From assembly GCA_050250895.1 (NCBI GenBank), contig JBFWNU010000004.1:430934-494933 (forward strand): 64,000 bases of DNA, read 5' to 3'. Source of the stretch: Vulcanimicrobiota bacterium. Lineage in GTDB: Bacteria; Vulcanimicrobiota; Xenobia; Xenobiales; JADMJV01. A model generated the notes under the pieces. That model was not told where the DNA came from. It saw nothing but the letters and a program-made list of their open reading frames with translations, and did not search any database. The position numbers were made by a program, and so were the translations under genes. Shown here one piece after another: positions 1 through 64,000 of the stretch. The stretch's first letter is position 1. Each line of letters begins with the position of its first letter.

Positions 1-843
1 CGGAGCCATCCAGGGATACCAACCCAGAAGGTTCCAGGCCGAAGCGTCGAGGACTGCCAACCCCCCTTTTACTTCCACTATCTGAGTCACCAAAAAGCCC
101 GCCGTAGCCACGATGGCCATCCCCGGCTCGACCACCAGTCGAACCCTTCTTCGTCGGGCCAGGCCTTTTCCCAACAGGGCCCAGATACGGGCGGCCGGAC
201 GTTCTCCGCGATACATCTCGGTCAAACCGCCGCCCAAATTGACCAGCTCGGTGGCCGGGAATCGGTCCAGGGCGTGCTCCAACATCTCGAGCAAGCGGCC
301 CGCCCGCTCCACGGTGGCGATCTCACCGGCGTGAACGTGCAACTGGCGCACTTCGAGTTGCCATTGCCTCAGTAGCTCGGCCAGGCGGGGACAGTCGGGG
401 TCAAAACCAAAGCGGCTGGGCTGTTGGTCCCAGCCCGGAAACGATAGCCGCAGGCCTGCCGGGCCGGGTCCGGTTAGGCGGGCCCACTGCTCTAGCTGCG
501 AATAGCCATCGAGATCGGGCAGACACCCCGCTTGCCTCAGTCGGTCCAGTTCCGCGAGCGACCAGTGGGGAGCGGTGGCGTAGAGCGGACGCAAGCCCGC
601 TTCGAGGGCGCGGGTCAGCTCTAACGAGCTGGCCACGTCAGCTCCCAGGCCCAGGTTCGCCAAGCAGCACAGCACCGCCGGACAGCGGTTGGCTTTGACC
701 GAGAAGCAAAGCCTCACTTCACCCAGTGCTTCCAGGTCGCTTCGCAGACTCGAGACCACTTCGGCCAGGCGCTCAGGGTCATAGACCACCAGCGGCGTCG
801 GCAGCTGGCTGGCGGCGCTCAGAATCTGCTCGGCTCGCGTCAC
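1..843 (-). CDS. Fold-type III PLP-dependent enzyme (DAP/Orn/Arg decarboxylase-like), paralog 2; 3' end runs off the window
   Basis: Not in the ORF track; translated by hand. GTG at 843 overlaps the upstream TGA (GTGA). Protein: MTRAEQILSAASQLPTPLVVYD...CFSVKANRCP...GADVASSLEL...SRFG...LHVHAG...VNLGGG...VEPGM...LDASAWNL. Frame is open to position 1. Confidence 0.88.
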   Translation of the reverse strand, partial: MTRAEQILSAASQLPTPLVVYDPERLAEVVSSLRSDLEALGEVRLCFSVKANRCPAVLCCLANLGLGADVASSLELTRALEAGLRPLYATAPHWSLAELDRLRQAGCLPDLDGYSQLEQWARLTGPGPAGLRLSFPGWDQQPSRFGFDPDCPRLAELLRQWQLEVRQLHVHAGEIATVERAGRLLEMLEHALDRFPATELVNLGGGLTEMYRGERPAARIWALLGKGLARRRRVRLVVEPGMAIVATAGFLVTQIVEVKGGLAVLDASAWNLLGWYPWMAP

Positions 844-1976
844 GAATCGAGGGCCCGCAGCATGACTTCGCAGGCGATCAGGGCGTCGACCTCGCGGTCT
901 GGGAGTAGCTCCACCAGGTCGATGACAGCCGGGCATGAAGATCGCACCAATTGCTCGACCAGGCGAACCAGTTCGCGGGGGGTGAACCCGCCGGGCACCG
1001 GGGTGCCAGTAGAGGGAAAGAGGCTGGGCTCAAGGCAGTCGACATCGATGGTGAGGTAAATCGGGCTCGAACTCAGACAGCTCAACCAGTCGCTATCCAG
1101 AGCGCTCAGCCCGGCAAAACGCACGATCCGAGGGTGCTGTTCGTCGTCGCTCACCAGTTGACGCACGCCAACCTGGACCACCCGCTCCAGCCGCTCGTGC
1201 TCCAGGGCCCAGGAAACGAAGTTGCCGTGATGGAGTCGATCACGCCAATCTCCCTCGACGGGTCCGGCATAATCCGAGTGGGCATCGAACTGGACCAACT
1301 GCACGGGGCCTCGGGCCATCATGCCTTGCAGGCCGGCGTAAGTGATGGAATGGTCGCCACCCAACAGCACGGGTCGCCGGCCTTGAGCGAGCAGCAGTTC
1401 GACCACCCGGGCCAGGCGCTCGAAGCACTCACCATTGCTCTGAAAGACGGCCCCGGCCAGATTGCCCAGGTCGGCCAGCCGGCGTCCGGCCAGGACTCTG
1501 CCCCCCTTCACCGGATCAAAGTCAGACCCGGCCCGGCCAAAGAGCTGAGGACTGGCCAGGCGAAGAAAGTCAGGGGCGAGCCTGGACCCGGACCGGTTCG
1601 AGCAGCCCAGGTCGTAGGCTAGACCCAGCACTACGTCGGTAATGGAAGGATCGGCCAGAACCTGTTCCAGGGCAAGCAAAGGACTGGCGAAGAGCCCCCG
1701 CCTTCCGGGCTCGAACCCCGCTCCGGGATGCTCGACTTCGAGCCACCCCTGCTCGACCAGAATGTCCACGGCCCGCTGCATCTGCTCAAAACCGAAGTCG
1801 GCTTCACCCAGAGCCTGATAAGCGGTTTGGCAGCTGCTGGCGATGCGAAAGGCGGAGAGAATCTGGTAGAAACGCTCGTCCAGGGTCTGCTGCTGACCCG
1901 TGCCCGCGTGCAGCATGTGATGGCGCCCGTCCTGATAGTGGCTGCGGACGACTTTAGTGGGGATGCGGAAGCGCAA
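840..1976 (-). CDS. Arginase/agmatinase-family ureohydrolase with ~90-aa N-terminal RRE/wHTH-like extension (putative peptide arginase)
   Basis: Mn-binding motifs GGDHS, FDAHSD, TIDVDCLEP..PSTGTPVPGG. N-terminus looks like beta strands followed by helices, ending in AVDILVEQGWLE. Confidence 0.85.
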   Translation of the reverse strand: MRFRIPTKVVRSHYQDGRHHMLHAGTGQQQTLDERFYQILSAFRIASSCQTAYQALGEADFGFEQMQRAVDILVEQGWLEVEHPGAGFEPGRRGLFASPLLALEQVLADPSITDVVLGLAYDLGCSNRSGSRLAPDFLRLASPQLFGRAGSDFDPVKGGRVLAGRRLADLGNLAGAVFQSNGECFERLARVVELLLAQGRRPVLLGGDHSITYAGLQGMMARGPVQLVQFDAHSDYAGPVEGDWRDRLHHGNFVSWALEHERLERVVQVGVRQLVSDDEQHPRIVRFAGLSALDSDWLSCLSSSPIYLTIDVDCLEPSLFPSTGTPVPGGFTPRELVRLVEQLVRSSCPAVIDLVELLPDREVDALIACEVMLRALDS

Positions 1977-3186
1977 GCTCCTGGTGCTGCTTTCCGTTCT
2001 TCGAGGGTAGCCGGCCGTGGGTCGGTTCCAGCACCTGCAGGCGACCGTCGAGGAAGACGTACTCTCGAGGCAAGGGGATACGATTGAAAAGCCTCGAGTT
2101 GGTCAGGGTGTAGGCCCCCGCCGAGGTGATCAACAGCCGATCTCCGACTTGACAGGGCCCAAGCATGAAGCGACTCTGTCGGCCACTGACATCGCGGCCA
2201 AAAAAATCACCCTCGTAGAGCGTATTGCCGGCCAGCAGCACTTCGGAGTCGGGTCCCGTTCGTGGCGCCACCGCGGCGACTTTGGGCTTGTGCCAGGGAG
2301 CTAGATTCCAGGCCGAAGCGTCGAGGGTCAACAGGCGAACATCCCAATGCCGGTGGAATTCGACCGCGCGAATTTCGCTGACCAGATAGCCGATGGCGGT
2401 CAGGATCCCGCCTCCTGGCTCGAAACGAAAGTAAACCGGCCGCCCCCTACGCCGCGCAAACCGTTCGGCCATGCGAGCGATGGTGGCGAAGGCCTGGCGG
2501 GCGGCCCGCCGCTGGGGGTAGAGATGGAAGAAGCCACCGCCGACGTCGAGCCACTGCGCGTGTTCGTGACGCAAAGCTTGGCTCAACAAAAAGCGGGCTT
2601 TGAAGACCAGAGCCTCGGGAGTGGTCTGGCCCGTATGCAAATGAAATCTCGTCACCTTCAGCCCGTATTGCTCGAGCAAGCTGCCCAGGCGCGGATGATC
2701 GGGCTCGATGCCGAAGCGACTATCGCGGGTGAAGGTGCTATGCCCCTCGAGGGCCGAGGGAAATTCCATCCGAAGTCGCAAGCCCACTTCGCCTCCTGGA
2801 AAGGCCTTCCCGTAGGTCTCGAGTTGAGAGAGCGAGTCTACATCAGGAATGATACCGGCGGCCCGGAAGCACTCGAAATCGGCCACCGAAAAGGCCGGCC
2901 CGGTACAGGAAATCTCGTCGAAACCGGCCGCCTGGGCAAGCTCGAGTTCACCGAGGCTGGCCACGTCACAGCCCAGACCGTGGCTCTGAACCCGCTGCAA
3001 AACCGGCAGGGTATGACAAGCCTTGACGGCCAGGTTGAGCCTGGCATCAGGAATGAGGGCTACGTCCTCGAGCATGCGCTCGAGCAGAAGGTCGAGAGCG
3101 CCAAAGTCGTAGATGATAGCCGGAGTGGGAAGCTCTTGGGCTGCCTCGAGAAGCCGTAAATCGGTCGGCGGATAAAGTTCGGACAA
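1954..3186 (-). CDS. Fold-type III PLP-dependent enzyme (DAP/Orn/Arg decarboxylase-like), paralog 1
   Basis: LPTPAIIYD, AVKAC (PLP Lys), DVASLGEL, SRFG, HLHTG, LDVGGGF, EPGG, SAGAY. The usual GPxCxxxD motif reads GNTLYEGD. Confidence 0.88.
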   Translation of the reverse strand: MSELYPPTDLRLLEAAQELPTPAIIYDFGALDLLLERMLEDVALIPDARLNLAVKACHTLPVLQRVQSHGLGCDVASLGELELAQAAGFDEISCTGPAFSVADFECFRAAGIIPDVDSLSQLETYGKAFPGGEVGLRLRMEFPSALEGHSTFTRDSRFGIEPDHPRLGSLLEQYGLKVTRFHLHTGQTTPEALVFKARFLLSQALRHEHAQWLDVGGGFFHLYPQRRAARQAFATIARMAERFARRRGRPVYFRFEPGGGILTAIGYLVSEIRAVEFHRHWDVRLLTLDASAWNLAPWHKPKVAAVAPRTGPDSEVLLAGNTLYEGDFFGRDVSGRQSRFMLGPCQVGDRLLITSAGAYTLTNSRLFNRIPLPREYVFLDGRLQVLEPTHGRLPSKNGKQHQELALPHPH

Positions 3187-3191
3187 AGCCC

Positions 3192-3752
3192 TCAGGCTAA
3201 TTCCGTCGTTCCGCGAGGGCGACTACCGCCCGCCACCTGGGTGTCGAAGTCGAGCTCGGGGCCCCGGGGACGGCTGCCCCCGGCCACCTGGGTATCGAAA
3301 TCGAGTTCGGGACCGCGCGGACGGCTGCCGCCAGCGACCTGGGTGTCAAAATCGAGTTCGGGCCCTCGCGGACGGCTGCCGCCGGCCACCTGGGTGTCAA
3401 AATTGAGTTCGGGCCCCCGGGGACGGCTGCCGCCGGCCACCTGGGTGTCAAAATTGAGTTCGGGCCCCCGGGGACGGCTGCCGCCGGCCACCTGGGTGTC
3501 AAAATTGAGTTCGGGCCCCCGGGGACGGCTGCCGCCGGCCACCTGGGTGTCGAAATTGAGGTCGGCGCCCAATCCTTCGCGAACCTTGCCGGTGTCAGCC
3601 GAGGCTGAACGGGCAAACGAGGCGGCCTGGCTAGAGGGCGCTTTGACTGGCGCGTTGGCTTGACCACCTTTGGATTTGGAAGCCTCAGGGGGCTTGGTGG
3701 TGCGCTTGGGTCCTTGAGGCGGAGTCCCGCCCGAGCCGATTTTCTTAGCCAT
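3192..3752 (-). CDS. Putative multi-core RiPP precursor peptide (186 aa; ~64-aa leader + 7 cores)
   Basis: Strong RBS (GAAGGAGG) before ATG at 3752 (MAKKIGSGG...). Cores are 4x LNFDTQVAGGSRPRGPE and 3x LDF-type, the last ending RGTTELA. First gene of the operon. Confidence 0.8.
   Translation of the reverse strand: MAKKIGSGGTPPQGPKRTTKPPEASKSKGGQANAPVKAPSSQAASFARSASADTGKVREGLGADLNFDTQVAGGSRPRGPELNFDTQVAGGSRPRGPELNFDTQVAGGSRPRGPELNFDTQVAGGSRPRGPELDFDTQVAGGSRPRGPELDFDTQVAGGSRPRGPELDFDTQVAGGSRPRGTTELA
3210..3560 (-). repeat. In-frame 51-nt tandem repeat x7 encoding the precursor cores
   Basis: Period is 51 nt. Copies differ mainly at synonymous third positions, plus one N>D change. Confidence 0.95.
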
Positions 3753-3834
3753 AGTCAACCTCCTTCGAAAAGGTTCGGGTCGGGCCAAATTTCTCCTTTG
3801 AAGGTAGAGAACCCGCAGAGCCGAAGCCAGACTC

Positions 3835-4200
3835 GTGAAAAATCGCGTCAACAGTTACGTCGAGCAGATCATCAACGCCATGGAGGCCGAGCAGCCCTTC
3901 GATGCAGCTCGGGTCCTGGCTACGCTACGAGACCTGCGAGAGCGACTCGAGGTGGTCTATAAAAAATACGAGGGCTCTATCCCCGATGGAACCGAAGAAA
4001 TCCAACAAACCATGCTGGATGGTCTGCAACTGCTGTATCGGGGCCTCGAAGACCTGGAGATGCTGGTATTGGGTGAACCCAGCGAAGAGGATCTCGTCGT
4101 TTCGGCTCTTTCGAACTGCCAGGAAGCAGAGGACTGCTTCAAAGTCGTCGACGACCTGGCCGAGCAGGTGACGGCGACTCAGCCAGGCTTCATGGGCTAA
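3835..4200 (+). CDS. Hypothetical all-helical protein
   Basis: 121-aa ORF divergent from the precursor, 2 nt upstream of the GNAT gene. Confidence 0.7.
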   Translation: MKNRVNSYVEQIINAMEAEQPFDAARVLATLRDLRERLEVVYKKYEGSIPDGTEEIQQTMLDGLQLLYRGLEDLEMLVLGEPSEEDLVVSALSNCQEAEDCFKVVDDLAEQVTATQPGFMG

Positions 4201-4202
4201 AC

Positions 4203-5102
4203 GTGACGCTAGCCGTACGTCCGGGACGGACCGATGACCTTCCCTTCCTCGATCGTCTTTTCCAGGAGTTCTTAGGCGACCCTGAGCGAACCATCTACTA
4301 TCCTCGCTTCGAGCAAAGCAACGAGCTGCTGGCTGAACTCAAAATGTGGGGCGCCGAACTGGCCGATGTCGCCAGAGTGGTCACTCTTGACGCACAAGCG
4401 GTTGGCTTTAGCGGCTATCTGGCCAGTCCCGGCGACGACGATGCCTACCTGATCGGCCCCCTGCTCCGCCAACCCCACCATCAAGAGAAGACCCTGCTGG
4501 CCGTTCTATCGCTGTTAGAACTCGAGGGACAGGTGTTTCAAGCTGTAACCAGTTGCCTGTGCGAGACCAATCTCGAACTATTGGCGGCCTATCGCGCCCT
4601 GGGTTGGAACGAGAAGGCCGGTCAACTCGAGATGGAGTGGAAACGCTCGCGCAACGAGCCCCGGCCTCAGGCCCCGGTGAACCTGCTGGAGCCGGGCCAT
4701 GTCAGGCTTGAAGAAGTTGCCGATGTGCTCGGAGCCGGCCTGGGCTGGCAAGCATCCCCCATCAAGCGAGTGAGGACATTGCTGGAGGAAGGCTATCGGG
4801 TTGGTTATCTGCTCGACCAGGACCAGGTGTCGGCGGCGGCAGTCTGGGTCTACCTGGACGCTACCGATTTTGGGCGGATTGAATATCTGGCTACCAGCCC
4901 GAGTTGTCGCCGCCGGGGATTGGCCGGCCAACTGCTAGACCACATCCTCTGGCACGATTTGCCAGCAGTGGCCGAATCCGCCTTCGTCAGCGTCGAGAGG
5001 GACAATCAGGCAGCCCAAGGCCTCTATCTCGCTCACGGATTCGAGCTCACGCACAAGGCGGTCATGGTGACCCGCCCGAAGACCTCGGGCGGGGCAACCT
5101 GA
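4203..5102 (+). CDS. Tandem GNAT N-acyltransferase
   Basis: C-terminal GNAT motif A (IEYLATSPSCRRRGLAGQLL) and motif B (VERDNQAAQGLYLAHGF). Degenerate N-terminal GNAT (NLELLAAYRALGW). Confidence 0.8.
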   Translation: MTLAVRPGRTDDLPFLDRLFQEFLGDPERTIYYPRFEQSNELLAELKMWGAELADVARVVTLDAQAVGFSGYLASPGDDDAYLIGPLLRQPHHQEKTLLAVLSLLELEGQVFQAVTSCLCETNLELLAAYRALGWNEKAGQLEMEWKRSRNEPRPQAPVNLLEPGHVRLEEVADVLGAGLGWQASPIKRVRTLLEEGYRVGYLLDQDQVSAAAVWVYLDATDFGRIEYLATSPSCRRRGLAGQLLDHILWHDLPAVAESAFVSVERDNQAAQGLYLAHGFELTHKAVMVTRPKTSGGAT

Positions 5103-5123
5103 GTCCGTTCTTGTTCGAGGGGC

Positions 5124-6194
5124 TCAGTCGGCGGAACTGAGATTACGACGGAATCGGCTCTCGAGCCAGCCGGCCTGCTGGGCCGGCAAGGAGCGTCCAT
5201 AGAGCCAGCTGTTGACCGCCTCGTGGAATTTGTCCAACCCGTCAAAGGGGGTGGCCCCGCCCGCCACTTCGCCACGGATGGCCAGCAGCCGAGCACTGGG
5301 CGGCGGCACCGGCTGGCGATAGGCATGCTCGCGAATCCAGGCCAGCTTTCCACCAAGCCTGCCGCGGGCATGCACCATCAGGTCAGGGTCGGCCTCGATA
5401 GCCTTCCAGTCAAGAATCAGCTGGGCGTGGCAATCCGCGAAGTCTTCGGCCGCATTGCCCACCACTTCGGGCGAAGGATAGTCGGCCGGCGAGCTGGTCT
5501 TGCCAAAGGGCGTGTCGGGCTGCTCCGAGCGAAAGCCCGCCGGACTCAGAGCCGCGTCCACCAGATGGCCCACCTCGTGAAAGAGAACGCCCCGAGTCGA
5601 GTCCAGGTCAAAGCAGAGCGAGGCCAACAGCGACACCGCAGTGCCGCCCCCGGCCAGGCCTAAAACGGCAGAACCGTCAGGCAGCGTGCCCAGCGAGGTT
5701 CTCAGGTTCACCGATCGCAGCACGGTCATGGCCCGGGTGCCGGTCTTCTCGGAAAGTTCTTTGACGGCCGCCCGCACCTGCTCGAGTTGGCGCGGGTGGC
5801 GCACCCCAGTGATGGCCACCTGGCAGTCACCCTGGTGGGTCGGCCCGAGGGCCTGGTTGACCCGCCGATGCTCGGCGCAAGTCCCCAGCATGACGAAGCC
5901 TTTAGCCCCACTGATACTGTCCCAGGCAAGCCCGGTCAATCCCGCCACCAGGCCCGGATGCCAAGTTCCGCCGAGGCCGGCCACCAGCGTGAGGGAAGAA
6001 CTCAAATCGCGAAGGTAACCGGCCAGCCTGGGGTCGGCGCAGGATTTGACCGGCCCAGGCACCAGAGCGGCGGCCGGGTCAGGCCACAGGCTAGCCTCGA
6101 ACGTGTCGAGGCAGACCAGCTGCTGCTCGCTGATTGAAGGTGGGCGCGCGTGAGGCCAGTTGCTGGGGCTGACGAGGCTAAGCGGATTCACCAT
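5124..6194 (-). CDS. Putative zinc metallopeptidase (HExxH)
   Basis: VLFHEVGHLVD followed by NAAEDFAD (candidate third ligand). Confidence 0.6.
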   Translation of the reverse strand: MVNPLSLVSPSNWPHARPPSISEQQLVCLDTFEASLWPDPAAALVPGPVKSCADPRLAGYLRDLSSSLTLVAGLGGTWHPGLVAGLTGLAWDSISGAKGFVMLGTCAEHRRVNQALGPTHQGDCQVAITGVRHPRQLEQVRAAVKELSEKTGTRAMTVLRSVNLRTSLGTLPDGSAVLGLAGGGTAVSLLASLCFDLDSTRGVLFHEVGHLVDAALSPAGFRSEQPDTPFGKTSSPADYPSPEVVGNAAEDFADCHAQLILDWKAIEADPDLMVHARGRLGGKLAWIREHAYRQPVPPPSARLLAIRGEVAGGATPFDGLDKFHEAVNSWLYGRSLPAQQAGWLESRFRRNLSSAD

Positions 6195-6289
6195 CTCTAA
6201 CCTAGCCAGCGAGCGTCAAGTGAACGTCATTGCGATTTAACGAACTGTTCGGAAGAAGTTTCGATTCTCGATGTAGAAGAAATTTCAAT

Positions 6290-7588
6290 ATGACGTTGCA
6301 ACTCCAGATCCAACCGCGCACCGCCGAGACCATCATCGCCGCCCTGCGGGCCGGCACCGTCCCCCAAGAGGGCCTGGCTCACTATGCCGTCGGCCTTGAC
6401 CCCCAGCTAGCCGCCCTGCAAGAGCAGATGCGCTTCGTGGCCTCGGGCCGCAGCGCCTATAAATTCATCCGCGGCAGCTACGGCTCGGGCAAGACCTTTC
6501 TCACCAGCCTGGCCGCCAGTCTGGCTCCCGAGCACGGCTTTCTCTTCTCGAAGGTGGTCATCTCCTCCACCGACACGCCTCTGTTCAAGCTGGTCGAAGT
6601 CTATCGGCGAGCCTGCCAGGGTCTGTCGCTGTCGCCTGACCGGGTAGGCGGCGGCCTGCGCAGCCTGCTCGACCGCTGGCTCTACAATCTTGAAGAAAAG
6701 GTGGTCAACCTGCAGGGCCTCGACGAAGACAGCCCCGAGTTCGCCGAAGCCGTCAAGGCCCAGGTGCAACAGCAGTTGACCGTGGTGGGCGACTCGGCCG
6801 GCCGGCTGGCTGCCTGTCTGGCCGCCTATCATCAGGCCCAGCTCGAGCAAGACTTCGAGCAATCGCGGGCCCTGCTCGACTGGATGGCCGGCGAGCCCAA
6901 GGTGGCGGCCCACCTCAAGCGCGTGGCCGGTGTCACCGGCCAACTCGAAAACAGCGACGCGCTGGCCTTTTTGCGCGGCCTGCTCGAGGTCATGCGGGCC
7001 TCGGGTTACAACGGCCTGGTGCTGGTGCTCGACGAGGTCGAGACGGTGTTGCGCCTGCGCCGGCCCGAACGGCACAAAAGCCTCGAGGTGCTGCGCCAAC
7101 TGATCGACGCCTGCGACCGCCACGAGTTTCCCGGGTTGCAACTGCTGGTCACCGGCACTCCCGATTTCTTCGAGAGTTCGCAGGGCGTGCCGGCCCTGGC
7201 GCCCCTTAACGACCGCATCAAGGTGCTGTTTGAAGAGGGTCAGCCCGACAATCTGCGCCAACCCCAGATCCGCCTGGCCGCCTTCGGAGCCGAACGCCTG
7301 TCCGAAGTGGCCCGCAAAGTGCGCGATCTGTATCCTGGCGAAGGGCGCCACCGCTTTAGCGAGGCTGTCATCGGGCAGATGGTCGATCGCTTCACGGCTG
7401 GCTTCGGCGGTCGGGTCGATGTGGTGCCGCGCCTGTTCTTGCGCGAGCTGGTGCACCAGTTGGACCTGGCCGATCAATATCCCGACTATGACCCGCTGGG
7501 CGGCCTGCGCACCCAGGTCGACGACTCGGCTCTCACTCCCGAAGAAAAAAGCCTGCTCGAGCCGGCCGGCAAAGAGATCGAGCTGTGA
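6290..7588 (+). CDS. brxD: BREX system ATP-binding protein BrxD (DUF2791-like)
   Basis: IIAALRAGTVP..GL..YAVGLD, Walker A IRGSYGSGKT, ISSTDTPL, Walker B LVLDEVET, DNLRQPQIRL. ATG at 6290 preferred over 6230. Confidence 0.85.
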   Translation: MTLQLQIQPRTAETIIAALRAGTVPQEGLAHYAVGLDPQLAALQEQMRFVASGRSAYKFIRGSYGSGKTFLTSLAASLAPEHGFLFSKVVISSTDTPLFKLVEVYRRACQGLSLSPDRVGGGLRSLLDRWLYNLEEKVVNLQGLDEDSPEFAEAVKAQVQQQLTVVGDSAGRLAACLAAYHQAQLEQDFEQSRALLDWMAGEPKVAAHLKRVAGVTGQLENSDALAFLRGLLEVMRASGYNGLVLVLDEVETVLRLRRPERHKSLEVLRQLIDACDRHEFPGLQLLVTGTPDFFESSQGVPALAPLNDRIKVLFEEGQPDNLRQPQIRLAAFGAERLSEVARKVRDLYPGEGRHRFSEAVIGQMVDRFTAGFGGRVDVVPRLFLRELVHQLDLADQYPDYDPLGGLRTQVDDSALTPEEKSLLEPAGKEIEL

Positions 7589-9696
7589 CGGCCACGGCGG
7601 CCATCAACCCCTTCTTTCGCCTCTCCCAGCGGCTGCGCGACAACATCGTCAGCCGGCTGGGCTGGCGTTCTTTGCGACCGGTCCAAGAGCTTTCTATCGA
7701 CCCTCTCATCGAGGGCAAGAATGCGCTGGTGCTGGCTCCCACCGCCGGCGGCAAAACCGAGGCAGCCATGCTGCCTCTGCTCGACTCGCTGGTGGCTCGT
7801 CCGCCGGCCAGCACGGCCATCATCTATCTCTCGCCGTTGCGGGCTTTGATCAACAATCAAGAAGACCGGGTCGAATTCCTGGCCGGGCTGGTGGGGGCCA
7901 CCTCGTTCAAGTGGCACGGCGAGGTGCCTCAAAACGAGCGCAACCGCTATCTGACCCAGCCCGACCCGGTGCTGCTCATCACCCCCGAGTCGCTCGAGGT
8001 GATCGTGAGCAGCCGCGGCTACGACAAGAAGAAGCTGTTCGGCGACCTGCGGGCGGTGGTTATCGACGAGATCCACGCCTTCGCCGGCGACGATCGGGGT
8101 GACCACCTGGTGGCCCTGCTCGAGCGCCTCTCGCGCATGCTTGGTAACGACTTTCAGCGAATCGGTTTGTCGGCCACCGTGGGCAACCCGGCCAAACTGC
8201 TCGAGTGGTTGTGCGGCCAGAGCCAGCGCCCCTCGCAGATCGTCGACCCGGGGCGGGCCAAAGCCCGGCGTCTCATCGAGGTGCGCCCGCTGGCCCCCGA
8301 AGAAGACCGCGGTTTCATCGGGTCGCTTTTGGCCCAGGGTAAGAAGTCGCTGCTATTCACCGATTCCCGCGGCCAGGCCGAGAAACTACAAAAGGCCATG
8401 GCGGGGGCGGGAGTGCGTACCCTGGCCCACCACAGCTCGCTTTCCAAAGAGCTGCGCGAAGAGACCGAGAACGCCTTTCGGGCCGGCAGCAACTGTTGCA
8501 TCGTGTGCACCTCGACGCTGGAGTTGGGCCTGGATGTGGGCGATCTCGACCTGGTCATGCAGTGCGACGCCCCCTATTCGGTGTCGGCTTTCTTGCAACG
8601 CCTGGGCCGCACCGGCCGGCGCGAAGGCAGTCGCGGCCACATGTGTTTTCTCACCGATCAAGAGTGGAGCTTTCTGCGCGCCTGTGCCCTGGTCAGCCTG
8701 GCCGTCGAAGGCTATGTCGAGCCGGTTCGCCCCACCACCCGGGCCTCGCACGTGTTCGTGCAACAGTTGCTGTTGCGGGTGCTCGAGGGCGGCGACACGG
8801 GCATCGCCAGCCTGCTGGCCGGCATGGGCAATCCCTACTGCTTTCGCGATCTGAGTGCCCGCGAGCGCGAAGAGATCGTGGCTCACCTGCTGGCCATGGG
8901 CGCCCTGGCCAAGGTCGACTCGCGCCTGATCTTTGGGCCCGAGGGCGAGAAGCGCTTTGCCACCAGTAACTTTCGCGACCTCTACTGCGTGTTTGACTCG
9001 AGCAACCAGCTCACGGTGGTCACCCGGGCCAACCGCACGGTGGGCAGCATCGAGGCCTGGTTCGCCCAATCGCTGGGCAAGACGGGCTTTGTCTTTTCGC
9101 TGGGCGGGCGCGCCTGGAAGGCCCTCGAGTGCGACTGGAATCGGGGCGTGCTGGTGGTCGAGCAGTCCCTGGGCGGGTCGGCTCCCTCCTGGACCGGCCC
9201 TCCCCGACCGCTCTCGCGGCGGCTGGCCGAAAAGATCCGCGACCTGCTGGTCGAGGTCGAGCCGGTGGCCTTTTTGGCCGAGCCCGCTCAGGCCGTGCTC
9301 GACAAGCTGCGGGGCGAGTGGGGCCGACGCCTCGAAGACGGGCCCACCGTCGAGGCGGTGGGCAAACGCCTGCGTATTCTCACCTTTGCCGGCGGTCAGG
9401 TGAACAATCTGCTGGCTCGCTATCTAGAGCTGCACATGGGCAGCCGGGTGGCCAGCAACAACTACTGGCTGATGGCCGATCTCGAAGCGAGTCGGCTGGC
9501 CGAGATCCTCACCTGCATCAGTGGTCCCGACGACCTGGCCGCGGCCACTGTCGAAGTGCCCCGCGGTCGGCTGTCGAAGTTTCAAGAATTACTGCCCCCC
9601 CAGCTCGAGCGCGAGTTCTTGATGGAAAGACTCTACGACATTCCGGCCACCCTCGAAGTGGTCGAACGCCTCAAGGAAGCAAGATGGCAACTGTAA
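7585..9696 (+). CDS. brxHI: Lhr-like DEAD/DEAH helicase, BrxHI type
   Basis: LGWRSLRPVQ, APTAGGKT, YLSPLRAL, TPESLE, DEIH, LSAT, TSTLELGLDVG, QRLGRTGRR. Coupled to brxD by a GTGA overlap. Confidence 0.85.
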   Translation: MTATAAINPFFRLSQRLRDNIVSRLGWRSLRPVQELSIDPLIEGKNALVLAPTAGGKTEAAMLPLLDSLVARPPASTAIIYLSPLRALINNQEDRVEFLAGLVGATSFKWHGEVPQNERNRYLTQPDPVLLITPESLEVIVSSRGYDKKKLFGDLRAVVIDEIHAFAGDDRGDHLVALLERLSRMLGNDFQRIGLSATVGNPAKLLEWLCGQSQRPSQIVDPGRAKARRLIEVRPLAPEEDRGFIGSLLAQGKKSLLFTDSRGQAEKLQKAMAGAGVRTLAHHSSLSKELREETENAFRAGSNCCIVCTSTLELGLDVGDLDLVMQCDAPYSVSAFLQRLGRTGRREGSRGHMCFLTDQEWSFLRACALVSLAVEGYVEPVRPTTRASHVFVQQLLLRVLEGGDTGIASLLAGMGNPYCFRDLSAREREEIVAHLLAMGALAKVDSRLIFGPEGEKRFATSNFRDLYCVFDSSNQLTVVTRANRTVGSIEAWFAQSLGKTGFVFSLGGRAWKALECDWNRGVLVVEQSLGGSAPSWTGPPRPLSRRLAEKIRDLLVEVEPVAFLAEPAQAVLDKLRGEWGRRLEDGPTVEAVGKRLRILTFAGGQVNNLLARYLELHMGSRVASNNYWLMADLEASRLAEILTCISGPDDLAAATVEVPRGRLSKFQELLPPQLEREFLMERLYDIPATLEVVERLKEARWQL

Positions 9697-11045
9697 CCGG
9701 TAAAAAGAAAAAGGCTAAGGCTAAGGCGGCGCGGGCTCCGGTCGAAGAGGGAGTGCGTCTCAAACCGGCCAGCCGCGATCCCCTGCACCTGTGGATCGAG
9801 GCAGCCCGCCAGCGCGGCGCCACCAAAGTGGTGGTCGAGGCCACTCCCGATCGCCTCAAGCTGACCGACGACAGCCGCGGCCTGAGCGAGAAATCGCTGG
9901 CTGCGCTGCTGCGCGCCTTTCCGGCCGAGGGCAAGGTGGTGGCCACCACCCGCCGCAAAGACAAGGGCTATTGCCTGGTCTGGGACGGCAAGCTCAAGCG
10001 CGGCAAGCACTATTCGCCGGCTCTGGGCTCACGGCTGGTGTGGCAAGACTATCCGGGCGACGCCGAGCGCCTGCGCGGGCTGCCCGGAGTCGAGTTGCGC
10101 CTGGGCGCCGAAGCCCTCTTTCCCGAGGCCGAGAACCTGGGCCATTCCAAGTTTGTTCACGACGGGCAAGAGTGGCTGGCCCGCATTTTCGTGGTCAGCC
10201 CGGCCGACCCCACCCCGCCCGGATTCTATCTCTGCTCGGACGGCGTGCCGGTGGTGGCCGGAGATTGGCTGGGATTGGTCGAGCACGTCGAAGCAGCCCG
10301 CCTGGCCCGGGTAGTGGTGGAGGGGCCGTGTGACTTTGCCGAAGGGGCTCCCGGCTGGCTCATACCGCGGCTGACCCAGCTGGCCAAACTGGCCACCCGC
10401 AAATCGAGCGAGCGTATCCCACCGCGTATCCTGCCCACCGGACGCAAGGAGCTGATCGCGGCGCTGTTCGCGGCTCCAGAATTCTTGACCCGGCTCGAGC
10501 TGCACAAAGGCCAGTTGCCTCCCATCGCCACCGTGCGCCAAATTCTCGAGCTGGTCTGTGAAGTGGGCGGCCAGATCGATGTCGAACATCTCTCGCGCCG
10601 GCTCAACCTGCCCGCGCGCCGCACCGGCGAGATCCTGGGTCAGATGGCTCCTCTGCTATCGAAAGGCCCCTGGGTTTGCCTTTCTCACAGTCTCGACGGC
10701 AAGCGGTTAGTGCTCGACCAGGGGTTGCTGGCCAGCTGGTTCGAGCTCGAGCCCGACCAGATGCCTTCTGATCGCCGGGTGGTGGCCCGGGCGGCCGACG
10801 GCCGTGACTTTGCGGTGGAAGTGCCGGTGGTGCTCGAGCCCCGCGAACGGCAGTTGCTCGAGGTGCTGACCACCTACGGCAAGGCCAGCGAGCGCGAGTT
10901 GGCGGCCGCCTGCAAGACCCGCCGGGTGGGTGGGCTCATCGAGAACCTGATGAACCGCCTCGAGCGGGGCGGCTGGACCGGCCTGCGTCTCGAAGGCGAG
11001 GGTCCCGACGGACGCATCTATAGCCTCGAGCGTCGCGCCGTCTAG
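9684..11045 (+). CDS. Hypothetical protein: degenerate GHKL-like N-terminus + PglZ-C-terminal-like wHTH + second wHTH
   Basis: ATG at 9684 overlaps the helicase end. N-terminal WIEAARQRGATKVVV...LTDDSRGLS. C-terminal GGQIDVEHLSRRLNLPARR...LVLDQGLLASWFEL. Confidence 0.65.
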   Translation: MATVTGKKKKAKAKAARAPVEEGVRLKPASRDPLHLWIEAARQRGATKVVVEATPDRLKLTDDSRGLSEKSLAALLRAFPAEGKVVATTRRKDKGYCLVWDGKLKRGKHYSPALGSRLVWQDYPGDAERLRGLPGVELRLGAEALFPEAENLGHSKFVHDGQEWLARIFVVSPADPTPPGFYLCSDGVPVVAGDWLGLVEHVEAARLARVVVEGPCDFAEGAPGWLIPRLTQLAKLATRKSSERIPPRILPTGRKELIAALFAAPEFLTRLELHKGQLPPIATVRQILELVCEVGGQIDVEHLSRRLNLPARRTGEILGQMAPLLSKGPWVCLSHSLDGKRLVLDQGLLASWFELEPDQMPSDRRVVARAADGRDFAVEVPVVLEPRERQLLEVLTTYGKASERELAAACKTRRVGGLIENLMNRLERGGWTGLRLEGEGPDGRIYSLERRAV

Positions 11046-11122
11046 GCGGGCCTTGAGCTCAGACTGACCAAAGCGTATAGTGGAAGGGCGGGATTGTCTC
11101 CAGTTGAGACAGGAGACCCTCG

Positions 11123-12001
11123 ATGAAACTCGGTTTACACATCGCCTCGGTACCGTGGGAAGGTGGTGCCCCGCGGCTTCGAGAGCATCTCATGCGGATC
11201 GTTGAGGCTGCCGAAGCGGCTGGCTTTGACTCCATTGATGTCGCCGACCACGTATGGTTGCATCCCATCATGGGCGGTCCCGAAAAGAGCCAGCTCGAGG
11301 CCTATACCACTTTGGGTTTTATCGCCGCTCGCACCGACAAGGTAAGGTTGCTGACTCTGGTGACAGCGGCTTCGTATCGCCACGCTGGCCTGCTGGCCAA
11401 GATGGTAACCACGCTGGATGTACTCTCTGGAGGTCGAGCCATGCTCGGAATCGGCGCCGGCAACTATCCTGACGAGGCAGCCGGCTTGGGGTTACCTTTT
11501 CCAGAACTGGGTTGCCGCTTTGATCTGCTCGAGGAAACGCTTCAGGTTTGTCTCCGGATGTGGAAAGGAGAAATCGGCGACCAGCGTCCGTTCAAAGGCG
11601 AACACGTCAGTCTGGAACGACCCCTGAACGTGCCTCAAAGCCTCAGCCGGCCCCATCCCCCCATTTTGATCGCCGGCGCCGGAAGACATCGCACTTTGCC
11701 TCTGGTAGCACGCTACGCCGACGCTTGTAACTTGCCACCCTCGGCGGAAATTCCTGACCAATTGGAATGGCTGCGCCAGCTGTGCCAGCGAGAGGGTCGC
11801 GATTATGGGGCCATTGAAAAGACCGCCCCTTTCGGCTTTGAGGTGGACTCTAAAGAGTCGATCGCCCACCTCATCGAAAAGCTTAAGTGGATGGCCGGGT
11901 TGGGCATCGAGACCGTGTTCGGATGGGTGGTCGGTGCCGACCGTCTTGAACCGATACAAATCCTTGGTCGAGAGGTCATTCCGGCGGTGGCCGAATTCTA
12001 A
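11123..12001 (+). CDS. LLM-class (F420/flavin-dependent) oxidoreductase
   Basis: GFDSIDVADH, LEAYTTLGFIAART, LAKMVTTLDVLSGGRAMLGIGAG. RBS AGGAG. Confidence 0.88.
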   Translation: MKLGLHIASVPWEGGAPRLREHLMRIVEAAEAAGFDSIDVADHVWLHPIMGGPEKSQLEAYTTLGFIAARTDKVRLLTLVTAASYRHAGLLAKMVTTLDVLSGGRAMLGIGAGNYPDEAAGLGLPFPELGCRFDLLEETLQVCLRMWKGEIGDQRPFKGEHVSLERPLNVPQSLSRPHPPILIAGAGRHRTLPLVARYADACNLPPSAEIPDQLEWLRQLCQREGRDYGAIEKTAPFGFEVDSKESIAHLIEKLKWMAGLGIETVFGWVVGADRLEPIQILGREVIPAVAEF

Positions 12002-12014
12002 GCCGAGTTCCTCA

Positions 12015-12896
12015 TCAGGTGCGAATTCTCTGCTGGGGTAGGTCTTCGAGGTAGTAGCGGTGGGGCCGGATACCCACCTCGCGAAAGTTGCGGGCCAGGG
12101 CCGTGCGCACATCGGCCCGCAGCAGCCAGGCGTCGGTGGGAGTGTCGGCCCAGGCGGCCACCCAGCACTTGAGCCCTTCTTTGCCCGTCTCCATCACCCA
12201 GAAGCGGGGGTCTTCGTGGGGGGCGAAATGCTTGCTCTCGCGGGCTGCAGCCACAGCCAGCCGCTCGACCTCATCGAGGTCGGCTTGATAAGACACCCAG
12301 AACTCTACGTAAGCCCACTGATACAGGTCGGTGATGGAGTAGTTGAGGAACTCGCTCACCAGCATGCGCGAGTTGGGCACCACATAGCGACGCCAGTCCC
12401 AAATCTTGAGCGTGGTGTGAGTCATCGAGATATCTTCGACGGTGGCGTAGTTGTCGTTGTAGAGAACGGTGTCGCCGATGTTGAGCACCTTGGAAAAGCC
12501 CATCACCAGCCCGGCGATGAAATTCTCGACCACCGGCTTGGCGGCCACGCCGACGATCACCGTGAGGGCGCCGAGATAGACGCTCATCACCGCCGCTGGC
12601 AGCGACGTCGAAAACGGGATCAAGACCAGCGCCCCCATCACGATGAGCAGCACCGGCAACACGAAGCGGCGAGTGTTGACGAAGTGCAGCCGAATGCTCT
12701 CCCGGGCCCGGTCGACGGCAACCTCTTTGGGCTCGTCAAAGGGCGACTCGGTGGGGATGGCCTCGAAGGTCTTGCGGCTCGACACCCGTTCCAGGCGTCG
12801 CCACTCGACCTTGCCCAGGTAGTAGAGCAGAATGCGCCACAGCGCCAGGACGGCCAGCAGCAGGACGACCGCGACCGTAAGCATTGTCGCATCCAT
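12015..12896 (-). CDS. Small-conductance mechanosensitive channel family protein
   Basis: TM helices, then GVAAKPVVENFIAG, IGDTV, VVPNS. Start taken at MDATML. Confidence 0.8.
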   Translation of the reverse strand: MDATMLTVAVVLLLAVLALWRILLYYLGKVEWRRLERVSSRKTFEAIPTESPFDEPKEVAVDRARESIRLHFVNTRRFVLPVLLIVMGALVLIPFSTSLPAAVMSVYLGALTVIVGVAAKPVVENFIAGLVMGFSKVLNIGDTVLYNDNYATVEDISMTHTTLKIWDWRRYVVPNSRMLVSEFLNYSITDLYQWAYVEFWVSYQADLDEVERLAVAAARESKHFAPHEDPRFWVMETGKEGLKCWVAAWADTPTDAWLLRADVRTALARNFREVGIRPHRYYLEDLPQQRIRT

Positions 12897-12960
12897 GGCA
12901 AGGCTGACTGTGGAAAGGTCTGGCACGCCTCGACTGTATGAGCCGGCGCTGAAAGAACCC

Positions 12961-15708
12961 TTACGGCGTCGTGAGCCGCGCCAGGTGGGCTTCGGCCCGG
13001 GCGCGACGCTCGGGCAGGTTGTTCTCGAGTAAGGTCTCGATCCAGGCGCCCTCGAGGAACTTGCGCCAGCTCTCGCGCGCGTCCTCGGGGCGCTCAAGAC
13101 GCTCGGCGGCTAGCGCTCGGGTCTCCCACACCGAGACTGGAGCTCCGCCAGCGGTGTGTTGCTCACACAACGCCCAACTGCCGGCGGGATCGGATTCCAG
13201 CAGCATTCTTGCTTTCAGGGCCAGAGCGGCGGGGTTCTTGGGGTCCAGGCTCAGCGATTTCTCGAGCGCCCGCCAGGCCTCGTCAGCTTGCCCGGACAGG
13301 GCTAGACTTTCCGCCCAGTTACTCCAGGCCAAGGAAAGCCCGGGGGATAGCTCCAGGACGCGCTCATAGAAAGGCAAGGAGGCCTTCAGGTCGCCGTCGA
13401 GGGCGGTGGTGGTCCCGAGAGCCGTAAGCGCGTCGACGGTCTCACAGGCCTCGACCGCCAGTTCTGCCTGGCTTCGAGCCTCTTTAAATCGGCCTAGCCT
13501 CATATAGAACCAGGCTCGTCCCGTGTGATGCAAGCAAATCCCCAGGGGATCGTCGGTGTCTGGACGTGGCTCGTAGGCTTTGAAGGGTTCGTGCAATCGG
13601 CTCGCTCCAGCCGGTGGCTCGAGGCCCACGAATTCGACCTTCTGCAGTTCCTCGAGGTGCTCGCGCAGCGCCTCTAGAATGGCCGGCGTCTGCAGCATTG
13701 CATCCCGACTAAGGGCCTCGAGGATGGCCGAGCGCAGCGACTGCTCGCCGTGGCTCGAGAGCGAGGCCAGCCGGTCTCGAGCCTCGAGCCCGAGCATGCG
13801 ATAGGCCGCGCACTGGGGGTCGGTGCACAGACGCTGCAAAAGCTGCTGGTGGTTTCGCGCCCCTTTCAGGGCACGGGTGAGGGGAACCGAATAGTGGACC
13901 TCGGCCAACGAGGTTGTTGGCGACAGCAGAGCGGTAAGAGGAGCCGCACAGAGGCCGTCGAGGAGCAGGTGGACGCCGTGCTCGACCTCGGGATTGCTAC
14001 TCCAATACCAGACCCCGCCAGCCCGAGCCATCTCGACCAGACTGAGGGCCGGCGCACCAGGGCGAGGCAGGGTGAGCGAGTGGATGAACTCCCAAAGTTC
14101 TTCGGGGTCCATGGCGCCGCTCGAGGTTGCCACGGACAACCGCGGCAGAGCCTCCAACAGACGAAGCAGCGAGTCTTTTTGTCCCAGAAGCCCAGCCGAG
14201 TGGGTTAGCCAGTTCAAGAAGCCCAGCGAATGGAATAGGTGAAGCTCGGGCGAGAGCCCGGTTGATTGCAGCAGGCAGTAATAGAGGTCTCCGGGGTCGA
14301 CAGGCAGTTCCTCGCTGGTCACATCCAGAAAGGGCACACCATGGTGGTGAGTGCAGGCACCGTCAGGAGAAAACACGCGTAACCAGGGCAGGCAATCGGC
14401 TCGCAGACCCATCTCGCCCGCTCCTGATGGCAGCGGCACCCGGAACACGTAGCCCTTTTCGCTCAGCCGTCTTCGGGGCGGCTCGGCGACCCGGATGCGG
14501 TGAGGAAAATGAGCCTGGAGTTCGGGGCCCGGAGCCGCCTCGGTCCAAAGCACTCCGGGGGCGGTCCGCTTCGAACTCGCCGGGCTGACGGAAAGATAGC
14601 CCCGCCGTCGATACTCGGCCTGGAGGTCCTCGATAGAAAGCCGTTGTCCGTCGGTATTGGCAAAAAGAGGCCGCCTGACCAGGCCCGATTCGGGGTCGCT
14701 GCGGCACTTCTCGAGAACCCATTCGAGATAGGCCGACCCGGCCGCCTGGGGCCTGGCCAGCAGGTGCTCTACCAAAGCGTTCTCTAGCCATTGCTGGATC
14801 TCTTCGGTCCATTGCTCGAGAGCGTCACCTTCCACCAAAGCCGAGCGGGATAGGTCCAGGGGCAGCTCCTCGCTCCACCACAGCACCCTGGCCATCGGCA
14901 CCGAGGGTTGCCAGTCGGGCTCGTAGCTGACTCCTGAGCGGATCACCAGCACGCGACCGACCCGGGGGCGGGCTTCTCCGGCCCAGGTGGGAGGCTGACT
15001 CGGTTGGCCAAACAGTTGTGGGCTGCGCAAATCAGGGGCAATATCGCCCCCCAGCGCCAGATAGCCGCTGCCGGAAGCAGTGGGGACGGCCACATCGTAA
15101 TCGCACTCAAACGTTGGCTCGCCCACCTTGATCAAGATGTCCCGCTCACCAAAGTCGAGTGTAACCGGCACGTCGTTTCCCTGCAGTTGCAGACACAACG
15201 GGGCCAGGCGACAGCGCTGGCGCAGCAGCCGGTCTTCTTTGCCGGGCAACCAGCGGGCCAGAGCACCCTTCCACCAGGGGCCGTAGAGGTGCAGGCCGGT
15301 CTGGTCACGGGGCTGCTCCAGGGGTGCGACCGTGAGCTCCTTTTGGTCGAGCACCAGGCGATGGCTTCGGCCCAGCAGTTCGACCCGACCGTAGAGGTTG
15401 CGCGCCGCCCACAGACCCAAGGCTAGCTCGCTGTCAGACTGACCCGGCATCAGCCCCAGCAAGTCTTTCTCCTCGAGGGGGTGGCCGTCCCAGGCCAGAG
15501 TCAGCACCCTCGAGTCTTGTCGGCAAGAAAAACGGCTTGCCTTAGCTTCGACGGCGGCCGCCATGAGGCGCAGCACGTACTCGCCGGGGTCGACCAGAGC
15601 GAGTCTGGGCAACAGCTGATGAGCGCGGGCCAGATCCAGGTGGAAGGTGCCCGACGAATCCACTGTGCCCTGAGCCCGCAGCTCGCTCAACCAGCGCTCC
15701 ATGCTCAC
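12961..15708 (-). CDS. Large hypothetical protein with degenerate HATPase-like N-terminus and C-terminal TPRs
   Basis: 915-aa ORF. TPR-like segments YERVLELSPG..AWSNWAE, LEKSLSLDPKN. Confidence 0.7.
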   Translation of the reverse strand: MSMERWLSELRAQGTVDSSGTFHLDLARAHQLLPRLALVDPGEYVLRLMAAAVEAKASRFSCRQDSRVLTLAWDGHPLEEKDLLGLMPGQSDSELALGLWAARNLYGRVELLGRSHRLVLDQKELTVAPLEQPRDQTGLHLYGPWWKGALARWLPGKEDRLLRQRCRLAPLCLQLQGNDVPVTLDFGERDILIKVGEPTFECDYDVAVPTASGSGYLALGGDIAPDLRSPQLFGQPSQPPTWAGEARPRVGRVLVIRSGVSYEPDWQPSVPMARVLWWSEELPLDLSRSALVEGDALEQWTEEIQQWLENALVEHLLARPQAAGSAYLEWVLEKCRSDPESGLVRRPLFANTDGQRLSIEDLQAEYRRRGYLSVSPASSKRTAPGVLWTEAAPGPELQAHFPHRIRVAEPPRRRLSEKGYVFRVPLPSGAGEMGLRADCLPWLRVFSPDGACTHHHGVPFLDVTSEELPVDPGDLYYCLLQSTGLSPELHLFHSLGFLNWLTHSAGLLGQKDSLLRLLEALPRLSVATSSGAMDPEELWEFIHSLTLPRPGAPALSLVEMARAGGVWYWSSNPEVEHGVHLLLDGLCAAPLTALLSPTTSLAEVHYSVPLTRALKGARNHQQLLQRLCTDPQCAAYRMLGLEARDRLASLSSHGEQSLRSAILEALSRDAMLQTPAILEALREHLEELQKVEFVGLEPPAGASRLHEPFKAYEPRPDTDDPLGICLHHTGRAWFYMRLGRFKEARSQAELAVEACETVDALTALGTTTALDGDLKASLPFYERVLELSPGLSLAWSNWAESLALSGQADEAWRALEKSLSLDPKNPAALALKARMLLESDPAGSWALCEQHTAGGAPVSVWETRALAAERLERPEDARESWRKFLEGAWIETLLENNLPERRARAEAHLARLTTP

Positions 15709-15743
15709 GGGCGAGCAGTTCGATCAGGCTCAAAGATGTCCCG

Positions 15744-17621
15744 CTAGGTCGGGCTGCGCTCGAGGGTGAAGTCGCCGACGGTGACCTGGTCGTCTTCGAC
15801 CTCGCATTGGGGGGTCGGGCCGTTCGAGCCAATCAGACTGTAATAGAGCTGGCCGTCGAGCTTGGCCAGTCGCTCGAAGGCCTGGTTGACGGCGGCCTCG
15901 TCCTTGGCCCCATCGAGCTCGGCCAGCAGTGCAGGCACCAGCTTGTCGTCCTGGATCAGGTCGGCGACCTTGCCGATGGCCGTGCTCAGGCCCGCCACTA
16001 CCCGAGGACGGTCGATGGCCGACAGCTGCGAGTAGATGGCCTGGCCGGCAACTGCAAATACTGCCGGGCCGGGCTTCTCGGTTGCGGCCAGAGCATCGAC
16101 CAGAGCGCTCGGCACAGCCAACCTGGTAGCGGGGTCCTGATAATCTTGCGAGGCCAACCGAGCAGCCTCTCGAAACACAATTTGGTTGATCGGGTCGGTG
16201 AACTTGGCCAGCTCGAGGCCACGGCTTAGCACCCAGCGCTTTTCGATACCTGACTGTTGGAACTCGGCCCCTGCTTCTTGAATGACCTGAGCCAGCGCCC
16301 GACTGGGCGGGCCCTCTGGCTGGCTGCGCAGCAGAATGTCGGTAGCCTGAAGACGATCCTTGAGATTCTCGGTAGGCGTGGCCGCTATCTCACGGGCCAA
16401 AGTGGCGCGGCTTCCCTCGGCCAGGCCAGCGAGAACGCCCAGGGCAATCAGGTCGGTCGATTTCTCTTTTGTCAGGTGGCGAGTGGCCTTCACCATGGCC
16501 GGCAAGCCAGGGTCAGGGTCGTCGGCCAGGAGCTCAAACATCGACTGAAGAAAGCGAAACCGCTCGCCCTGGTCGCCCGAGGCCAGGGCCCGGTCGGCGG
16601 CCTGGCAATAGTCAAGGGCCAGAGTGTCGCCCTGCATCTGGCGCAGAACCTTCAGGCCGTCGGCGGCGGCCGCCAGACCATCACGCCACATGAAGGTGTT
16701 GGCGAGCAAGGCGCTCAGAAAACGAGCCAGATTGGGTTGGTCCTGCGTCAACTCGGCCAGAGCCACACTGGTAGCCTGCCAGCTGCGTTCGCGATGGTGG
16801 GGCTCGCGTTGACCGATACCCGTCAGAATCTGTTGGATGGCGGCCGTGGCCGGGTCCGAGCCAAGCTCGCGCTGGTTTTCGGCCAGCTCGAGAACTCGCT
16901 CCAAACCCGCTCCGGCAGGAGCCAGGCCATCCAGGCTAGTGAACACCTGGCGCCAGCCCGGCGCCAGGCGGGCCAGGCAGACGGGGGAAAGTTTCTCGCG
17001 CACACTCGCCTCAGAGCTCGTAAACACGGCCCGCGCCAGCCCCAGCGGAGTCTTCTGATCGAGGCTTTGCAGCAGCGAGACGCTGTCAGCCCCAGCATCC
17101 TTCAGGTCAAGAAGCATCTGACGGTTGTCGGCCTCGAGGCTGGGGAGTCTTTGCTCCACAGCCAGTTCGGCCAGAGCGGGGCGCCGGCTGGCCGGCCCCT
17201 GGGGATCGGCCAGAAAAGCGATGGCTGCCATTGCATCGTCGGTGCGCTGGAAGCTGGCGACCAGCGGGTCGCGGGATACGTCGGCAATGACCTTGAGGGC
17301 TGCCTCCGGGTGGGGCTCTGGACTGGACTCGAGCAACAGTAAGGCCAGACTGGCCAGGCCAGGCGCCATACCAGCCAGGGGGGACGGATGATAGATCAAC
17401 CGACCGAACAGCTTGTGATATTGCTTAAGGCGCACCGCGGGGTCGGGGGAGACGGTCACCTCGGCGAGTCTGTCGAGTCCGGCGTAGAAATCGCCCTGCT
17501 GGGCCAACTCGTCGAGTGCTGCCTCGGCGGCGGCCACCCGCTTAGACTCGGCGTTGAACAGGTGAAAGGCACTCAGAGCGTCATATCCCCGCTGGGCAAT
17601 GCCTTGGACCGTGCTCGCCAT
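15744..17621 (-). CDS. Hypothetical helical protein
   Basis: 625-aa Ala/Leu-rich ORF ending in a short beta-rich tail EVEDDQVTVGDFTL. Confidence 0.7.
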   Translation of the reverse strand: MASTVQGIAQRGYDALSAFHLFNAESKRVAAAEAALDELAQQGDFYAGLDRLAEVTVSPDPAVRLKQYHKLFGRLIYHPSPLAGMAPGLASLALLLLESSPEPHPEAALKVIADVSRDPLVASFQRTDDAMAAIAFLADPQGPASRRPALAELAVEQRLPSLEADNRQMLLDLKDAGADSVSLLQSLDQKTPLGLARAVFTSSEASVREKLSPVCLARLAPGWRQVFTSLDGLAPAGAGLERVLELAENQRELGSDPATAAIQQILTGIGQREPHHRERSWQATSVALAELTQDQPNLARFLSALLANTFMWRDGLAAAADGLKVLRQMQGDTLALDYCQAADRALASGDQGERFRFLQSMFELLADDPDPGLPAMVKATRHLTKEKSTDLIALGVLAGLAEGSRATLAREIAATPTENLKDRLQATDILLRSQPEGPPSRALAQVIQEAGAEFQQSGIEKRWVLSRGLELAKFTDPINQIVFREAARLASQDYQDPATRLAVPSALVDALAATEKPGPAVFAVAGQAIYSQLSAIDRPRVVAGLSTAIGKVADLIQDDKLVPALLAELDGAKDEAAVNQAFERLAKLDGQLYYSLIGSNGPTPQCEVEDDQVTVGDFTLERSPT

Positions 17622-17693
17622 AACCCCAGATTAACGGGTATCCGGCTCCGACTGGTTGCCGGCTTTTGAAAAGATCGGCCTGGCGGAAGTTTG

Positions 17694-17767
17694 TTTACAC
17701 GAGCTTAACAAGACGGACACAAGGGTGAGGCTCATCCAGCTTTCAGACAGGCTTGCGCCGGTATGCT
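17694..17767 (+). promoter_or_regulatory. Putative promoter of sRNA copy 1 (TTTACA-N5-TTAACA box, CATCCAGCTTTCAGAC, -10 TATGCT)
   Basis: The same three elements occur at identical spacing in copy 2, while the spacers between them diverge. Confidence 0.5.
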
Positions 17768-17771
17768 AAGG

Positions 17772-17922
17772 GCACAACATACAGCGGACACGAAAACGAC
17801 CCTCCTGCACAAGTCGAATCGTGTCCCGCCGGCAAAGGGAAATTGGCGTGGACCTTCGTCGGCATTCATAGATGACCATACGGACCTCAATGACCCGCGG
17901 AACCCGCGGGTCATTTACTTTT
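17772..17922 (+). ncRNA. Putative structured sRNA, copy 1
   Basis: Near-identical to 19063-19211. Stems GCGGACACGA/TCGTGTCCCGC and GCCGGCAAAGG/CCTTCGTCGGC, CCTCCT loop, terminal hairpin. Confidence 0.6.
17889..17922. terminator. Intrinsic, probably bidirectional terminator
   Basis: AATGACCCGCGG-AAC-CCGCGGGTCATT followed by TACTTTT. Abuts the ankyrin gene stop codon. Confidence 0.75.
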
Positions 17923-18940
17923 CCAGACCCAGCAGGCGAACCACGGCCGGGCGGGCGGCCAACAGCTCGTCCTTCCTTTGCTTTTCCCAATCGACCCGAA
18001 TATAGGCGCGGCAACGGCCGGCAAAGGCAATGCGAGCCTCGAGCCGTTCCACCTGCGCGTCCAGTCCGGCCACGACCCGCCTGGCCTCGCGAGGTCGGCC
18101 ACCGGCGGCCAGGAGCAACTCGAGCACTTCTACCCGGCCTTCCACCCCGGCCCACTCGACCGCCTCGGCCAACTGGGCCCGGGCCCCGCGGGCCAACAAC
18201 CAGGAGACTTCAGCCGCCAGGCCGCGTCCGGCGGCCACAGGCAAAGCGGGGGAAAGGTCCACCGCTCCCAGACTGGTGAGAATCACGATGGGAGTGTCTG
18301 CCTGAGAAGAGTCCCAGGCACAGGCAGCCGCTACCGCCTCGGGGGTGGGGCGAGCCCCGCGAGCCAGCAGAGCCTTCACCTGGGCCAGATCCCGACGCAG
18401 GCACATGGCGGCGAGCGCCTGGTCCCGGCGGTGGGTGGCGGCCGCCAGCGTCGCATAGACCGCTCGTCGGTCATCCTTGGCGGCCAGGTCGAGCGGCAGC
18501 CGGCCCTCAACGTCGAGCAGATCCGCATCAGCCCCGGCGGCCAGCAATATCCGCACAGCCTCTTCGCGGCCCAACCAGGCCGCATCATGCAAGGGGGTGT
18601 GGCCCTGCTCGTCCACCGCATTAACCTCGGCGCCTGCTGCGAGCAACATCCTCAGGCAATCGAGGTGATCCAGGCGAGCGGCCACGTGCAGCGGTTGCTC
18701 ACCATAGAGGTTGCGAGCCTCGAGGCTAGCTCCTCGATCTAACAGCAGGCGCACACACTTCAACGCACTCAGACTGACCGCCTTGATTAGGGGGGTGTGG
18801 TCATAGGTGTCCTTTTCATCCAGCGAGTGGCTCTCGAGCCAGCGAGCCAGACGGTGGGTGTCATCAGTGTTCAAGGCCTCTTCCAATTCGCTGGCCAGAG
18901 CCGGGGTAAAGAGTAGCAAGAGCAGCAACAGAATCCGCAT
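17915..18940 (-). CDS. Secreted ankyrin-repeat protein
   Basis: Signal peptide MRILLLLLLLFTPALA. Repeats TPLIKAV, QPLHVAA, TPLHDAA. Confidence 0.88.
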   Translation of the reverse strand: MRILLLLLLLFTPALASELEEALNTDDTHRLARWLESHSLDEKDTYDHTPLIKAVSLSALKCVRLLLDRGASLEARNLYGEQPLHVAARLDHLDCLRMLLAAGAEVNAVDEQGHTPLHDAAWLGREEAVRILLAAGADADLLDVEGRLPLDLAAKDDRRAVYATLAAATHRRDQALAAMCLRRDLAQVKALLARGARPTPEAVAAACAWDSSQADTPIVILTSLGAVDLSPALPVAAGRGLAAEVSWLLARGARAQLAEAVEWAGVEGRVEVLELLLAAGGRPREARRVVAGLDAQVERLEARIAFAGRCRAYIRVDWEKQRKDELLAARPAVVRLLGLEK

Positions 18941-18984
18941 TCTCGAGTGGTCGCGAGCCGAGGCGGACTATTCCGGCGAAGGTG

Positions 18985-19058
18985 TTTACAAAGCGGTTAC
19001 GGGCCGGCAACAACGCCCGGGTGCATCCAGCTTTCAGACCGCACCCGGGCGGTATGCT
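18985..19058 (+). promoter_or_regulatory. Putative promoter of sRNA copy 2
   Basis: TTTACA-N5-GTTACG, CATCCAGCTTTCAGAC and GGTATGCT at the same spacing as copy 1. Confidence 0.5.
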
Positions 19059-19062
19059 AAGG

Positions 19063-19211
19063 GCACAACATACAGCGGACACGAAACGACCCTCCTGCAC
19101 AATCGAATCGTGTCCCGCCGGTAAAGGGAAATTGGCGTGGACCTTTGTCGGCATTCATAGATGACCATACGGACCTAAATGACCCGCGAAGCTTCGCGGG
19201 TCATTTACTTT
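19063..19211 (+). ncRNA. Putative structured sRNA, copy 2
   Basis: Paralog of 17772-17922 with single-nt indels and substitutions compatible with the same stems. Confidence 0.6.
19176..19211. terminator. Intrinsic, probably bidirectional terminator
   Basis: TAAATGACCCGCGAAGCTTCGCGGGTCATTTA palindrome followed by CTTT, a few nt from a convergent stop codon. Confidence 0.75.
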
Positions 19212-19213
19212 GG

Positions 19214-19609
19214 CTATTTGTCGTCGACGCGGAAGAATAGGGCCAGAAAGAAGAAGGCAAAGGCCAGATCCAGCGGTCCATAAGCAGAGTAGAAGGTGGC
19301 CGCCAGCCAGTTGGTCTTCCACATGCTAGGCAACTGGGTGAAGTGACCCCACTGCCACCAACACCAGGAGCCGAAGTAGAAGACCTTCTCGAGGACGAAC
19401 ACCAGCAGAATCTCGGGAGCCTTCGAGTGGCGCCCCGCCATGGCCATGAAGGCTAATCCCCAGACCATGATGAGGGCCATCCCCCACATCGAAAACAGCT
19501 CGGGGAAGTAGGTCCCGACGCTGAAATCCCGCATACCCCGGGTGAACGTCAGCACTCCCAGGATGTTGAACAGGCCGGCCGCTACCAGCCCCTTAGAGAA
19601 TTTCTTCAT
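19214..19609 (-). CDS. Small integral membrane protein
   Basis: About 4 hydrophobic helices. Start taken at MKKFSKG. Confidence 0.7.
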   Translation of the reverse strand: MKKFSKGLVAAGLFNILGVLTFTRGMRDFSVGTYFPELFSMWGMALIMVWGLAFMAMAGRHSKAPEILLVFVLEKVFYFGSWCWWQWGHFTQLPSMWKTNWLAATFYSAYGPLDLAFAFFFLALFFRVDDK

Positions 19610-20126
19610 TTCGTTTGTCCCCCTTTGCAAATGGTTGTCGCTTCAACGACAGGTCGTCGGCCAGTGGCTGGCACCAGCCGTAAAAGCGCCGATGGTCAAA
19701 ACCGGGCGCGGCCATCCCGATGAACGAAATGGTTTCGCCGAAGAAATGGTCGGTGGCAATCACGATGCGGTTGTTCCCCTGTAAGTAGACTAACTCCTGG
19801 GGCCCGCCGGTGCGACCAAGCTTTGCATAGACCTGAGCTCGGGAATAACTCTGGTCGAGCACGAGCTGTTCGTCTTGAAACAGGTGGCTCGTCTGGAACG
19901 CCACCACCCGGCCGTCTTCGAAGAAGCACCGCCAGACGTCGGCCGGCGGTGGCCACAGCGCTTCGTCCGGTTCATCATACCCGGTGGGAGGTTCACCTAG
20001 AATCGCAATCACCTCGGAGCGCGCCATGCCCAGGCGGACCTCGTGACCCCCCGAGAAACCACCGGCCGCTTCCAGTCGACGGTCAGCCCGCCCGCCCGGA
20101 GACCGCCCATGAACGGCATAGTTCAA
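19593..20126 (-). pseudogene. Degenerate tandem paralog of 20146-20730, with an apparent 5' frameshift
   Basis: HEVRLGMARSEVIAILGEP matches the paralog. The upstream homologous segment (AGGLTVDWKRP) is in another frame, switching near the C6 run at 20047-20052. Confidence 0.5.
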
Positions 20127-20145
20127 GAGCCGGATGGCCGATCTC

Positions 20146-20730
20146 CTACTCGGGGATGGGCCGACACCAAAACCTGAACTGCTCCAGGTCGAATCCCGGC
20201 GCAGCCACGCCGATGTATCGGACGCTCCACCCCACGAACTGCTCGAACTCGATCACTACGAACTGGTCTCCTTGTCGATATACCAGCCGCTCAATCTCAC
20301 CTTCCCTGGCGTGGATGCGGGGCTCCCCGAGCGCGTCCAAAACGTCTTGTCGGGAAACCCGATGGTCCAACATGCGAAAAGGGCCCTGATAAAGGCTGTC
20401 GGTTTGGAACGCCACGACCCGCCCGTCTCGCAAGAAGCATCTCCACACCCCGTCGCGCGTGCCCCAGAGCATCTCGTCCCGCCCGTCATAGAGTTCTGGC
20501 GGCGGACCCAGCAATTCCAGTAAGTCGCCCCGCGTCATGCCCAGGCGAATCTCGTGGCCGTCGCCGTAAGCCTGAAGCGGACGGCTCCAGTCGACCCGCG
20601 CCGAACCGGCCTTCGGGCTCCGCGGGGTCGCGTCTGGATTGAACGCCAGACCAAGGCACCCCAGGAGCGCAACCAGCCAAACCAGGTTCATCCTTGCAGC
20701 CGGAAAATGCAATGCTCTGGATATTCTCAT
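20146..20730 (-). CDS. Exported protein with SmpA/BamE-like repeats
   Basis: Hydrophobic N-terminus (alternative start 20691). IRLGMTRGDLLELLGPP and VSRQDVLDALGEP. Confidence 0.65.
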   Translation of the reverse strand: MRISRALHFPAARMNLVWLVALLGCLGLAFNPDATPRSPKAGSARVDWSRPLQAYGDGHEIRLGMTRGDLLELLGPPPELYDGRDEMLWGTRDGVWRCFLRDGRVVAFQTDSLYQGPFRMLDHRVSRQDVLDALGEPRIHAREGEIERLVYRQGDQFVVIEFEQFVGWSVRYIGVAAPGFDLEQFRFWCRPIPE

Positions 20731-20806
20731 AACGGTGGCACTCCAAACTTCAAGACCGCTGGCAGGACGCCCTCTGCCGCACCTGAGTCCGGAGTTGAGA
20801 GAACCG

Positions 20807-22288
20807 CTAGCTCGGGCCCGGCGAGCAGTCTAAGACTATCAGGGCGATGTTGTCCTGCCCGCCGGGGTGGGGTTCGATGCCGGTGAGCGCGAGCTGGACC
20901 AACTGACCGGCAAATTCGCCCGGCTGCTGACCGAAAAACTTCCACAACCGGTGGATGTGCTCGGGCCCCACCGAGGTCTCGGGCTGGCGATAGTGGCACT
21001 CGTTGATACCGTCGGTATAAAGTAGTAGCGCACCCCGCTCGGGAAGTGAGAAGTGGACCAATTGCCAGTCGTGGGGCTCGGGAGGGTTGTTGAAATAGAA
21101 GAATTGCTTGTGCTCTCGAGTGTGAACGCGGCATTGCCCGGCATCCACGGTAGCCAGGCTGCTGTCACCCACCGAGAGGGCAAAACCCACTCGCCCCGGC
21201 AAGTCCACCACGGCCACCAGCAGCGTGCTACCGCCCCCGACTGGCAGGGCCGGCTCGGCCAGTTCGACGAGCACCCGGCGCAACTGCGTTTCATCCTGGG
21301 GAATGGATGTACGGGACAACCATTCGATGAGAGCGTGGCTCGTCTGGTTTCCAAAGTGACCGTCAGCCACGGCCAAGAGGTAGCGGCCGTCTTGGTGCAC
21401 CAGCAGAAGGGCATCCTCGTTGGCCTTGGTCTCGTCCCCTTTGTAAGCAAGCGAGGGCGAGGCTCTGTCCTGGCCTACGCTCAGGCAGGCGATCGCTCCG
21501 GCCAGTTCTTGCTGATCCCACTCTCCGTAGTCGGTATGATCGCGTCCCAACAGCAACAATCGCTCGGGGGCGGCGGCCGTGGGCAGGGGACCGGGTGCCA
21601 CCTCGCAGACCAGCCCGAAATGGTCGCTAGGCCACAGCTCGGGATTGCCAGCCACCGGCACCGTTCCTACCAGATCGATGCGGCCAGGGGTCATCCCCTT
21701 GCACAACACCCGGTCAAACCGCACTCGCTTGGGTTGACCCGAGAGAGCCAGCCGCATGCCGTTGAGCTCGGTGTCTTCGGTGTATCCGGGGTCGTCTGGA
21801 TGCAGCTCTTGCCAGGCATCGAGATAGTGGCAGGGAAGGCGCTGATTCTCGGGCCAATCCGGGGCAAAGTTGAAATCGCCCACCAGGACCACTCGGGGAA
21901 AGCGCTCTAGAAAATCGAAGACTTCAGCCAGTTGCTCGAGCCGGCGGTCTCGCTGGGCGGCCGTACTCTCGAGATGCACGTTGGCCACCGTCACGCCGTC
22001 TTCGGTTCGAAACCACTGAAGCTGTCTGCCCTGGCCGCTGGGCAGACGCAACTGGCCGCGCTCCTTCCAGGGGCGCTTCGAGACGATGGCCAATCCGGCC
22101 TGACCCGGCCAGCCTGGCCACAGCCCCTGCTCGGCAAAGAGCAGGCGAAAGGTGTCGATCGTGCGGACGCTGACTTCTTGAAAGGCCACCAGGTCCGGAC
22201 GCTGCCGGTCGATCTCCTCGCGCACAGCCCGCAACCTGGCCTCTTGGTGATGGTCTTTCCAACAGAGGTTCCAGGTGAGCAGCCGCAT
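20807..22288 (-). CDS. Fusion of an endonuclease/exonuclease/phosphatase (TDP2-like) domain and a PP2C-family phosphatase
   Basis: EEP motifs LTWN, FQEV, NVHLES, GDFN, RFDRV, SDHFG. PP2C motifs NEDA, VADGH, VGDS, YTDG, DNIA. Confidence 0.82.
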   Translation of the reverse strand: MRLLTWNLCWKDHHQEARLRAVREEIDRQRPDLVAFQEVSVRTIDTFRLLFAEQGLWPGWPGQAGLAIVSKRPWKERGQLRLPSGQGRQLQWFRTEDGVTVANVHLESTAAQRDRRLEQLAEVFDFLERFPRVVLVGDFNFAPDWPENQRLPCHYLDAWQELHPDDPGYTEDTELNGMRLALSGQPKRVRFDRVLCKGMTPGRIDLVGTVPVAGNPELWPSDHFGLVCEVAPGPLPTAAAPERLLLLGRDHTDYGEWDQQELAGAIACLSVGQDRASPSLAYKGDETKANEDALLLVHQDGRYLLAVADGHFGNQTSHALIEWLSRTSIPQDETQLRRVLVELAEPALPVGGGSTLLVAVVDLPGRVGFALSVGDSSLATVDAGQCRVHTREHKQFFYFNNPPEPHDWQLVHFSLPERGALLLYTDGINECHYRQPETSVGPEHIHRLWKFFGQQPGEFAGQLVQLALTGIEPHPGGQDNIALIVLDCSPGPS

Positions 22289-22295
22289 CAGGCTC

Positions 22296-24275
22296 CTACC
22301 CGGCCTCTTCCGAGGACAGGTTCTCCCAAAGAAAGGCCATTTTGTCGGCGTTTTGCTCGATACGCATCCAGCGCGGCATGCCGAACCCGTGCCCGATGTT
22401 GGCCTGGGTGCGCAGCAAAACCGGATTCTCGTTGCCTGCCGACTGCATCTCGGCAGCCAACTTGTAGCTGTGCGATGGAGTGACGCGGTCGTCGTGGTCG
22501 CCGGTCATGATCATGGTGGCCGGGTAGTTCGTGTCGTCTTTGACGTTGTGCAGCGGAGAGTAGCTCAGCATGTTCTTGAACAGGTTGGGCTTTTCCACTT
22601 CACCGTATTCGTGAATCCAGTGATAGCCACCGGTAAACTTGGCGAATCGAAGCATATCGTGCACGCCCACCTCGGGAATGGCCGCGCCAAAAAGATCGGG
22701 GCGCTGCAGTTCGGTGGCCGCCACCAGTAGGCCGCCGTTGCTGCCGCCACCGATCCCCAGATTCTTGGGACTAGTGATGCCTTCTTTGATCAGGGTTTCA
22801 CCGGCACCGATGAAATCGTCGAAGACGTTTTGCTTCTTCAGACGCATACCGTCTTTGTGCCACTGCTCCCCATTCTCTCCGCCTCCGCGCAGGCAGGCGG
22901 TGGCATAGACTCCCCCCGCTTCTAACCAGGGCAGCTTGGTCCAATCAAACCCCGGATTGATGCTCACGTCAAAACCGCCGTAGGCATACAGATAGGTCGG
23001 GCGCTTGCCGTCCATCTCGAGATCGGCGCGATGGGTGACGTAGACCGGCACCTGGGTGCCGTCTTTGCTCTCGCTCATGACCAGGCGAGTCACGTAGCGG
23101 TCCGACGGGTAGGAGGTAGACGGCCTGTAATACTCGCTGCTCTGGCCGGTCTTGACATCAAGACTATAGATGGTGACGGGCTGCGTAGGGCTGCTGAAAT
23201 GGTAAAGCAGTTTGCCGTCGGGACATTCATACATCCCGCTGACGGTGCCCATTCCAGGCAGCTCGATCTCGCCCAGACTGTTGCCTTCGCGGTCGAAGCG
23301 CATCAGTTGCGAGTGCCCGTCTTTGAGATAGTTGGCAAAAATCTGGTTGTGAGCGAAAGCGGCATCGCTGAGATTGAGGTCACCACCGGGAACGACCACG
23401 GTCTGCTCTTCATGCTCGTCGTCCCAGGCCAGAATCGCTCCCTTGGGATACATCGGTCCTTTGGCCAACACGATGTTGTGGCCCTCGGCATCGTCGCCCA
23501 GGCGACTCCAGGAGTTGCCGTCTACGGATTTATAGCTCCAGTCTTGCAAGGGCTCGGGCAATCCGGGTGAATCGGCCGATCGATCCGAGGTCTGGGGCGT
23601 GGCCAACTCGTGGTAACATTGGTCCTGGTGAACCACCACTTCAGAGATAGCCATGCCTTCTTGAGGCGGCTGGTATTTGTTGTAGTAGAAGCCCTTGGAA
23701 TCAGCGCTCCAGCTGATATCGTCGGCTCCGTAGCGGCCGTTGTCTAGCGTTTCGTCATAATCAAGACCGGTCTTGAGGTCGCGAATCCGCCACTCCATCT
23801 CGTCGGTGCCGTTGGTGCGAATGCCGTAGGCGAGAGACTGGCCGTCGGGACTGACCTTCCACTGGTCGATAGAGATGTGACCGTCTTCCGAGAACTCGTT
23901 GGGGTCCATCAGCACGGTCTCTTCACCGGAGCCGATCTCCTGCCGACAAATCAAGGGGTGATTCTGGGTTGTCGCCTTGCTGTAATAGAGAACATTGCCC
24001 TCCACCTGTTTAATGGCGTGAGTTTCGATATCGATGGCGCTGAGGGCCTTGGCGAAATCAGCCCGCTCGGGAATCTGCCCCAGGTATTCCTCGGTCAGCC
24101 TGTTCTCTTCCTGGACGAAGGCCCGGGTCTGGGGGGCGTTGAGCTTCTCCAGAGGACGGAAGGGGTCGGCAACGGTGACGCCGTGAATCTCCTCTTCCGT
24201 GTTATCGTTCGGGGCATCGGGATAGGCTTGCTGTTTCCCCTGAGGGAGTTTGATTTGGGCGGTCCTGATCAACAT
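22296..24275 (-). CDS. Prolyl oligopeptidase (S9A)
   Basis: HGVTVADPFRPLE, YAYGGF, GGSNGGLL (catalytic Ser), HDDRV, GHG. Confidence 0.92.
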   Translation of the reverse strand: MLIRTAQIKLPQGKQQAYPDAPNDNTEEEIHGVTVADPFRPLEKLNAPQTRAFVQEENRLTEEYLGQIPERADFAKALSAIDIETHAIKQVEGNVLYYSKATTQNHPLICRQEIGSGEETVLMDPNEFSEDGHISIDQWKVSPDGQSLAYGIRTNGTDEMEWRIRDLKTGLDYDETLDNGRYGADDISWSADSKGFYYNKYQPPQEGMAISEVVVHQDQCYHELATPQTSDRSADSPGLPEPLQDWSYKSVDGNSWSRLGDDAEGHNIVLAKGPMYPKGAILAWDDEHEEQTVVVPGGDLNLSDAAFAHNQIFANYLKDGHSQLMRFDREGNSLGEIELPGMGTVSGMYECPDGKLLYHFSSPTQPVTIYSLDVKTGQSSEYYRPSTSYPSDRYVTRLVMSESKDGTQVPVYVTHRADLEMDGKRPTYLYAYGGFDVSINPGFDWTKLPWLEAGGVYATACLRGGGENGEQWHKDGMRLKKQNVFDDFIGAGETLIKEGITSPKNLGIGGGSNGGLLVAATELQRPDLFGAAIPEVGVHDMLRFAKFTGGYHWIHEYGEVEKPNLFKNMLSYSPLHNVKDDTNYPATMIMTGDHDDRVTPSHSYKLAAEMQSAGNENPVLLRTQANIGHGFGMPRWMRIEQNADKMAFLWENLSSEEAG

Positions 24276-24354
24276 GAGGCCATTTAACCCTGCGAAACGC
24301 CCAAATCTGTGGCAAAGTTGTTACCAATCGGGTACGGCCGGAGTGAGATCCCAC

Positions 24355-24383
24355 TTGACCATCGACCAACGAGTCGATACCAT
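24355..24383 (+). promoter_or_regulatory. Sigma70-type promoter of the TA operon with an operator-like inverted repeat
   Basis: TTGACC-17nt-TACCAT. The spacer region holds ATCGAC-N6-GTCGAT. Confidence 0.6.
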
Positions 24384-24419
24384 GACTCATGACGATACAC
24401 AATGTGATTCGGAGTAAGT

Positions 24420-24677
24420 ATGAAACAGTTGAGCGTTCGAGGGTTCGACCCGGAGTTAGCGGAGACCCTCAGGACCATGGCTGAAGAAAACGGTATCAGC
24501 CTGAGTCAGGCCGCCCTACGCTTGATGAAGAAGGGTGCCGGTCTGGGAGAGGGCGGCCGAGAGCGAATCGGCAGCGCTCTGGACCGCTTCATTGGCACCA
24601 TGGACGACCAGGAGGTTGCCGAGTTCGAGAGTTCGATCAGGCCTTGCGAAGAGATCGACGAGGAGTTCTGGCGGTGA
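24420..24677 (+). CDS. Antitoxin, FitA/VapB-like (RHH)
   Basis: MKQLSVRGFDPELAETLRTMAEENGISLSQ. Overlaps the PIN toxin gene. Confidence 0.8.
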   Translation: MKQLSVRGFDPELAETLRTMAEENGISLSQAALRLMKKGAGLGEGGRERIGSALDRFIGTMDDQEVAEFESSIRPCEEIDEEFWR

Positions 24678-25063
24678 AACTTTTGCTCGACACCAACACC
24701 TACGTAGCTTTAAGGAATGGAAAGCCCGAAGTCGTCACTCTCGTCAGAGAGGCCGAGTCCATCGTGCTGTCGGCCGTCGTGGTCGGGGAGTTGCTCTTCG
24801 GTTTTCGGCACGGAAACCGGTTTCGCGCGAATGCATCAAGCCTCGAAGACTTTATCGATCAACCTCAGGTCTCTCTAAAAGACGTAACCTACTCGACCGC
24901 CAACCAATTCGGGGTCATTTCTTCGACCCTGCGAAAACGCGGCACACCCATTCCTACCAACGACATCTGGATCGCGAGCCACGTTCTAGAGACTGGGAGC
25001 GAGCTTCTCACCTACGACAAGCACTTCGATAGAATCGATAACCTACCTAAGATCGTTCTATGA
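24674..25063 (+). CDS. vapC: PIN-domain toxin VapC
   Basis: LLDTN, VVGELLFG, GTPIPTNDIWIA, LTYDKHF. GTG start overlaps the antitoxin TGA. Confidence 0.9.
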   Translation: MKLLLDTNTYVALRNGKPEVVTLVREAESIVLSAVVVGELLFGFRHGNRFRANASSLEDFIDQPQVSLKDVTYSTANQFGVISSTLRKRGTPIPTNDIWIASHVLETGSELLTYDKHFDRIDNLPKIVL

Positions 25064-25219
25064 ACCCCGGGAACTCGATGCCTGCGAAGATGGGCCCCTA
25101 GCGAATCTTGGCGGCCCGTCCTTCGGCCGGCTGCGAGGCCGTAGAACTGCTCTCGTTGAGCCGTCCGGCCACGGCGACTGCGAAGCACTCCCTAAAGTGA
25201 ACGGACGAAAGACAAAGCA

Positions 25220-26080
25220 CTAGCTCTTCGACTTGAGGGGCAGAAAGACATCGGTCTCGAGGTCGCACTCGGGCACCTCAGGGAAGAGGTTGAGATACTG
25301 GAAGAATACGGGAAAATCTCTCACCTCGCGGCCGCTCTCGGGTAGCCAGTTGCGATAGAGGTAATACACCGTCTCACCGATCAGGTCGTGGGAACCCCGA
25401 TGACGAGCCACGGCGCACTCTCCACCGGGGATGGTCTTGGTGATGACTCCCTGGGGGTTATCCGGCACGGGAGCGTCGACGGCTCCGCAGATGTCGAACC
25501 GAAACTCCTCGGGGGGGACGCCTTCGGGATCGTCATAGCAGACGCCGAAGGTGGCCTTAGAAGCGATGGGCGACAGGCCGGTGGCTTTGCGCCAGCTGAT
25601 GAACTGCTGCACGGTCTCGAGCAGCCGAGAAGGCGCTCCGCGATGCTCGAGCACGGCCACCGGGGTGGTTTCAAAGGGGACGATTGTGACTTGCATGATA
25701 GCTCCTTGGGTGGGGGTGGGAAACTGATAGTGCTGGTGCCACGGCTCCCACTCGGGACAGCGACGAAAAGCGCTGGGGGCCTGTCCGAAGTTGCGCTTGA
25801 AGGCGCGTGAAAAGGCCCCCGAGCTCTCGAAGCCGGCCTCGAGGGCGATGTCGAGCACCGTCGAACCCGGGTCGAATACCAAACGATAAGAAGCCCGCTT
25901 GAGGCGAAGCAACTGCACGTATTGATAGAGACTGATGCCGACGAAGTCGCGGAACAGCCGATGGAAATGGAACTTCGACAAACTGGCCACCGAGCTCAGT
26001 TGCTCGAGCGACAGGTCGTCTTCGAGGTGGGCCGCGATGTAGTCGCAGACCCTCGTCATTCGCTCCTGATAGGTTTCCAT
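25220..26080 (-). CDS. AraC-family regulator with GyrI-like effector domain
   Basis: LSLEQLSSVASLSKFHFHRLF, IALEAGFES..FSRAFKR, C-terminal WLPESG. Confidence 0.9.
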   Translation of the reverse strand: METYQERMTRVCDYIAAHLEDDLSLEQLSSVASLSKFHFHRLFRDFVGISLYQYVQLLRLKRASYRLVFDPGSTVLDIALEAGFESSGAFSRAFKRNFGQAPSAFRRCPEWEPWHQHYQFPTPTQGAIMQVTIVPFETTPVAVLEHRGAPSRLLETVQQFISWRKATGLSPIASKATFGVCYDDPEGVPPEEFRFDICGAVDAPVPDNPQGVITKTIPGGECAVARHRGSHDLIGETVYYLYRNWLPESGREVRDFPVFFQYLNLFPEVPECDLETDVFLPLKSKS

Positions 26081-26155
26081 CGTCAACACGCCCTGATTAT
26101 GTCCCAACCACCGGGGCCCGTCATGACCGATCTTGCGGACCTGTCCGCCTCTGGG

Positions 26156-26392
26156 CTAGCCGGTCGGCGAGGTTAGAAAGTCTATTCCGTAGGCGGACAT
26201 CCCTTCAGGATGGCGCTCCGCGTAGGCCACCAGGGCTCTCGCCACCTCCGCAAAAAAATGCCTCGGAAGTGTGTAGGGCACGATGAGGACCCCGTAGTGT
26301 GGCTCCTGGTTCTCGAAAAAGCTTACCGTCAAGCGGATGAAGAACATTGCGTGAAGGGAAAGGCCTCCCAGACCTGCTCGGGGCTCTCCCAT
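26156..26392 (-). pseudogene. C-terminal remnant of a DUF5615-like PIN toxin
   Basis: FIRLTVSFFENQEPHYGVLIVP. The N-terminal PIN part is absent. Confidence 0.55.
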
Positions 26393-26649
26393 TGCCGCTC
26401 GATGGCTTTGCGTTGTTCTATCTCCTCAGGATAGGCCGAGAAGTAGGCTAAAGCCACTTGCAACTGGTGGGGGGTCATGCCCGGGAAAGCCTCCCTCACC
26501 ACGGCCATATCACCATTCGCCCCCTCCAGGGTCAGGGCGACCTCGAAGACATCGATTCCTGTTCCTGCGACGCGGGCCCGCCGTCCGGATGCCCCATCCA
26601 CAAAAACGACCCCGGGTATCCTCCGCATACGAACGGCTTCCTCCAGCAT
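26329..26649 (-). CDS. DUF433 antitoxin-like protein, probably 5'-truncated
   Basis: GRRARVAGTGIDVFEV...LQVALAYFSAYPEEI. Confidence 0.7.
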   Translation of the reverse strand: MLEEAVRMRRIPGVVFVDGASGRRARVAGTGIDVFEVALTLEGANGDMAVVREAFPGMTPHQLQVALAYFSAYPEEIEQRKAIERQWESPEQVWEAFPFTQCSSSA

Positions 26650-26658
26650 TTCGTTAGA

Positions 26659-27969
26659 TTAGGCGTGGCTGGGCACCAGGGCGGGCTCGACTACTCCGGC
26701 GCAGACACCGAAGCCGATGGAGCGATAGCCCTCGCGCTGGCAGCGTCCTCGCAAGATCACTTCGTCGCCATCGAGCAGGAAGGTGCGCTTCTCGCCAGTG
26801 GGCAATTCGAGTTGTTTGCGAGGCTGGTCGGGTCCGTCCCAGGTCAGCTCTAGCAGACAGCCACGCGACCCGGGCTCGGGCCCGCTGACCGTGCCGCTGG
26901 CCAGCAGGTCGCCGGGGTTGAGCGCGCAGCCGTTCGAGGCGTGGTGAGTCACCATCTGAGCCACGGTCCAGTACATGTGGCGAAAGCTTCCCTGGCTCAA
27001 CCGCATCGGCTCGAGGTTGCGCTCGGCCATCTGAGCCGACCGCAGCAGCACTTCAAGAGTGATGTCGACCCCGCCTCGCGCCTGGTCCTGAGGGTCGGCC
27101 AGGTAAGGGAGAGGAGCGGGGTCCCCCTCGGGCCGCTCGAAAGCGGGGCAGCGGAAGGGAGCCAGCGCCTCCATGGTGACCACGAAAGGGCTGACGGTGG
27201 TGCAGAAACTCTTGGCCAGGAAGGGCCCCAGCGGCTGGTATTCCCAGCGCTGAATATCGCGAGCCGACCAATCGTTGACCAGACACAGCCCGAAGAGATG
27301 GTCTTCGGCCTGGCCGATGGCCACGGTCTCACCCATCGGGTTCGGCTTGCCCACGTAGACCCCGACCTCGAGTTCATAGTCCATCAGCTTGGACGGCTCG
27401 CGCACGGGGGCGGCATCGCCAGCCTGGAGCTGGCCGCTGGGTCGGCGCACCGGCGTGCCGCTGGGGACCACGGTCGAGGCCCGGCCGTGGTAGGCTACCG
27501 GCACGTATTTCCAGTTGGGCAACAGGGGATTGTCAGGACGAAACATCGAGCCGACGTTGGTAGCGTGGTGCACCGAGGCGTAAAAGTCGGTGTAATCGCC
27601 GATCTCGAAGGGGCACAGATACTTCATACCCTGTTGGGGCCGCAGGGCTTTGGCGCGCAACGCGCTGTGGTCGCGCAGCTCTGGATTGTCAGCCCGCAAC
27701 AACTGGCTCAAGCGTAGGCGCAGAGCCTGCCGCTGACCGGAAGCGGCGAACTCGTTGAGGGAACCCGTCAGCAGCCCCGGCGCCTCGACCAATCCCGCCG
27801 ACGCCAATTCGTAAAGGTCGAGAATCTGGTCCTCGATGGCCACTCCCAGACGGGCTTTGCCCTCATGCAAGAAACGGCAGAACGGCAAGTTCTGGATGGG
27901 AAAGTCGGTAGCCTGGGCGGGCTCTACCCAGCTGGTTAGATTCGGGTCATGGGTCGCGTCGATATTCAA
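26659..27969 (-). CDS. fahA: Fumarylacetoacetase
   Basis: DFPIQNLPF, GDYTDFYAS.HHATNVG, YHGRAST, DYELE, NDWSARDIQ.WEYQPLGPF. Confidence 0.93.
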   Translation of the reverse strand: MNIDATHDPNLTSWVEPAQATDFPIQNLPFCRFLHEGKARLGVAIEDQILDLYELASAGLVEAPGLLTGSLNEFAASGQRQALRLRLSQLLRADNPELRDHSALRAKALRPQQGMKYLCPFEIGDYTDFYASVHHATNVGSMFRPDNPLLPNWKYVPVAYHGRASTVVPSGTPVRRPSGQLQAGDAAPVREPSKLMDYELEVGVYVGKPNPMGETVAIGQAEDHLFGLCLVNDWSARDIQRWEYQPLGPFLAKSFCTTVSPFVVTMEALAPFRCPAFERPEGDPAPLPYLADPQDQARGGVDITLEVLLRSAQMAERNLEPMRLSQGSFRHMYWTVAQMVTHHASNGCALNPGDLLASGTVSGPEPGSRGCLLELTWDGPDQPRKQLELPTGEKRTFLLDGDEVILRGRCQREGYRSIGFGVCAGVVEPALVPSHA

Positions 27970-28037
27970 GAGAAGCCTCCGGGAAAGTGGGTATCAAAGA
28001 CTCCCTTTCCCGCTGGCCCCCAGACCGAAACCGAGGC

Positions 28038-28871
28038 CTAAAGCCAGCCGAGTTGCTCGAGGTCCTGCAAAGGCTCGACAAACGAGCAGGAGCCAAAGCT
28101 CCGCAAACGCTGGCGATGACTCTCGAGCTGCGCCAGGCTGACCTCGAGATCGCGCCAGCTGGCCCCCTGCTCCTCGAAACGAAAAGCCCCGGGGTCAGAG
28201 TCCGCCAGCACCTCGACCAGCCTGGGGGCGGGCGCCACCGCGGGCCCGAGAAAGAGATTGACGAAGCCGTGCATGGCAGCCGTTCCCCCTTCGACCGGTC
28301 GCAGACCGGGCAGGGGATGGTGAAGGCCGGCGGTGGCTTTGAGGGCAACTCCCGCCTGGGCGCAGGCCGTCACCAGGGCGGCCACCCGCTCGACCGTGGG
28401 GAAGTTCTCGGGCGAAAGCCCTCCCGTTCTGAGCTTGGCCGCCGCGCCAAGCTTGGCCACCTGGGCCACGAAAGCCTCGATGGGTTCATCCGAGCCGAGC
28501 TCAAGGTAAAGCTCCACCTCGTCTAGCTCCAGAGGCGCGACGGGGCGCGCTTGCGATTCGATGGCCACGACCCGGACCTTGCCGCCGGCCGTGACGGCTC
28601 GCACCCGCTCCAGGGTCTCGTCGAGAGGTAAAGTGGCGATGGCCGACACCTCCCAGAGGTCATCGTCGGGCCCAAGGTGTTCGACCAATTCTTCGAGGCG
28701 ATTGACCGGACACACGAACGTGCCCAGGGCCCAGCTGTAGGGACCGCTCTGATAGCTTCGATAATCGGCCACCGCCCGGGCCATGTCCTGGCGGGCTGGG
28801 GGAAACAAGCCGGCATAATCGATCAGCTTGGAAAGAAGAACCTTGAGAGAGTCGGTAGCCGTCACATTCAT
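28038..28871 (-). CDS. Conserved hypothetical protein upstream of fahA
   Basis: LIDYAGLFPPA, KLRTGG, KATAGLHHP, MHGFVN, SFGSCSF. Confidence 0.75.
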   Translation of the reverse strand: MNVTATDSLKVLLSKLIDYAGLFPPARQDMARAVADYRSYQSGPYSWALGTFVCPVNRLEELVEHLGPDDDLWEVSAIATLPLDETLERVRAVTAGGKVRVVAIESQARPVAPLELDEVELYLELGSDEPIEAFVAQVAKLGAAAKLRTGGLSPENFPTVERVAALVTACAQAGVALKATAGLHHPLPGLRPVEGGTAAMHGFVNLFLGPAVAPAPRLVEVLADSDPGAFRFEEQGASWRDLEVSLAQLESHRQRLRSFGSCSFVEPLQDLEQLGWL

Positions 28872-28913
28872 GCTGTGAGGTTACCCGACTCTGCTCGACC
28901 CGAATCCTGACCG

Positions 28914-29414
28914 TCAGTCGTAGACCACGCGAATCGGCAAAGAACGCTCGAAGTTGGCGTAGTCGCGCCGGAAGGCGACCTCGTCGCTGGCGCTTTCAAG
29001 CCCGAAAGTGATCTGTTCGGCCTCATGCCCGCGCACCGTGGGGACGAGGCTAGCCAGGCTCAGGGCCACACCGCCCCCCACGCCGCCAATCAGGGCCGGG
29101 GTCGAAGCCCATTCGGGGCCAAAGACGGCGGCCGCCGCACCGGCCAGGGTCAGAGCCATCCCTCCCAGACGCATGGCTGTCCCTGTGGCCTGGTCGGCCG
29201 CGGCCTGATCTCCGAGAGAGCGACAGATGAATTCGCGGCTCTGTCCGCTCAGGGCCTTGAGCCGATCGTTCCAGGCGGAATCTCCGCGCTCACTAGAAAG
29301 GACAATGTCCAGATGCGAAGGGTCGGCTTCGTAGAGTTCGATGTCGAGCCGGGGACGCCCGATCTCGGGTCCGATCCGCAACCGGCTGGGGGGGTGATTA
29401 TTTAAAACGTTCAT
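28914..29414 (-). CDS. Hypothetical membrane protein
   Basis: Two Gly/Ala-rich hydrophobic segments. AGGAG upstream of ATG 29414. Confidence 0.6.
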   Translation of the reverse strand: MNVLNNHPPSRLRIGPEIGRPRLDIELYEADPSHLDIVLSSERGDSAWNDRLKALSGQSREFICRSLGDQAAADQATGTAMRLGGMALTLAGAAAAVFGPEWASTPALIGGVGGGVALSLASLVPTVRGHEAEQITFGLESASDEVAFRRDYANFERSLPIRVVYD

Positions 29415-29465
29415 GGCGTGATACACTCCTGCCACTACAACCTAACAACCCACCCTGAAAATTTC

Positions 29466-29888
29466 TTACACCTGCTCAGGATCCGAGCCTCGCAGCCCGT
29501 AGAGCAAAAGCCCGACGCCGGCCAGGGCGGCTGCCGACAGCGAGTATAACAAGAACGCGACCAGGGCTTCCTGCGGCCCGTCGGCGGCCGGTTCGCCCCC
29601 GGCGATTGGCATCAAGCGGGTCGCCCGCCAGTAGGCCCCCAGCAAGGTGCCGATCCAATTGGCGTAGTTGGCGTAAATGATCAAACCCTTCGCCAGCTTT
29701 CCCTGCAGCTCGGTCAACCGGAAGAGGCTCCAGGATACGGCCACCAGACCGATGAGAAGCCCTCCCTCGACGGCCACCAGATGGGCCGACAGTCCCAGCC
29801 GAGGGCGGGCCATGGTGGGAATCAGGATTCCGCCGAAGAGACCCAGCAAGATCAATAAGAGTCCAGCACGCAGCAAGTTTCTGTCCAT
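29466..29888 (-). CDS. Four-helix membrane protein (StyC-like fold suspected)
   Basis: PRLGLSAHL motif with a membrane His; 4 TM segments. Confidence 0.6.
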   Translation of the reverse strand: MDRNLLRAGLLLILLGLFGGILIPTMARPRLGLSAHLVAVEGGLLIGLVAVSWSLFRLTELQGKLAKGLIIYANYANWIGTLLGAYWRATRLMPIAGGEPAADGPQEALVAFLLYSLSAAALAGVGLLLYGLRGSDPEQV

Positions 29889-30032
29889 CTCCGAGCATTC
29901 CTCGACCGGCTCCGGCCGCCTGCTCGTTGGGGGCGCGCCCGCCCCCGCCCGACCGCCCTAAGTTAACAATCTCGTAGCAAGCCCGCCCCCCAGGCCCGAT
30001 AGTATCGCAAGCAACACCCACAGGAGACCGCT

Positions 30033-32156
30033 ATGAGGATTTCACCGAGCCAGCTGCCCTCGACGCAGCCGCGGCGAAAAACCAGGCGGTCCGACCTGAT
30101 GCTCTCCACCACCACCGACCAGCTGTCCAGCAGGGGGTTGCCGCCGCGCATCGCCATGGCCAGCCCAGAGAAAGTCGCCGCCCTGGCCAAGCAGCTCGAG
30201 GGGGTGGAACACGAGCCCGGCCAGGTGCTGGTGCGCTTCCACCGCCCCGTCGATGTCCAGGCCGACTACGGCGCCAGCCTGGTCGAGCGGTTCGACCTGC
30301 CAGGACTGGTGCGGCTAGAAGTTCCCGCCGGCATCGAGCTGGCCGAAGCCCTGGTTGCCCTGCGCGACGATCCGCGAGTAGCCTACGCCGAGCCCAATCA
30401 CCTGGCCCACCTGGCCAACCAGCCCAACGACCTGATTCCCCAGCTGTGGAACCTCGACAACCAGGGCCAGAGCGGCGGCGCCCCCGGGGCCGACATCAGC
30501 GCCCTCGAGGCCTGGAAGGTCTCCACCGGCGACCATCAGACGGCGCCCCTGGTGGCCATTATCGACACCGGCGTCGACTACACCCACCCCGACTTGCGGG
30601 CCAACATCTGGAAGAACCCCGGCGAGGTTCCCGATGACGGGATCGACAACGACCACAACGGGGTGATCGACGACTATCACGGCTTCAACGCTATCGACGA
30701 AGACGGCGACCCCCAAGACGTGCACGGCCACGGGACCCATGTGGCCGGCACGATCGCGGCCGAAGGAAACAACCACTTCGGCGTGGTGGGAGTGGCCTGG
30801 CAGGCCAACCTGATGCCGATTCGGGTCTTCAACGAGCATGGCGTGGCCAGCGCCGCCACCATTTTGCGCGGTATTCTCTACGCGGCCAGGATGGGAGCCG
30901 AGGTCACCAACAACAGCTGGACCTCGGTGCTACCCAACCAGGCCGTCAAAGACGCCTTTGCCTCTTGGGACGCCCTGCACATCTGCGCGGCCGGCAATAA
31001 CAACTACTTCACCGACCGCCAACCCGCCTATCCGATGGGTTACGATTTACCCAACATCGTCTCGGTGGGGGCCACCGACCACAACGACCAGCGGTCGGCC
31101 TTCTCGAACTATGGCCCCAAAAGCGTCGACGTGATGGCTCCTGGCACCGACATCTTCTCGACCTTGCCGGGGGGCAACTACGGACGGATGAGCGGCACCT
31201 CGATGGCCACTCCGCATGTGACCGGGCTGGTCAGCTTGATCAAGGGCGCCCACCCGGGCATCACCAACCAGCAAGTGCTCGACCGCCTGCGGTTCTCGAG
31301 TGACCCGGTCGTAGCCCTGGCCGAGACCAGCGGCAGCGGCGGGCGAATCAATGCCGGTCGGGCCGTCGAGCATGACACAGTGGCTCCGGCCGCGCCCAAC
31401 GACTTTGGGGTGAGCCAGGCCACTTCGCGCCGGGTCGAGCTGGGCTGGACGGCCAGTGGCGACGACGGCTGGTGCCACGGCCCGGCCGTTGGCTATGAGG
31501 TGCACTTGAGCGAGCGTCCGCTCGAGCAACTCGATGCAGGCAACCTGGTCAGTCAGGGCAGGCTCGGGGCTACCGGCCAGCTCGAATCGGTGAGGTTGCC
31601 ATTCGCGGTCGACGACCAGCACGACCGCACTTACTATGCCGCCATGCAAATGGTCGACAAGGTCGGCAATCGCTCCGAGGCGCGCCTGACCAGCTTTGTC
31701 GTTCCGGCCGCTCGCACCCATCTGAGCGATGACTTCGATGGCGAGCTCAAGGGGTGGACCGCCGAGGGCAGCTGGCAAAGGGCGGCCGTGGAAGGCCGAG
31801 GCCTGGTGTGGAAATCCAACCAGGACCACTATGACCACAACCTGAGCATGAGCCTGATGAGCCCGGTCATCGACCTCCGCCAGGCCCGCGGTTCGCTGCT
31901 GACCTATGAGGCTAGTTACAGCCTGGCCCTCGGCGATGTGGGCTTTGTCGAAGTGACCGACGACGGCGGCCAGAGCTGGACCTCGGTGCGCAGCATGAAT
32001 CGCCTGTCGGGCGACTGGCGTTACTACGAGGTCGATCTGTCGCGCTTTGACGGCCAAGAGGTGCAGGTGCGTTTTCGTCTGCGCAGCAACGGTGAAGAGA
32101 GCGACACCGGCATCATGCTCGATAACTTCCGGCTGCTGTCAGACCGAACCTCGTAA
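30033..32156 (+). CDS. Subtilisin-like S8 serine protease with C-terminal FN3-like and beta-sandwich domains
   Basis: Catalytic triad motifs IIDTG, HGTHVAG, GTSMATPH. RBS AGGAG. Confidence 0.92.
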   Translation: MRISPSQLPSTQPRRKTRRSDLMLSTTTDQLSSRGLPPRIAMASPEKVAALAKQLEGVEHEPGQVLVRFHRPVDVQADYGASLVERFDLPGLVRLEVPAGIELAEALVALRDDPRVAYAEPNHLAHLANQPNDLIPQLWNLDNQGQSGGAPGADISALEAWKVSTGDHQTAPLVAIIDTGVDYTHPDLRANIWKNPGEVPDDGIDNDHNGVIDDYHGFNAIDEDGDPQDVHGHGTHVAGTIAAEGNNHFGVVGVAWQANLMPIRVFNEHGVASAATILRGILYAARMGAEVTNNSWTSVLPNQAVKDAFASWDALHICAAGNNNYFTDRQPAYPMGYDLPNIVSVGATDHNDQRSAFSNYGPKSVDVMAPGTDIFSTLPGGNYGRMSGTSMATPHVTGLVSLIKGAHPGITNQQVLDRLRFSSDPVVALAETSGSGGRINAGRAVEHDTVAPAAPNDFGVSQATSRRVELGWTASGDDGWCHGPAVGYEVHLSERPLEQLDAGNLVSQGRLGATGQLESVRLPFAVDDQHDRTYYAAMQMVDKVGNRSEARLTSFVVPAARTHLSDDFDGELKGWTAEGSWQRAAVEGRGLVWKSNQDHYDHNLSMSLMSPVIDLRQARGSLLTYEASYSLALGDVGFVEVTDDGGQSWTSVRSMNRLSGDWRYYEVDLSRFDGQEVQVRFRLRSNGEESDTGIMLDNFRLLSDRTS

Positions 32157-32158
32157 CC

Positions 32159-33535
32159 TCAGGCGCTGACGCTGGCCTTGCCGAAGTCGTTGAAGCGGGC
32201 GAACTCGGTGATCAGTTTGATGCGCGGCAGGTTGCCCTGGTCGCGGTTGTCGACCACGTATTGGGCCGCCTGCTTGATCTCTTCGTTAGAGAAGGTGTTC
32301 GAGTCGGTCACGAAGGGCACGTGAAAGAAGTGTCGTTTGCTCTCGGTCTCGAGCCCGTAGCGCTCGGGGTGAAGGTCGAACAGCGTGTTAGGATTGCGAT
32401 AGAGCTGCTTGACCTGCAGGTTCGAAGGCCGTAGCTTGATGGCGAAATCGAAGGTCTTCTTGAAGTACTCGAGGTTGTCGCCGGGCAAGCCCACGATGAC
32501 GTCGAGCTGCAGAGCGATGCCGCTCTGATAGAGCTTGTCGGCGATGCGGACATAGTCCTCGTTGGTGACTCCGCTACCCATCAGATAGCGGCTGTCAGGA
32601 GCGATGGTCTGTAGCCCGATCTGGACCCACACAATGTTGGCCTGGGGCAAGAACTCGAGCAACTCGTCCGACAAAAACTCGGGTCGGCACATCACATACA
32701 GATCGGGCCGCCTGAGGTCGAGCCCCGCAAAGTGTGCTTCATAGCCCTGGGCGAACTCTCTGAATCTGCGCCGGTTGACGATGAAGCAGTCGTCGAGCAT
32801 GAAGACGGCCGGCACCTGGCGACGAGCCAGATACTCGAGCTCAGCAAAGACTCGCTCGAGAGAGAAGGTGCGCACGTGCGAGAACTTGACGCTGCGCGAG
32901 CAGAAGTGACACTTGAACGGGCAGCCTCGGGTGGTGGACATGAACACTTGCTGACCGGGGTTGTTGTCGAGGTAAAAGTCGAGGGCTCCGGACAAATAGG
33001 GCGAGGGCAGGTCGTCGAGGTTTTCGACCAAGCCCGGGTCGGGGTTGAACTGCAATTCGCCGTCGGGCTTGCGAAAGACAAAGCCCGGCACCTCGTCAAA
33101 GTCACCTCGCCGATAGAACTCGGCCATGGCCACCTCGGGCTCGCCCCGCAGACAGAAGTCGAGTTCGGCCACGCCCTTGAACATGTTGCGGGCGATCAGG
33201 TCGGTGACCTTATAGCTGTGAAAGCCTACCAGGGTCTGCGGCTTCTGTTTCTTGATCTCGCGCGCCAGCAACACGGCCGCGTTGGCGTAGAACATCATGC
33301 TCCAGAGGATATTGTCGAGCACGAAGATATAGACATCGGCGTCCTTGGCCAGCAGCCCGGCCAGTTCGGCCATCAGGCGTTCCCCCGCCTCGAGGCGCAC
33401 GATGTCGACCGAGGCCTGAGGAAAAGAGTGCAAGATGTTGGCCTTGGCATAGGCCGAATCGAGTGGGGTGTAGGGCCTGTGGCTGTGGGCGAAGTAGGCG
33501 AAGCAGATCTTCTTCGCCGCGTTAGGCCTTGTCAT
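32159..33535 (-). CDS. B12-binding radical SAM protein
   Basis: RGEPE, LDDLPSPY, RGCPFKCHFC (CxxxCxxC), LDDCF, GLQT, IVGLPGD. Start taken at MTRPNAAK. Confidence 0.85.
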   Translation of the reverse strand: MTRPNAAKKICFAYFAHSHRPYTPLDSAYAKANILHSFPQASVDIVRLEAGERLMAELAGLLAKDADVYIFVLDNILWSMMFYANAAVLLAREIKKQKPQTLVGFHSYKVTDLIARNMFKGVAELDFCLRGEPEVAMAEFYRRGDFDEVPGFVFRKPDGELQFNPDPGLVENLDDLPSPYLSGALDFYLDNNPGQQVFMSTTRGCPFKCHFCSRSVKFSHVRTFSLERVFAELEYLARRQVPAVFMLDDCFIVNRRRFREFAQGYEAHFAGLDLRRPDLYVMCRPEFLSDELLEFLPQANIVWVQIGLQTIAPDSRYLMGSGVTNEDYVRIADKLYQSGIALQLDVIVGLPGDNLEYFKKTFDFAIKLRPSNLQVKQLYRNPNTLFDLHPERYGLETESKRHFFHVPFVTDSNTFSNEEIKQAAQYVVDNRDQGNLPRIKLITEFARFNDFGKASVSA

Positions 33536-33711
33536 CACTAGACTTTCTGGGAGCCAGAGAACCGATCCTCCCGCCCCTGGCCACTTCTGACAGATGAACA
33601 AAACGTCGGACAATGTAAACAACGCGTTAACAATCGGCCATCTCAACTCCAAGAGGGCCTCCACTCAGCCGCAGTAGAGTCTTGTCAAGAAGACATCGAG
33701 AGGGATCACAA

Positions 33712-34797
33712 ATGGTCAACGCACACAACACCTTCACCACCCAGCCGGCCCTGCAGACGGGCGGAGCCTTCCAGGCCAACCTTGGTGCAGCCAGCACCGC
33801 CCCCCTGGCTCAGCTGGCTTTTCAGGTCGGCGTGCAGGCCCCTATCAATGCCACCTATCAGGGCTGGAACAGCTTTGCCGGCGGCGGCGCCCAGCTGTTC
33901 GGCGGGCTGCCTTTCAACAGCAACGCGGCCTCGTCGCCCTTCGGCTCGATGGCCCAGATCGGGATGCTCTTCACCCTCATTCAGGCCCTGAGCGCCCTCT
34001 TCCAGAGCAACCAGGTGGCCTCTCCCCAGCCCTATCAGCCCAATCCCTATCAGCCCACCCAGCCCCAGCCGGCCCCCTATCAGGACCTTCACTATCAGCC
34101 TCCCGTCCAGCAGCCGCCCGCGACCAGCTATCAACACGCCGAGGTGAAAGCCGAAGTCAAGCCGGTGGTGCACGAACAAAATCAGGCCGAACTCCGGGCC
34201 CAGATCGAGGCCGAGGTTCGCGTTCAACTAGAACAAGAAGCTCAGGCCCAGGCGCAGCTGAATTTTGGCGGCGGCGACGGTGACGGTGGTGGCGGCGGCG
34301 GTGACGGCAGCCCCATCATCCTCGACCTCAACGGCGACGGCAAGCTCGACGTAACCGGCAAAGGCGGCGACATGATCGACTTCGACCTGTTCGGCAATGG
34401 CAGCCCTATCAAGACCGAGTGGCTCAAAAAGGGCACCCAGGACGGCCTATTGGTAGCCGACTTCAATGGCGACGGCAAGATCGACAGCGGCCGCGAACTG
34501 ATGCGCAACACCGGCGTAAACGGTGAGCAGCACAAATACGCCAACGGTTGGGATAAGCTCGGCAAGCTGTTCGACAAGAACGGCGACGGCAATGTTTCAG
34601 GCGCCGAACTCGACGGCCTGATGGTCTGGGTCGATTCCAACGGCGACGGCATCTCGGACCCCGGTGAGTTGCAGTCAGTGGCTTCGCGCGGTGTGTCTGA
34701 AATCGAGTTGCCCAAAGACGGCGGCCTGATCAGCAACTTCACCATGAACGGCCGTCAGCAGCTGGCCGAGGACTACATTTTCGATATCAAACCCTGA
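33712..34797 (+). CDS. Low-complexity protein with Gly/Asp linker and C-terminal Ca2+-binding FrpC-SPM-like domain
   Basis: GGGDGDGGGGGGDG-SPIILDLNGDG...DGLLVADFNGDGKIDSGREL...VWVDSNGDGISDPGEL. Confidence 0.75.
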   Translation: MVNAHNTFTTQPALQTGGAFQANLGAASTAPLAQLAFQVGVQAPINATYQGWNSFAGGGAQLFGGLPFNSNAASSPFGSMAQIGMLFTLIQALSALFQSNQVASPQPYQPNPYQPTQPQPAPYQDLHYQPPVQQPPATSYQHAEVKAEVKPVVHEQNQAELRAQIEAEVRVQLEQEAQAQAQLNFGGGDGDGGGGGGDGSPIILDLNGDGKLDVTGKGGDMIDFDLFGNGSPIKTEWLKKGTQDGLLVADFNGDGKIDSGRELMRNTGVNGEQHKYANGWDKLGKLFDKNGDGNVSGAELDGLMVWVDSNGDGISDPGELQSVASRGVSEIELPKDGGLISNFTMNGRQQLAEDYIFDIKP

Positions 34798-34832
34798 GGG
34801 AGTTTTGCCAGCCGAAGAGAAGCCTTTGGCCC

Positions 34833-35759
34833 ATGACGGCGCTGGCGGAGTTTTCTTTAGAGAAGCGTATCGGCCGAGGCAGCTACGGCGATATCTTCCT
34901 GGCGGCCGGACCCGATGGGCCGGCCGCCATCAAGGTGTTGCGCGCCGACCGCCAGACCCCCCAGATGACCTCGAGGTTTCGGGCCGAAGTCGCCGCCCTC
35001 GAGAAGGTCTGTGACCACCCCTGGGTCGTCTCGCTGAAATGCCCCCTGCGCGAGGTCGCCGAGGGGGGGATGTACTACGCCATGGAGTACCTACCCGGCG
35101 GAACCCTCGACGACCTGGTGAAGGTCGGCGGTTATGGCTTGAGCCAGGTGCTGGCGGTGGCCGCGGGTCTGGCTGAAGGCCTGGCCAGGATCCACCAGGC
35201 CGGCCTGCTGCACCGCGACCTGTGCCTCAAGAATGTGTTGCTCGACGGCCAGGGTGGGGCTCGCATCAGCGACTTCGGCCTGTGTCGTCCCACCCAGCAA
35301 GACGAAGGCGCCACTCCCGACTTCTGGTTCGCCCACGGCGATCCCGAGTGCGCCTCGCCAGAACGACTGTTTCACATCGAGAGCGGCGAGCTGGGCGATG
35401 TCTATTCGCTGGGCTCGGTCCTCTATTCGCTGTTGACCCGGCGCTCTTTGTTCGCCCTGAGCGAACTGGCCTTTCTCTATTCAATCTACACTCGCCAGGT
35501 CGAGCAGTTTTTTCGCACCTGCATCCAACACCAGCTGCCCTGCCCCACCATCGACTTTCGAGCGGTCTACGACCACTATCTCAAGCGCAGCCCCGAACTC
35601 AAGCTCACCCCGCTGGCGGTCGATGTCCACCGCGACCAGCTGGCCGGCTTGACCGAGGTGGTGGCGGACCTGGTCGAGCCCGACTATTGGCGTCGCCTCA
35701 AGCGCTTCGGCAGCCTCGAGGCGGTGGCCGCCCGTCTGCGCGAACTGGGAGCCCTCTGA
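34833..35759 (+). CDS. Hanks-type protein kinase with atypical catalytic loop
   Basis: IGRGSYG, AAIK, HRDLCLKN, DFG, SPE, DVYSLG. Confidence 0.85.
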   Translation: MTALAEFSLEKRIGRGSYGDIFLAAGPDGPAAIKVLRADRQTPQMTSRFRAEVAALEKVCDHPWVVSLKCPLREVAEGGMYYAMEYLPGGTLDDLVKVGGYGLSQVLAVAAGLAEGLARIHQAGLLHRDLCLKNVLLDGQGGARISDFGLCRPTQQDEGATPDFWFAHGDPECASPERLFHIESGELGDVYSLGSVLYSLLTRRSLFALSELAFLYSIYTRQVEQFFRTCIQHQLPCPTIDFRAVYDHYLKRSPELKLTPLAVDVHRDQLAGLTEVVADLVEPDYWRRLKRFGSLEAVAARLRELGAL

Positions 35760-37513
35760 TGGTCCCTGTCTACGCCCCCGAAATAGTAACTTTGCTCGAT
35801 GGGATGCTGGCCCTGATCGAAGGTCGCGCGAGCGCACAACAGTGCCGACAGCACCTGCAAGCCGCCCGAGAGTGTCAAAAGGTCGCGCGCTATCGAGCCC
35901 ACGAGCAAGCGGCGGCCGTCTTCGACCAGCCCGAACTGGTGGCCATGTGCCGAGAGCGGGATGAGCTGCTGCAAGCACGACAGCAAACGCTCGACGACAT
36001 CGAAGGGGCTTTGACCAGCCCGGACCGTTTGGTCGACCTGGGCCGCCGCCTGCAGGAACTGTCGTTCCAGGCGGCCCAGCTGGGCCGCTCTATCGAAGAA
36101 GCGCGTCCCGTTCCCACCAAGCTCCCGCTGCTGCAGCGCTGGCTGGCGGTCGCTCGGGCCGTGGTTGCCGAGCAGGCCTCGCCCAGTCTGCTGGCCGCCC
36201 AGGTGTCTCAACTGATGGAACTCTATCACCTCACCGAGAAGAAGGGCCAGCAGTTCGAAGAGTGTTACCCGGGCCGCACCACCGGGTTGGCCGAGGGGCT
36301 GGAGGATTTTCGCCAGGGCATGGGGGCCCTGGCCCACTATCTCGAAGCCTCGGGCCGCCCCCAGAGTCTGGTCGATAGCCTCGCTTTGCTACAATCGGCT
36401 CACGACCGCCTGTGGAAGGGCCTGCTCTTGATGGAGCAGACGCGCGAACGCGAAGGGTTTTCGCCGGTTCCCCTGCTGGATGCCTTCGTCACCTGCGCTC
36501 GCAAGGCCGTGGCTGGTCAGCGACCGATGTCTGAGTTGGCGAGTGCTCTCCAGGCCGTGGCCGGCTTTGTGGCCAGCCAGCGCCAGGACGGAGAGCGCGT
36601 GCTGACAGAGGGCTTTCCTGGCCGCCACCTGGTCGAGGCGTGGCGTAGTTCGGTGGACCCGGCGCTCGAGCAGGCAGAAAGGCTGATAGCGGCCCTCCGG
36701 GACGAGCCCGAGGCCGGTCTAAAGAAAGCTGAACGCCGGCTGACCGAGGCCTTTCGGGCCGTGCAAGCGGCGGTCCGCAAGAAGGAAGCCTGGCAAAAAG
36801 CTACCCCCCGCAACCTCGAGGCCGAGCCGAGCTGGCAAGACCTCAGAGCGGCGGTGGAAGGCTGGTGCCTCGGCGTGGTGCCGCGTTCCGCCTTGCTGGT
36901 TTGCCTCGAGCAGGCGCGCTCTCAGGCTCAGCGGCTCGAGGTTGAGCTGACCTCAGCTCCCGAACTCGAGCGGGGGGCGCTGGAGGCGGCTCTGGCCAAT
37001 CCCAAGCGGGCCTTTGCTGACATCGACGCCGCCATCCAAGCGGGCGACAAAGTCCGGCTAGCCGAGGCGCTGGCCCTGCTCGAGGACAGCTTCGACCGCT
37101 GGCTGTGGTGCAAGGACAGTTTGGTGCGTTGGGGCCGAGAAGCCACCCCCGAGCCCGAGAATTTGCTGGAACTCGTCGAGCAAGCCCGTAGCCGTCACCA
37201 GGACCTGGCCGGCTTGCGACCAACCCTTGAACTGTGCCAGCGAGTGACCTGGCTGGCTTCGCAGCGACTGGCCGAGTGGAGCAGCGCCTGTCAGCGGCCG
37301 CTGGCCGAGGACGAGGATCTGGCCGAACTCAAAGAGGGCTTTGCGGGCGACCTCTGGCAACTCGAATCGTTGTTAGAGCAGCTGTTGAGCCGGCCTGCCA
37401 GCACCCCGGCCGGTCAACTGGCCCCCCAACTCGACCGTCTGAGCGCGGTTCTGGCCGAGATCACCGAACGTCAGAGCGTCATCGAGTCGATCGCCGAGAT
37501 GGAGAACGAATAG
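35759..37513 (+). CDS. Hypothetical all-helical protein
   Basis: ATG overlaps the kinase stop (TGATG). The 35222 start in the ORF track is an over-extension. Confidence 0.7.
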   Translation: MVPVYAPEIVTLLDGMLALIEGRASAQQCRQHLQAARECQKVARYRAHEQAAAVFDQPELVAMCRERDELLQARQQTLDDIEGALTSPDRLVDLGRRLQELSFQAAQLGRSIEEARPVPTKLPLLQRWLAVARAVVAEQASPSLLAAQVSQLMELYHLTEKKGQQFEECYPGRTTGLAEGLEDFRQGMGALAHYLEASGRPQSLVDSLALLQSAHDRLWKGLLLMEQTREREGFSPVPLLDAFVTCARKAVAGQRPMSELASALQAVAGFVASQRQDGERVLTEGFPGRHLVEAWRSSVDPALEQAERLIAALRDEPEAGLKKAERRLTEAFRAVQAAVRKKEAWQKATPRNLEAEPSWQDLRAAVEGWCLGVVPRSALLVCLEQARSQAQRLEVELTSAPELERGALEAALANPKRAFADIDAAIQAGDKVRLAEALALLEDSFDRWLWCKDSLVRWGREATPEPENLLELVEQARSRHQDLAGLRPTLELCQRVTWLASQRLAEWSSACQRPLAEDEDLAELKEGFAGDLWQLESLLEQLLSRPASTPAGQLAPQLDRLSAVLAEITERQSVIESIAEMENE

Positions 37514-39057
37514 AGGTCTCCGAACGAGGCCACCAGCAACTGCGACCCTGCCAGGGTTGGTTGGCCCAGCACCTTGAATCCTGTCTCGAAGCCCGCCAAT
37601 AGGCTGCCGTCGTCGATCGAAAAGAGATAGATGCGGTGGTCGCGCGAGCCTACGATGACCGCCCGACGAACCGGGTCATAGGTGAACCCGCCTACCAGGG
37701 CGCCGGCCGTGGCCGCCACCCAGGCCACCCGTCCGGTCTGTCTTTCGAGCGCGATCACGCGCTCGGAGTGCCCGCCCGCGATCACCAGTCCTTCGGCCAC
37801 GAGCGGCGTATTGTAGAGGTGGTGCGAGAGGCGCCGCTTCCACAAGAGCCGGCCGGTCCCAGCCCCGACAGCGTAGAGATGTCCGTCAAACGAGCCGAAA
37901 TAGCAGACCTCCCCGGCGATCACCGGCTGGGCCTTGATGGCTCCTTCGGTTTCAAACTGCCACGCCAGTCGCCCGCTCTGGGCTTCGACCGCCCGCAGGA
38001 CCCCATCGTTAGCACCCACATAGACGGTGCCTCCTTCGACCCAGGGCGACGAGTGGATGTAGTCGCGGGCGTTCACCTCCCAGCAGCGTTGGCCGCTGGA
38101 GGCATCCAGGGCCAGCAGACTGCCGCCCGCCTGGCCGAACTCGATGCCCACGAAGAGACGGTCGAGACCCTCATGAACGGCGGCCGAAGAGCCGATCCAT
38201 TGACCCGGCCGGGTCTCCCAAACTAGCTCTCCCGAATTCGCCTCGACACAGTAGAGATAGCCGTCATAGGCTCCCGCGTAGACTCGTCCGCGATGAACCA
38301 GCGGAGTGGCGTGAATGCCGCGGATTTGATCACGCACAGCATAGCGCCAGCGCTCCTGGCCGTGACGATCCAGGCACAGCAAAAAACCGCGATCGCTACC
38401 CACGAAGACCGACTCGTCAGCCACCACCGGGGCCGACTTGGGAGCCGGGTATTCGCCCGCATTGAGGCCCTCGAAGGTCCACGCCAGGCTGAGCTTTTGC
38501 TCGGGCTCGCGCTGGGCCACGCCCAGCCCCGCCAGAGTGAACAGACTCTCGACGGCGATGCCGCGTTCGCGCAACCAGACGGCCCCGGAGCGCTCGTAGT
38601 CGACCATCACCCCCACCGCCAGAATCTCGCAATCGTAGGGCCGCAAAGCGCTGATCGCCTGACGCTGGGTGTCGCCCGAATTGACCAGGTCGTCGACCAG
38701 CACCACCCGCGAGCCAGGCTTGGGTTGAGGACCTTCGACCTGACGGCGCAGTCCGTTCTCTTTGGGGGTGCGGCGAATGATCAACGCGTCGAGGGGATAG
38801 CCGTCTCGGCGACTCTCATACAGAATGCCCACCGTCAGCGGATTGGCCGCCAGGGTCAGCCCGCCCACATAGTCAGGCTCATAGACCTTGAGCCGATCCC
38901 ACAGGGCCCGGCAGGTCTGCTGCAGGTAGTCGCCCTGCAGCAAGAGTTCGCGACAATCGAGCATCCAGGCGTACGGCTCACCGTTGCGCCCGACACCCTC
39001 GCCAAATTTCAGGGCAATGTCGAGCACACCGGCTCGAAGTTGAGCCAGCTCAGCCAT
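37471..39057 (-). CDS. Orotate-PRTase-like domain fused to a PQQ-repeat beta-propeller
   Basis: VVLVDDLVNSG PRPP loop and IRRTPKENG. Repeats such as VYAGAYDGYLYCVEANSGELVW. Confidence 0.8.
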   Translation of the reverse strand: MAELAQLRAGVLDIALKFGEGVGRNGEPYAWMLDCRELLLQGDYLQQTCRALWDRLKVYEPDYVGGLTLAANPLTVGILYESRRDGYPLDALIIRRTPKENGLRRQVEGPQPKPGSRVVLVDDLVNSGDTQRQAISALRPYDCEILAVGVMVDYERSGAVWLRERGIAVESLFTLAGLGVAQREPEQKLSLAWTFEGLNAGEYPAPKSAPVVADESVFVGSDRGFLLCLDRHGQERWRYAVRDQIRGIHATPLVHRGRVYAGAYDGYLYCVEANSGELVWETRPGQWIGSSAAVHEGLDRLFVGIEFGQAGGSLLALDASSGQRCWEVNARDYIHSSPWVEGGTVYVGANDGVLRAVEAQSGRLAWQFETEGAIKAQPVIAGEVCYFGSFDGHLYAVGAGTGRLLWKRRLSHHLYNTPLVAEGLVIAGGHSERVIALERQTGRVAWVAATAGALVGGFTYDPVRRAVIVGSRDHRIYLFSIDDGSLLAGFETGFKVLGQPTLAGSQLLVASFGDLYSFSISAIDSMTL

Positions 39058-39757
39058 CGAGCAGCTCCGGCACCAGCTCTTCGGCCTTGCCCTGGAAATA
39101 CTGGTCGAATTTGCCGCCAGGTTCAAGATTGATGTTGATGGTCCAGGCTCCGGCATAGGCGGCCCACTCGACAAAGCGCGCGGCCGGGTCGACCGTGCCC
39201 GAGGTACCGATGGATAGGAACAGGTCCACCTCGCGGAAGGCCCGCTTGGAAAGCCACTCGGCCCTGGCTGGCAGGGCTTCGCCGAAAAGCACGATGTCGG
39301 GGCGCAGCACCGCACCGCAAAGTTGGCAGGCCAGGACGGCCTCGAGGTGCTCGGCCTGGTCGACAAACGGCTCGAGCTGGCAATCGGGATTAGAGCATCG
39401 AGTTCGGGCCAGATTGCCGTGCAGCTCGATCACTTCGGGGCTGCCTGCCCGCTGATGCAGGCCGTCGACGTTCTGGGTGATGAGGGTCACGCCGGGATGG
39501 CGCCGCTGGAGGCGGGCCAGGGCCAGGTGGGCGGCATTGGGTTGGGCCTGGCGAGCCATGGTGCGCAGGGGCCCGAACAGTCGCCAGACGGCCTGGGGGT
39601 CGCGGCCCAGGGTCTCGACGGTGGCCAGGTCGGCTGTCTCGGGCTGCTTCCAAAGGCCATCCGCGCCACGATAGGTGGGCAGCTGCGAGCCGGCCGACAC
39701 CCCTGCCCCGGTGAGAACCACGATGGATGGATAGCAGTCGAGTTGGAGCGGCGGCAC
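39050..39757 (-). CDS. cobB: NAD-dependent deacylase (sirtuin)
   Basis: LTGAGVSAGS, TQNVDGLHQRAG, ELHG, Zn-binding Cys pairs, RPDIVLFGE, IGTSG. Confidence 0.9.
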   Translation of the reverse strand: MPPLQLDCYPSIVVLTGAGVSAGSQLPTYRGADGLWKQPETADLATVETLGRDPQAVWRLFGPLRTMARQAQPNAAHLALARLQRRHPGVTLITQNVDGLHQRAGSPEVIELHGNLARTRCSNPDCQLEPFVDQAEHLEAVLACQLCGAVLRPDIVLFGEALPARAEWLSKRAFREVDLFLSIGTSGTVDPAARFVEWAAYAGAWTININLEPGGKFDQYFQGKAEELVPELLDG

Positions 39758-39759
39758 GT

Positions 39760-40182
39760 TCAGGCAGGCACCGCTTCGACGTTGCCCAGAGGCTGGGGAC
39801 CGTTGGCCTTGACAACCGTGACCGGACAGTGGGCTGCCCTGACCACCGTCTCGGCCACGCTGCCAAAGACGGTGCGGGCCAGACCCGTGCGCCCATGGGA
39901 ACAGATCACAATCAGGTCAGAGTCTTCTTCGAGGGCTGCGGCCACGATCTCGGGGGCCGGCTCACCCACCCGGACGGCGCCGCGCACGGCCAATCGGTGA
40001 AACTCGAGTCGATGGCGCAGCCCCTCGAGATACTCCACCTGGCGTTGCATACCGGCCTTGTCGGCGCACACGCTCACCAGGGTCAGCTGAGAACCGCAAA
40101 AGCGGGACAGTTCAGCAGCGTGCAGGGCTGCCTGCTCGGCCAACGGCGAACCGTCCAACGGAACCAGGATCTTGGCATACAC
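39760..40182 (-). CDS. Universal stress protein
   Basis: ILVPLDGS, DLIVICSHGRTG...FGSVAE.VVR.A.CPV. Confidence 0.9.
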   Translation of the reverse strand: MYAKILVPLDGSPLAEQAALHAAELSRFCGSQLTLVSVCADKAGMQRQVEYLEGLRHRLEFHRLAVRGAVRVGEPAPEIVAAALEEDSDLIVICSHGRTGLARTVFGSVAETVVRAAHCPVTVVKANGPQPLGNVEAVPA

Positions 40183-40224
40183 GGGTCGAGTTTTGGCGGG
40201 GCAGGGGCCGTCTCCTGCCGCCGT

Positions 40225-41811
40225 TTAGCTCGAACGAACCTCGTACACGTCGACCTCTTGGGAACGGCCTTTGACGGCATGACTGCCCCGGTGCAGGAAT
40301 TCGAGGCCGGGCAAATGAGGCCGGGCGGCGTCCATCGTAGCCTGGCTGACCAGCAGCTTCGAGCCGAGATTTTTGTTGAGGCCCATGATGCGCGAGGCCA
40401 GGTTGACCGAGTCGCCCACGGCCGCATATTCGAACCGCTCCATCGAACCCACGTGGCCGACCACCACCTCGCCCGTGTGAACCCCCACTTTGACGTCGTA
40501 GAAACCGGCTTCCAGACTGGACTCCTGAGCGGCCAGCTGACTGAGGCGCTCGACGATGCCGATGGCCGTGCGCACAGCCATTACCGCGTGATCGTCGGAC
40601 TCGTTGGGAGCCCCGAACAAAACCAACACCTCGTCCCCGGCGAACTGTTTGATCATACCGCGGTGATGAAAGATGACTTCGTTCACCTCAGAGAAGTAAC
40701 GGTTGAGCATCTCGATGATCTGTCCCGGAGAGAACTTCTCGCAAGTGCTCGAGAAGTTGTTGATGTCGGCCAGCAAGATGGTCACCTGCATCCGCTTGCC
40801 ACCCAGTTCGAGCACTGGCTCCTTGAGCAACTCCTCCATGACCTCGCGCGAGACCAGCCGTCCGAACAGGTCTTGCACTTGCTGTCGGGCCTGTTCGGCC
40901 CGGTGCTGCTCGGTGCGGTCCTCAAGGATGAGCGTGGCTCCGGTGGTATCCGAGCCGGGCTCACGCAAAGGCGAGACCGAAACCTCGAGATAAACCTGCC
41001 CGCGCCCGACCAGAGGAAAGTTGACCTCGCGTCGAACCAGGCTCTCGCGCTGCTGGAGGATGGGACGGATCATGCTCAGCAGCAACTCGGCGGGCTCGGC
41101 GGGCAACAGCTCGCGAAAGGGCCGGCCCCGGGCCTCGGCCGAGGGCAAATTAAGAATCTGCTGAGCCGCCCGGTTGATGGTGGTCACGTTCAAGTCGGGG
41201 TCGACCGCCAGAATGCCGCTATGAACAGAGTGCAGGATGGCCCACTGGTAGTTCTTCATCACCAGATTCTGCATCATCTTGGCCTTGAGATCGGCGAACA
41301 AACGAGCGTTCTCCAGCGCCAGAGCAGCCACGTTGGCGATCGCCGAGAGTGTGTCGAGAGCCTCATAATCAAAGTTCGAGTGGGATACCAGACTGTCGAC
41401 GTAGATTACACCCGTCAACTGGTCGCGATAGATCAACGGCACGCACATCACCGAGCGGATGCCGTAGAGCTGGACACTGCGACTGGCGGCGAAGCGGTCG
41501 TCCGAGCCCGCATCGATGGTCAGCTGCGGCTGGTGATCCTTGAGCACCTCGCGCACCACCGAGCGGCTCACTTTGAATTCTTCGCTCTCGATGGTCTGCT
41601 GCTCGAGGTTGCGAGCGGCTTTGCACTGCAGACCCAACTCGTCATCATCGCTGGCTTCATCGAGCATCAGCAAAAACCCGCGCTCGGCCCCCGTGTAGGT
41701 GATGACCTGGTCCATGACGCGCCCGAACACCGACTCGAGTTCGAGCGTCGAGTTGATCTCTTGACCGATGCGATAGAGCAGTTCGAACCTGTCTTGTTCT
41801 GCCTCAGCCAT
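40225..41811 (-). CDS. Class III adenylate cyclase with GAF and PAS domains
   Basis: LADINNFS, KQFAGDEV, GVHTG, VGDSVNLASRI, KGR. Confidence 0.9.
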   Translation of the reverse strand: MAEAEQDRFELLYRIGQEINSTLELESVFGRVMDQVITYTGAERGFLLMLDEASDDDELGLQCKAARNLEQQTIESEEFKVSRSVVREVLKDHQPQLTIDAGSDDRFAASRSVQLYGIRSVMCVPLIYRDQLTGVIYVDSLVSHSNFDYEALDTLSAIANVAALALENARLFADLKAKMMQNLVMKNYQWAILHSVHSGILAVDPDLNVTTINRAAQQILNLPSAEARGRPFRELLPAEPAELLLSMIRPILQQRESLVRREVNFPLVGRGQVYLEVSVSPLREPGSDTTGATLILEDRTEQHRAEQARQQVQDLFGRLVSREVMEELLKEPVLELGGKRMQVTILLADINNFSSTCEKFSPGQIIEMLNRYFSEVNEVIFHHRGMIKQFAGDEVLVLFGAPNESDDHAVMAVRTAIGIVERLSQLAAQESSLEAGFYDVKVGVHTGEVVVGHVGSMERFEYAAVGDSVNLASRIMGLNKNLGSKLLVSQATMDAARPHLPGLEFLHRGSHAVKGRSQEVDVYEVRSS

Positions 41812-41925
41812 GCAAAACGGCAGTTCGGCGCGCCCCGCGGCCGACCTCCCCTGACGAGCTGTTAACCTGGGGGCACTCGACCTGCGGTCGCGCAGGCGTC
41901 AAGTTAGCGGCGGAGGTCCAATTCG

Positions 41926-42327
41926 ATGCAGATTCACAGCCTTTCCAGGCCTTATACACCCACGCTCCGCCAGCAGCCCGCCTGTGGTTGCCAGCAGCAA
42001 CCCGAAGCCCAGGACTCGGTCAGTCTGGGCCAGCGTCCTGAGCCCCTGACCTATGTGCCCACCACCGCCGGCACTTTCGCCATGCTGGGTCTGGTGGCCG
42101 GCCCGGCCACTCTGGGGGGCGTGCTCAGCGGCACACCGGCCGGAGCCGCCGCCGGAGCCCTGATCGGTCTCGGGGCCGCCTTCGCGGCCGGCCACTTCAT
42201 GGACAAAGAAGCCGAGGCCACCTATCGCGACAGCGGTCAGGCCAGCCTCTGGATGCGCCCGGCCTTTACCACCGAAGACATCACGGGAATGCCGCCGACC
42301 GCCATCGGCGTTCGCGGTCTGGCTTAG
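41926..42327 (+). CDS. Hypothetical small membrane-associated protein
   Basis: GGAGG RBS. MQIHSLSRP...QDSVSLG N-terminus and a Gly-zipper-like hydrophobic core. Confidence 0.6.
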   Translation: MQIHSLSRPYTPTLRQQPACGCQQQPEAQDSVSLGQRPEPLTYVPTTAGTFAMLGLVAGPATLGGVLSGTPAGAAAGALIGLGAAFAAGHFMDKEAEATYRDSGQASLWMRPAFTTEDITGMPPTAIGVRGLA

Positions 42328-42812
42328 CCGTTGTAGGCTCGACGCAGCTCGGTCAGGTCGAGCTTGACCATTGCGAGCAAAGCCTTCATCACTCTGGTGG
42401 CTCGCTCGCGGTCGGGGTCTTTGAGCATTTGCCCTAGTTCGACCGGTACGATCTGCCAGCAGAATCCGAAGGGGTCAGTGATCCAGCCGCACTGCTGGAC
42501 CTGGCCGCCGTGCTCGAGAATGGTGTCCCACATTCGGTCGACCTCGGCCTGGTTCTCGCAACTGACGAAAAACGACGTGGCCGGGCTCGGCCTGTAGTGC
42601 GGCCCCCCGTTAAGGGCCATGAAGGTCTGCCCGGCCAGACGAAACTCGACCGTGAGCACCTCGCCCTCAGGGCGCGGCCCGGCCTCGCCGTAGTAGCTGA
42701 TATTGAGGATCTCCGAATCGTCGAAAAGGCTACAATAAAAGCGCGCCGCCTTCTCTCCGTCCTGGTCGAACCACAAACAGGGTGTGATCTTGTCTAACGT
42801 GATGGTTGCCAT
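42324..42812 (-). CDS. VOC-family protein (PhnB/3-demethylubiquinone methyltransferase-like)
   Basis: ITPCLWFD, ALNGGP, CGWITDPFGFCWQIVP. Confidence 0.9.
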   Translation of the reverse strand: MATITLDKITPCLWFDQDGEKAARFYCSLFDDSEILNISYYGEAGPRPEGEVLTVEFRLAGQTFMALNGGPHYRPSPATSFFVSCENQAEVDRMWDTILEHGGQVQQCGWITDPFGFCWQIVPVELGQMLKDPDRERATRVMKALLAMVKLDLTELRRAYNG

Positions 42813-43125
42813 GCTGGCTCCTTTCTCGGCGGCCCGAAACCGCCTTCCCATGAATTGGTCGAACGGCTGGCCTGGCGATCGACCGGGGGGTGCGGGTTGG
42901 GTGAAACCTCCTAGACGCCGACTCCGCCTCAGCCACAGCCATCTGAAACCAATTTAGGAATAACGATCGAGAGTCAACGCCGCCAGCCACACTACCCCCT
43001 CCGCAACCTCTGCGCATCTCTGTGGATCTCTGCGTTAAAATCCAGCCACGCCCACTGCGCGGGTTCATCCTGACGCTGGCGGAAGGGGGGAGGCGTTAGG
43101 GTTGGAGCGAAGACCTGACCACCCT

Positions 43126-45630
43126 ATGGACAGACCTCGGTTTTTGAGCCTCAATATCAAGCTGGCTCTGGCGATGATCCCGCTGATCATCGTGTTCATG
43201 GGCTTTTCGTTCTCCGTGGTGCTCAAGCACGAGCGCGACATCCTGCGGGCCGAAACCGAGAAGCGCGCCACTTCGCTGGCTTCGGGGTTGGCCATCCTTT
43301 CGGCCGAGGCCCTGCGCACCTTCAACGATGACCAGCTCGTCGACAACGTCGACCAGTTCTCGCGACTCAAAGGGGTCGCTTATGCCAAGGTCGAGGCTCC
43401 CAACGGTGTCTCGGCCTTTAACTCACTGGGCGGTATCAACGAGAACGACCTGCCCGAAGCCAGAGACGATGGGGTTCGCTATGTCACCGTCAACGGTGAG
43501 CAGCTGCTCGAAGTGACCCGCCCTATCCAGATCAAGTCCAAGCGACTGGGGAGCATCCGCATCGGCATTTCGCTCGAGGGGTTAGAGAAGGCTCTGCAAC
43601 AGTCGGCCCGCTACCTGTTCGGGCTGACCCTGATGCTGCTGGCCGGCGCCACCATCTTTGCAGCTCTCTTGGCGCGTTGGTTCACACGGCCGCTGCTGCG
43701 GTTGGCCCGGGTGGCTCGCGAGGTGGCCCGAGGCAATCTGGCCAGCCGGGCTCCCACCTCGTCGAGTGACGAACTGGGCGTGCTGGGCTCGGCCCTCAAT
43801 CACATGTCGTTGCGCCTCGAGCACATGATCGCCCAAGAGAAGACGGCCCGCCAGCGCTTGCAAGAGCGAGTGCACAACCTGCTCGAGTTCGCCGGTCGGG
43901 TCCAAGATGGCGATCTCACCGGCCAGGCGCCGCCCGGCGAAGACGACGACATGGGCCGGCTCATCATGGCCGTCAATGTGATGGTCCGACATCTGCGCCT
44001 GATTCTCGAAGAAGAGCGCTCGATGCGCGACAATCTCGAGCGTTCGCGAGCCGAACTCGAGGCAGCCAACGACAAGCTCAAGGAACTCGACCAGATGAAG
44101 AGCGAGTTTCTCAACACCGTGAGCCATGAGTTGCGCACTCCGCTCACCTCGATCAAGGCTTTTGCCGAGATCTTGCTCGACAACGTGGGTGAGGATGTCG
44201 ACACCCAGACCGAGTTCCTGGAGATCATCAACAAAGAGTCCGACCGCCTGACCCGCCTGATCAACAACCTGCTGGATCTCTCGAGGATCGAAGCCGGCCG
44301 CATGAAGTGGGATATGGAGCCGGTCGACGTGCACGAGGTGGTGAGCACGGCCGTCATGTCGTTGCGGGGCGCGGCCGAGAAGAAGGGCTTGATCTTCGAA
44401 TCGATGGCTGCCGAGAATCTGCCCACCACCGGTGATCGCGACAAGCTGATCCAGGTCGTGACCAACCTGTTGGGCAATGCCATCAAGTTCACCTCCGAGG
44501 GTGGGCGGGTCCGCATCGACGCTCAGCGGGTCGGCGACGAGATCGAGGTGGGCGTGCAGGACTCTGGCTGCGGCATCGACCCCGAGCATCACAACTCGAT
44601 CTTCGAGAAATTTAGCCAGGTAGACACCTCCGAGACCCGCGACATCAAAGGCTCCGGACTTGGTCTGCCCATCGCCCGCAGCATCGTCGAGCACCATCAC
44701 GGTAGGGTCTGGGTCGAGAGCGAGTTGGGCAAAGGCGCCCGCTTCATCGTGCGCCTGCCCGTGACCGAAGAGAGCAAGCCCCCGGGGTTTGCCCTTCCGC
44801 GGAACCGCCTGGCCGACTGGAGCCAGGGGAAGCGGGTACTGGTGGTCGACGACGAGCCGAACATCCGGCGCTTCTTGCGACACGTCCTCGAAGGCGAGGG
44901 CTTCCAGGTGGCTGAAGCGCGCAACGGGGCCGAGGCCGTCAGGATGGCCCAGGTCGACAAGCCCGAGTTGGTCTTGCTCGATCTGGTGCTGCCCGACGTC
45001 AATGGCTTCGAGGTGCTGACCGAGCTCAAACAGAGCGAAGAGACCCGGGGGATCCCGGTCATTATCCTCTCGATTATCGCCGACGAAGAGCGCTGCTACC
45101 GCCTGGGCGCCAGCGACTATCTACCCAAGCCCATCAATCGCGAGAAGCTGGTCGACCGCGTCGAGCGCATTCTGTTCCAGCGAACCGAGGGCCGCGATAT
45201 CCTGGCCGTCGATGATGACGACAGCGTACTCAGGGCCTTGCAGACCATTCTGGCCGGGGCGGGTTACACGGTGCGCATCGCCCGCAACGGCGAATCAGCC
45301 ATCGAGCAAGCCCTCGAGAACCCGCCGGCACTGGTCTTGCTCGATCTCATGATGCCGGGAATGACAGGCCACGAGGTGCTGCTCAAGCTCAAACAGACGC
45401 CGCGGACCGCCAGTGTGCCCGTAGTCATTCTCACGGCGGCTGAACCCGACGAGCGGATCCGGGCTCTGCGGGCCGGCGCTGAGAGCCTCATGACCAAGCC
45501 GTTCTCCGAGAAAGAGCTGGCCCGGCTGGTTCGCGAGACTTTGGCCGAGGTAGCCCTGGAACCAGGGGACTCCCCGGCTGACCGAGAAAGGGAGGCCGAG
45601 CTTCCCGACCCTGAAGAGAAAGGCGAGTAG
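43126..45630 (+). CDS. Hybrid sensor histidine kinase (2 TM, HAMPs, HisKA, HATPase, 2 REC)
   Basis: VSHELRTPL, NLLGNAIKF, DSGCGI, GSGLGL, two receiver domains. Confidence 0.92.
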   Translation: MDRPRFLSLNIKLALAMIPLIIVFMGFSFSVVLKHERDILRAETEKRATSLASGLAILSAEALRTFNDDQLVDNVDQFSRLKGVAYAKVEAPNGVSAFNSLGGINENDLPEARDDGVRYVTVNGEQLLEVTRPIQIKSKRLGSIRIGISLEGLEKALQQSARYLFGLTLMLLAGATIFAALLARWFTRPLLRLARVAREVARGNLASRAPTSSSDELGVLGSALNHMSLRLEHMIAQEKTARQRLQERVHNLLEFAGRVQDGDLTGQAPPGEDDDMGRLIMAVNVMVRHLRLILEEERSMRDNLERSRAELEAANDKLKELDQMKSEFLNTVSHELRTPLTSIKAFAEILLDNVGEDVDTQTEFLEIINKESDRLTRLINNLLDLSRIEAGRMKWDMEPVDVHEVVSTAVMSLRGAAEKKGLIFESMAAENLPTTGDRDKLIQVVTNLLGNAIKFTSEGGRVRIDAQRVGDEIEVGVQDSGCGIDPEHHNSIFEKFSQVDTSETRDIKGSGLGLPIARSIVEHHHGRVWVESELGKGARFIVRLPVTEESKPPGFALPRNRLADWSQGKRVLVVDDEPNIRRFLRHVLEGEGFQVAEARNGAEAVRMAQVDKPELVLLDLVLPDVNGFEVLTELKQSEETRGIPVIILSIIADEERCYRLGASDYLPKPINREKLVDRVERILFQRTEGRDILAVDDDDSVLRALQTILAGAGYTVRIARNGESAIEQALENPPALVLLDLMMPGMTGHEVLLKLKQTPRTASVPVVILTAAEPDERIRALRAGAESLMTKPFSEKELARLVRETLAEVALEPGDSPADREREAELPDPEEKGE

Positions 45631-45999
45631 ATGCCCAAGACGATCGTCATAGCCGATGATGAGCCTTACGTGCTTCGCTCGTTGGAATTCATCCTGAAGA
45701 AAGAGGGCTATCGGGTCGTGACCGCCACCAACGGGCAGGATGCTTACGATCGGGTCAACGCCGAGAATCCCGATCTGGTCTTTCTCGACATCCAGATGCC
45801 CCAGATGGATGGCAATGCCGTCTGCCAGAAGTTGCGCGAGGATCCGGCCAAGAAAGACCTCTACATCGTGATGATCACGGCCAAGGGCCAAGAAGCCGAC
45901 CGCATTCACAGCCTCGAGATGGGCGCCAACGAATACATCACGAAGCCCTTCTCGCCACGCAAACTGGTGGGCCGAGTCAAAGAGATCCTGGGAGAGTAG
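45631..45999 (+). CDS. Single-domain response regulator
   Basis: IADDE, FLDIQMPQMDG, TAKG, KPFS. Confidence 0.9.
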   Translation: MPKTIVIADDEPYVLRSLEFILKKEGYRVVTATNGQDAYDRVNAENPDLVFLDIQMPQMDGNAVCQKLREDPAKKDLYIVMITAKGQEADRIHSLEMGANEYITKPFSPRKLVGRVKEILGE

Positions 46000-46000
46000 A

Positions 46001-47323
46001 GTGCCGCGCCAACTCGAAAGCCAGGAAGACCTTTTTCTTGATCCGACCAGCCTCGAGTCGCTCAACCAAACTCTGCAGCCGTACGGGCTGAGCTTTCGCC
46101 TGGCGCGCCGGGACGGTAGCCTGCTTGATGGCGACCTTCCGGCCGGCATCCGGCGCGACCTGCCCATCGAAGTGGCCCACGAAGTGCTGGGTTATCTGGC
46201 CGAGTTCAAGGTTCAGGGCCACGACGGTCCCGATTTCACCACGATGGCGCTCGACATCGTGACCCGCGAGACGAGCGTGCGTTACGAGCTGCAAAGCACG
46301 CTCGAAGAACTGATCTCGAAATACGAAGAACTGACCGTCCTCTATGAATCCGCCGAGACAGTGGCCACGGTCATGAACCTCGACGAGGTCTCGTCGCGCA
46401 TTCTCGACCAGGCCGCCGAAATTCTCGACGTTGACCACGCCTCGCTGATGCTACTCGACGAAGAAGAGGAGTTCCTCGAGGTCAAGGCCGCTCGAGGCAC
46501 GCGCCACGATGTGGTCGGCAAGGTCAGGGTGCAGGTCGGCGAAGAGATTTCGGGCTACGTGGCGCGGGAGGGCAAACCCGTCCTGATCGAGGATCTGAGC
46601 ACCGACGAGCAGTTCGGCCGTAGCGGCCGCGAGGTCGAACAGGCGAATTCGGTCATCTCGGTGCCTCTGAAGGTCAAAGACCGCATTCTGGGCGTGCTTA
46701 ACGTCAACAACAAGAAGAGCGGACTGCCCTTTACCTCGGGCGATCTCAAGCTGCTGATGGCCCTGGCCCAGCTGGCCGCGATTTCGATCCAGAACGCGCG
46801 CACCTATCAGAATGCCATCACCGATCGCCTGACCAGCCTCTATAACTATGGCTATTTCCGCGAACAACTCGACAAAAGCGTGAACTATTGCAAAGAGAAT
46901 GAACTCGAGTTGTCGCTGTTGATGTTCGACATCGACCACTTCAAGAATTTCAACGACGTCAACGGCCATGAGTTGGCCAATGTGGCCCTGGTCGGAGTGG
47001 CCTCGCTGTGCGTCGAGAACTGCCGTCAGAGCGGCGATCGCGTGCCCGACCTGGTGGCCCGCTATGGTGGCGAAGAATTCATGGTATTGCTCACGGGGGT
47101 CAGCAAACAGGCAGCCCATCGCACTGCCGAGCGCATTCGCTCGCGGGTCGAGGGCACCCACTTCGAGGGAGGCCAGAACCAGCCTATGGGCAAGGTGACC
47201 ATCAGCGTTGGTGTGGCTACCTATCCCAGCGACGCCGAGTCGGGCGACGAGCTAATCAATCAGGCCGACGAAGCCCTCTATCGGGCCAAGGGAGCCGGAC
47301 GTAACAATGTCCAACTCGCGTGA
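46001..47323 (+). CDS. GAF-containing diguanylate cyclase
   Basis: DIDHFKNFND..GH, RxxD I-site (RVPD) and RYGGEEF. Confidence 0.9.
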   Translation: MPRQLESQEDLFLDPTSLESLNQTLQPYGLSFRLARRDGSLLDGDLPAGIRRDLPIEVAHEVLGYLAEFKVQGHDGPDFTTMALDIVTRETSVRYELQSTLEELISKYEELTVLYESAETVATVMNLDEVSSRILDQAAEILDVDHASLMLLDEEEEFLEVKAARGTRHDVVGKVRVQVGEEISGYVAREGKPVLIEDLSTDEQFGRSGREVEQANSVISVPLKVKDRILGVLNVNNKKSGLPFTSGDLKLLMALAQLAAISIQNARTYQNAITDRLTSLYNYGYFREQLDKSVNYCKENELELSLLMFDIDHFKNFNDVNGHELANVALVGVASLCVENCRQSGDRVPDLVARYGGEEFMVLLTGVSKQAAHRTAERIRSRVEGTHFEGGQNQPMGKVTISVGVATYPSDAESGDELINQADEALYRAKGAGRNNVQLA

Positions 47324-48473
47324 ACAACCGACCTGGACCGACGACTTTCCAGAGATTCCCGAGAGCGGCTCGATCTTCTGGCCCTCGCTGGTTTTCGGCA
47401 TCGTCTGCCTGGTCATCGGCCTGTATCTGATCCTCACGCCCATCCCCATCGAGACCGATCAGGTTGCCAACCCTCGCCCCAATCCGGTGGTGACCCAAGC
47501 GCCCGACCTGCCGCTCCAGCCCCGCGACGGCCATTTACTGCGCTTTGCCTTTGTCGATAGCGAGGACTCGACTTTCGCGTTCGCGGCCGACGCCATCGCT
47601 CATCGCATGGCCGAGGTCACTCAGGCCAAGACCCGCATCGAGACCTTTCCCAGCGGAGTGGTCGACGGCAAGAAGTGGAAGGGCGAGAAAGACCTGGTCG
47701 ACCTGGTTCGCAAGGGCGATATCGAGATGTGTCTGTGCAGCACTTCGCCTCTGACCAGCTACAGCCACGAGTTGGATGTGCTCGACCTCCCTTTCCTTTT
47801 CACCAGCTACGAGCACGCCGAACGGGTGTTGGACGGCCCCGTGGGACGGCACCTGCTGACCGTGCTCGAACCGTATGACCTGGAGGGCCTGGGCTATCTC
47901 GAGCTGGGGTTTCGCGTGTTTAGCACCTCTGACCCCATGCCCACCCTGGCCGACTTCAAGGGCAAAGACCTGAGAGTCATGCAGAGCGTCACGGCCTCGC
48001 AGATGGTCAAGGCGCTGGGCGCCAACCCGGTGACCTCCGAGGTGGGCCAGATCTACAAGATGGCCGAAGAGGGAAATATCGACGGCGCCGACCGGACTTT
48101 TCCCACCTATTGGGACTTTGGCCTCAACGCGGTGCACCGTTTTGTGACCGACACCAAACACACCTATTCGACCAAGATGGTCCTGATCAATTTGCGCACC
48201 TGGAACTCGCTCTCGCAAACCGAGCAAGAGCATCTGCGGTCGGTGGTCAAAGAAGTCGCCGTCCTGCAACGCGAGCGCCAGCGCCAGGCCGACGAAGATG
48301 TCAAAGAACGCTGCCGCCAGGAGAACATCCGTATCTTCGAACTCTCGCCCGCCGAGCGAGCCAAGTTCGTCAAAGCTTCGCGACCCCTCTATGAGCACTT
48401 TCGCAAGCCTGGCAACGAAGTGCTCGAACAGCGCAGTCGACTGCTCGACCAGGTCTTGCAACTGGCCGATTGA
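47307..48473 (+). CDS. dctP: TRAP substrate-binding protein (DctP family) with N-terminal membrane anchor
   Basis: LDLPFLF, GFRVF, DFKGKDLRV, ALGANP, IDGAD. Confidence 0.8.
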   Translation: MSNSREQPTWTDDFPEIPESGSIFWPSLVFGIVCLVIGLYLILTPIPIETDQVANPRPNPVVTQAPDLPLQPRDGHLLRFAFVDSEDSTFAFAADAIAHRMAEVTQAKTRIETFPSGVVDGKKWKGEKDLVDLVRKGDIEMCLCSTSPLTSYSHELDVLDLPFLFTSYEHAERVLDGPVGRHLLTVLEPYDLEGLGYLELGFRVFSTSDPMPTLADFKGKDLRVMQSVTASQMVKALGANPVTSEVGQIYKMAEEGNIDGADRTFPTYWDFGLNAVHRFVTDTKHTYSTKMVLINLRTWNSLSQTEQEHLRSVVKEVAVLQRERQRQADEDVKERCRQENIRIFELSPAERAKFVKASRPLYEHFRKPGNEVLEQRSRLLDQVLQLAD

Positions 48474-49351
48474 TGCACGGCCTGAGGCTGCCCCGCCAAC
48501 AAGCCTGGGACTCGCAGTTTCCCCCGCTGTGTATGCTGTGCGGTCGCAAACCCCATAACCACCGCCACGAACGCTATCTGACCGCCCATCCCTGGCCGGT
48601 TCGGTTGCTGTTCGGGCCGCTGGCCGAGCGCTTGAGCCAGTGCTCGCTGCGCATCTATGTGCAGGTCTGTCGAGATTGCTGGCCTCTTTATCGCTTTCGG
48701 CTTGGCTGGGATTGGCTCGGCTACTTGACCGTGCTGGGCTTGGCCCTGGCCACCGCGGCCCGGCCCGAAATCTGGCCAACCCTTCCCTCGGCCGTGCTGG
48801 TCTGGGTCCTGCTCCGCTTCACCTGGCTCCGTCGTTACGGCCTGGCCTGCACTGCGCTCGACGAAGGGAACATCACTCTGAGCTTGCCCAACCAGGAGTT
48901 CGCCAGAGCCGTGGCCCAACGCGAGCCTGAACCCGAGGTCCCACCGCTTCAGCCCGGCGCCGATTCGCCGATGCTTGCCCTACCCCAAGAGTTGCCTCCC
49001 TTGCTGAGGGCCGTCCGGGATGGAGAAATCGAACTGGTCCGGCAAGCCCTGGCCCGCGGCGAGGCCGTCGACGGAGAGTTGTCCGCCCTGCACGTGGCGG
49101 CCATCAGCGGGTCGATGGAAGTAGCCCGGTTGCTGCTGGACCACCCCCACGATCTCGAAGCCCGCTGGGCTGGCTCGACACCGCTGATGCTGGCCGTCAT
49201 CTTCACCAACTCGAACCTGGCCGGACTGCTGCTCAGCCGAGGAGCCGACGCCCGGGCCACCGACCCGCAGGGACGCACCGTGCTGGATCACGCCCGCCGG
49301 ATCGAAGGCCGACCCGGCCAGCAAATGCTGAATATCCTCGGTTCGTCGTGA
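48473..49351 (+). CDS. Membrane protein with two CxxC motifs and C-terminal ankyrin repeats
   Basis: CMLCG, CRDC, 2 TM segments, SALHVAA, TPLMLAV. Confidence 0.7.
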   Translation: MHGLRLPRQQAWDSQFPPLCMLCGRKPHNHRHERYLTAHPWPVRLLFGPLAERLSQCSLRIYVQVCRDCWPLYRFRLGWDWLGYLTVLGLALATAARPEIWPTLPSAVLVWVLLRFTWLRRYGLACTALDEGNITLSLPNQEFARAVAQREPEPEVPPLQPGADSPMLALPQELPPLLRAVRDGEIELVRQALARGEAVDGELSALHVAAISGSMEVARLLLDHPHDLEARWAGSTPLMLAVIFTNSNLAGLLLSRGADARATDPQGRTVLDHARRIEGRPGQQMLNILGSS

Positions 49352-49402
49352 GGTTTACAAGTTCTTCGCCTGCCCGGCTCCCCCATGGTCCATGCTGGAA
49401 GG

Positions 49403-50086
49403 GTGAAGAAGTGGCTGATCATCCTGGTCCTGTTGCTGTCCGGGGACACCCTGGCCCAGGGCATCCCCATGGTCGCCTCGCAGGCCAAGGCGGCTCCCAC
49501 ACCGCGCCCCGCCGCCGCACCAGTGGCCAGGCCAGCGCCGGCCGCGCGACCGGCCGCCCGGCCCTCCTCGTGCGCCGTCCGCCGCCCCTCTAGCCACCAC
49601 CGTCCTAGAACCGTCAGGCCCCACGTCAGCTCGTACCGTCGTAACCCCTACCGGGGCTACGGCTACCAGGGCTACGGCTACCAGGGTTACGCCCTGGCCA
49701 CCCCCCAGTCTTATCAGGTCCCCACTCGGCGCGCCTTCACATCCAGCGTCGAGCGCGGCTCGGCCCCGGCCCAGCCTGATCCCCGCAGCCGGCTCGCCCA
49801 CAAATTCCGGGCCACTATCCATGACTTCGTGCGCTCGAACTCTCTGGCCGGAGCGTTCTTGCTCAAAGATCCACGCGCCAACGCTTCCTGGCTGCTCGAC
49901 TACGCCGGGGCTTTTCGCTATGACTGGACTCCCGGGGCGCTGAGCGTGGTGGTGCCTTTCCGCGGTCGCCTCGGCAGCGACCCCCGCGAGCATCGAGTCG
50001 ATGTCCGTTTCCGTTTTGCCTCGGACAGTTTTGACCCTCAGCTGTTGGGCGCCGACATCGTGGCTGTCGACGGATTTCCTCGCTAG
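49403..50086 (+). CDS. Hypothetical exported protein with a Pro/Ala/Arg- and GY-rich low-complexity region
   Basis: Signal-like KKWLIILVLLLSG and GYGYQ repeats. Confidence 0.6.
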   Translation: MKKWLIILVLLLSGDTLAQGIPMVASQAKAAPTPRPAAAPVARPAPAARPAARPSSCAVRRPSSHHRPRTVRPHVSSYRRNPYRGYGYQGYGYQGYALATPQSYQVPTRRAFTSSVERGSAPAQPDPRSRLAHKFRATIHDFVRSNSLAGAFLLKDPRANASWLLDYAGAFRYDWTPGALSVVVPFRGRLGSDPREHRVDVRFRFASDSFDPQLLGADIVAVDGFPR

Positions 50087-50179
50087 TTCTCGCACCCGGG
50101 GATGCCCCCATCCGCCCCCCTCGAAGGAAGAGAAATCTCTAGCGCCCCTTTAGCATGGGCTAAAAAGGAGAGCATCGCT

Positions 50180-51070
50180 ATGAAAATTGCCGTGGGAATT
50201 CCCAACAGTCTGGCCGGAACACCCGGCCGCGTCTTTACCGAGTGGGCCACTTTAGCCGAAGAGTGTGGCTTCTCGAGCCTGGGCAGCATCGGCCGCATCG
50301 CCTTTGACAGCCACGAAGAACTGATGACTTTTGCCGCCTGTGCGGCTGTTACCCAACGCATCGGCTTTCTGACCACCGTGCTCCTTGGCCCGGTCCGGGA
50401 GACGGCCCTGTTGGCCAAGCAGGCAGCCACGCTGGATAGCCTTTCGGGAGGCCGCTTCAAGCTGGGTCTGGGGCTGGGGGCCCGAGAGGACGACTATACG
50501 GTCACCGACACTCCCTTCGCCCAGCGAGGCGACCAGCTCGAAGAGCAACTCAAGACCCTGAAGGCTATCTGGCGGGGCGAGCACATTCGGGGCATCGACG
50601 CTGCCGTCGGACCCAGGCCCTTCACCGCCGGTGGTCCCCGGGTTATCCTCTCGGGACGTGCCGAGGCCCCGATCAAAAGGGCCGGCCGCATGGCGGACGG
50701 GTTCGTGGCTACTCCCGTCGGCCCCGAGGGCAGTCAAGAGCAGTTCGAACTGGTAAAGCAGGCCTGGAACGACCGTCCCGGTTACCCGTACCTGGGCGGC
50801 TCCTGCTATTTCGCCCTTGGTCCCGAGGTCCAGGAACAGGCCGAGGCCAACGTGCGTGACTACTATGCCTTTGGTGGAGAAGAATTCATCAACACCATCC
50901 TCGATGGACTGATTCGCTCACCCCAACAGGCACGCGAAATCGTCGAGGGAATGGAGCAAACCGACGCCGAGGAGTTCTTCTTCTGGCCGGTGGTCCCCCA
51001 TCTCGACCAGTTGACCAGGCTCTCGGACTGCCTGGCTATGACTGGCGCCGAACGGGCAGCACGAAGGTAA
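50180..51070 (+). CDS. LLM-class flavin-dependent oxidoreductase
   Basis: AAVTQRIG, LAKQAATLDSLSGGRFKLGLG. RBS AAGGAG. Confidence 0.88.
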   Translation: MKIAVGIPNSLAGTPGRVFTEWATLAEECGFSSLGSIGRIAFDSHEELMTFAACAAVTQRIGFLTTVLLGPVRETALLAKQAATLDSLSGGRFKLGLGLGAREDDYTVTDTPFAQRGDQLEEQLKTLKAIWRGEHIRGIDAAVGPRPFTAGGPRVILSGRAEAPIKRAGRMADGFVATPVGPEGSQEQFELVKQAWNDRPGYPYLGGSCYFALGPEVQEQAEANVRDYYAFGGEEFINTILDGLIRSPQQAREIVEGMEQTDAEEFFFWPVVPHLDQLTRLSDCLAMTGAERAARR

Positions 51071-52082
51071 AGGTCGCGCCTTGCTCGGGGCGGCTCAAGA
51101 CGCTGACCCGGCCGCCGTGACGCTCGGCCACTTCCTTGACCACGGCCAGGCCCAGCCCGGTGCCGCCCAGTTCGGCGGCCGGCCCTTTGGTAACCCGATA
51201 AAACTGCTCGAAGATCCGCTCTTGTTCGTCTTCGGCGATGCCTGGGCCGGTGTCACTGACGGTGATGACGATGTCGTCGTCGACCAGGCGAGCTTGCAAG
51301 CGAACTTTGCCATAGCCCATCAGGCCCGTACACTTGACGGCGTTGTCGATGAGGTTGACCACGGCTTTGCGCAACCCGTCGGCATCGACTTCGGGAATGG
51401 GTAGCCCGTCCGAGATAGAGACCTCGAGGGCCAGATTCTTCTGAGCCGCCACCTGCTCGAACATCTCGGCACAGGCCTGCAGCAGCGGAGCCAGCTCGGT
51501 GGCCAGGGCCGGTCCGGCGGCTGCCTTGCCAGAGGCTTCTTCGAGGGACATCACCAGGCGGGCCAGACGGTTGGTCTCGTCGTTGATGACCTGCAAGAAG
51601 CGCCGGGTCACCTCTTGACTGGTGTAGGCTCCCTCGAGCAGCGTCTCGACATAACCTTTGATGGCGGTGAGGGGCAGGCGCAACTGCGAGTTGATGTCGA
51701 CCAGAAACTGGTCGATTCCCTTCTCGATCTTCTGCACCGCAGCCATGTCTTTAAGGGTGGCGATGGCGCCCTGGTGGCGCCCTTCTTCGCCCATCACCGG
51801 CTTGATCTGAGCCACGAAGACCCGATCACCCGGAAGGACGACCACCTGCTCGACGGGAGTGGGATCCGATTCTTTCACCTGCTGACTCAGCGCGCGGGTG
51901 AAGTCGTTGATAGGCAACACATCCCAGAACTTCTCGTTCTCGAACTCGAGCCCCACCCCGAAAAGATCCCGCATGGCGGGATTGAGAAAGCGTATGCGAC
52001 CAGACCGGTCTACCGCCAGACAGGCGTCTTCGAGGTTGTCGAGCAGAGCCTCGATCAGTTGTCCGCGGACTCTACGCGCCAA
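51036..52082 (-). CDS. PAS-containing histidine-kinase-like protein (PhoR-like) lacking the H-box His
   Basis: INSQLRLPLTAIKGYVETL in place of SHELRTPL. NLIDNAVK, DTGPGI, GGTGLGL present. Confidence 0.8.
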   Translation of the reverse strand: MARRVRGQLIEALLDNLEDACLAVDRSGRIRFLNPAMRDLFGVGLEFENEKFWDVLPINDFTRALSQQVKESDPTPVEQVVVLPGDRVFVAQIKPVMGEEGRHQGAIATLKDMAAVQKIEKGIDQFLVDINSQLRLPLTAIKGYVETLLEGAYTSQEVTRRFLQVINDETNRLARLVMSLEEASGKAAAGPALATELAPLLQACAEMFEQVAAQKNLALEVSISDGLPIPEVDADGLRKAVVNLIDNAVKCTGLMGYGKVRLQARLVDDDIVITVSDTGPGIAEDEQERIFEQFYRVTKGPAAELGGTGLGLAVVKEVAERHGGRVSVLSRPEQGATFTFVLPVRRQS

Positions 52083-52085
52083 GTG

Positions 52086-52784
52086 CTAGTTGTCGGGGTC
52101 TTCGTACTGGAATTTATAGCCGATACCGTGCACGGTCTTGAGCAACTTCGGCGAGGAGGGCTCGTCTTCAATCTTTTGACGCAGGCGCCGCATGTGCACA
52201 TCGACGGTGCGAGTGTCGCCCAGGTAGTCGTAGCCCCACAACTGCTCGAGCAAGAAGTCGCGGGTGAACACCTTGCCGGGGTTGGTCGACATCAGCTTGA
52301 GCAGGTCGAACTCTTTCGGCTTGAGTTCGACCTCTTTGCCGTTCTTGCGCACCTCGTGTTTGACCAGATTGATGGAGAGGTTGCCGAAAGAGAGCTCGTC
52401 TTTCTCTTCGGCTTTGCCGCTGGTGCGACGCAGTACGGCTTTCACACGGGCCACCAGTTCGCGGGGAGAGAACGGCTTGGGCACATAGTCGTCGGCACCA
52501 AGTTCGAGACCCAGGATCTTGTCGATCTCTTCGCCTTTGGCGGTGGCCATGATGATGGGAGTCTTCATCTCGCGCCGCAGGATACGGGTCACCTCGAGAC
52601 CGCCCTGCCCGGGCAGCATGATGTCGAGGATGATCAGATCCGGGCGATCTTGCTTGGCAATGTTGACCGCCTCGATACCATCGTAGGCGCAGATCACCTC
52701 GTAGCCTTCTTTCTCAAGGTTGTACTTGATCAACTCGACGATATTGCGCTCGTCGTCGACTACGAGAATCCTCTCCTTGGCCAT
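52086..52784 (-). CDS. OmpR/PhoB-family response regulator
   Basis: VVDDE, LDIMLP, GADDY, RTVDVHMRRLRQKIE, TVHGIGY. Confidence 0.92.
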   Translation of the reverse strand: MAKERILVVDDERNIVELIKYNLEKEGYEVICAYDGIEAVNIAKQDRPDLIILDIMLPGQGGLEVTRILRREMKTPIIMATAKGEEIDKILGLELGADDYVPKPFSPRELVARVKAVLRRTSGKAEEKDELSFGNLSINLVKHEVRKNGKEVELKPKEFDLLKLMSTNPGKVFTRDFLLEQLWGYDYLGDTRTVDVHMRRLRQKIEDEPSSPKLLKTVHGIGYKFQYEDPDN

Positions 52785-52930
52785 GAAACTCCCCTGCCTT
52801 CCATTACTGTTGGTCGCGTGATCGGCTATAGCCCGCGACAGCGCTTGCACCCGGCTTACGCCGTGGGTGCGACAAAACTACCGTTCGGGTCCCGCCCTAT
52901 TTCCTTGTCGCAATTGAATTATCCTCCACC

Positions 52931-53707
52931 TCAAAGAGTCACGGCTGTCAAGAGCCGTCCCGTCCGTCCTTTTTCACGCCGATAGGAAAAGAACAGATCA
53001 GGACGCTCGAAAGTGCACAACTCGCAGGCGAAAATCTGCTCGGAAGGCACCCCGCTCTGGCACAGGACCTGACGGTTCGCCTCCCACAGATTGATGGCCC
53101 ATTTGTTAGTCCGCTTGACCACCAAATCCTGCCCGGAGAAGCGATGCTCGAAGGGCTCGGCCACATCGGCATCGACCAGGAAGGCGTCGGGGCCGATGGC
53201 CGGGGCCAGGGCCACTCTGAGATCGCAGGGGCGGGTCCCATAGTGGGCGGTCATGGCCTCGATGGTGCTGCGAGCAATGCCGCCAACGGTGCCGCGCCAG
53301 CCAGCGTGGGCCAAGCCCACGGCTTTACGGACGGGATCGTGAAAGATGATGGGGACGCAGTCGGCGGTCGTGATCGACATGGGAAGGCCGGGGCAATCAG
53401 TGATGCAGGCGTCGGCCCTCGGCCGACCGGCCAGAGGCTCGGCCAGCACGGCCACCTCGGTGCCGTGGACCATGCTCAGGGTCCAGGGAACAGCCTCGAA
53501 GCCGAGCGCACGAGCGAACCGGCCACGGTTGACATCGACGGCGGTCGCCTCGTCACCGGCGGTATACCCGAGATTCAGGCTCTCGAAAGCGCCCTGACTG
53601 ACCCCGCCCAGACGGGTAGAACTGCCGTGAGGAGCACCCAGCGCCGGGAACTGAACCACGGTCAACTCTTCGCCATCGACCTCGACGCTCGTCAGTGTGT
53701 AGTCCAC
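52931..53707 (-). CDS. pgeF: Peptidoglycan editing factor PgeF (YfiH/laccase domain)
   Basis: TRLGGVS..FESLNLG, VHG, TADCVP, HAGWRG, FFSYRR. Confidence 0.9.
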   Translation of the reverse strand: MDYTLTSVEVDGEELTVVQFPALGAPHGSSTRLGGVSQGAFESLNLGYTAGDEATAVDVNRGRFARALGFEAVPWTLSMVHGTEVAVLAEPLAGRPRADACITDCPGLPMSITTADCVPIIFHDPVRKAVGLAHAGWRGTVGGIARSTIEAMTAHYGTRPCDLRVALAPAIGPDAFLVDADVAEPFEHRFSGQDLVVKRTNKWAINLWEANRQVLCQSGVPSEQIFACELCTFERPDLFFSYRREKGRTGRLLTAVTL

Positions 53708-53780
53708 CTGACCGCCTTCGGTCGATCAAACGAGCGTCCTCCTGCAGGGGGATATGGGCCAGGGCAGGGAATTATCCCGC

Positions 53781-54242
53781 GTGAAAAGACTTCTGGGCAT
53801 GGTGGCGATGGTGGTGTTGCTGTCGCTGTCGGCCGGCGCCGACGACCTGACCACCACCATTTTCAAACTGGTGAATGGCCAACGCGCGGGCGGAGGCGCT
53901 CGCCCTCTGACGACCAGAGACGAGCTGACCCGAGCCGCCTTGAGTCACAGCAAAGAGATGCTCAGGCTCAACTACTTTGACCACGTCTCTCCTACGCCTG
54001 GCAGAACCGATTTTTGGGACCGCATCATCCGCGAAGGCTACGACCCTCGCGCCTCGGCCGAGAACCTCTACCGCGGCTTTGCGATGCCGGTTTCGGCCCA
54101 GGCCCAAGAAGTGCTCACCCTGTGGCTCAACCACCCGGGTCACCGTCGCAACATGCTCAGCAGCAAGTATCATCGCGCCGGCATCGGCATGGCGAGCGAC
54201 GGCAAAGTGATTTACGTGACCATGGTCTTCGCCAACGAGTGA
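53781..54242 (+). CDS. CAP (SCP) domain secreted protein
   Basis: HSKEM...YFDH, AENL, W..HPGHRRNML, GIG. Confidence 0.85.
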   Translation: MKRLLGMVAMVVLLSLSAGADDLTTTIFKLVNGQRAGGGARPLTTRDELTRAALSHSKEMLRLNYFDHVSPTPGRTDFWDRIIREGYDPRASAENLYRGFAMPVSAQAQEVLTLWLNHPGHRRNMLSSKYHRAGIGMASDGKVIYVTMVFANE

Positions 54243-55927
54243 CCAAAGCGCTGAGTGCGGGCGCGCTGGTTGTCTTTGAGCAGGCGGTCCCGTGGCCAGG
54301 AGGCGGCAATGTGGCCCCAGGGCAAGGTTTCGTCAGGGCCCCGCTCGCGATAGTTCTCCTGCTCGAGCGACATGCCCTCGGCCTCGAGGGCCTTCATCCA
54401 GGCCGAGAAGGTAGGTCGGCGATAGACCCGAGCCAGAACTTTGCCCATCCGGCGGTCGGCTCGGGCCAGCAGACCCTCCAGCGTGGCCCAGCGGGGGCTC
54501 TCGGCGTTGACCTTCACCCCGCCCTCGCGGGCCAGGGCCTTCTTGACCACGTTCATCCGTTGGCTGGCCACGTCCATCCGTTCCTGGGCGTTCCACTGGT
54601 ACGGGGTCAGCGGCTTGGGCACGAACAAACCCAGAGATAGAGTAATGCGCCCGCCGGCCTGACCGTGGCGACGCTGCACCGCTCGGGTCTCGAGCACCAT
54701 TTCCACCAGCGCGTCCATGTCGGTGGGCAACTCGTTGGGCAATCCCACCATCGAATACATCCTTAGGTTCTTGATACCCTGGGCAAAAGCGCGCCCGGCC
54801 GCCTCATAGTAGCATTCATCCGAAAAACGTTTATTGATGGACTTGCGCAGGTCCTCAGAACCGGTCTCGGGGGCCAGGGTCATGGTCTTGGAGCCGCTCT
54901 TGACGATGGCCTCAATCATCTCGTCGGGCAACTGATCGGCCCGCAAGGAAGAGAAGGATACCGAGAGATCGGCGCCCATGATGCGCCGGCAAAGTTCTTT
55001 GATCTCGGGATGGTTGCCAACCGTGGCCGAGATCAGGCCGACCTTGGGGTTGTGCTCGGCCACCCGCTCGATGGCCCGCCACAGGTGGTCGATGGGCTTC
55101 CAGCGGACCTTGGGATAGGAAAAGCCCACCGTGCAGAACCGGCAAACGTAGGGGCAACCCCGGGAAACCTCGAGCAGAAAAGAGCGAGAGAACTCGGTAT
55201 CGTCGGTAAGGATCAGCGAATGGGTGTCTTGCTCGGCAAATTCTTCCCGGCTGATGTAGTTCTTGAAGACCTTCTCGGGTGCGCCCCCGCTGGGCTCGAG
55301 CGACTGCAGCATGCCCTCGGCATAGACCGGCTGATAAAGGCTGGGAACATACAGACCCGGGGTCTGGGCCAGGGCTTCGAGCCGGGCCCGGCGCTCCAGG
55401 TCGCGATGCTGGCGCAGCGACTCGACAATAGGCTCGACCATCCCCTCGCCTTCGCCTACACAGAAGAGATCGACGAAGTCGGCGATCGGTTCGGGGTTGA
55501 GCAGCGTGACGGCGCCCCCCACCATGACCAGGGGGTCGTCCTGGCCGCGCTCGGCCGAAAACAGGGGCAGGCCGGCCATCTCTAACATCGTCAGCAGGTT
55601 GACATAATCGTTCTCATAGGCGCAAGTGAACGCGACCAGATCGAACTCCCCCACCGGCCGCTGGCTCTCGAGGGTGAACAGATGGCGGCCGCATTGGCGG
55701 TATTCGGCCATCTCGTCGTCGTCAGGCAGGAAGAAGCGCTCGCAAGTGACTCCGGGCAAACGATTGAGAAAGCCGTAAACCAGCTGCAGTCCCAGGTTGG
55801 ACATCCCCACGTAGTAGGTGTTGGGGTAGCCCAGCGCCACCCGGATGTCGCCACCAGCCGCTGGCCGCAGCAGGGCAATCTCGCCGGCCAACCGCTTTTC
55901 GGCATTCTTGATGAGTTTCCACGACAT
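54212..55927 (-). CDS. Radical SAM protein (B12-binding-like, TIGR03960-type architecture)
   Basis: YPNTYYVGMSNLG, EVSRGCPYVCRFC, LAPETGSE, FVPKPLTPYQW. Confidence 0.88.
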   Translation of the reverse strand: MSWKLIKNAEKRLAGEIALLRPAAGGDIRVALGYPNTYYVGMSNLGLQLVYGFLNRLPGVTCERFFLPDDDEMAEYRQCGRHLFTLESQRPVGEFDLVAFTCAYENDYVNLLTMLEMAGLPLFSAERGQDDPLVMVGGAVTLLNPEPIADFVDLFCVGEGEGMVEPIVESLRQHRDLERRARLEALAQTPGLYVPSLYQPVYAEGMLQSLEPSGGAPEKVFKNYISREEFAEQDTHSLILTDDTEFSRSFLLEVSRGCPYVCRFCTVGFSYPKVRWKPIDHLWRAIERVAEHNPKVGLISATVGNHPEIKELCRRIMGADLSVSFSSLRADQLPDEMIEAIVKSGSKTMTLAPETGSEDLRKSINKRFSDECYYEAAGRAFAQGIKNLRMYSMVGLPNELPTDMDALVEMVLETRAVQRRHGQAGGRITLSLGLFVPKPLTPYQWNAQERMDVASQRMNVVKKALAREGGVKVNAESPRWATLEGLLARADRRMGKVLARVYRRPTFSAWMKALEAEGMSLEQENYRERGPDETLPWGHIAASWPRDRLLKDNQRARTQRFGHSLAKTMVT

Positions 55928-55988
55928 TTGGGGCCAGTGTAGCACAAGCCCGCAAGGGGGGCCACGCTCGGGCCAAGAATGGCCAGCT

Positions 55989-56384
55989 ATGAAGATCGCA
56001 TTCCTATGCACCGGCGCGCTGGGCTTGTTACTGTTCTGCCTGAGCATGCTGGTCTCGTATCACCGCCTCTCCAAGCGCCAGGCCCTGGGACCGGGAGAAG
56101 ACCCCAAAGGGCCGCTGAGCAAAGCCTGCATCGCTCAGTCGAACACGGCTCAGTACGCGCCCATGCTGGCCGTGCTGATGATCACCCTGCAGATTTACGG
56201 CTCGCCCAACTGGCTGGTGTGGGTCTCGACGGCCGCCGTGCTTGGTCGTTATCTTTACGCCGCCGCCATCCTGACCGCCGAGGACCCGCGCAAGTTCAGT
56301 CCACTCAAAGCTACCGGGGTGGGGCTGACCTACGTCTCGGGCGCGCTGATGTCGCTGGCTCTGTTCGTGCAGGCAATGCGATGA
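55989..56384 (+). CDS. MAPEG-family membrane protein
   Basis: AQSNTAQYAP and GRYLYA; 4 TM segments. Confidence 0.75.
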   Translation: MKIAFLCTGALGLLLFCLSMLVSYHRLSKRQALGPGEDPKGPLSKACIAQSNTAQYAPMLAVLMITLQIYGSPNWLVWVSTAAVLGRYLYAAAILTAEDPRKFSPLKATGVGLTYVSGALMSLALFVQAMR

Positions 56385-56389
56385 AGGGC

Positions 56390-58819
56390 CTACGCCTGAG
56401 CCGCCGGTAGGCGCAGATGGAACGTGGTGCCGACCCCGAGCTGCGACTCGACCTCCAGACGTCCTTTGTGGCGGGCGGCGATCTGCTGGCTGACCGACAA
56501 CCCCAGGCCTGTCCCCTCGCCCACGTCCTTGGTGGTGAAGAAGGGTTCAAAGAGCCGCTCTTGATGCTCGGGCCGGATGCCCTTGCCGAAGTCCTGAACC
56601 GAAGCCGTGACCCAGCCCTCGTGGTGGCTGGTGGAGAGCACCAGCCGGAACTGATCCGAGGCGAGATGCGAACTGGCGTCAAGGGCGTTCATGACCAGGT
56701 TGACCAGCACCTGTTGCAGGTCCTCGGGCTTGCCGGCCACCGGGGGCACCTCGTCGAGGCGTAGCTCGACCTCGCAACCCTTTTGCTCGAGATGGTGCTC
56801 GAGGAAATCGACGGTGTCCCGCACCACCTGGCGCAGGTCGACCAGTTCCACGGCGTCGCTGGGTTTGCGCGAATAGAGCAGCAGTTTCTTGACGATGTGC
56901 TGGGCGGTCTCGGTGGCTTTCTGAGCGCGGGTCAATTTCTTGCCGGCCCGCTCGGGCCGATCGAGCTGCTCTAGAGCCGTGTCCAACGATAAAGAGATGA
57001 CCCCCAGCGGGGTGTTGAGTTCGTGGGCGACTCCCGCGGCCAACTGGCCCACGGCCATCATTTTCGAAGTCTGGATCAACTGAGCTTGCGACTCTTCGAG
57101 CAAGCGGCGGGCTTCGACCACATCCTGGAAGTGGCGGGCCTTCTCGAGGGCCACCGAGGTCTGGGCGGCGATGGCTCCCAGCAACTGCAGATGCTCTTCG
57201 CTAAAACAGTCGGCCGGCTCGCCCAGCAGCAGCAACACGCCTCCCCCTTCCGCCTCGAGAGGGGCGCACAGCAGGCTGCGCACCCCTGGCAGCGGCGGTT
57301 GAAAGCGGCACCCGGGCTCGGTCAGATCGGGCAAGAGCAGGGCCCGGCGATTCTGATAGACTGTCTGAGCCAACGAATCTAGCGCCTTCCCGTCAGGCTC
57401 GGGGGCCTGCCCCCGGCGGGCCCAGAGGTGGCGACGCCGGGCCAGGGCCAGAACGCCAAAGTCATGCGGCAGAGCCTCGAGCAAGAGGTGTTGCATCGAT
57501 GCCACCAATTCGTCGGGCTCGAGACTGCCGGCCAGCGCCTCGGCCCCCTGTTGCAGCAGGCCCAGCAGCTTGAGACGCTCGACCAGGGCGTAGTTGGTGC
57601 GGGCTTGCGATTCGAGCGCCGTCCGGCGGGCCTCGACCCGAAAAGCGGCCACCAGGGCCAGCTCTCCCTTCTGGGCTACGGACTTGAGAAATTCTACCTG
57701 GTCCTTGAGGAAGGGAGCTTTGTCGCGGCGTCCCAGGTAGAGAACTCCCACCCGGCCTACCGGTACCGCCAGGGCGTTGGACTCATCCTCGAAGAGGCGG
57801 GGAGCCTGGCGCAATTCGGGTCGGCTGATGACCGGCAATTGCCGACTCATAGCCTCCTCCACCAGGGGCTCGCGCAAGCCCAACAGCCGGGCATTGGAGA
57901 GGCGGTCCCGGTGGCGACTGGAGTAGCGGGCGGGAAACAGGCCCTCGCCCTCATCCACGAACACGGCCAGACTATCCGCCGGCAGGCGGGCCTCGATGGT
58001 CGAACACAGAGCTGACAACACCTCTGCCGGCGAGGGTTCCGAGGCCATGTGACGCGAGAAACCCTCGAGCAACTCCTTCTCTTCAGCGGTTCGCTTGAGT
58101 TCTTTCTGGGTGCTGCTGGCCTGGCTGATGGCCGCGCGCAAGGACTGCTTGCTCTCTTTGAACTGAGCGATCGCGTCGCGCGCTTCCGAGGCCTGCACGC
58201 GAAACAGCACGTTGCGAGCCTGTTCCTGGCTGGCCGCCAACAGCGGTAAGAACCAGAGCAGATGCAGCCCGTCGGCCGAAGTGAGCTGGGCCAAGCCCAA
58301 ACCGGCCGGGGCCAGACCCAGCCGCAGCCAGCGCACCTCTTCACCGACCTTTTGCACCAACAGGCGCTGCGATGGCTCGAGCTGCTGGTTGCGCAGATGT
58401 TCCAGGGTCAGCGGCAAGAACACCAACACGGCGGCCACCACCATTCCCCAGCCAACCTTGCCCAGCGGAGTCAGAGCGACGCAGGCTGCCAGAGTGACCC
58501 CGAGATAATCGAGCAAGAGCTCGGTCCAGCGCCCACACACATAGGTCCTCAGGCCGAGTCCGACCAGAGCCAGCACCAGGGCAAATCGAGGACCCACCAT
58601 CAACAGGGCGGCCAGATAGACGGCCAGGGCGGTGCTGACGAACCCCGCTTCAGGCAGGGGGACGGCCCGAAACTCTAACAAAAGGACGCTCGTCAACAGG
58701 GCCGGTAGCAGAAAATTCGAGGCGGGCCAGGGGCTCTGGAGCAGGACCAGGATCGTCAAGCTGACCGCAACCAACCAGCCCAGAACGGTGACCGGAGCCA
58801 CCTTCCCCTCTCCCTGCAT
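56390..58819 (-). CDS. Membrane sensor histidine kinase with two GAF domains
   Basis: GQLAAGVAHELNTPL, NLVMNALDA, DFGKGI, FFTTK..GEGTGLGL. Confidence 0.9.
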   Translation of the reverse strand: MQGEGKVAPVTVLGWLVAVSLTILVLLQSPWPASNFLLPALLTSVLLLEFRAVPLPEAGFVSTALAVYLAALLMVGPRFALVLALVGLGLRTYVCGRWTELLLDYLGVTLAACVALTPLGKVGWGMVVAAVLVFLPLTLEHLRNQQLEPSQRLLVQKVGEEVRWLRLGLAPAGLGLAQLTSADGLHLLWFLPLLAASQEQARNVLFRVQASEARDAIAQFKESKQSLRAAISQASSTQKELKRTAEEKELLEGFSRHMASEPSPAEVLSALCSTIEARLPADSLAVFVDEGEGLFPARYSSRHRDRLSNARLLGLREPLVEEAMSRQLPVISRPELRQAPRLFEDESNALAVPVGRVGVLYLGRRDKAPFLKDQVEFLKSVAQKGELALVAAFRVEARRTALESQARTNYALVERLKLLGLLQQGAEALAGSLEPDELVASMQHLLLEALPHDFGVLALARRRHLWARRGQAPEPDGKALDSLAQTVYQNRRALLLPDLTEPGCRFQPPLPGVRSLLCAPLEAEGGGVLLLLGEPADCFSEEHLQLLGAIAAQTSVALEKARHFQDVVEARRLLEESQAQLIQTSKMMAVGQLAAGVAHELNTPLGVISLSLDTALEQLDRPERAGKKLTRAQKATETAQHIVKKLLLYSRKPSDAVELVDLRQVVRDTVDFLEHHLEQKGCEVELRLDEVPPVAGKPEDLQQVLVNLVMNALDASSHLASDQFRLVLSTSHHEGWVTASVQDFGKGIRPEHQERLFEPFFTTKDVGEGTGLGLSVSQQIAARHKGRLEVESQLGVGTTFHLRLPAAQA

Positions 58820-58895
58820 TCTAAACGACTTCTCCGGGTCCCCGACCTTTGCCTTTAGCGAAAGATTTTTCAGCCCGAGGGTCGAACATTTTCAA

Positions 58896-60197
58896 GTGCT
58901 GTTCTCATATCAGTGCATCGACCACCAGGGGGGCGTTCAGGACGGACGACTGAAGGCCAAATCAGTCCATGCCGCCCGGCGGCAACTCGAAAGCAAAGGC
59001 TGGCAAATCCTCATCATCCAGCCTCTCGATGAGGGGGCCGAATCGGTCGACGACGACATCACCTTCGTCGCCGACGACTATATCCAGAAGGAATCCCGGG
59101 CCACCCGGCCCGAGCAGGCTGTCAACAGTTACCTGTGGGGGGCAAGAGTCAGAGTTCCTGGCCGCACGGTGGTCTTGTTCACCCGCCAACTGGCGACCAT
59201 GCTCAAGAACGGTGTTCCCCTGGTCAACTCTCTCGACACCCTGTCGCTCCAGCTCGAGCATCCTCAATTCGGCGAGGTGGTGGCCTCGCTCGCCACCCAG
59301 GTCACCCAGGGACACATGCTATCTCAGGCGCTGTCGCGGTTTCCTCGCGTTTTCTCGCGAGTCTATCTAACCATGGTTCGTATCGGCGAAGAGACCGGTC
59401 AACTCGACGCCGTGCTCGACCGCCTGGCCGATTGGCAAGAAGCCGACCAGGGTCTATTCCAGAAGGTGAAGAGCGCCCTCACCTATCCGGGCGTGGTATT
59501 GGTCTTTTCGCTAGGTCTTGGCTTTATCGTCTTCTACACCATCATCCCGGGCTTCATCCAGGTGCTCGAGAACATGAAGGTCGAGCTGCCATTGATCACC
59601 CGGCTGGTGTTTGCGGTGGCCAACCTGGTGCGGAACCCGGGCGTCTGGCTGGTGGCCATTGCCAGCATCGGCGCGCTGCGCCTGGTGCTCCGCGATGTGT
59701 ACGCCAGCGACAAGGGCGGCCAGACTCTGTTTTGGTGCGCCCTGAACCTGCCCCTGGTGGGTGGACTGTTGCGCTCGGCCACCGTGTCTCGCTTCACGAC
59801 CGCGGCCGCGGCCATGCTGGCCTCGGGGGTCGATCTGATGAAGACCATGGAACTGGCGGCCCTGGCCAGTGGCAACCCACTCCTGGCGGCCGATGGCAAG
59901 CGCCTGGTGGCCAATCTCAGAGAGGGGCAACAGGTCTACGCCCACATGGAAGGACGCCCAGATCTCTATCCTAATACCGTCACCCAGATGGTTCGGGTTG
60001 GTGAAGAGACCTCTGAGCTATCGATGATGCTGGCTCGGGCCGGCGCCTACTACGACTCTGAGGTAACCTATCGCATCGAGGCCCTGGGGGCTGCCCTCGA
60101 GCCTTTGCTGCTGGCTGCGGTCTCTTGCGTGGTGGCCACGATGGTCTTATCGATCTTTCTGCCGATGTACGGCTATCTGGCCAAGCTTGGTGGCTAG
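58896..60197 (+). CDS. pilC: Type II secretion F / PilC platform protein
   Basis: FTRQLATMLKNGVPL, GEETGQLD, SALTYP, GEETSEL, LEP, FLPMY. Start taken at GTG 58896. Confidence 0.85.
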   Translation: MLFSYQCIDHQGGVQDGRLKAKSVHAARRQLESKGWQILIIQPLDEGAESVDDDITFVADDYIQKESRATRPEQAVNSYLWGARVRVPGRTVVLFTRQLATMLKNGVPLVNSLDTLSLQLEHPQFGEVVASLATQVTQGHMLSQALSRFPRVFSRVYLTMVRIGEETGQLDAVLDRLADWQEADQGLFQKVKSALTYPGVVLVFSLGLGFIVFYTIIPGFIQVLENMKVELPLITRLVFAVANLVRNPGVWLVAIASIGALRLVLRDVYASDKGGQTLFWCALNLPLVGGLLRSATVSRFTTAAAAMLASGVDLMKTMELAALASGNPLLAADGKRLVANLREGQQVYAHMEGRPDLYPNTVTQMVRVGEETSELSMMLARAGAYYDSEVTYRIEALGAALEPLLLAAVSCVVATMVLSIFLPMYGYLAKLGG

Positions 60198-60210
60198 CTT
60201 AAACTCCCTA

Positions 60211-60219
60211 TGCTATAAT
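60211..60219 (+). promoter_or_regulatory. Extended -10 promoter (TGnTATAAT) for the pilin operon
   Basis: TGCTATAAT 10 nt upstream of ATG 60229, implying a near-leaderless mRNA. Confidence 0.55.
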
Positions 60220-60228
60220 TCCGGATAC

Positions 60229-61017
60229 ATGGTGTGGAGGGGACAGAAGGGTCGCAGACGGGGCATGAGCCTGCTCGAGGCGATCTTCGCCATGTTCTAC
60301 CTCAGCTCGGCCATTCTGGTCATCGCTCACCTGCTCGACGCTGGGTTGCAGGCCGGCCTGAAGGTCGAACAGCAATTGACCGCCACCGCAATCGCTCGCA
60401 ACGAACTGTCCAAACTGCGCGCCGAGGCCGTCACTCGGCAAGGCTTCGACGCTCTGGCCAACTACGACGGTACTCCTCGGTCTTCTGGCGAGCCGGGCTT
60501 CTCGGTGAGCATCATCACCGAGCCGTTCCATCAGTATTCGCCGTGCAGCGCCGTCGAACTCGCCTATCCCGCCGACCAGCGGCGCGAACTGACCAGTTCG
60601 ACCCGCAAAGTGCGGGTGCGGGTGAGTTGGGGCAACACTCAAGGCTCGAAAGTACAGCTCGTCTCGCTGATCGCCGCCCCCCCGCCCGAAGTCGAGAGCC
60701 TGCAACTCAAGGGAGTGACCGTTCCGAACCCCATCAACCCGGATGAACTGGCCGACTTCACCGTCCAAGCCGAGGATAGTGACGGTAAACCGGTTCCCGA
60801 CCTGTTCTATGAGTGGTCGGTCGTTCCCGGTAGCGGCAACGGCACGGTGATACCCAGCCGCGACGGCCGCACCTGCCAGTTCGTTCACCGTTACCGCATC
60901 CCACCCTCGACCGACCTCTATTTCTCGTTGGGTAGCTCGTGTGGGGTCGAGGCGGCCACCACCTCGGGCGGCCGCCTGGTGACAGACTCCATGGAGGTCT
61001 TTCTCGCCAAGCCATGA
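60229..61017 (+). CDS. Type IV pilin-like protein (PilV-like)
   Basis: Class III signal RRRG|MSLLE followed by a hydrophobic helix. Confidence 0.8.
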   Translation: MVWRGQKGRRRGMSLLEAIFAMFYLSSAILVIAHLLDAGLQAGLKVEQQLTATAIARNELSKLRAEAVTRQGFDALANYDGTPRSSGEPGFSVSIITEPFHQYSPCSAVELAYPADQRRELTSSTRKVRVRVSWGNTQGSKVQLVSLIAAPPPEVESLQLKGVTVPNPINPDELADFTVQAEDSDGKPVPDLFYEWSVVPGSGNGTVIPSRDGRTCQFVHRYRIPPSTDLYFSLGSSCGVEAATTSGGRLVTDSMEVFLAKP

Positions 61018-61589
61018 GCACCCGACGTCGCGGCTTCACCATCATCGAGGGCTTGATCACGCTACTGCTGGTCTCTATCCTGCTCGGAGCCATCGGCACC
61101 CTGATCCAGATGTATGCCAACGTCATGCGCCACGCCGATCGCAAAGAGGTCACCCTCTACGCGGCCGAACTGGCCGTCGACACGGTGGGAAGGGACCTGG
61201 TCCAGGCCATCCGTATCATTGAGCCCAACACCGAGGGCGACATCCTGCGGCTCGAGCAGATTGATCCCTGGACCCCGGTCCGGCTACCCGACCCCCCCGG
61301 CACCCCGCCGCCGAGCTGGTCGCCCCACCGCCGGTCCGATCGGGTCACCGTCAGTTATCGTCTCGATACGGCTTATGACCCTTCCGACTACACCTTCTAT
61401 CGCAAGTTGACTTACTCTGACGGGGGCGAATGGGAAGAGCCCATCTGCCAGGGCTTGCATGGCGTCTTCTTCAAAAATCTCGGGGGCGGGCTCTTCCAGG
61501 TGGAGGCCAGCGTGCTCAAGGACAACTATACCGTCTCGACCCGCACCGGAAAGTTCTACCTCCATCTCCCCGGGGATCTGTATCCATGA
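61014..61589 (+). CDS. Type IV pilin-like protein (PilW-like)
   Basis: RRRG|FTIIE; ATGA overlap. Confidence 0.82.
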   Translation: MSTRRRGFTIIEGLITLLLVSILLGAIGTLIQMYANVMRHADRKEVTLYAAELAVDTVGRDLVQAIRIIEPNTEGDILRLEQIDPWTPVRLPDPPGTPPPSWSPHRRSDRVTVSYRLDTAYDPSDYTFYRKLTYSDGGEWEEPICQGLHGVFFKNLGGGLFQVEASVLKDNYTVSTRTGKFYLHLPGDLYP

Positions 61590-62077
61590 GCCCTCGTCGC
61601 GCCTACCTGCTTCCCCTGGTGCTCTTCGTCAGCGCCGTCTTGATGATCCTGGGCACCGGGTTTCTCACCAGTCGGTCGATGGCCTACGCCTCGGCCGTCG
61701 ACTCGATTCATCAGGTCCAGGCGCGAGCTTGCGCCTACGCGGGTATCGAAGACGCCAGGACGAAACTGCTTCGCGACCCTCAGTTTCCGCCCGACGGCGA
61801 CGATGACCAGCAGTATTTCAGCTATGGCGAGACGCTCAGCGACATGGGCGGGAGCGGAGTGGTGGGCACCTTTGTGGTCACCGTCGACACCACCTACGCC
61901 GGAAAGCCCTACTACGTCATCCTCGTGACCTCCACGGGTCGAACCCGAGACGGAGAGTCGCCCCACATCATTCAGGCAGAATTCGACGTGGCTCCTTACG
62001 ACCGCGCCAATAATGCCAATGCAAACCCTCACCCGATGAGTATCCTCAACTGGAAGGAGGAAGGGCTCAGCTTATGA
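61586..62077 (+). CDS. PilX-like minor pilin
   Basis: RRA|YLLPLVL without Glu5, QARACAYAGIE, VTSTG; ATGA overlap. Confidence 0.75.
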   Translation: MSPRRAYLLPLVLFVSAVLMILGTGFLTSRSMAYASAVDSIHQVQARACAYAGIEDARTKLLRDPQFPPDGDDDQQYFSYGETLSDMGGSGVVGTFVVTVDTTYAGKPYYVILVTSTGRTRDGESPHIIQAEFDVAPYDRANNANANPHPMSILNWKEEGLSL

Positions 62078-64000
62078 GAAGAAACTCCGGATTCACCCTG
62101 GCCGAGCTTGGGGTCTCGATGCTGCTACTTCTGCTGGTGCTGGGACTGGGCGTGGTCCAGACCCGCTCGCGCACCACCAAGGCCGATCCCAAGGCCCTGG
62201 CAATGGTGGTGGCTGCCGAACTGCGAGCCGCTCGGGCCAAGGCCATGAAAGAGGGACTCAACGTGGCCGTTGTCTTTCCGAGCAACGACGGTCTGGTGCC
62301 TCACAGTCGCTCCTCATACCGTTTGACCGGCACCACCAAAGGTCAGGTCGACCGCTTTGCGGACTACTCCAAGGAGAGTCAAGCCTTCCTGGCGGTCGTC
62401 TCCTACCCATCGCCCTCCACCACCGAACTCTTCGCTCCTTCACCTTACCGGCCCGTGCCGACGGTGCAAGGTTGGCCCCGCGACGCCACCAAAGACTACA
62501 TTTTCATGTTCAGTCCCGACGGCCGGGTCGTGACTAACGACATGCCGACCATCGGCGGAAACTATCACATCGTAGCCTGCGGCGGCCTCGACTATCAACC
62601 CACCGGCACTCCCACCGGCACGCCCACGATGACCGATAGGCCCAACTACTTCGAACTGACCGCGGTAACGACCCCTGTGAGCATCGTCATTTCGCCTGGC
62701 GGCGCCGTCTCGGTCAAGCCGGGCCTGGACCAGGGCAACGACCTGCCCCTGGCCGGAGCGCTCCCAGCCCCCCCGGCCCCCCCCACCACACCGAGTTCGT
62801 TTCCCAATACCGACCCTCTGCTTGAGGGCGTCAATATCTTTCCAGAGCCATTGAGCCAGGATGACGACGACTTCGATGCGGTCTTGCCGGTAGGAAACGG
62901 AGCCTATGAGCCCCATCTCGAACTCAAGGTCAAAGCTTCCGACCCCGAAGGCGACCCGCTCACCTGCGAATGGACCTCAGAGCCCATTACCGGCACCGAG
63001 CCGGGAACCTTCACGACCCCTCCCGGAGCTCTGCGCCTGAGTTCCGACAACGTGTTCGTGTGGAACTGGTATCCCCCGCCCTCGGCCGTGGCTGGCGATC
63101 GTTTCACTCTAACCTGCACGGTTCGGGACAACCTTGGCGGCTCAGATGCCCTGGCGGGCGAATCCGTGATCGAGGTCGAGATGCGAGACGAAGGGCTGGT
63201 CATCTTCGAAAGCCCCGACCGCTGGGGAAGCGGCGACTTTCTCTGGCAAGTGTTTGGCAGCGGCCCCCCGACCCGTCGTCTGGAAGTATCGGGCTATTCC
63301 CCTCGCATCTCGCCCGACGGCAACCAGATCGCGTTCTCGGACGGCAACAATCTGTTCTTCTGCAAGATCAACGGCAACAAGATCAAGGATCTAGCCAATA
63401 ACATCTACGGAGCCGAGACCGATCCCGCCTGGGCCTACGACGGCACCAGAGTGGTCTATTCGGAAGACCTGGGTAGCGGCCCTCAACTGACCCGCCTCGG
63501 CTTGCACGACAAGGGCAAGCCCGACAAGGCCGAGATCCTCGACGTTAACCTGGGTTGGGTGAAGCGCAAGGATTGGGACGATGCCGTCAATGTGGCTCAG
63601 CCGGCAACCCACGCTGACTGGTCCCGCGACGGCGCCCACATTGCCTTCGAGAACGCCGGCGAGATCTACGTCATGGAGGCCAGTGGCGCCAACGACGGCA
63701 AGAACATCGGGCTCATCGCCAGCGACCCGGGCAACGACCAGCGACCCCGCTTTTCGCCCGACGGGCAGACGCTGATGTTCGTGTCGGACCGCGATGGGAC
63801 CGCTCAGGTATACACCATCCCGGTCGGCACCTTCGCGAGCGGAGTCTGGGGAGACCCGGCCACGATCGTGCAGCGCACCACCGACAGCGTGAACAAGGTC
63901 GAGGCCGTCTGGTCCCCGCGCTATGATAGCGCCACCGGCGGCGATATCCTTTATACCACTCGCGTCGGGAACAACGTCTCGCTGTATCGGGCTCAGATGC
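62074..64000 (+). CDS. Large pilin-like protein with Ig-like domain and TolB/PD40 beta-propeller; runs off the window
   Basis: Not in the ORF track; translated by hand. MRRNSG|FTLAELG, ASDPEGDPL, ISPDGNQIAF, PAWAYDG, PRFSPDGQTLMFVSDRDG. Confidence 0.8.
   Translation, partial: MRRNSGFTLAELGVSMLLLLLVLGLGVVQTRSRTTKADPKALAMVVAAELRAARAKAMKEGLNVAVVFPSNDGLVPHSRSSYRLTGTTKGQVDRFADYSKESQAFLAVVSYPSPSTTELFAPSPYRPVPTVQGWPRDATKDYIFMFSPDGRVVTNDMPTIGGNYHIVACGGLDYQPTGTPTGTPTMTDRPNYFELTAVTTPVSIVISPGGAVSVKPGLDQGNDLPLAGALPAPPAPPTTPSSFPNTDPLLEGVNIFPEPLSQDDDDFDAVLPVGNGAYEPHLELKVKASDPEGDPLTCEWTSEPITGTEPGTFTTPPGALRLSSDNVFVWNWYPPPSAVAGDRFTLTCTVRDNLGGSDALAGESVIEVEMRDEGLVIFESPDRWGSGDFLWQVFGSGPPTRRLEVSGYSPRISPDGNQIAFSDGNNLFFCKINGNKIKDLANNIYGAETDPAWAYDGTRVVYSEDLGSGPQLTRLGLHDKGKPDKAEILDVNLGWVKRKDWDDAVNVAQPATHADWSRDGAHIAFENAGEIYVMEASGANDGKNIGLIASDPGNDQRPRFSPDGQTLMFVSDRDGTAQVYTIPVGTFASGVWGDPATIVQRTTDSVNKVEAVWSPRYDSATGGDILYTTRVGNNVSLYRAQM

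Follow-up and report, generated by a model that had tools for sequence, protein, structure and literature searches.

The left end of the window, the 64,000-nucleotide stretch of Vulcanimicrobiota DNA that we analysed, carries a precursor gene at the head of a tightly coupled minus-strand operon, in the order precursor, PLP1, RRE-arginase, PLP2 and a gamma-family pyridoxal phosphate (PLP) enzyme. The precursor gene (3192–3752, minus strand) encodes 186 amino acids from an ATG start, with AAGGAGG 6 nt 5′ of it. Its stop (3192) lies 5 nt from the TTG start of PLP1 (3186), PLP1 (1954–3186) and the arginase TTG start (1976) overlap by 23 nt, and the TGA of the arginase overlaps the GTG of the next frame in the GTGA at 843–840. 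The arginase start at 1976 is uncertain, an ATG at 1916 being the alternative; for PLP2, the sequence makes the GTG at 843 likelier than the ATG at 936. None of the five reading frames is disrupted, and their starts are coupled. The initial annotation had described the precursor, its strong ribosome-binding site and seven cores, and the tight coupling, all of which we recovered at the same positions, and had predicted that the operon runs on past position 1. It does: the contig to the left holds the rest of PLP2, whose 5′ part occupies 1–843 on the minus strand (complete gene G000:C4:430700–431776), and, directly left of position 1, the 491-residue gamma-family PLP gene (G000:C4:429261–430736), which lay outside the range considered at first.

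Of the further genes that the initial annotation had proposed to look for there, two encoding 2OG-Fe(II) oxygenase-like proteins were found, convergent toward the end of the operon, but no exporter adjoins the cluster and no leader peptidase was recognised, which counts against the reading we favour. On the other side, a divergent plus-strand pair (3835–5102) comprises a 121-residue gene without an assigned role (3835–4200) and a 299-residue GNAT acetyltransferase (4203–5102; PF00583, E = 1.8e-9), followed on the minus strand by an open reading frame for a 356-residue HExxH protein (FHEVGH; 5124–6194). The latter is a candidate peptidase; it had no Pfam or NCBIfam match and no homologue in the related clusters described below. 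Membership of the cluster is uncertain for the pair and for the HExxH protein alike.

The precursor consists of a 64-residue N-terminal region rich in K, P, S and A, seven 17-residue units (residues 65–183) and a terminal ELA. The units correspond to seven tandem 51-nt repeats (3204–3560, minus strand), each encoding L[N/D]FDTQVAGGSRPRGPE, the last of which ends in GTT; Tandem Repeats Finder reported 3226–3570 with period 51, 6.7 copies, 92% matches and a score of 541. Comparison of the seven DNA units revealed 18 variable nucleotide columns. Within codons 1–15, these are 12 synonymous third positions and a single non-synonymous column (N/D); the other five fall in the last two codons, four confined to the final unit and one common to the final unit and unit 6. 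The synonymous excess shows that the repeat frame is under purifying selection and that the repeats are more than a recent DNA duplication. Searches of Pfam and NCBIfam assigned the precursor to no family, apart from a CHZ match driven by the repeats, and the seven-core form had no relative among the proteins searched.

The arginase catalytic domain (840–1691, minus strand) has the arginase/agmatinase (ureohydrolase) fold: PF00491 spans residues 115–374 (E = 7.2e-50), and the 110 or so residues before it have no Pfam assignment. We found 23 extension-bearing homologues, all of which match PF00491 and retain the Mn-ligand motifs (GGDHS, DAHxD and DxD) together with E356, in keeping with the original assignment as an arginase. 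In NCBIfam, agmatinase models match best, and no score reaches its equivalog cutoff, be it that of agmatinase, arginase or HutG. An AlphaFold2 model of residues 1–110 (m44172f8a8846; 4-sequence alignment) reached a pLDDT of about 90 over residues 1–80 and displays three strands followed by three helices. Searched against the PDB with Foldseek, this extension matched TbiB1 with leader first (E = 2e-4), then TigE, MccB, LynD/TruD and PqqD; VIA-align ranked TigE (Z = 11.9), MibB (10.7), MccB (10.0), TbiB1 (9.9) and lasso B1 (9.8) highest, and 11 of the 13 chains with Z of at least 8 are RiPP enzymes or RREs. By its predicted fold, the extension (about residues 1–95; 1692–1976, minus strand) is an RRE, a PqqD-like peptide-recognition domain, as the initial annotation had held. 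Two points count against this: the Pfam PqqD model matched the extension in none of the 23 family members, and the alignment behind the structural model is small.

PLP1 (410 residues) and PLP2 are fold-type-III PLP enzymes of the diaminopimelate (DAP)/carboxynorspermidine-decarboxylase-like kind and, as previously proposed, paralogues (34–35% identity); in the tree, PLP2 is sister to the PLP1 clade (support 94/96). PLP1 matches PF02784 (E = 3.5e-18), and PLP2 both PF02784 (E = 2.3e-15) and PF00278 (E = 1.8e-8). The best PDB sequence match of PLP1 is the DAP decarboxylase 1knw (E = 2.2e-22), and its PDB matches include BtrK, a fold-III decarboxylase whose substrate is carrier-protein-bound glutamate and which offers a precedent for the decarboxylation proposed below. 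Its NCBIfam scores are 101 bits for TIGR01048 (cutoff 297.9) and 45 bits for TIGR01047 (cutoff 409), and its clade keeps K55, HxHxG, GGG, EPG and YExD. Separate LysA-like and agmatinase-like paralogues are encoded elsewhere in the genome.

The 491-residue protein had no Pfam match. Its structural model (pLDDT 94.7) has the fold-type-I PLP fold of cystathionine/methionine gamma-lyases; Foldseek retrieved CalE6 and cystathionine/methionine gamma-lyases and synthases (E of about 1e-14), and the ESM Atlas was consistent with this fold. In its family, K278 is invariant within SGLK, alongside SSGMAA and DTT motifs. Surveying this family, we fetched 80 metagenome loci and examined 401 Streptomyces genomes. 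A fold-III gene lies within 6 kb of the gamma-family gene in 10 of the 41 loci whose flanks each extend for 1.5 kb or more, and all fold-III-linked members fall into one 31-row clade (support 97). At three loci (L114, L128 and L139), the PLP pair sits beside an Asn-synthase-like, cyclase-type gene; at L114, the one of the three scanned against NCBIfam, this gene matches the lasso cyclase model (346 bits) and the pair has a lasso B2 gene (70.6 bits, cutoff 33) on its other side. The same fold-III and gamma-family pair is embedded in lasso-peptide clusters. Most members of the family occur in housekeeping-looking contexts, beside GlnD, MutS, GST or PhaC, so the family is not RiPP-specific.

A fold-III gene and an arginase homologue together adjoin the gamma-family gene in 4 of the 80 metagenome loci (L134, L135, L144 and L174) and in one of the 401 Streptomyces genomes (L180), and in all five the arginase homologue bears the N-terminal extension. 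As L135 is a near-identical copy of L134, there are four distinct related clusters, which together with that of the window differ widely in G+C content and gene order. Each of the four pairs its RRE-arginase with one fold-III enzyme (34–47% identical to PLP1) and one gamma-family enzyme; a second fold-III paralogue was found in none of them, only in the window's cluster. The proposal of a class built on paired fold-III enzymes therefore gives way to one in which a fold-III enzyme accompanies a fold-type-I, gamma-family enzyme. In all four, a 53–63-residue open reading frame adjoins the fold-III gene; a Shine–Dalgarno sequence was checked for the three metagenome peptides, and a GGAAGGG stretch was read in the DNA for the L180 peptide. 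Unlike the window precursor, the peptides are single-core. They end in GGSRPRQIS, AGSRPSGN, GGSRPRLSDSVH or MGTRAAGN, and an additional peptide, P0275, also ends in AGSRPSGN. A G-[S/T]-R core is invariant and shared with the window precursor; before it runs a short acidic and hydrophobic stretch of strand-like character. The initial annotation had both arginines of SRPRG modified; with SRPR, SRPS and TRAA all found, only the first is conserved. The Ser/Thr before it is conserved equally and could be the true site of the PLP-linked chemistry. The single-core leaders have an L-S-A/D-L helix motif that is missing from the long N-terminal region of the window precursor, which again counts against our preferred reading. 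Both actinobacterial clusters (L134 and L180) also contain a PqqD-like gene, a gene for a peptide beta-hydroxylase of the aKG-HExxH type (TIGR04267 at 39.5 and 40.3 bits; cutoff 40) and two ABC transporter genes, and L144 carries an ABC exporter. GNAT-family genes flank L134, L180 and L144 as well, although the window's GNAT is not orthologous to them.

We consider it probable (roughly 0.6) that the operon directs the biosynthesis of a RiPP from a rare family not yet characterised; the RRE-fold arginase and the G-[S/T]-R peptides of the four related clusters support the RiPP assignment made initially. Our literature search found no description of such a cluster or RiPP class, in line with the novelty then claimed. 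Its product is most likely a small modified peptide, and the uncharacterised route to it would combine a peptide-binding arginase with three vitamin-B6 enzymes. There is good reason to expect that the RRE would dock the precursor, each of the seven units bringing its own docking stretch, and that the Mn-arginase domain would hydrolyse the conserved Arg to ornithine and urea. More tentatively, and with the odds against it, PLP-dependent aminocarboxypropyl transfer and decarboxylation would then yield an aminopropyl-ornithine residue. Starting from a homoserine ester or SAM, the gamma-family enzyme would form an intermediate of the vinylglycine type, to which the ornithine delta-amine would add, giving N-delta-(3-amino-3-carboxypropyl)ornithine. 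A fold-III enzyme would strip the new free alpha-carboxylate, leaving N-aminopropyl-ornithine, a peptide-borne polyamine side chain (net +15.04 Da relative to Arg). PLP2 might act at another site or in a further round, a role that is ad hoc, as a single fold-III enzyme suffices in the relatives. The product could be decorated further by the oxygenases and a GNAT, and proteolysis would free seven products from each precursor.

The same RiPP family and Arg-to-Orn step could be coupled to other PLP chemistry, an unlikely but serious alternative: the ornithine delta-amine could be transaminated and the resulting glutamate-semialdehyde residue cyclised, the conserved Ser/Thr hydroxyl could undergo beta- or gamma-replacement, or the enzymes could make a small-molecule co-substrate for later attachment. 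Donor and nucleophile may be others than those proposed above, the Ser/Thr next to Arg is invariant, gamma-family (Cys/Met PLP) enzymes also perform eliminations and beta-replacements, and the 2OG oxygenases and aKG-HExxH hydroxylase of the clusters attest to further chemistry. However, a DAP/carboxynorspermidine-decarboxylase-like enzyme requires a free alpha-amino acid, so a peptide would suit it only after an amino-acid moiety had been appended, and the constancy of the PLP pairing, including in the arginase-free lasso clusters, fits an append-then-decarboxylate module better.

It seems improbable that the operon instead works on free arginine, hydrolysing, decarboxylating and extending it into a polyamine or an unusual amino acid, with a repeat protein that is unrelated or serves in regulation or storage. 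Polyamine gene sets classically combine arginase or agmatinase with enzymes of the ODC/DAPDC fold, and both the agmatinase-model matches and the non-RiPP contexts of most gamma-family members would suit such a pathway. It sits poorly with the RRE-fold domain, with NCBIfam scores that are all far under the equivalog cutoffs, with the separate agmatinase-like and LysA-like paralogues, with the PqqD-like gene, peptide hydroxylase and ABC exporters of the relatives, and with the same-core peptide that adjoins the fold-III gene in each of the five distinct clusters, diverse as these are in G+C content and gene order. Least probable is an island, acquired recently and non-functional or decaying, in which neutral slippage expanded the repeats without a product. 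The cluster was absent from the 40 close relatives and 400 other genomes of the phylum sampled, and is thus not seen to persist in its own lineage, which weighs on the favoured reading as well; the lack of an adjacent exporter or protease points the same way. The five intact frames with coupled starts, the retained catalytic motifs and the 12 synonymous changes against one non-synonymous among the units argue against this.

Returning to the RiPP reading, the initial likening to the landornamide and enteropeptin arginases stands in part. KgrD of the enteropeptin pathway is a Mn-dependent PF00491 arginase that converts peptide-bound Arg to ornithine in a RiPP pathway; it is reported to require a thiomorpholine, first made by a radical SAM enzyme, and the ornithine to be N-methylated thereafter (PMC12703449). 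The window arginase shares its Pfam family, whereas window-type clusters have PLP enzymes in place of a radical SAM gene. The OspR/FlmR/OhkR-type arginases of landornamide and the selidamides are likewise maturases acting on a precursor peptide, with the identical reaction to that proposed here (peptidyl-Arg to peptidyl-Orn and urea), but belong to a separate family, PF12640, which matched only one of the 23 extension-bearing homologues, at E = 0.2; the portions of the literature consulted describe no fused RRE for them. For the later steps, the muraymycin/caprazamycin enzymes offer the two-step logic: Mur24 catalyses PLP-dependent aminocarboxypropyl transfer to an amine, via a vinylglycine-type intermediate, and the PLP decarboxylase Mur23 then leaves an aminopropyl group (PMC10491745, PMC9814697). 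Mur24 is, according to the review, ACC-synthase-like and not cystathionine gamma-lyase-like, and it acts on a nucleoside where the enzyme here would act on a peptide; the parallel lies in the mechanism alone.

Carboxy(nor)spermidine decarboxylase (NspC) and DAP decarboxylase (LysA) are likewise fold-type-III PLP enzymes, resemble PLP1 and PLP2 most closely in sequence, and act on an alpha-amino acid ending a longer amine-bearing chain, such as aminocarboxypropyl-ornithine would offer. PLP1 and PLP2 nevertheless reach only 101–116 bits with the LysA model (cutoff 297.9) and 35–45 bits with the NspC model (cutoff 409), and the PLP1 clade has its own DASAWN and YExD motifs, the usual Cys being replaced in PLP1. 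Cyanobactin-type precursors also hold several cores, each with its own flanking recognition stretch, although their enzyme set is unrelated and the window's relatives are all single-core. In loline alkaloid biosynthesis, a fungal small-molecule pathway with free proline as acceptor, LolC, a gamma-type PLP enzyme of the Cys/Met family, attaches an aminocarboxypropyl group to nitrogen and is accompanied by LolD, an ornithine-decarboxylase-like PLP enzyme, the same type of PLP pairing as in the operon.

The window cluster and its relatives share an arginase fused to a RiPP recognition element (RRE, PqqD-like) and a conserved peptide with a conserved Arg, and two or three PLP enzymes travel with these. 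The window operon lies on the minus strand and opens with a 186-aa precursor gene (3192–3752), the ATG of which stands 6 nt after AAGGAGG. PLP1 (1954–3186, minus strand, PF02784) starts 5 nt downstream of the precursor and is followed by the arginase (840–1976, minus strand), whose PF00491 match covers residues 115–374 only, and by PLP2 (minus strand, PF02784/PF00278), whose likeliest start is a GTG overlapping the arginase stop as GTGA. The genes that the initial annotation had placed on the minus strand of window 1–3752 are thus all present, the seven-unit precursor included. Its further proposal, that the operon runs past position 1, was borne out in the 15 kb (locus L002) to the left of the window, which itself spans G000:C4:430934–494933: PLP2 has its 3′ end at C4:430700, and a co-directional fifth gene (C4:429261–430736, 491 aa; GGAGG 9 nt before the ATG), here called gamma-PLP, overlaps that end by 37 nt.

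A suggestion to look in this flank for a protease, transporter or further tailoring genes was answered in part. The flank holds the fifth PLP gene and two overlapping 2OG-Fe(II)-oxygenase-like genes that converge on the operon (G000:C4:428023–429266; L002:12090–13333), and further out, beyond the 2OG-like genes, an M3-like peptidase and a Ser/Thr kinase. The second 2OG-like gene, which has a counterpart in the Streptomyces cluster L180 (54% identity) and another adjoining gamma-PLP in locus L145 (45%), probably belongs to the pathway. Right of the precursor are a divergent 121-aa gene and a GNAT gene, then a protein of 356 aa (5124–6194, minus strand) that carries the HExxH-type motif FHEVGH, matched no Pfam or NCBIfam family and lacks homologs in the related clusters; it may be either the missing peptidase or an unrelated protein. 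Beyond it, a BrxC/BrxD-family ATPase (PF10923, E 1e-118) followed by a DEAD/Lhr-like helicase (window 6230–9696) looks like a defence-type gene pair beside the cluster, and we take it to be unrelated. Scanning for promoters and terminators gave sites no more numerous than in shuffled sequence, and a look for sequencing runs that cover the stretch listed none.

The precursor comprises a 64-residue K/P/S/A-rich stretch, seven 17-aa units and a terminal ELA. Each unit reads L[N/D] followed by FDTQVAGGSRPRGPE, with the seventh ending in GTT, and Tandem Repeats Finder described the array as 6.7 copies of period 51 (score 541). Across the seven DNA units 18 columns vary; those within the first 15 codons comprise 12 synonymous third positions and a single one that changes a residue (N/D), which argues for selection on the peptide. 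When the seven-core precursor was compared with 5.8 billion proteins of 102–326 aa, with the best 8,000 candidates scored, the sole match was its own public record, P0271. This record is 109 aa long and stops within the third repeat, perhaps because a contig broke inside the array; assemblies may thus under-represent such multi-core precursors. A Pfam match of the precursor to CHZ (histone chaperone; E 6.6e-11) was discarded as a repeat-summed artefact, as no single stretch passes. Complex prediction with the arginase family alignment and precursor residues 51–98 gave scores of 0.22 and 0.13, the mark being 0.32.

The arginase scores 170.4 bits for PF00491 (cutoff 22), and its GGDHS, DAHxD and DxD motifs, the binuclear-Mn ligand motifs, are invariant in all 23 homologs that share its N-terminal extension; the enzyme is, judging by these residues, apparently active. 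Compared with the NCBIfam equivalogs for agmatinase, arginase and formimidoylglutamase, it stays below each cutoff (TIGR01230, 115.8 versus 174.3; NF002564, 131.8 versus 302; TIGR01229, 70.2 versus 227.6). Residues 1–110 are modelled as three strands followed by three helices, with a pLDDT of about 90 over residues 1–80, and the best PDB matches of this extension by Foldseek were TbiB1 with its leader (E 2e-4), TigE, MccB, LynD/TruD and PqqD. An independent all-against-all comparison with VIA-align returned 13 chains at Z of at least 8, of which 11 are RiPP enzymes. By its modelled fold, the extension is thus an RRE, and the Pfam PqqD model PF05402 matched it in none of the 23 homologs. Named extension-bearing homologs (P0002–P0030) come from Curtobacterium, Plantibacter, Streptomyces, Pseudomonas and Pseudogulbenkiania.

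Both fold-III enzymes belong, by profile score, to the fold-type-III PLP decarboxylase superfamily (PF02784/PF00278), with 66.3 bits for PLP1 and 57.1 for PLP2 in PF02784 (cutoff 23.4). K55, which we take to be the PLP-binding Lys, and the HxHxG, GGG and EPG motifs are invariant in five of five fold-III sequences, glycine-rich and EPG motifs being features of this superfamily. The equivalog cutoffs for LysA (TIGR01048, 297.9) and NspC (TIGR01047, 409.05) were not reached by PLP1 (101.2 and 45.1 bits) or PLP2 (116 and 34.6 bits), and a separate, more LysA-like paralog is encoded on contig C7 of the same genome. The fold-III tree places PLP2 as the sister of the clade of cluster-linked PLP1 genes (94/96).

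The fifth gene matched no Pfam family at E ≤ 0.01, PF01053 included, and no NCBIfam family; in a profile search against PDB sequences, a Cys/Met PLP enzyme matched at no better than E 4.3e-4. Its model (pLDDT 94.7) matched CalE6, CGL, MGL and CGS by Foldseek at E of about 1e-14, with TM scores of 0.63–0.75 normalized to the target, and the Cys/Met gamma-family match was also returned by the PDB sequence profile search and the ESM Atlas. By predicted fold, therefore, it is a gamma-family PLP enzyme of Cys/Met metabolism. HMMER found 340 relatives at E ≤ 0.001 among 1.84 billion representative proteins, the nearest being P0122–P0124, and we built the gamma-PLP alignment from 40 of them. All 40 aligned sequences keep K278, the Lys of an SGLK motif, which we infer to be the Schiff-base Lys; the alignment also shows SSGMAA and DTT motifs. 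In P0125, P0132, P0143 and P0171, gamma-PLP is fused to methyltransferase, Ser/Thr kinase plus FGE-sulfatase, or Mur-ligase domains.

Scanning metagenome contigs with the gamma-PLP alignment yielded 80 loci, four of which (L134, its near-copy L135, L144 and L174) combine a PLP1 ortholog (34–47% identity) with an extension-bearing arginase; a further such cluster, L180, came from one of 401 Streptomyces genomes. In every related cluster a small ORF adjoins the fold-III gene, encoding 60 aa in L174 (C-terminal end TLGGSRPRQIS), 53 aa in L134 (SLAGSRPSGN), 63 aa in L144 (TLGGSRPRLSDSVH) and 56 aa in L180 (GAMGTRAAGN). Shine–Dalgarno sequences were checked for the window precursor and the three metagenome peptides, and for the L180 peptide GGAAGGG before the ATG was read from the printed DNA. 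One further peptide, P0275, which ends in LAGSRPSGN, was found when the peptide alignment was run against 5.8 billion proteins. The peptide is present in all five distinct clusters (window, L134, L144, L174 and L180) with an invariant G-[S/T]-R core, and a short acidic and hydrophobic stretch lies upstream of the core in each window repeat and in every related peptide. The initial annotation had proposed to search for the co-occurrence of fold-III enzyme, arginase and repeat peptide; L134, L144, L174 and L180 combine the two enzymes with a short single-core peptide. Its idea that both Arg residues of SRPRG are modified does not fit these peptides, which do not all keep the second Arg of SRPR, and its class built on paired fold-III enzymes is not borne out: the relatives carry a PLP1 ortholog together with gamma-PLP, and PLP2 occurs in the window's cluster only, which is also the only multi-core member found. 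The string GGSRPR by itself was rejected as evidence, as six-frame translations of this high-G+C genome contain it dozens of times by chance; what counts is its position, the Shine–Dalgarno sequence, the size of the ORF and the fact that it recurs in a locus of low G+C.

Accessory genes differ among the clusters. A GNAT or GNAT-like gene is present in L144, which also encodes an ABC exporter, and in the actinobacterial L134 and L180, both of which further carry two ABC transporter genes, a PqqD-like gene and one for an aKG-HExxH peptide beta-hydroxylase. The PqqD-like gene is followed by a 385–393-aa protein that matches TIGR04267 right at the cutoff (L134:6716–8178; L180:1593–3025), and the PqqD-like plus aKG-HExxH pair was found in actinobacterial versions only. 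The 295-aa GNAT-like proteins of L134 and L180 are 41% identical to each other; we rejected the window GNAT as their ortholog, since BLASTP aligned only 11 residues (E 0.046).

The cluster is sparsely distributed in the genomes sampled. Among 40 close relatives no arginase ortholog was found, and a sample of 400 further genomes from the phylum yielded no PLP1 ortholog. With the best four candidates per genome scored, no long arginase was detected either in 68 genomes of the family around genome G041 or in a class-level sample of 401 genomes around genome G042. A contig scan with the arginase alignment A1, which contains generic catalytic motifs, returned 80 ordinary agmatinase loci, none with a PLP1, gamma-PLP or precursor match and one (L031) with a weak PLP2 match; the best of them, L015, has an unrelated gene context.

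A fold-III gene lies within 6 kb of gamma-PLP in 10 of the 41 loci whose flanks reach 1.5 kb or more on each side (12 of 80 overall). All gamma-PLP genes so linked fall in one 31-row clade (support 97), and other family members sit in housekeeping-looking neighbourhoods. In three lasso-peptide-type loci (L114:4989–12279, L128:260–8318 and L139:12–5635) the PLP pair adjoins an Asn-synthase-like, cyclase-type gene, with an ABC transporter in each and an HprK-related kinase in L114. In L114, the sole locus of the three scanned with NCBIfam, the pair is placed between a lasso B2 gene and this Asn-synthase-like gene, which there matches the lasso cyclase model; candidate lasso precursors lie at L114:11209–11385 and L139:4374–4535. 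The PLP pair is thus also found in another type of peptide pathway, unrelated to the first. To our knowledge, no PLP-tailored lasso peptide has been described.

We strongly infer that the RRE-fused arginase would convert the peptide Arg to Orn. More tentatively, the gamma-family enzyme may then transfer an aminocarboxypropyl group onto the Orn delta-amine, and the DAP/carboxynorspermidine-decarboxylase-like fold-III enzyme would decarboxylate the added group. Fold-III decarboxylases require a free alpha-amino acid, which the peptide gains only by such an addition, hence the order of the two steps. Work on a peptide is plausible for PLP1 because BtrK, also of fold-type III, acts on an amino acid tethered to a protein. 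A different PLP chemistry on this peptide has about the same likelihood; we are led to append-then-decarboxylate because the two PLP enzymes are always paired and because Mur24 and then Mur23 follow the same logic, a two-step transfer and decarboxylation documented in PMC10491745 and PMC9814697.

With a probability of roughly 0.3, the joint reading is that Arg becomes Orn and then N-aminopropyl-ornithine, a polyamine-like, hypusine-like residue, through the gamma-replacement enzyme and the DAPDC-like decarboxylase; that the PLP pair is a portable aminopropylation module also tailoring lasso peptides; and that the window version makes seven units per precursor and may iterate by means of its extra decarboxylase. 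If so, peptide-borne polyamine side chains would have a ribosomal route, the gamma-family PLP clade, with its roughly 340 representative clusters that lack family annotation, would gain a role, and peptide engineering would gain a useful, portable two-enzyme module that aminoalkylates peptide amines. Should the chemistry prove different, the family would still make a clear and cheap experimental system, with its short precursor, its three or four soluble enzymes and the mass shifts predicted for it.

RiPP maturation very rarely involves PLP enzymes. In the main texts of openly accessible papers on peptide arginases, and on RiPPs with arginase and PLP enzymes, we found no such cluster and no RiPP that unites an RRE-fused PF00491 arginase with PLP enzymes of the fold-III and gamma families; we rate this as a new RiPP family and enzyme combination. 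The sinefungin cluster (bioRxiv 10.64898/2026.05.21.726688) encodes an arginase along with a vestigial precursor in which a VAGG motif is found; it was rejected as the same thing, since it uses a B12 radical SAM enzyme and, per its authors, no PLP enzymes. The OspR-type motifs given in PMC12703449 are absent from alignment A1, and the OspR-type family PF12640 matched one of 23 members, at E 0.2 only. The window arginase is in PF00491, like KgrD of enteropeptin, whereas the OspR family is PF12640.

Follow-up and report, generated by a model that had tools for sequence, protein, structure and literature searches.

What do two paralogous PLP enzymes do beside an arginase-family hydrolase and a short repetitive open reading frame: do they serve amino-acid or polyamine metabolism, or do they modify a peptide? 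The original prediction for this locus, in a Vulcanimicrobiota genome, proposed a distinct subfamily, possibly a heterodimer, acting on a peptide amine such as that of newly formed Orn or of a released N-terminus. Both enzymes are encoded near the start of the 64,000-nucleotide window, by which we mean the whole stretch of DNA that was analysed:

PLP1, positions 1954..3186, minus strand: fold-type III (alanine-racemase-fold) PLP enzyme of 410 aa.
PLP2, positions 1..936, minus strand, running off the window: paralogous fold-III PLP enzyme of 389 aa in full.

Residues 1-312 of PLP2 fall inside the window, and its last 77 residues are encoded before position 1 of the window (L002 11767-12000). 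The motifs read in PLP1 comprise LNLAVKACH, FHLHTGQ, DVGGGF, FEPGGGI, LDASAWNLAPWH, LLAGNTLYEGDFF and AGAYT, and those of PLP2 within the window comprise FSVKANR, LHVHAGE, NLGGGL, VEPGMAI and LDASAWNL. As had been expected, both paralogs retain the PLP lysine together with the HxH and GGG motifs, which correspond in PLP1 to Lys55, His182/184 and GGG216-218; Glu256 (the EPG glutamate) and Tyr359 (the GAY tyrosine) are also kept. From alignment to E. coli LysA (K-12 lysA; PDB 1KNW), the position of the catalytic Cys342 is occupied in PLP1 by Leu323, and that of the EPGR arginine by Gly259. The corresponding loop of PLP2, which lies outside the window, reads GCSCYEKD and so keeps the cysteine, with EPGM in place of EPGR. 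The GxxCxxxD-loop cysteine, a feature of the PF02784 superfamily supplied by the partner subunit, is thus present in PLP2 and, as originally noted, missing from PLP1.

Profile searches and phylogeny both set the two proteins apart from the decarboxylase groups compared. Against PF02784 (cut-off 23.4) PLP1 and PLP2 score 66.3 and 58 bits, respectively, and they fall far below the thresholds of the more specific models, with 101.2 and 116 bits for the LysA model TIGR01048 (equivalog cut-off 297.9) and 45.1 and 34.6 bits for the NspC model TIGR01047 (cut-off 409); the controls, LysA P0069 and NspC P0117, reach 357 and 509 bits with their own models. The best PDB sequence match of PLP1 is LysA 1KNW (E 2e-22). 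In two trees, built under LG+G4 and under a mixture model, PLP1 and PLP2 form one clade (SH-aLRT 100 and 99) that nests in none of the LysA, ODC-like, NspC or MccE-like groups; both were quick searches with SH-aLRT support only, and they did not hold curated BtrK, MccE, Mur23, LolD, FigC or SbnH sequences. The MccE-like clade, which includes the decarboxylase-GNAT fusion P0101 and was called MccE-like from the domain make-up of that protein only, has a support of 100 and excludes PLP1 and PLP2. NspC appeared as a sister of the PLP1/PLP2 clade under LG+G4 (support 88), a placement that we do not retain, since it failed to reappear with the mixture model (node 62). The genome also carries a separate LysA gene, which at 320.8 bits exceeds the cut-off of 297.9, and a separate SpeA-like gene. 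The predicted distinct subfamily is therefore borne out by the clade, by the profile scores and by the presence of another LysA. Jointly with the pathway proposed below, and as tentatively as that whole, we suggest that PLP1 and PLP2 may not be housekeeping enzymes of amino-acid or polyamine metabolism.

Closer examination of the active-site columns revealed that the loss of the cysteine is a property of the whole PLP1 type. None of 65 PLP1-type proteins has Cys in this column (Leu in 64, Met in one), compared with 55 of 55 other fold-III relatives and, among PLP2-type proteins, 19 of 19. The PLP lysine, the stacking histidine, the GGG phosphate loop, the EPG glutamate and the GAY tyrosine are invariant in all 65 PLP1-type and all 19 PLP2-type proteins, and this invariance makes it probable that PLP1 is active as a PLP enzyme. 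His58 sets the PLP1 type apart, being present in 98% of its members. In PMC7857480 the cysteine is described as conserved in all alanine-racemase-fold decarboxylases, and a plain decarboxylase role for PLP1, which lacks it, is therefore uncertain. The changes of EPGR to EPGG in PLP1 and EPGM in PLP2 had likewise been read as the loss of a canonical decarboxylase residue; the substitutions are real, and that reading is overstated, since the arginine is also replaced in P0117 (EPGE), which scores above the NspC cut-off, and in the MccE-like group (EPGA). Judging from these alignments, it is nothing out of the ordinary in this superfamily for the EPGR arginine to be missing, and the cysteine loss is the only exceptional change.

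Downstream of PLP1 in the direction of transcription lies a hydrolase with an unusual N-terminal extension, and upstream of it a candidate precursor:

ARG, positions 840..1976, minus strand: arginase/agmatinase-family hydrolase of 378 aa (PF00491, 170 bits).
ARG N-terminal domain (residues 1-112), positions 1641..1976, minus strand: predicted beta-sheet followed by three helices, RRE-like.
Precursor ORF, positions 3192..3851, minus strand: 219 aa if read from TTG, its stop falling 5 nt short of where PLP1 starts.
Seven tandem 17-residue units, (A/P)(D/E)L(N/D)FDTQVAGGSRPRG, positions 3210..3566, minus strand: within the precursor ORF.

Translation of the precursor more likely starts at the ATG at residue 34 than at the TTG. 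The first of its repeat units opens with Ala-Asp and the others with Pro-Glu, the N/D position varies, and all remaining differences are synonymous. At each of 24 PLP1 loci from other genomes (among 26 loci fetched) we identified a short precursor ending in (S/N/T)-R-P, reading GGSRPR in 18, that adjoins PLP1, or PLP2 where PLP2 leads the cluster. The RP motif was first spotted by eye and then searched with patterns requiring RP, so that its invariance is partly by construction. All 24 loci thus display the RiPP-cluster feature of a short precursor with a conserved core beside modifying enzymes.

ARG carries the metal motifs GGDHS, DAHSD and DVDCLEP, and its best PDB sequence matches, among the 60 listed of 71, are agmatinases. 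An AlphaFold2 model of its N-terminal extension of ~112 aa (pLDDT 83) gave as best Foldseek matches TbiB1 with leader peptide (5v1v, E 2e-4), TigE, MccB, LynD/TruD and PqqD, and this predicted fold suggests that the extension may be an element resembling those of RiPP leader recognition. When ten ARG N-terminal domains were compared with Pfam, allowing E values up to 10, no PqqD/RRE family came up, only sub-threshold winged-helix matches. A predicted complex of the RRE domain with two precursor repeat units scored 0.25 against a mark of 0.32 in an uncontrolled run, to which we give no weight either way. The peptide context and newly made Orn that had been postulated thus gain indirect support from the RRE-like domain of ARG and from the Arg-Pro-core precursor that precedes PLP1 in 24/24 loci. 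The known peptide arginase OspR is similar to ARG in being an arginase-fold enzyme of a RiPP cluster, with Arg-to-Orn conversion presumed for ARG too. According to PMC10028609, OspR has replaced GGDHS and SxDxDxxDP and possesses a dimerisation domain; neither of these defining features is found in ARG, which, unlike OspR, keeps GGDHS and DVDCLEP and has the RRE-like domain instead. OspR (8BRP) was not among the 60 PDB matches of ARG listed, of 71. As a separate observation, ARG is closer to agmatinases than to OspR.

A third PLP enzyme, X537, is encoded just outside the window. No match to it was found among Pfam and NCBIfam profiles or PDB sequences, and PF01053, which does not match the X537 of this genome, has a precomputed match in 2 of 48 homologues. 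Its structural model (pLDDT 85) matches MGL, CGL and CGS at E ~1e-13 and TM 0.63-0.74, the Foldseek matches including CalE6, CGL and CGS at E ~1e-13, and both the PLP lysine (K324 in SGLK) and the pyridine-binding aspartate (D291 in DTT) are invariant. From its predicted fold, X537 would be a fold-I PLP enzyme resembling cystathionine/methionine-gamma-lyase, and the presence of such an enzyme makes a grafted amino-acid substrate for PLP1 and PLP2 more likely.

Homologues of ARG and X537 occur beside PLP1 in all 24 PLP1 loci, with a weak X537 match (30% identity) in L025. We conclude that the precursor, RRE-fused ARG, X537 and PLP1 constitute the conserved core of the cluster, to which PLP2, a GNAT, two 2OG oxygenases and exporters are accessory. 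An operon of Lysinibacillus, for example, is ordered precursor, PLP1, ARG, PLP2, X537, then an ABC exporter. PLP2 is missing from 7 of the 24 loci; a correlation of its presence with the second Arg in SRPR cores was considered and discarded, given SRPR without PLP2 in L013, L015 and L025, and SRPV with PLP2 in L007 and L017. A conserved protease was not found across the loci. Beyond the precursor, the window also contains:

O121, positions 3835..4200, plus strand: 121-aa ORF directly upstream of GNAT299, of uncertain family and cluster membership.
GNAT299, positions 4203..5102, plus strand, divergent from the operon: acetyltransferase family (PF00583, PF13508).

Homologues of GNAT299 directly follow PLP1 in L003, L006 and L008 (tblastn, 32% identity over ~290 residues); in L003, translation reveals a stop codon between PLP1 and the GNAT, which are two genes and not a fusion. 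O121 has no Pfam match and no counterpart in the other loci. Besides this genome, the loci span Actinomycetota, Bacillota and a Solirubrobacteraceae MAG (L006). No description of such a cluster was found in the literature within the scope of our search, which excluded subscription journals and supplements, and the words PLP, decarboxylase, pyridoxal and RRE are all absent from a 2025 peptide-arginase paper (PMC12703449).

From the family placement, residue pattern and gene linkage observed here, and from the folds predicted for the partner enzymes, we infer each chemical step of a route in which PLP1 and PLP2 would be tailoring enzymes of an undescribed RiPP-type cluster; this is our best explanation, and a tentative one. 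ARG would hydrolyse the core Arg to Orn and unmask the delta-amine. X537 would then, by gamma-replacement, put an amino-acid unit such as 3-amino-3-carboxypropyl onto a nucleophile for which the Orn delta-amine is the candidate. PLP1, with PLP2 where present, would engage the grafted unit through its free alpha-amine and decarboxylate it, leaving a polyamine-like side chain. Because Leu stands for the usual Cys in PLP1, the carbanion there would have to be protonated by another group or to take another course, such as aldehyde formation.

The proposed route would mirror LolC/LolD, Mur23, MccD/MccE and carboxynorspermidine decarboxylase. As described in PMC7857480 and PMC11350588, the fold-III decarboxylases MccE-NTD, BtrK and Mur23 work on amino acids attached to a peptide, a carrier or a nucleoside, and LolD, a decarboxylase of type III, works on non-standard substrates. 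As we propose for PLP1, MccE-NTD is a fold-III PLP enzyme of a RiPP pathway paired with a GNAT, and it decarboxylates a 3-amino-3-carboxypropyl group already on the peptide (PMC7857480, PMC11350588). The loop motifs are also alike, namely xTCMEND in MccE-like proteins, xxCYExD in PLP2 and NTLYExD in PLP1. MccE-like proteins differ, however, in keeping the cysteine and in forming their own clade; moreover, the donor enzyme of microcin C, MccD, uses SAM and does not belong with the gamma-lyase-like PLP enzymes, and the attachment is a phosphoramidate, not Orn. The pairing of a gamma-family PLP enzyme with a type III PLP decarboxylase, as in X537 and PLP1, recurs in LolC/LolD (PMC4274035, PMC11350588), and gamma-substitution joining a homoserine-derived carbon to an amine is proposed for LolC in PMC4274035. 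Conversely, LolC/LolD are fungal and act on free proline and not on a peptide, and the likeness drawn here is between described enzyme types. Among the other relatives, LysA shares with PLP1 and PLP2 the fold and all PLP-binding residues, and differs by the cysteine that is Leu in PLP1, by the EPGR arginine missing from both, and by its separate clade. NspC, whose substrate, an aminocarboxypropyl-amine, comes chemically closest among free compounds to the grafted Orn that we propose, likewise lacks the EPGR arginine, but it has kept the cysteine. BtrK, of the butirosin pathway, is likewise of fold type III and decarboxylates its amino acid while this is bound to a carrier protein (PMC7857480); the sequence match is weak (E 7e-4, residues 18-113 only) and its carrier is an ACP thioester.

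Several other readings of the substrate were weighed against this grafting route. As in the original prediction, PLP1 and/or PLP2 might bind the delta-amine of peptidyl-Orn directly and either deprotonate it or convert it by transamination, giving for instance a glutamate-semialdehyde residue that then cyclises, with no decarboxylation. The RRE-fused arginase and the conserved Arg-Pro core, which imply a peptidyl-Orn amine, are in keeping with this, as are the 65/65 PLP1 proteins that lack the residue finishing a decarboxylation while preserving PLP binding, and the SAWNLAPW segment, in which the residues of the aligned LysA are replaced. Direct action would nevertheless leave X537, which co-occurs strictly in 24/24 loci, without an obvious amine nucleophile, it sits poorly with the full decarboxylase residue set of PLP2, and we are not aware of any fold-III enzyme whose target is the omega-amine of a side chain, so that we regard it as rather unlikely. 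We consider it improbable that the enzymes act on free small molecules, whether a co-substrate or a polyamine, with the peptide ORF unrelated or merely regulatory. A decarboxylase and an agmatinase together make up the classic putrescine route, and ARG most resembles agmatinases; yet ARG bears an RRE-like domain, a short ORF with a conserved core adjoins the enzymes in 24/24 loci across Actinomycetota and Bacillota, at the MAG locus L006 and in this genome, the seven precursor repeats differ almost only synonymously, and this genome carries separate SpeA-like and LysA genes. PLP1 has its fold in common with alanine racemase and has lost a decarboxylase-specific cysteine, which might point to racemisation, epimerisation or a different reaction at the alpha-proton of an N-terminal residue that cleavage has exposed. 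Both Pfam (PF02784) and the trees place PLP1 in the decarboxylase branch, however, and the lack of a protease conserved across the loci and the unexplained X537 render this highly improbable.

Two further readings concern what the missing cysteine means for PLP1 itself. Having no C-alpha proton donor, PLP1 might be a natural aldehyde-forming variant that decarboxylates the grafted amino acid and then undergoes C4' protonation or reaction with O2, the resulting peptide aldehyde cyclising, with PLP2 an ordinary decarboxylase. This would agree with the strict partition of the column, Leu or Met in 65/65 PLP1 and Cys in 19/19 PLP2, and Cys360 mutants of ODC reportedly behave similarly. A transaminating enzyme would, however, need PMP recycling, for which no partner was identified, and His58 or Lys55 could stand in for the cysteine as proton donor; we judge the aldehyde-forming variant unlikely. 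Alternatively, given that fold-III active sites span the dimer, an obligate PLP1/PLP2 heterodimer might form one complete active site, to which PLP1 contributes its PLP pocket and PLP2 its Cys loop, and the occurrence here of both paralogues in one operon, with Cys in PLP2 only, fits such an arrangement. PLP2 was found in none of the five whole genomes searched among those whose loci lack it: in 5/5 the sole strong match was PLP1 itself, the next matches having E 1e-11 to 1e-13, and PLP1 still has Leu in these genomes. Together with its absence from 7/24 loci, this leaves the heterodimer that had been suggested unsupported as a requirement, and we hold it to be very improbable.

The preferred route, in which a unit grafted onto Orn is processed by PLP1 and PLP2, can be extended to a bolder proposal that we think unlikely: a new RiPP class whose three PLP enzymes, together with an RRE-fused arginase, turn one Arg into a polyamine-like or cyclised residue, the seven-copy precursor of this genome yielding seven products per translation, with PLP1 as the first natural fold-III 'decarboxylase' without the universal cysteine, its carbanion steered to aldehyde, C-C or C-N bond formation on the peptide. 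Culturable strains of Streptomyces, Nocardiopsis, Nonomuraea, Lysinibacillus and the Bacillus group also carry the cluster, which makes its product and chemistry directly testable. Ribosomal peptide pathways rarely involve PLP enzymes, MccE being the one example described in a review (PMC11350588). The Cys-to-Leu change, which we call fixed across the 65 PLP1-type proteins, amounts to a natural experiment on how fold-III enzymes steer the carbanion once CO2 has left. Peptide arginases, for their part, would gain a second and independent type in the agmatinase-like, RRE-fused ARG. If the proposed route is true, the conserved cluster, through its three PLP enzymes and leader-guided arginase, would represent a new route to non-proteinogenic, polyamine-like residues from genetically encoded Arg.

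Extending the window, which spans contig positions 430934-494933, with 12 kb of upstream sequence from the same contig (L002) completed a tight, minus-strand operon, in which a repeat ORF is followed by PLP1, the arginase-family hydrolase ARG, the PLP1 paralogue PLP2, and the gamma-lyase-like protein X537:

3192-3851, minus strand: repeat (precursor) ORF, 219 aa; stop 5 nt ahead of the PLP1 start
1954-3186, minus strand: PLP1, single ORF, 410 aa
840-1976, minus strand: ARG, arginase-family ORF overlapping the end of PLP1
1-936, minus strand: PLP2, second fold-type III PLP ORF, extending 234 nt beyond the window
L002 10328-11941, minus strand, just beyond the window: X537, 537 aa, the operon's last listed gene
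L002 9090-10333, plus strand: two adjacent 2OG-Fe(II) oxygenase ORFs, converging on the operon
4203-5102, divergent from the operon: GNAT, beside a likewise divergent 121-aa ORF

An M3 peptidase, like both oxygenase ORFs, converges on the operon. Also present are a 356-aa ORF (5124-6194, minus strand) with an FHEVGHL (HExxH-like) motif, which may be a bordering metalloprotease and for which neither a Pfam match nor a homologue in the other loci was found, and, on the plus strand (6230-9696), a 452-aa ORF that is overlapped by the next one, a helicase-like ORF of the DEAD/DEAH type (703 aa).

A survey of one genome per species yielded 26 loci, 24 with a true PLP1 and the remainder (L026 and L028) with PLP2-like singletons. 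ARG and X537 homologues lie beside PLP1 in 24/24 loci, the X537 match in L025 being weak (30% identity), while PLP2 occurs in 17, a GNAT in 3, and a homologue of OXY_b, one of the two oxygenases, in 12, where it either follows X537 or separates PLP2 from PLP1. In Lysinibacillus, the operon comprises a regulator, a 32-aa precursor, PLP1, ARG, PLP2, X537 and an ABC exporter. In PLP2-less variant clusters (L022 6454-7680, 10117-14102), X537 and ARG are separated by two ABC-transporter genes, and an ORF with an HExxH motif precedes the precursor. Searches of open-access article text aimed at the cluster, together with a term check of a 2025 peptide-arginase paper, turned up no account of it.

In all 24 loci, a short ORF adjoins PLP1 (or PLP2 where PLP2 leads the cluster) and ends in ...(D/E)L..L(G/A)(G/A)[S/N/T]-R-P-x(1-8). 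The core reads GGSRPR in 18 loci, GSRPVGN in 2 and A(M/A)(N/S/T)RP(K/S) in 4, an Arg-Pro invariance that is partly by construction, because the motif was first spotted by eye and then searched with patterns requiring RP. The precursor studied here contains seven tandem 17-residue units (3210-3566, minus strand), which differ only synonymously except that the first begins Ala-Asp where the rest have Pro-Glu, and that a single position varies between N and D; L006 has two units, and the other genomes one.

Both PLP1 and PLP2 exceed the PF02784 cut-off, yet fall far below those of the LysA model (101 and 116 bits, respectively, versus 297.9) and the NspC model (45 and 35 bits versus 409). Database searches recovered approximately 67 PLP1-type clusters (37-55% identity) from Streptomyces, Nocardia, Nocardiopsis, Nonomuraea, Actinoplanes, Lysinibacillus, Bacillus and metagenomes, followed by a sharp step in E-value from 1e-43 to 1e-20, where generic LysA-like proteins begin. 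PLP1 and PLP2 form one clade with SH-aLRT support of 100 (LG+G4, 61 rows) and of 99 in a C20 mixture-model tree (43 rows) whose careful search was incomplete, and PLP1 is monophyletic in both (90 and 97, respectively). Bearing out the original prediction of a distinct subfamily, this clade stands apart from the LysA, ODC-like, NspC and MccE-like groups in both trees rather than nesting within LysA, ODC or NspC; its deeper placement is not consistent between the two. The genome itself holds five PF02784 genes, including an above-cut-off LysA (an aspartate kinase fusion) as well as one LysA-like and one SpeA-like gene. The two singletons (L026 2633-3862; L028 7899-9116) encode Cys-keeping PLP2-like proteins without ARG or X537, one in an Acidobacteriota MAG and the other in Streptomyces, adjoining a carrier-protein-like ORF; they may offer a glimpse of the family's role before PLP1 arose.

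All motifs originally noted were recovered in PLP1 (AVKAC, HLH, GGG, EPGG, LDASAWNL, GNTLYEGD) and PLP2 (SVKAN, HVH, GGG, EPGM, LDASAWNL). The closest solved structure to PLP1, E. coli LysA (1KNW, E 2e-22), aligns AGPLCESGD with AGNTLYEGD, and the portion of PLP2 outside the window reads GCSCYEKD, thus keeping the cysteine. In an alignment of 144 sequences, the catalytic-Cys column holds Cys in 0/65 PLP1-type proteins (64 Leu, 1 Met) versus 19/19 PLP2-type proteins and 55/55 other relatives, among them the LysA proteins of E. coli and of this genome. PMC7857480 describes this Cys as common to every alanine-racemase-fold decarboxylase. The originally noted Cys loss is thus real, and it is both fixed and exceptional. 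Absence of the EPGR arginine, confirmed in both paralogues, carries little meaning: EPGE occurs in a protein that passes the NspC cut-off, and EPGA is found in the MccE-like group. Positions conserved within each type yet different between PLP1 and PLP2 are 58 (His versus Arg), 187 (Gln versus Glu), 214 (Asp versus Asn), 259 (Gly versus Met), 323 (Leu versus Cys), 362-363 (Thr-Asn versus Ser-Met) and 368 (Asn versus His); Ser291, Trp293, Trp298, Tyr324, Glu325 and Arg365 are common to both and missing from other relatives. The loop near position 323 of PLP1 is strongly conserved, with Gly320, Tyr324, Glu325 and Asp327 invariant; selection therefore still acts on it.

A PLP1-PLP2 heterodimer, also proposed originally, is possible where both genes occur. 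The 7/24 PLP1 loci missing PLP2 speak against it as a requirement: in each of five such genomes, searched whole, the sole strong match to PLP2 was the PLP1 gene (E 1e-34 to 1e-43; others 1e-11 or weaker). PLP1 keeps its Leu in these PLP2-less genomes, so for some family members it presumably functions independently of PLP2.

ARG matches PF00491 (170 bits), keeps GGDHS, DAHSD and DVDCLEP, and has agmatinases as its closest PDB sequences. Its N-terminal domain (1641-1976, minus strand; residues 1-112), modelled with 17 homologues (pLDDT 83), matched the fold of leader-bound TbiB1, a protein that binds lasso-peptide leaders (E 2e-4), as well as TigE, MccB, cyanobactin heterocyclases and PqqD. Pfam detected no RRE family here; by predicted fold, the domain is a RiPP recognition element. 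In the known peptide arginase OspR, as its paper describes (PMC10028609), the two canonical motifs are replaced and a dimerisation domain is present, whereas ARG retains GGDHS and DVDCLEP. The RRE-like-fused, agmatinase-like ARG looks like a second peptide-arginase lineage, independent of OspR.

Searches of Pfam, NCBIfam and PDB with the X537 sequence returned no match. Its model (20 homologues, pLDDT 85) matched methionine gamma-lyase CalE6, cystathionine gamma-lyase and cystathionine gamma-synthase (E ~1e-13, target TM 0.63-0.74), and the SGLK lysine and DTT aspartate are invariant across the family. Its relatives form 48 database clusters, nearly all annotated 'hypothetical protein' (P0158 is a 'PLP-dependent transferase'), with PF01053 on 2/48.

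The conserved triad of arginase, gamma-family enzyme and PLP1 suggests a scheme in which the leader-guided arginase would unmask an amine (Arg to Orn), the gamma-family PLP enzyme would graft an amino-acid unit onto it, and PLP1 would remove the carboxylate of that unit, giving Orn with an aminopropyl-type chain. Gamma-family PLP enzymes convert derivatives of homoserine or methionine into electrophilic vinylglycine intermediates. Precedent exists for every step: LolC is proposed to join homoserine carbon to an amine (PMC4274035), and LolD, Mur23, MccE-NTD and BtrK are fold-III decarboxylases whose substrates are non-standard amino acids or amino acids borne on a nucleoside, peptide or carrier (PMC11350588, PMC7857480); a GNAT also belongs to the MccE pathway. 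The scheme's weak spot, for PLP1, is the lack of the Cys. His58, Lys55 or Tyr324 may serve as proton donor instead, or the reaction could have another outcome such as an aldehyde, as happens in a fold-I decarboxylase once its proton-donating Tyr is replaced by Phe (PMC7497351). This specific graft-then-decarboxylate scheme is tentative and somewhat less likely than not; that PLP1 and PLP2 are PLP enzymes which tailor the peptide of a RiPP cluster is considerably better favoured and, in our view, probable. PLP1 and PLP2 look like a new clade of a known superfamily, in which PLP1 has lost a defining residue, inside an apparently new RiPP family.
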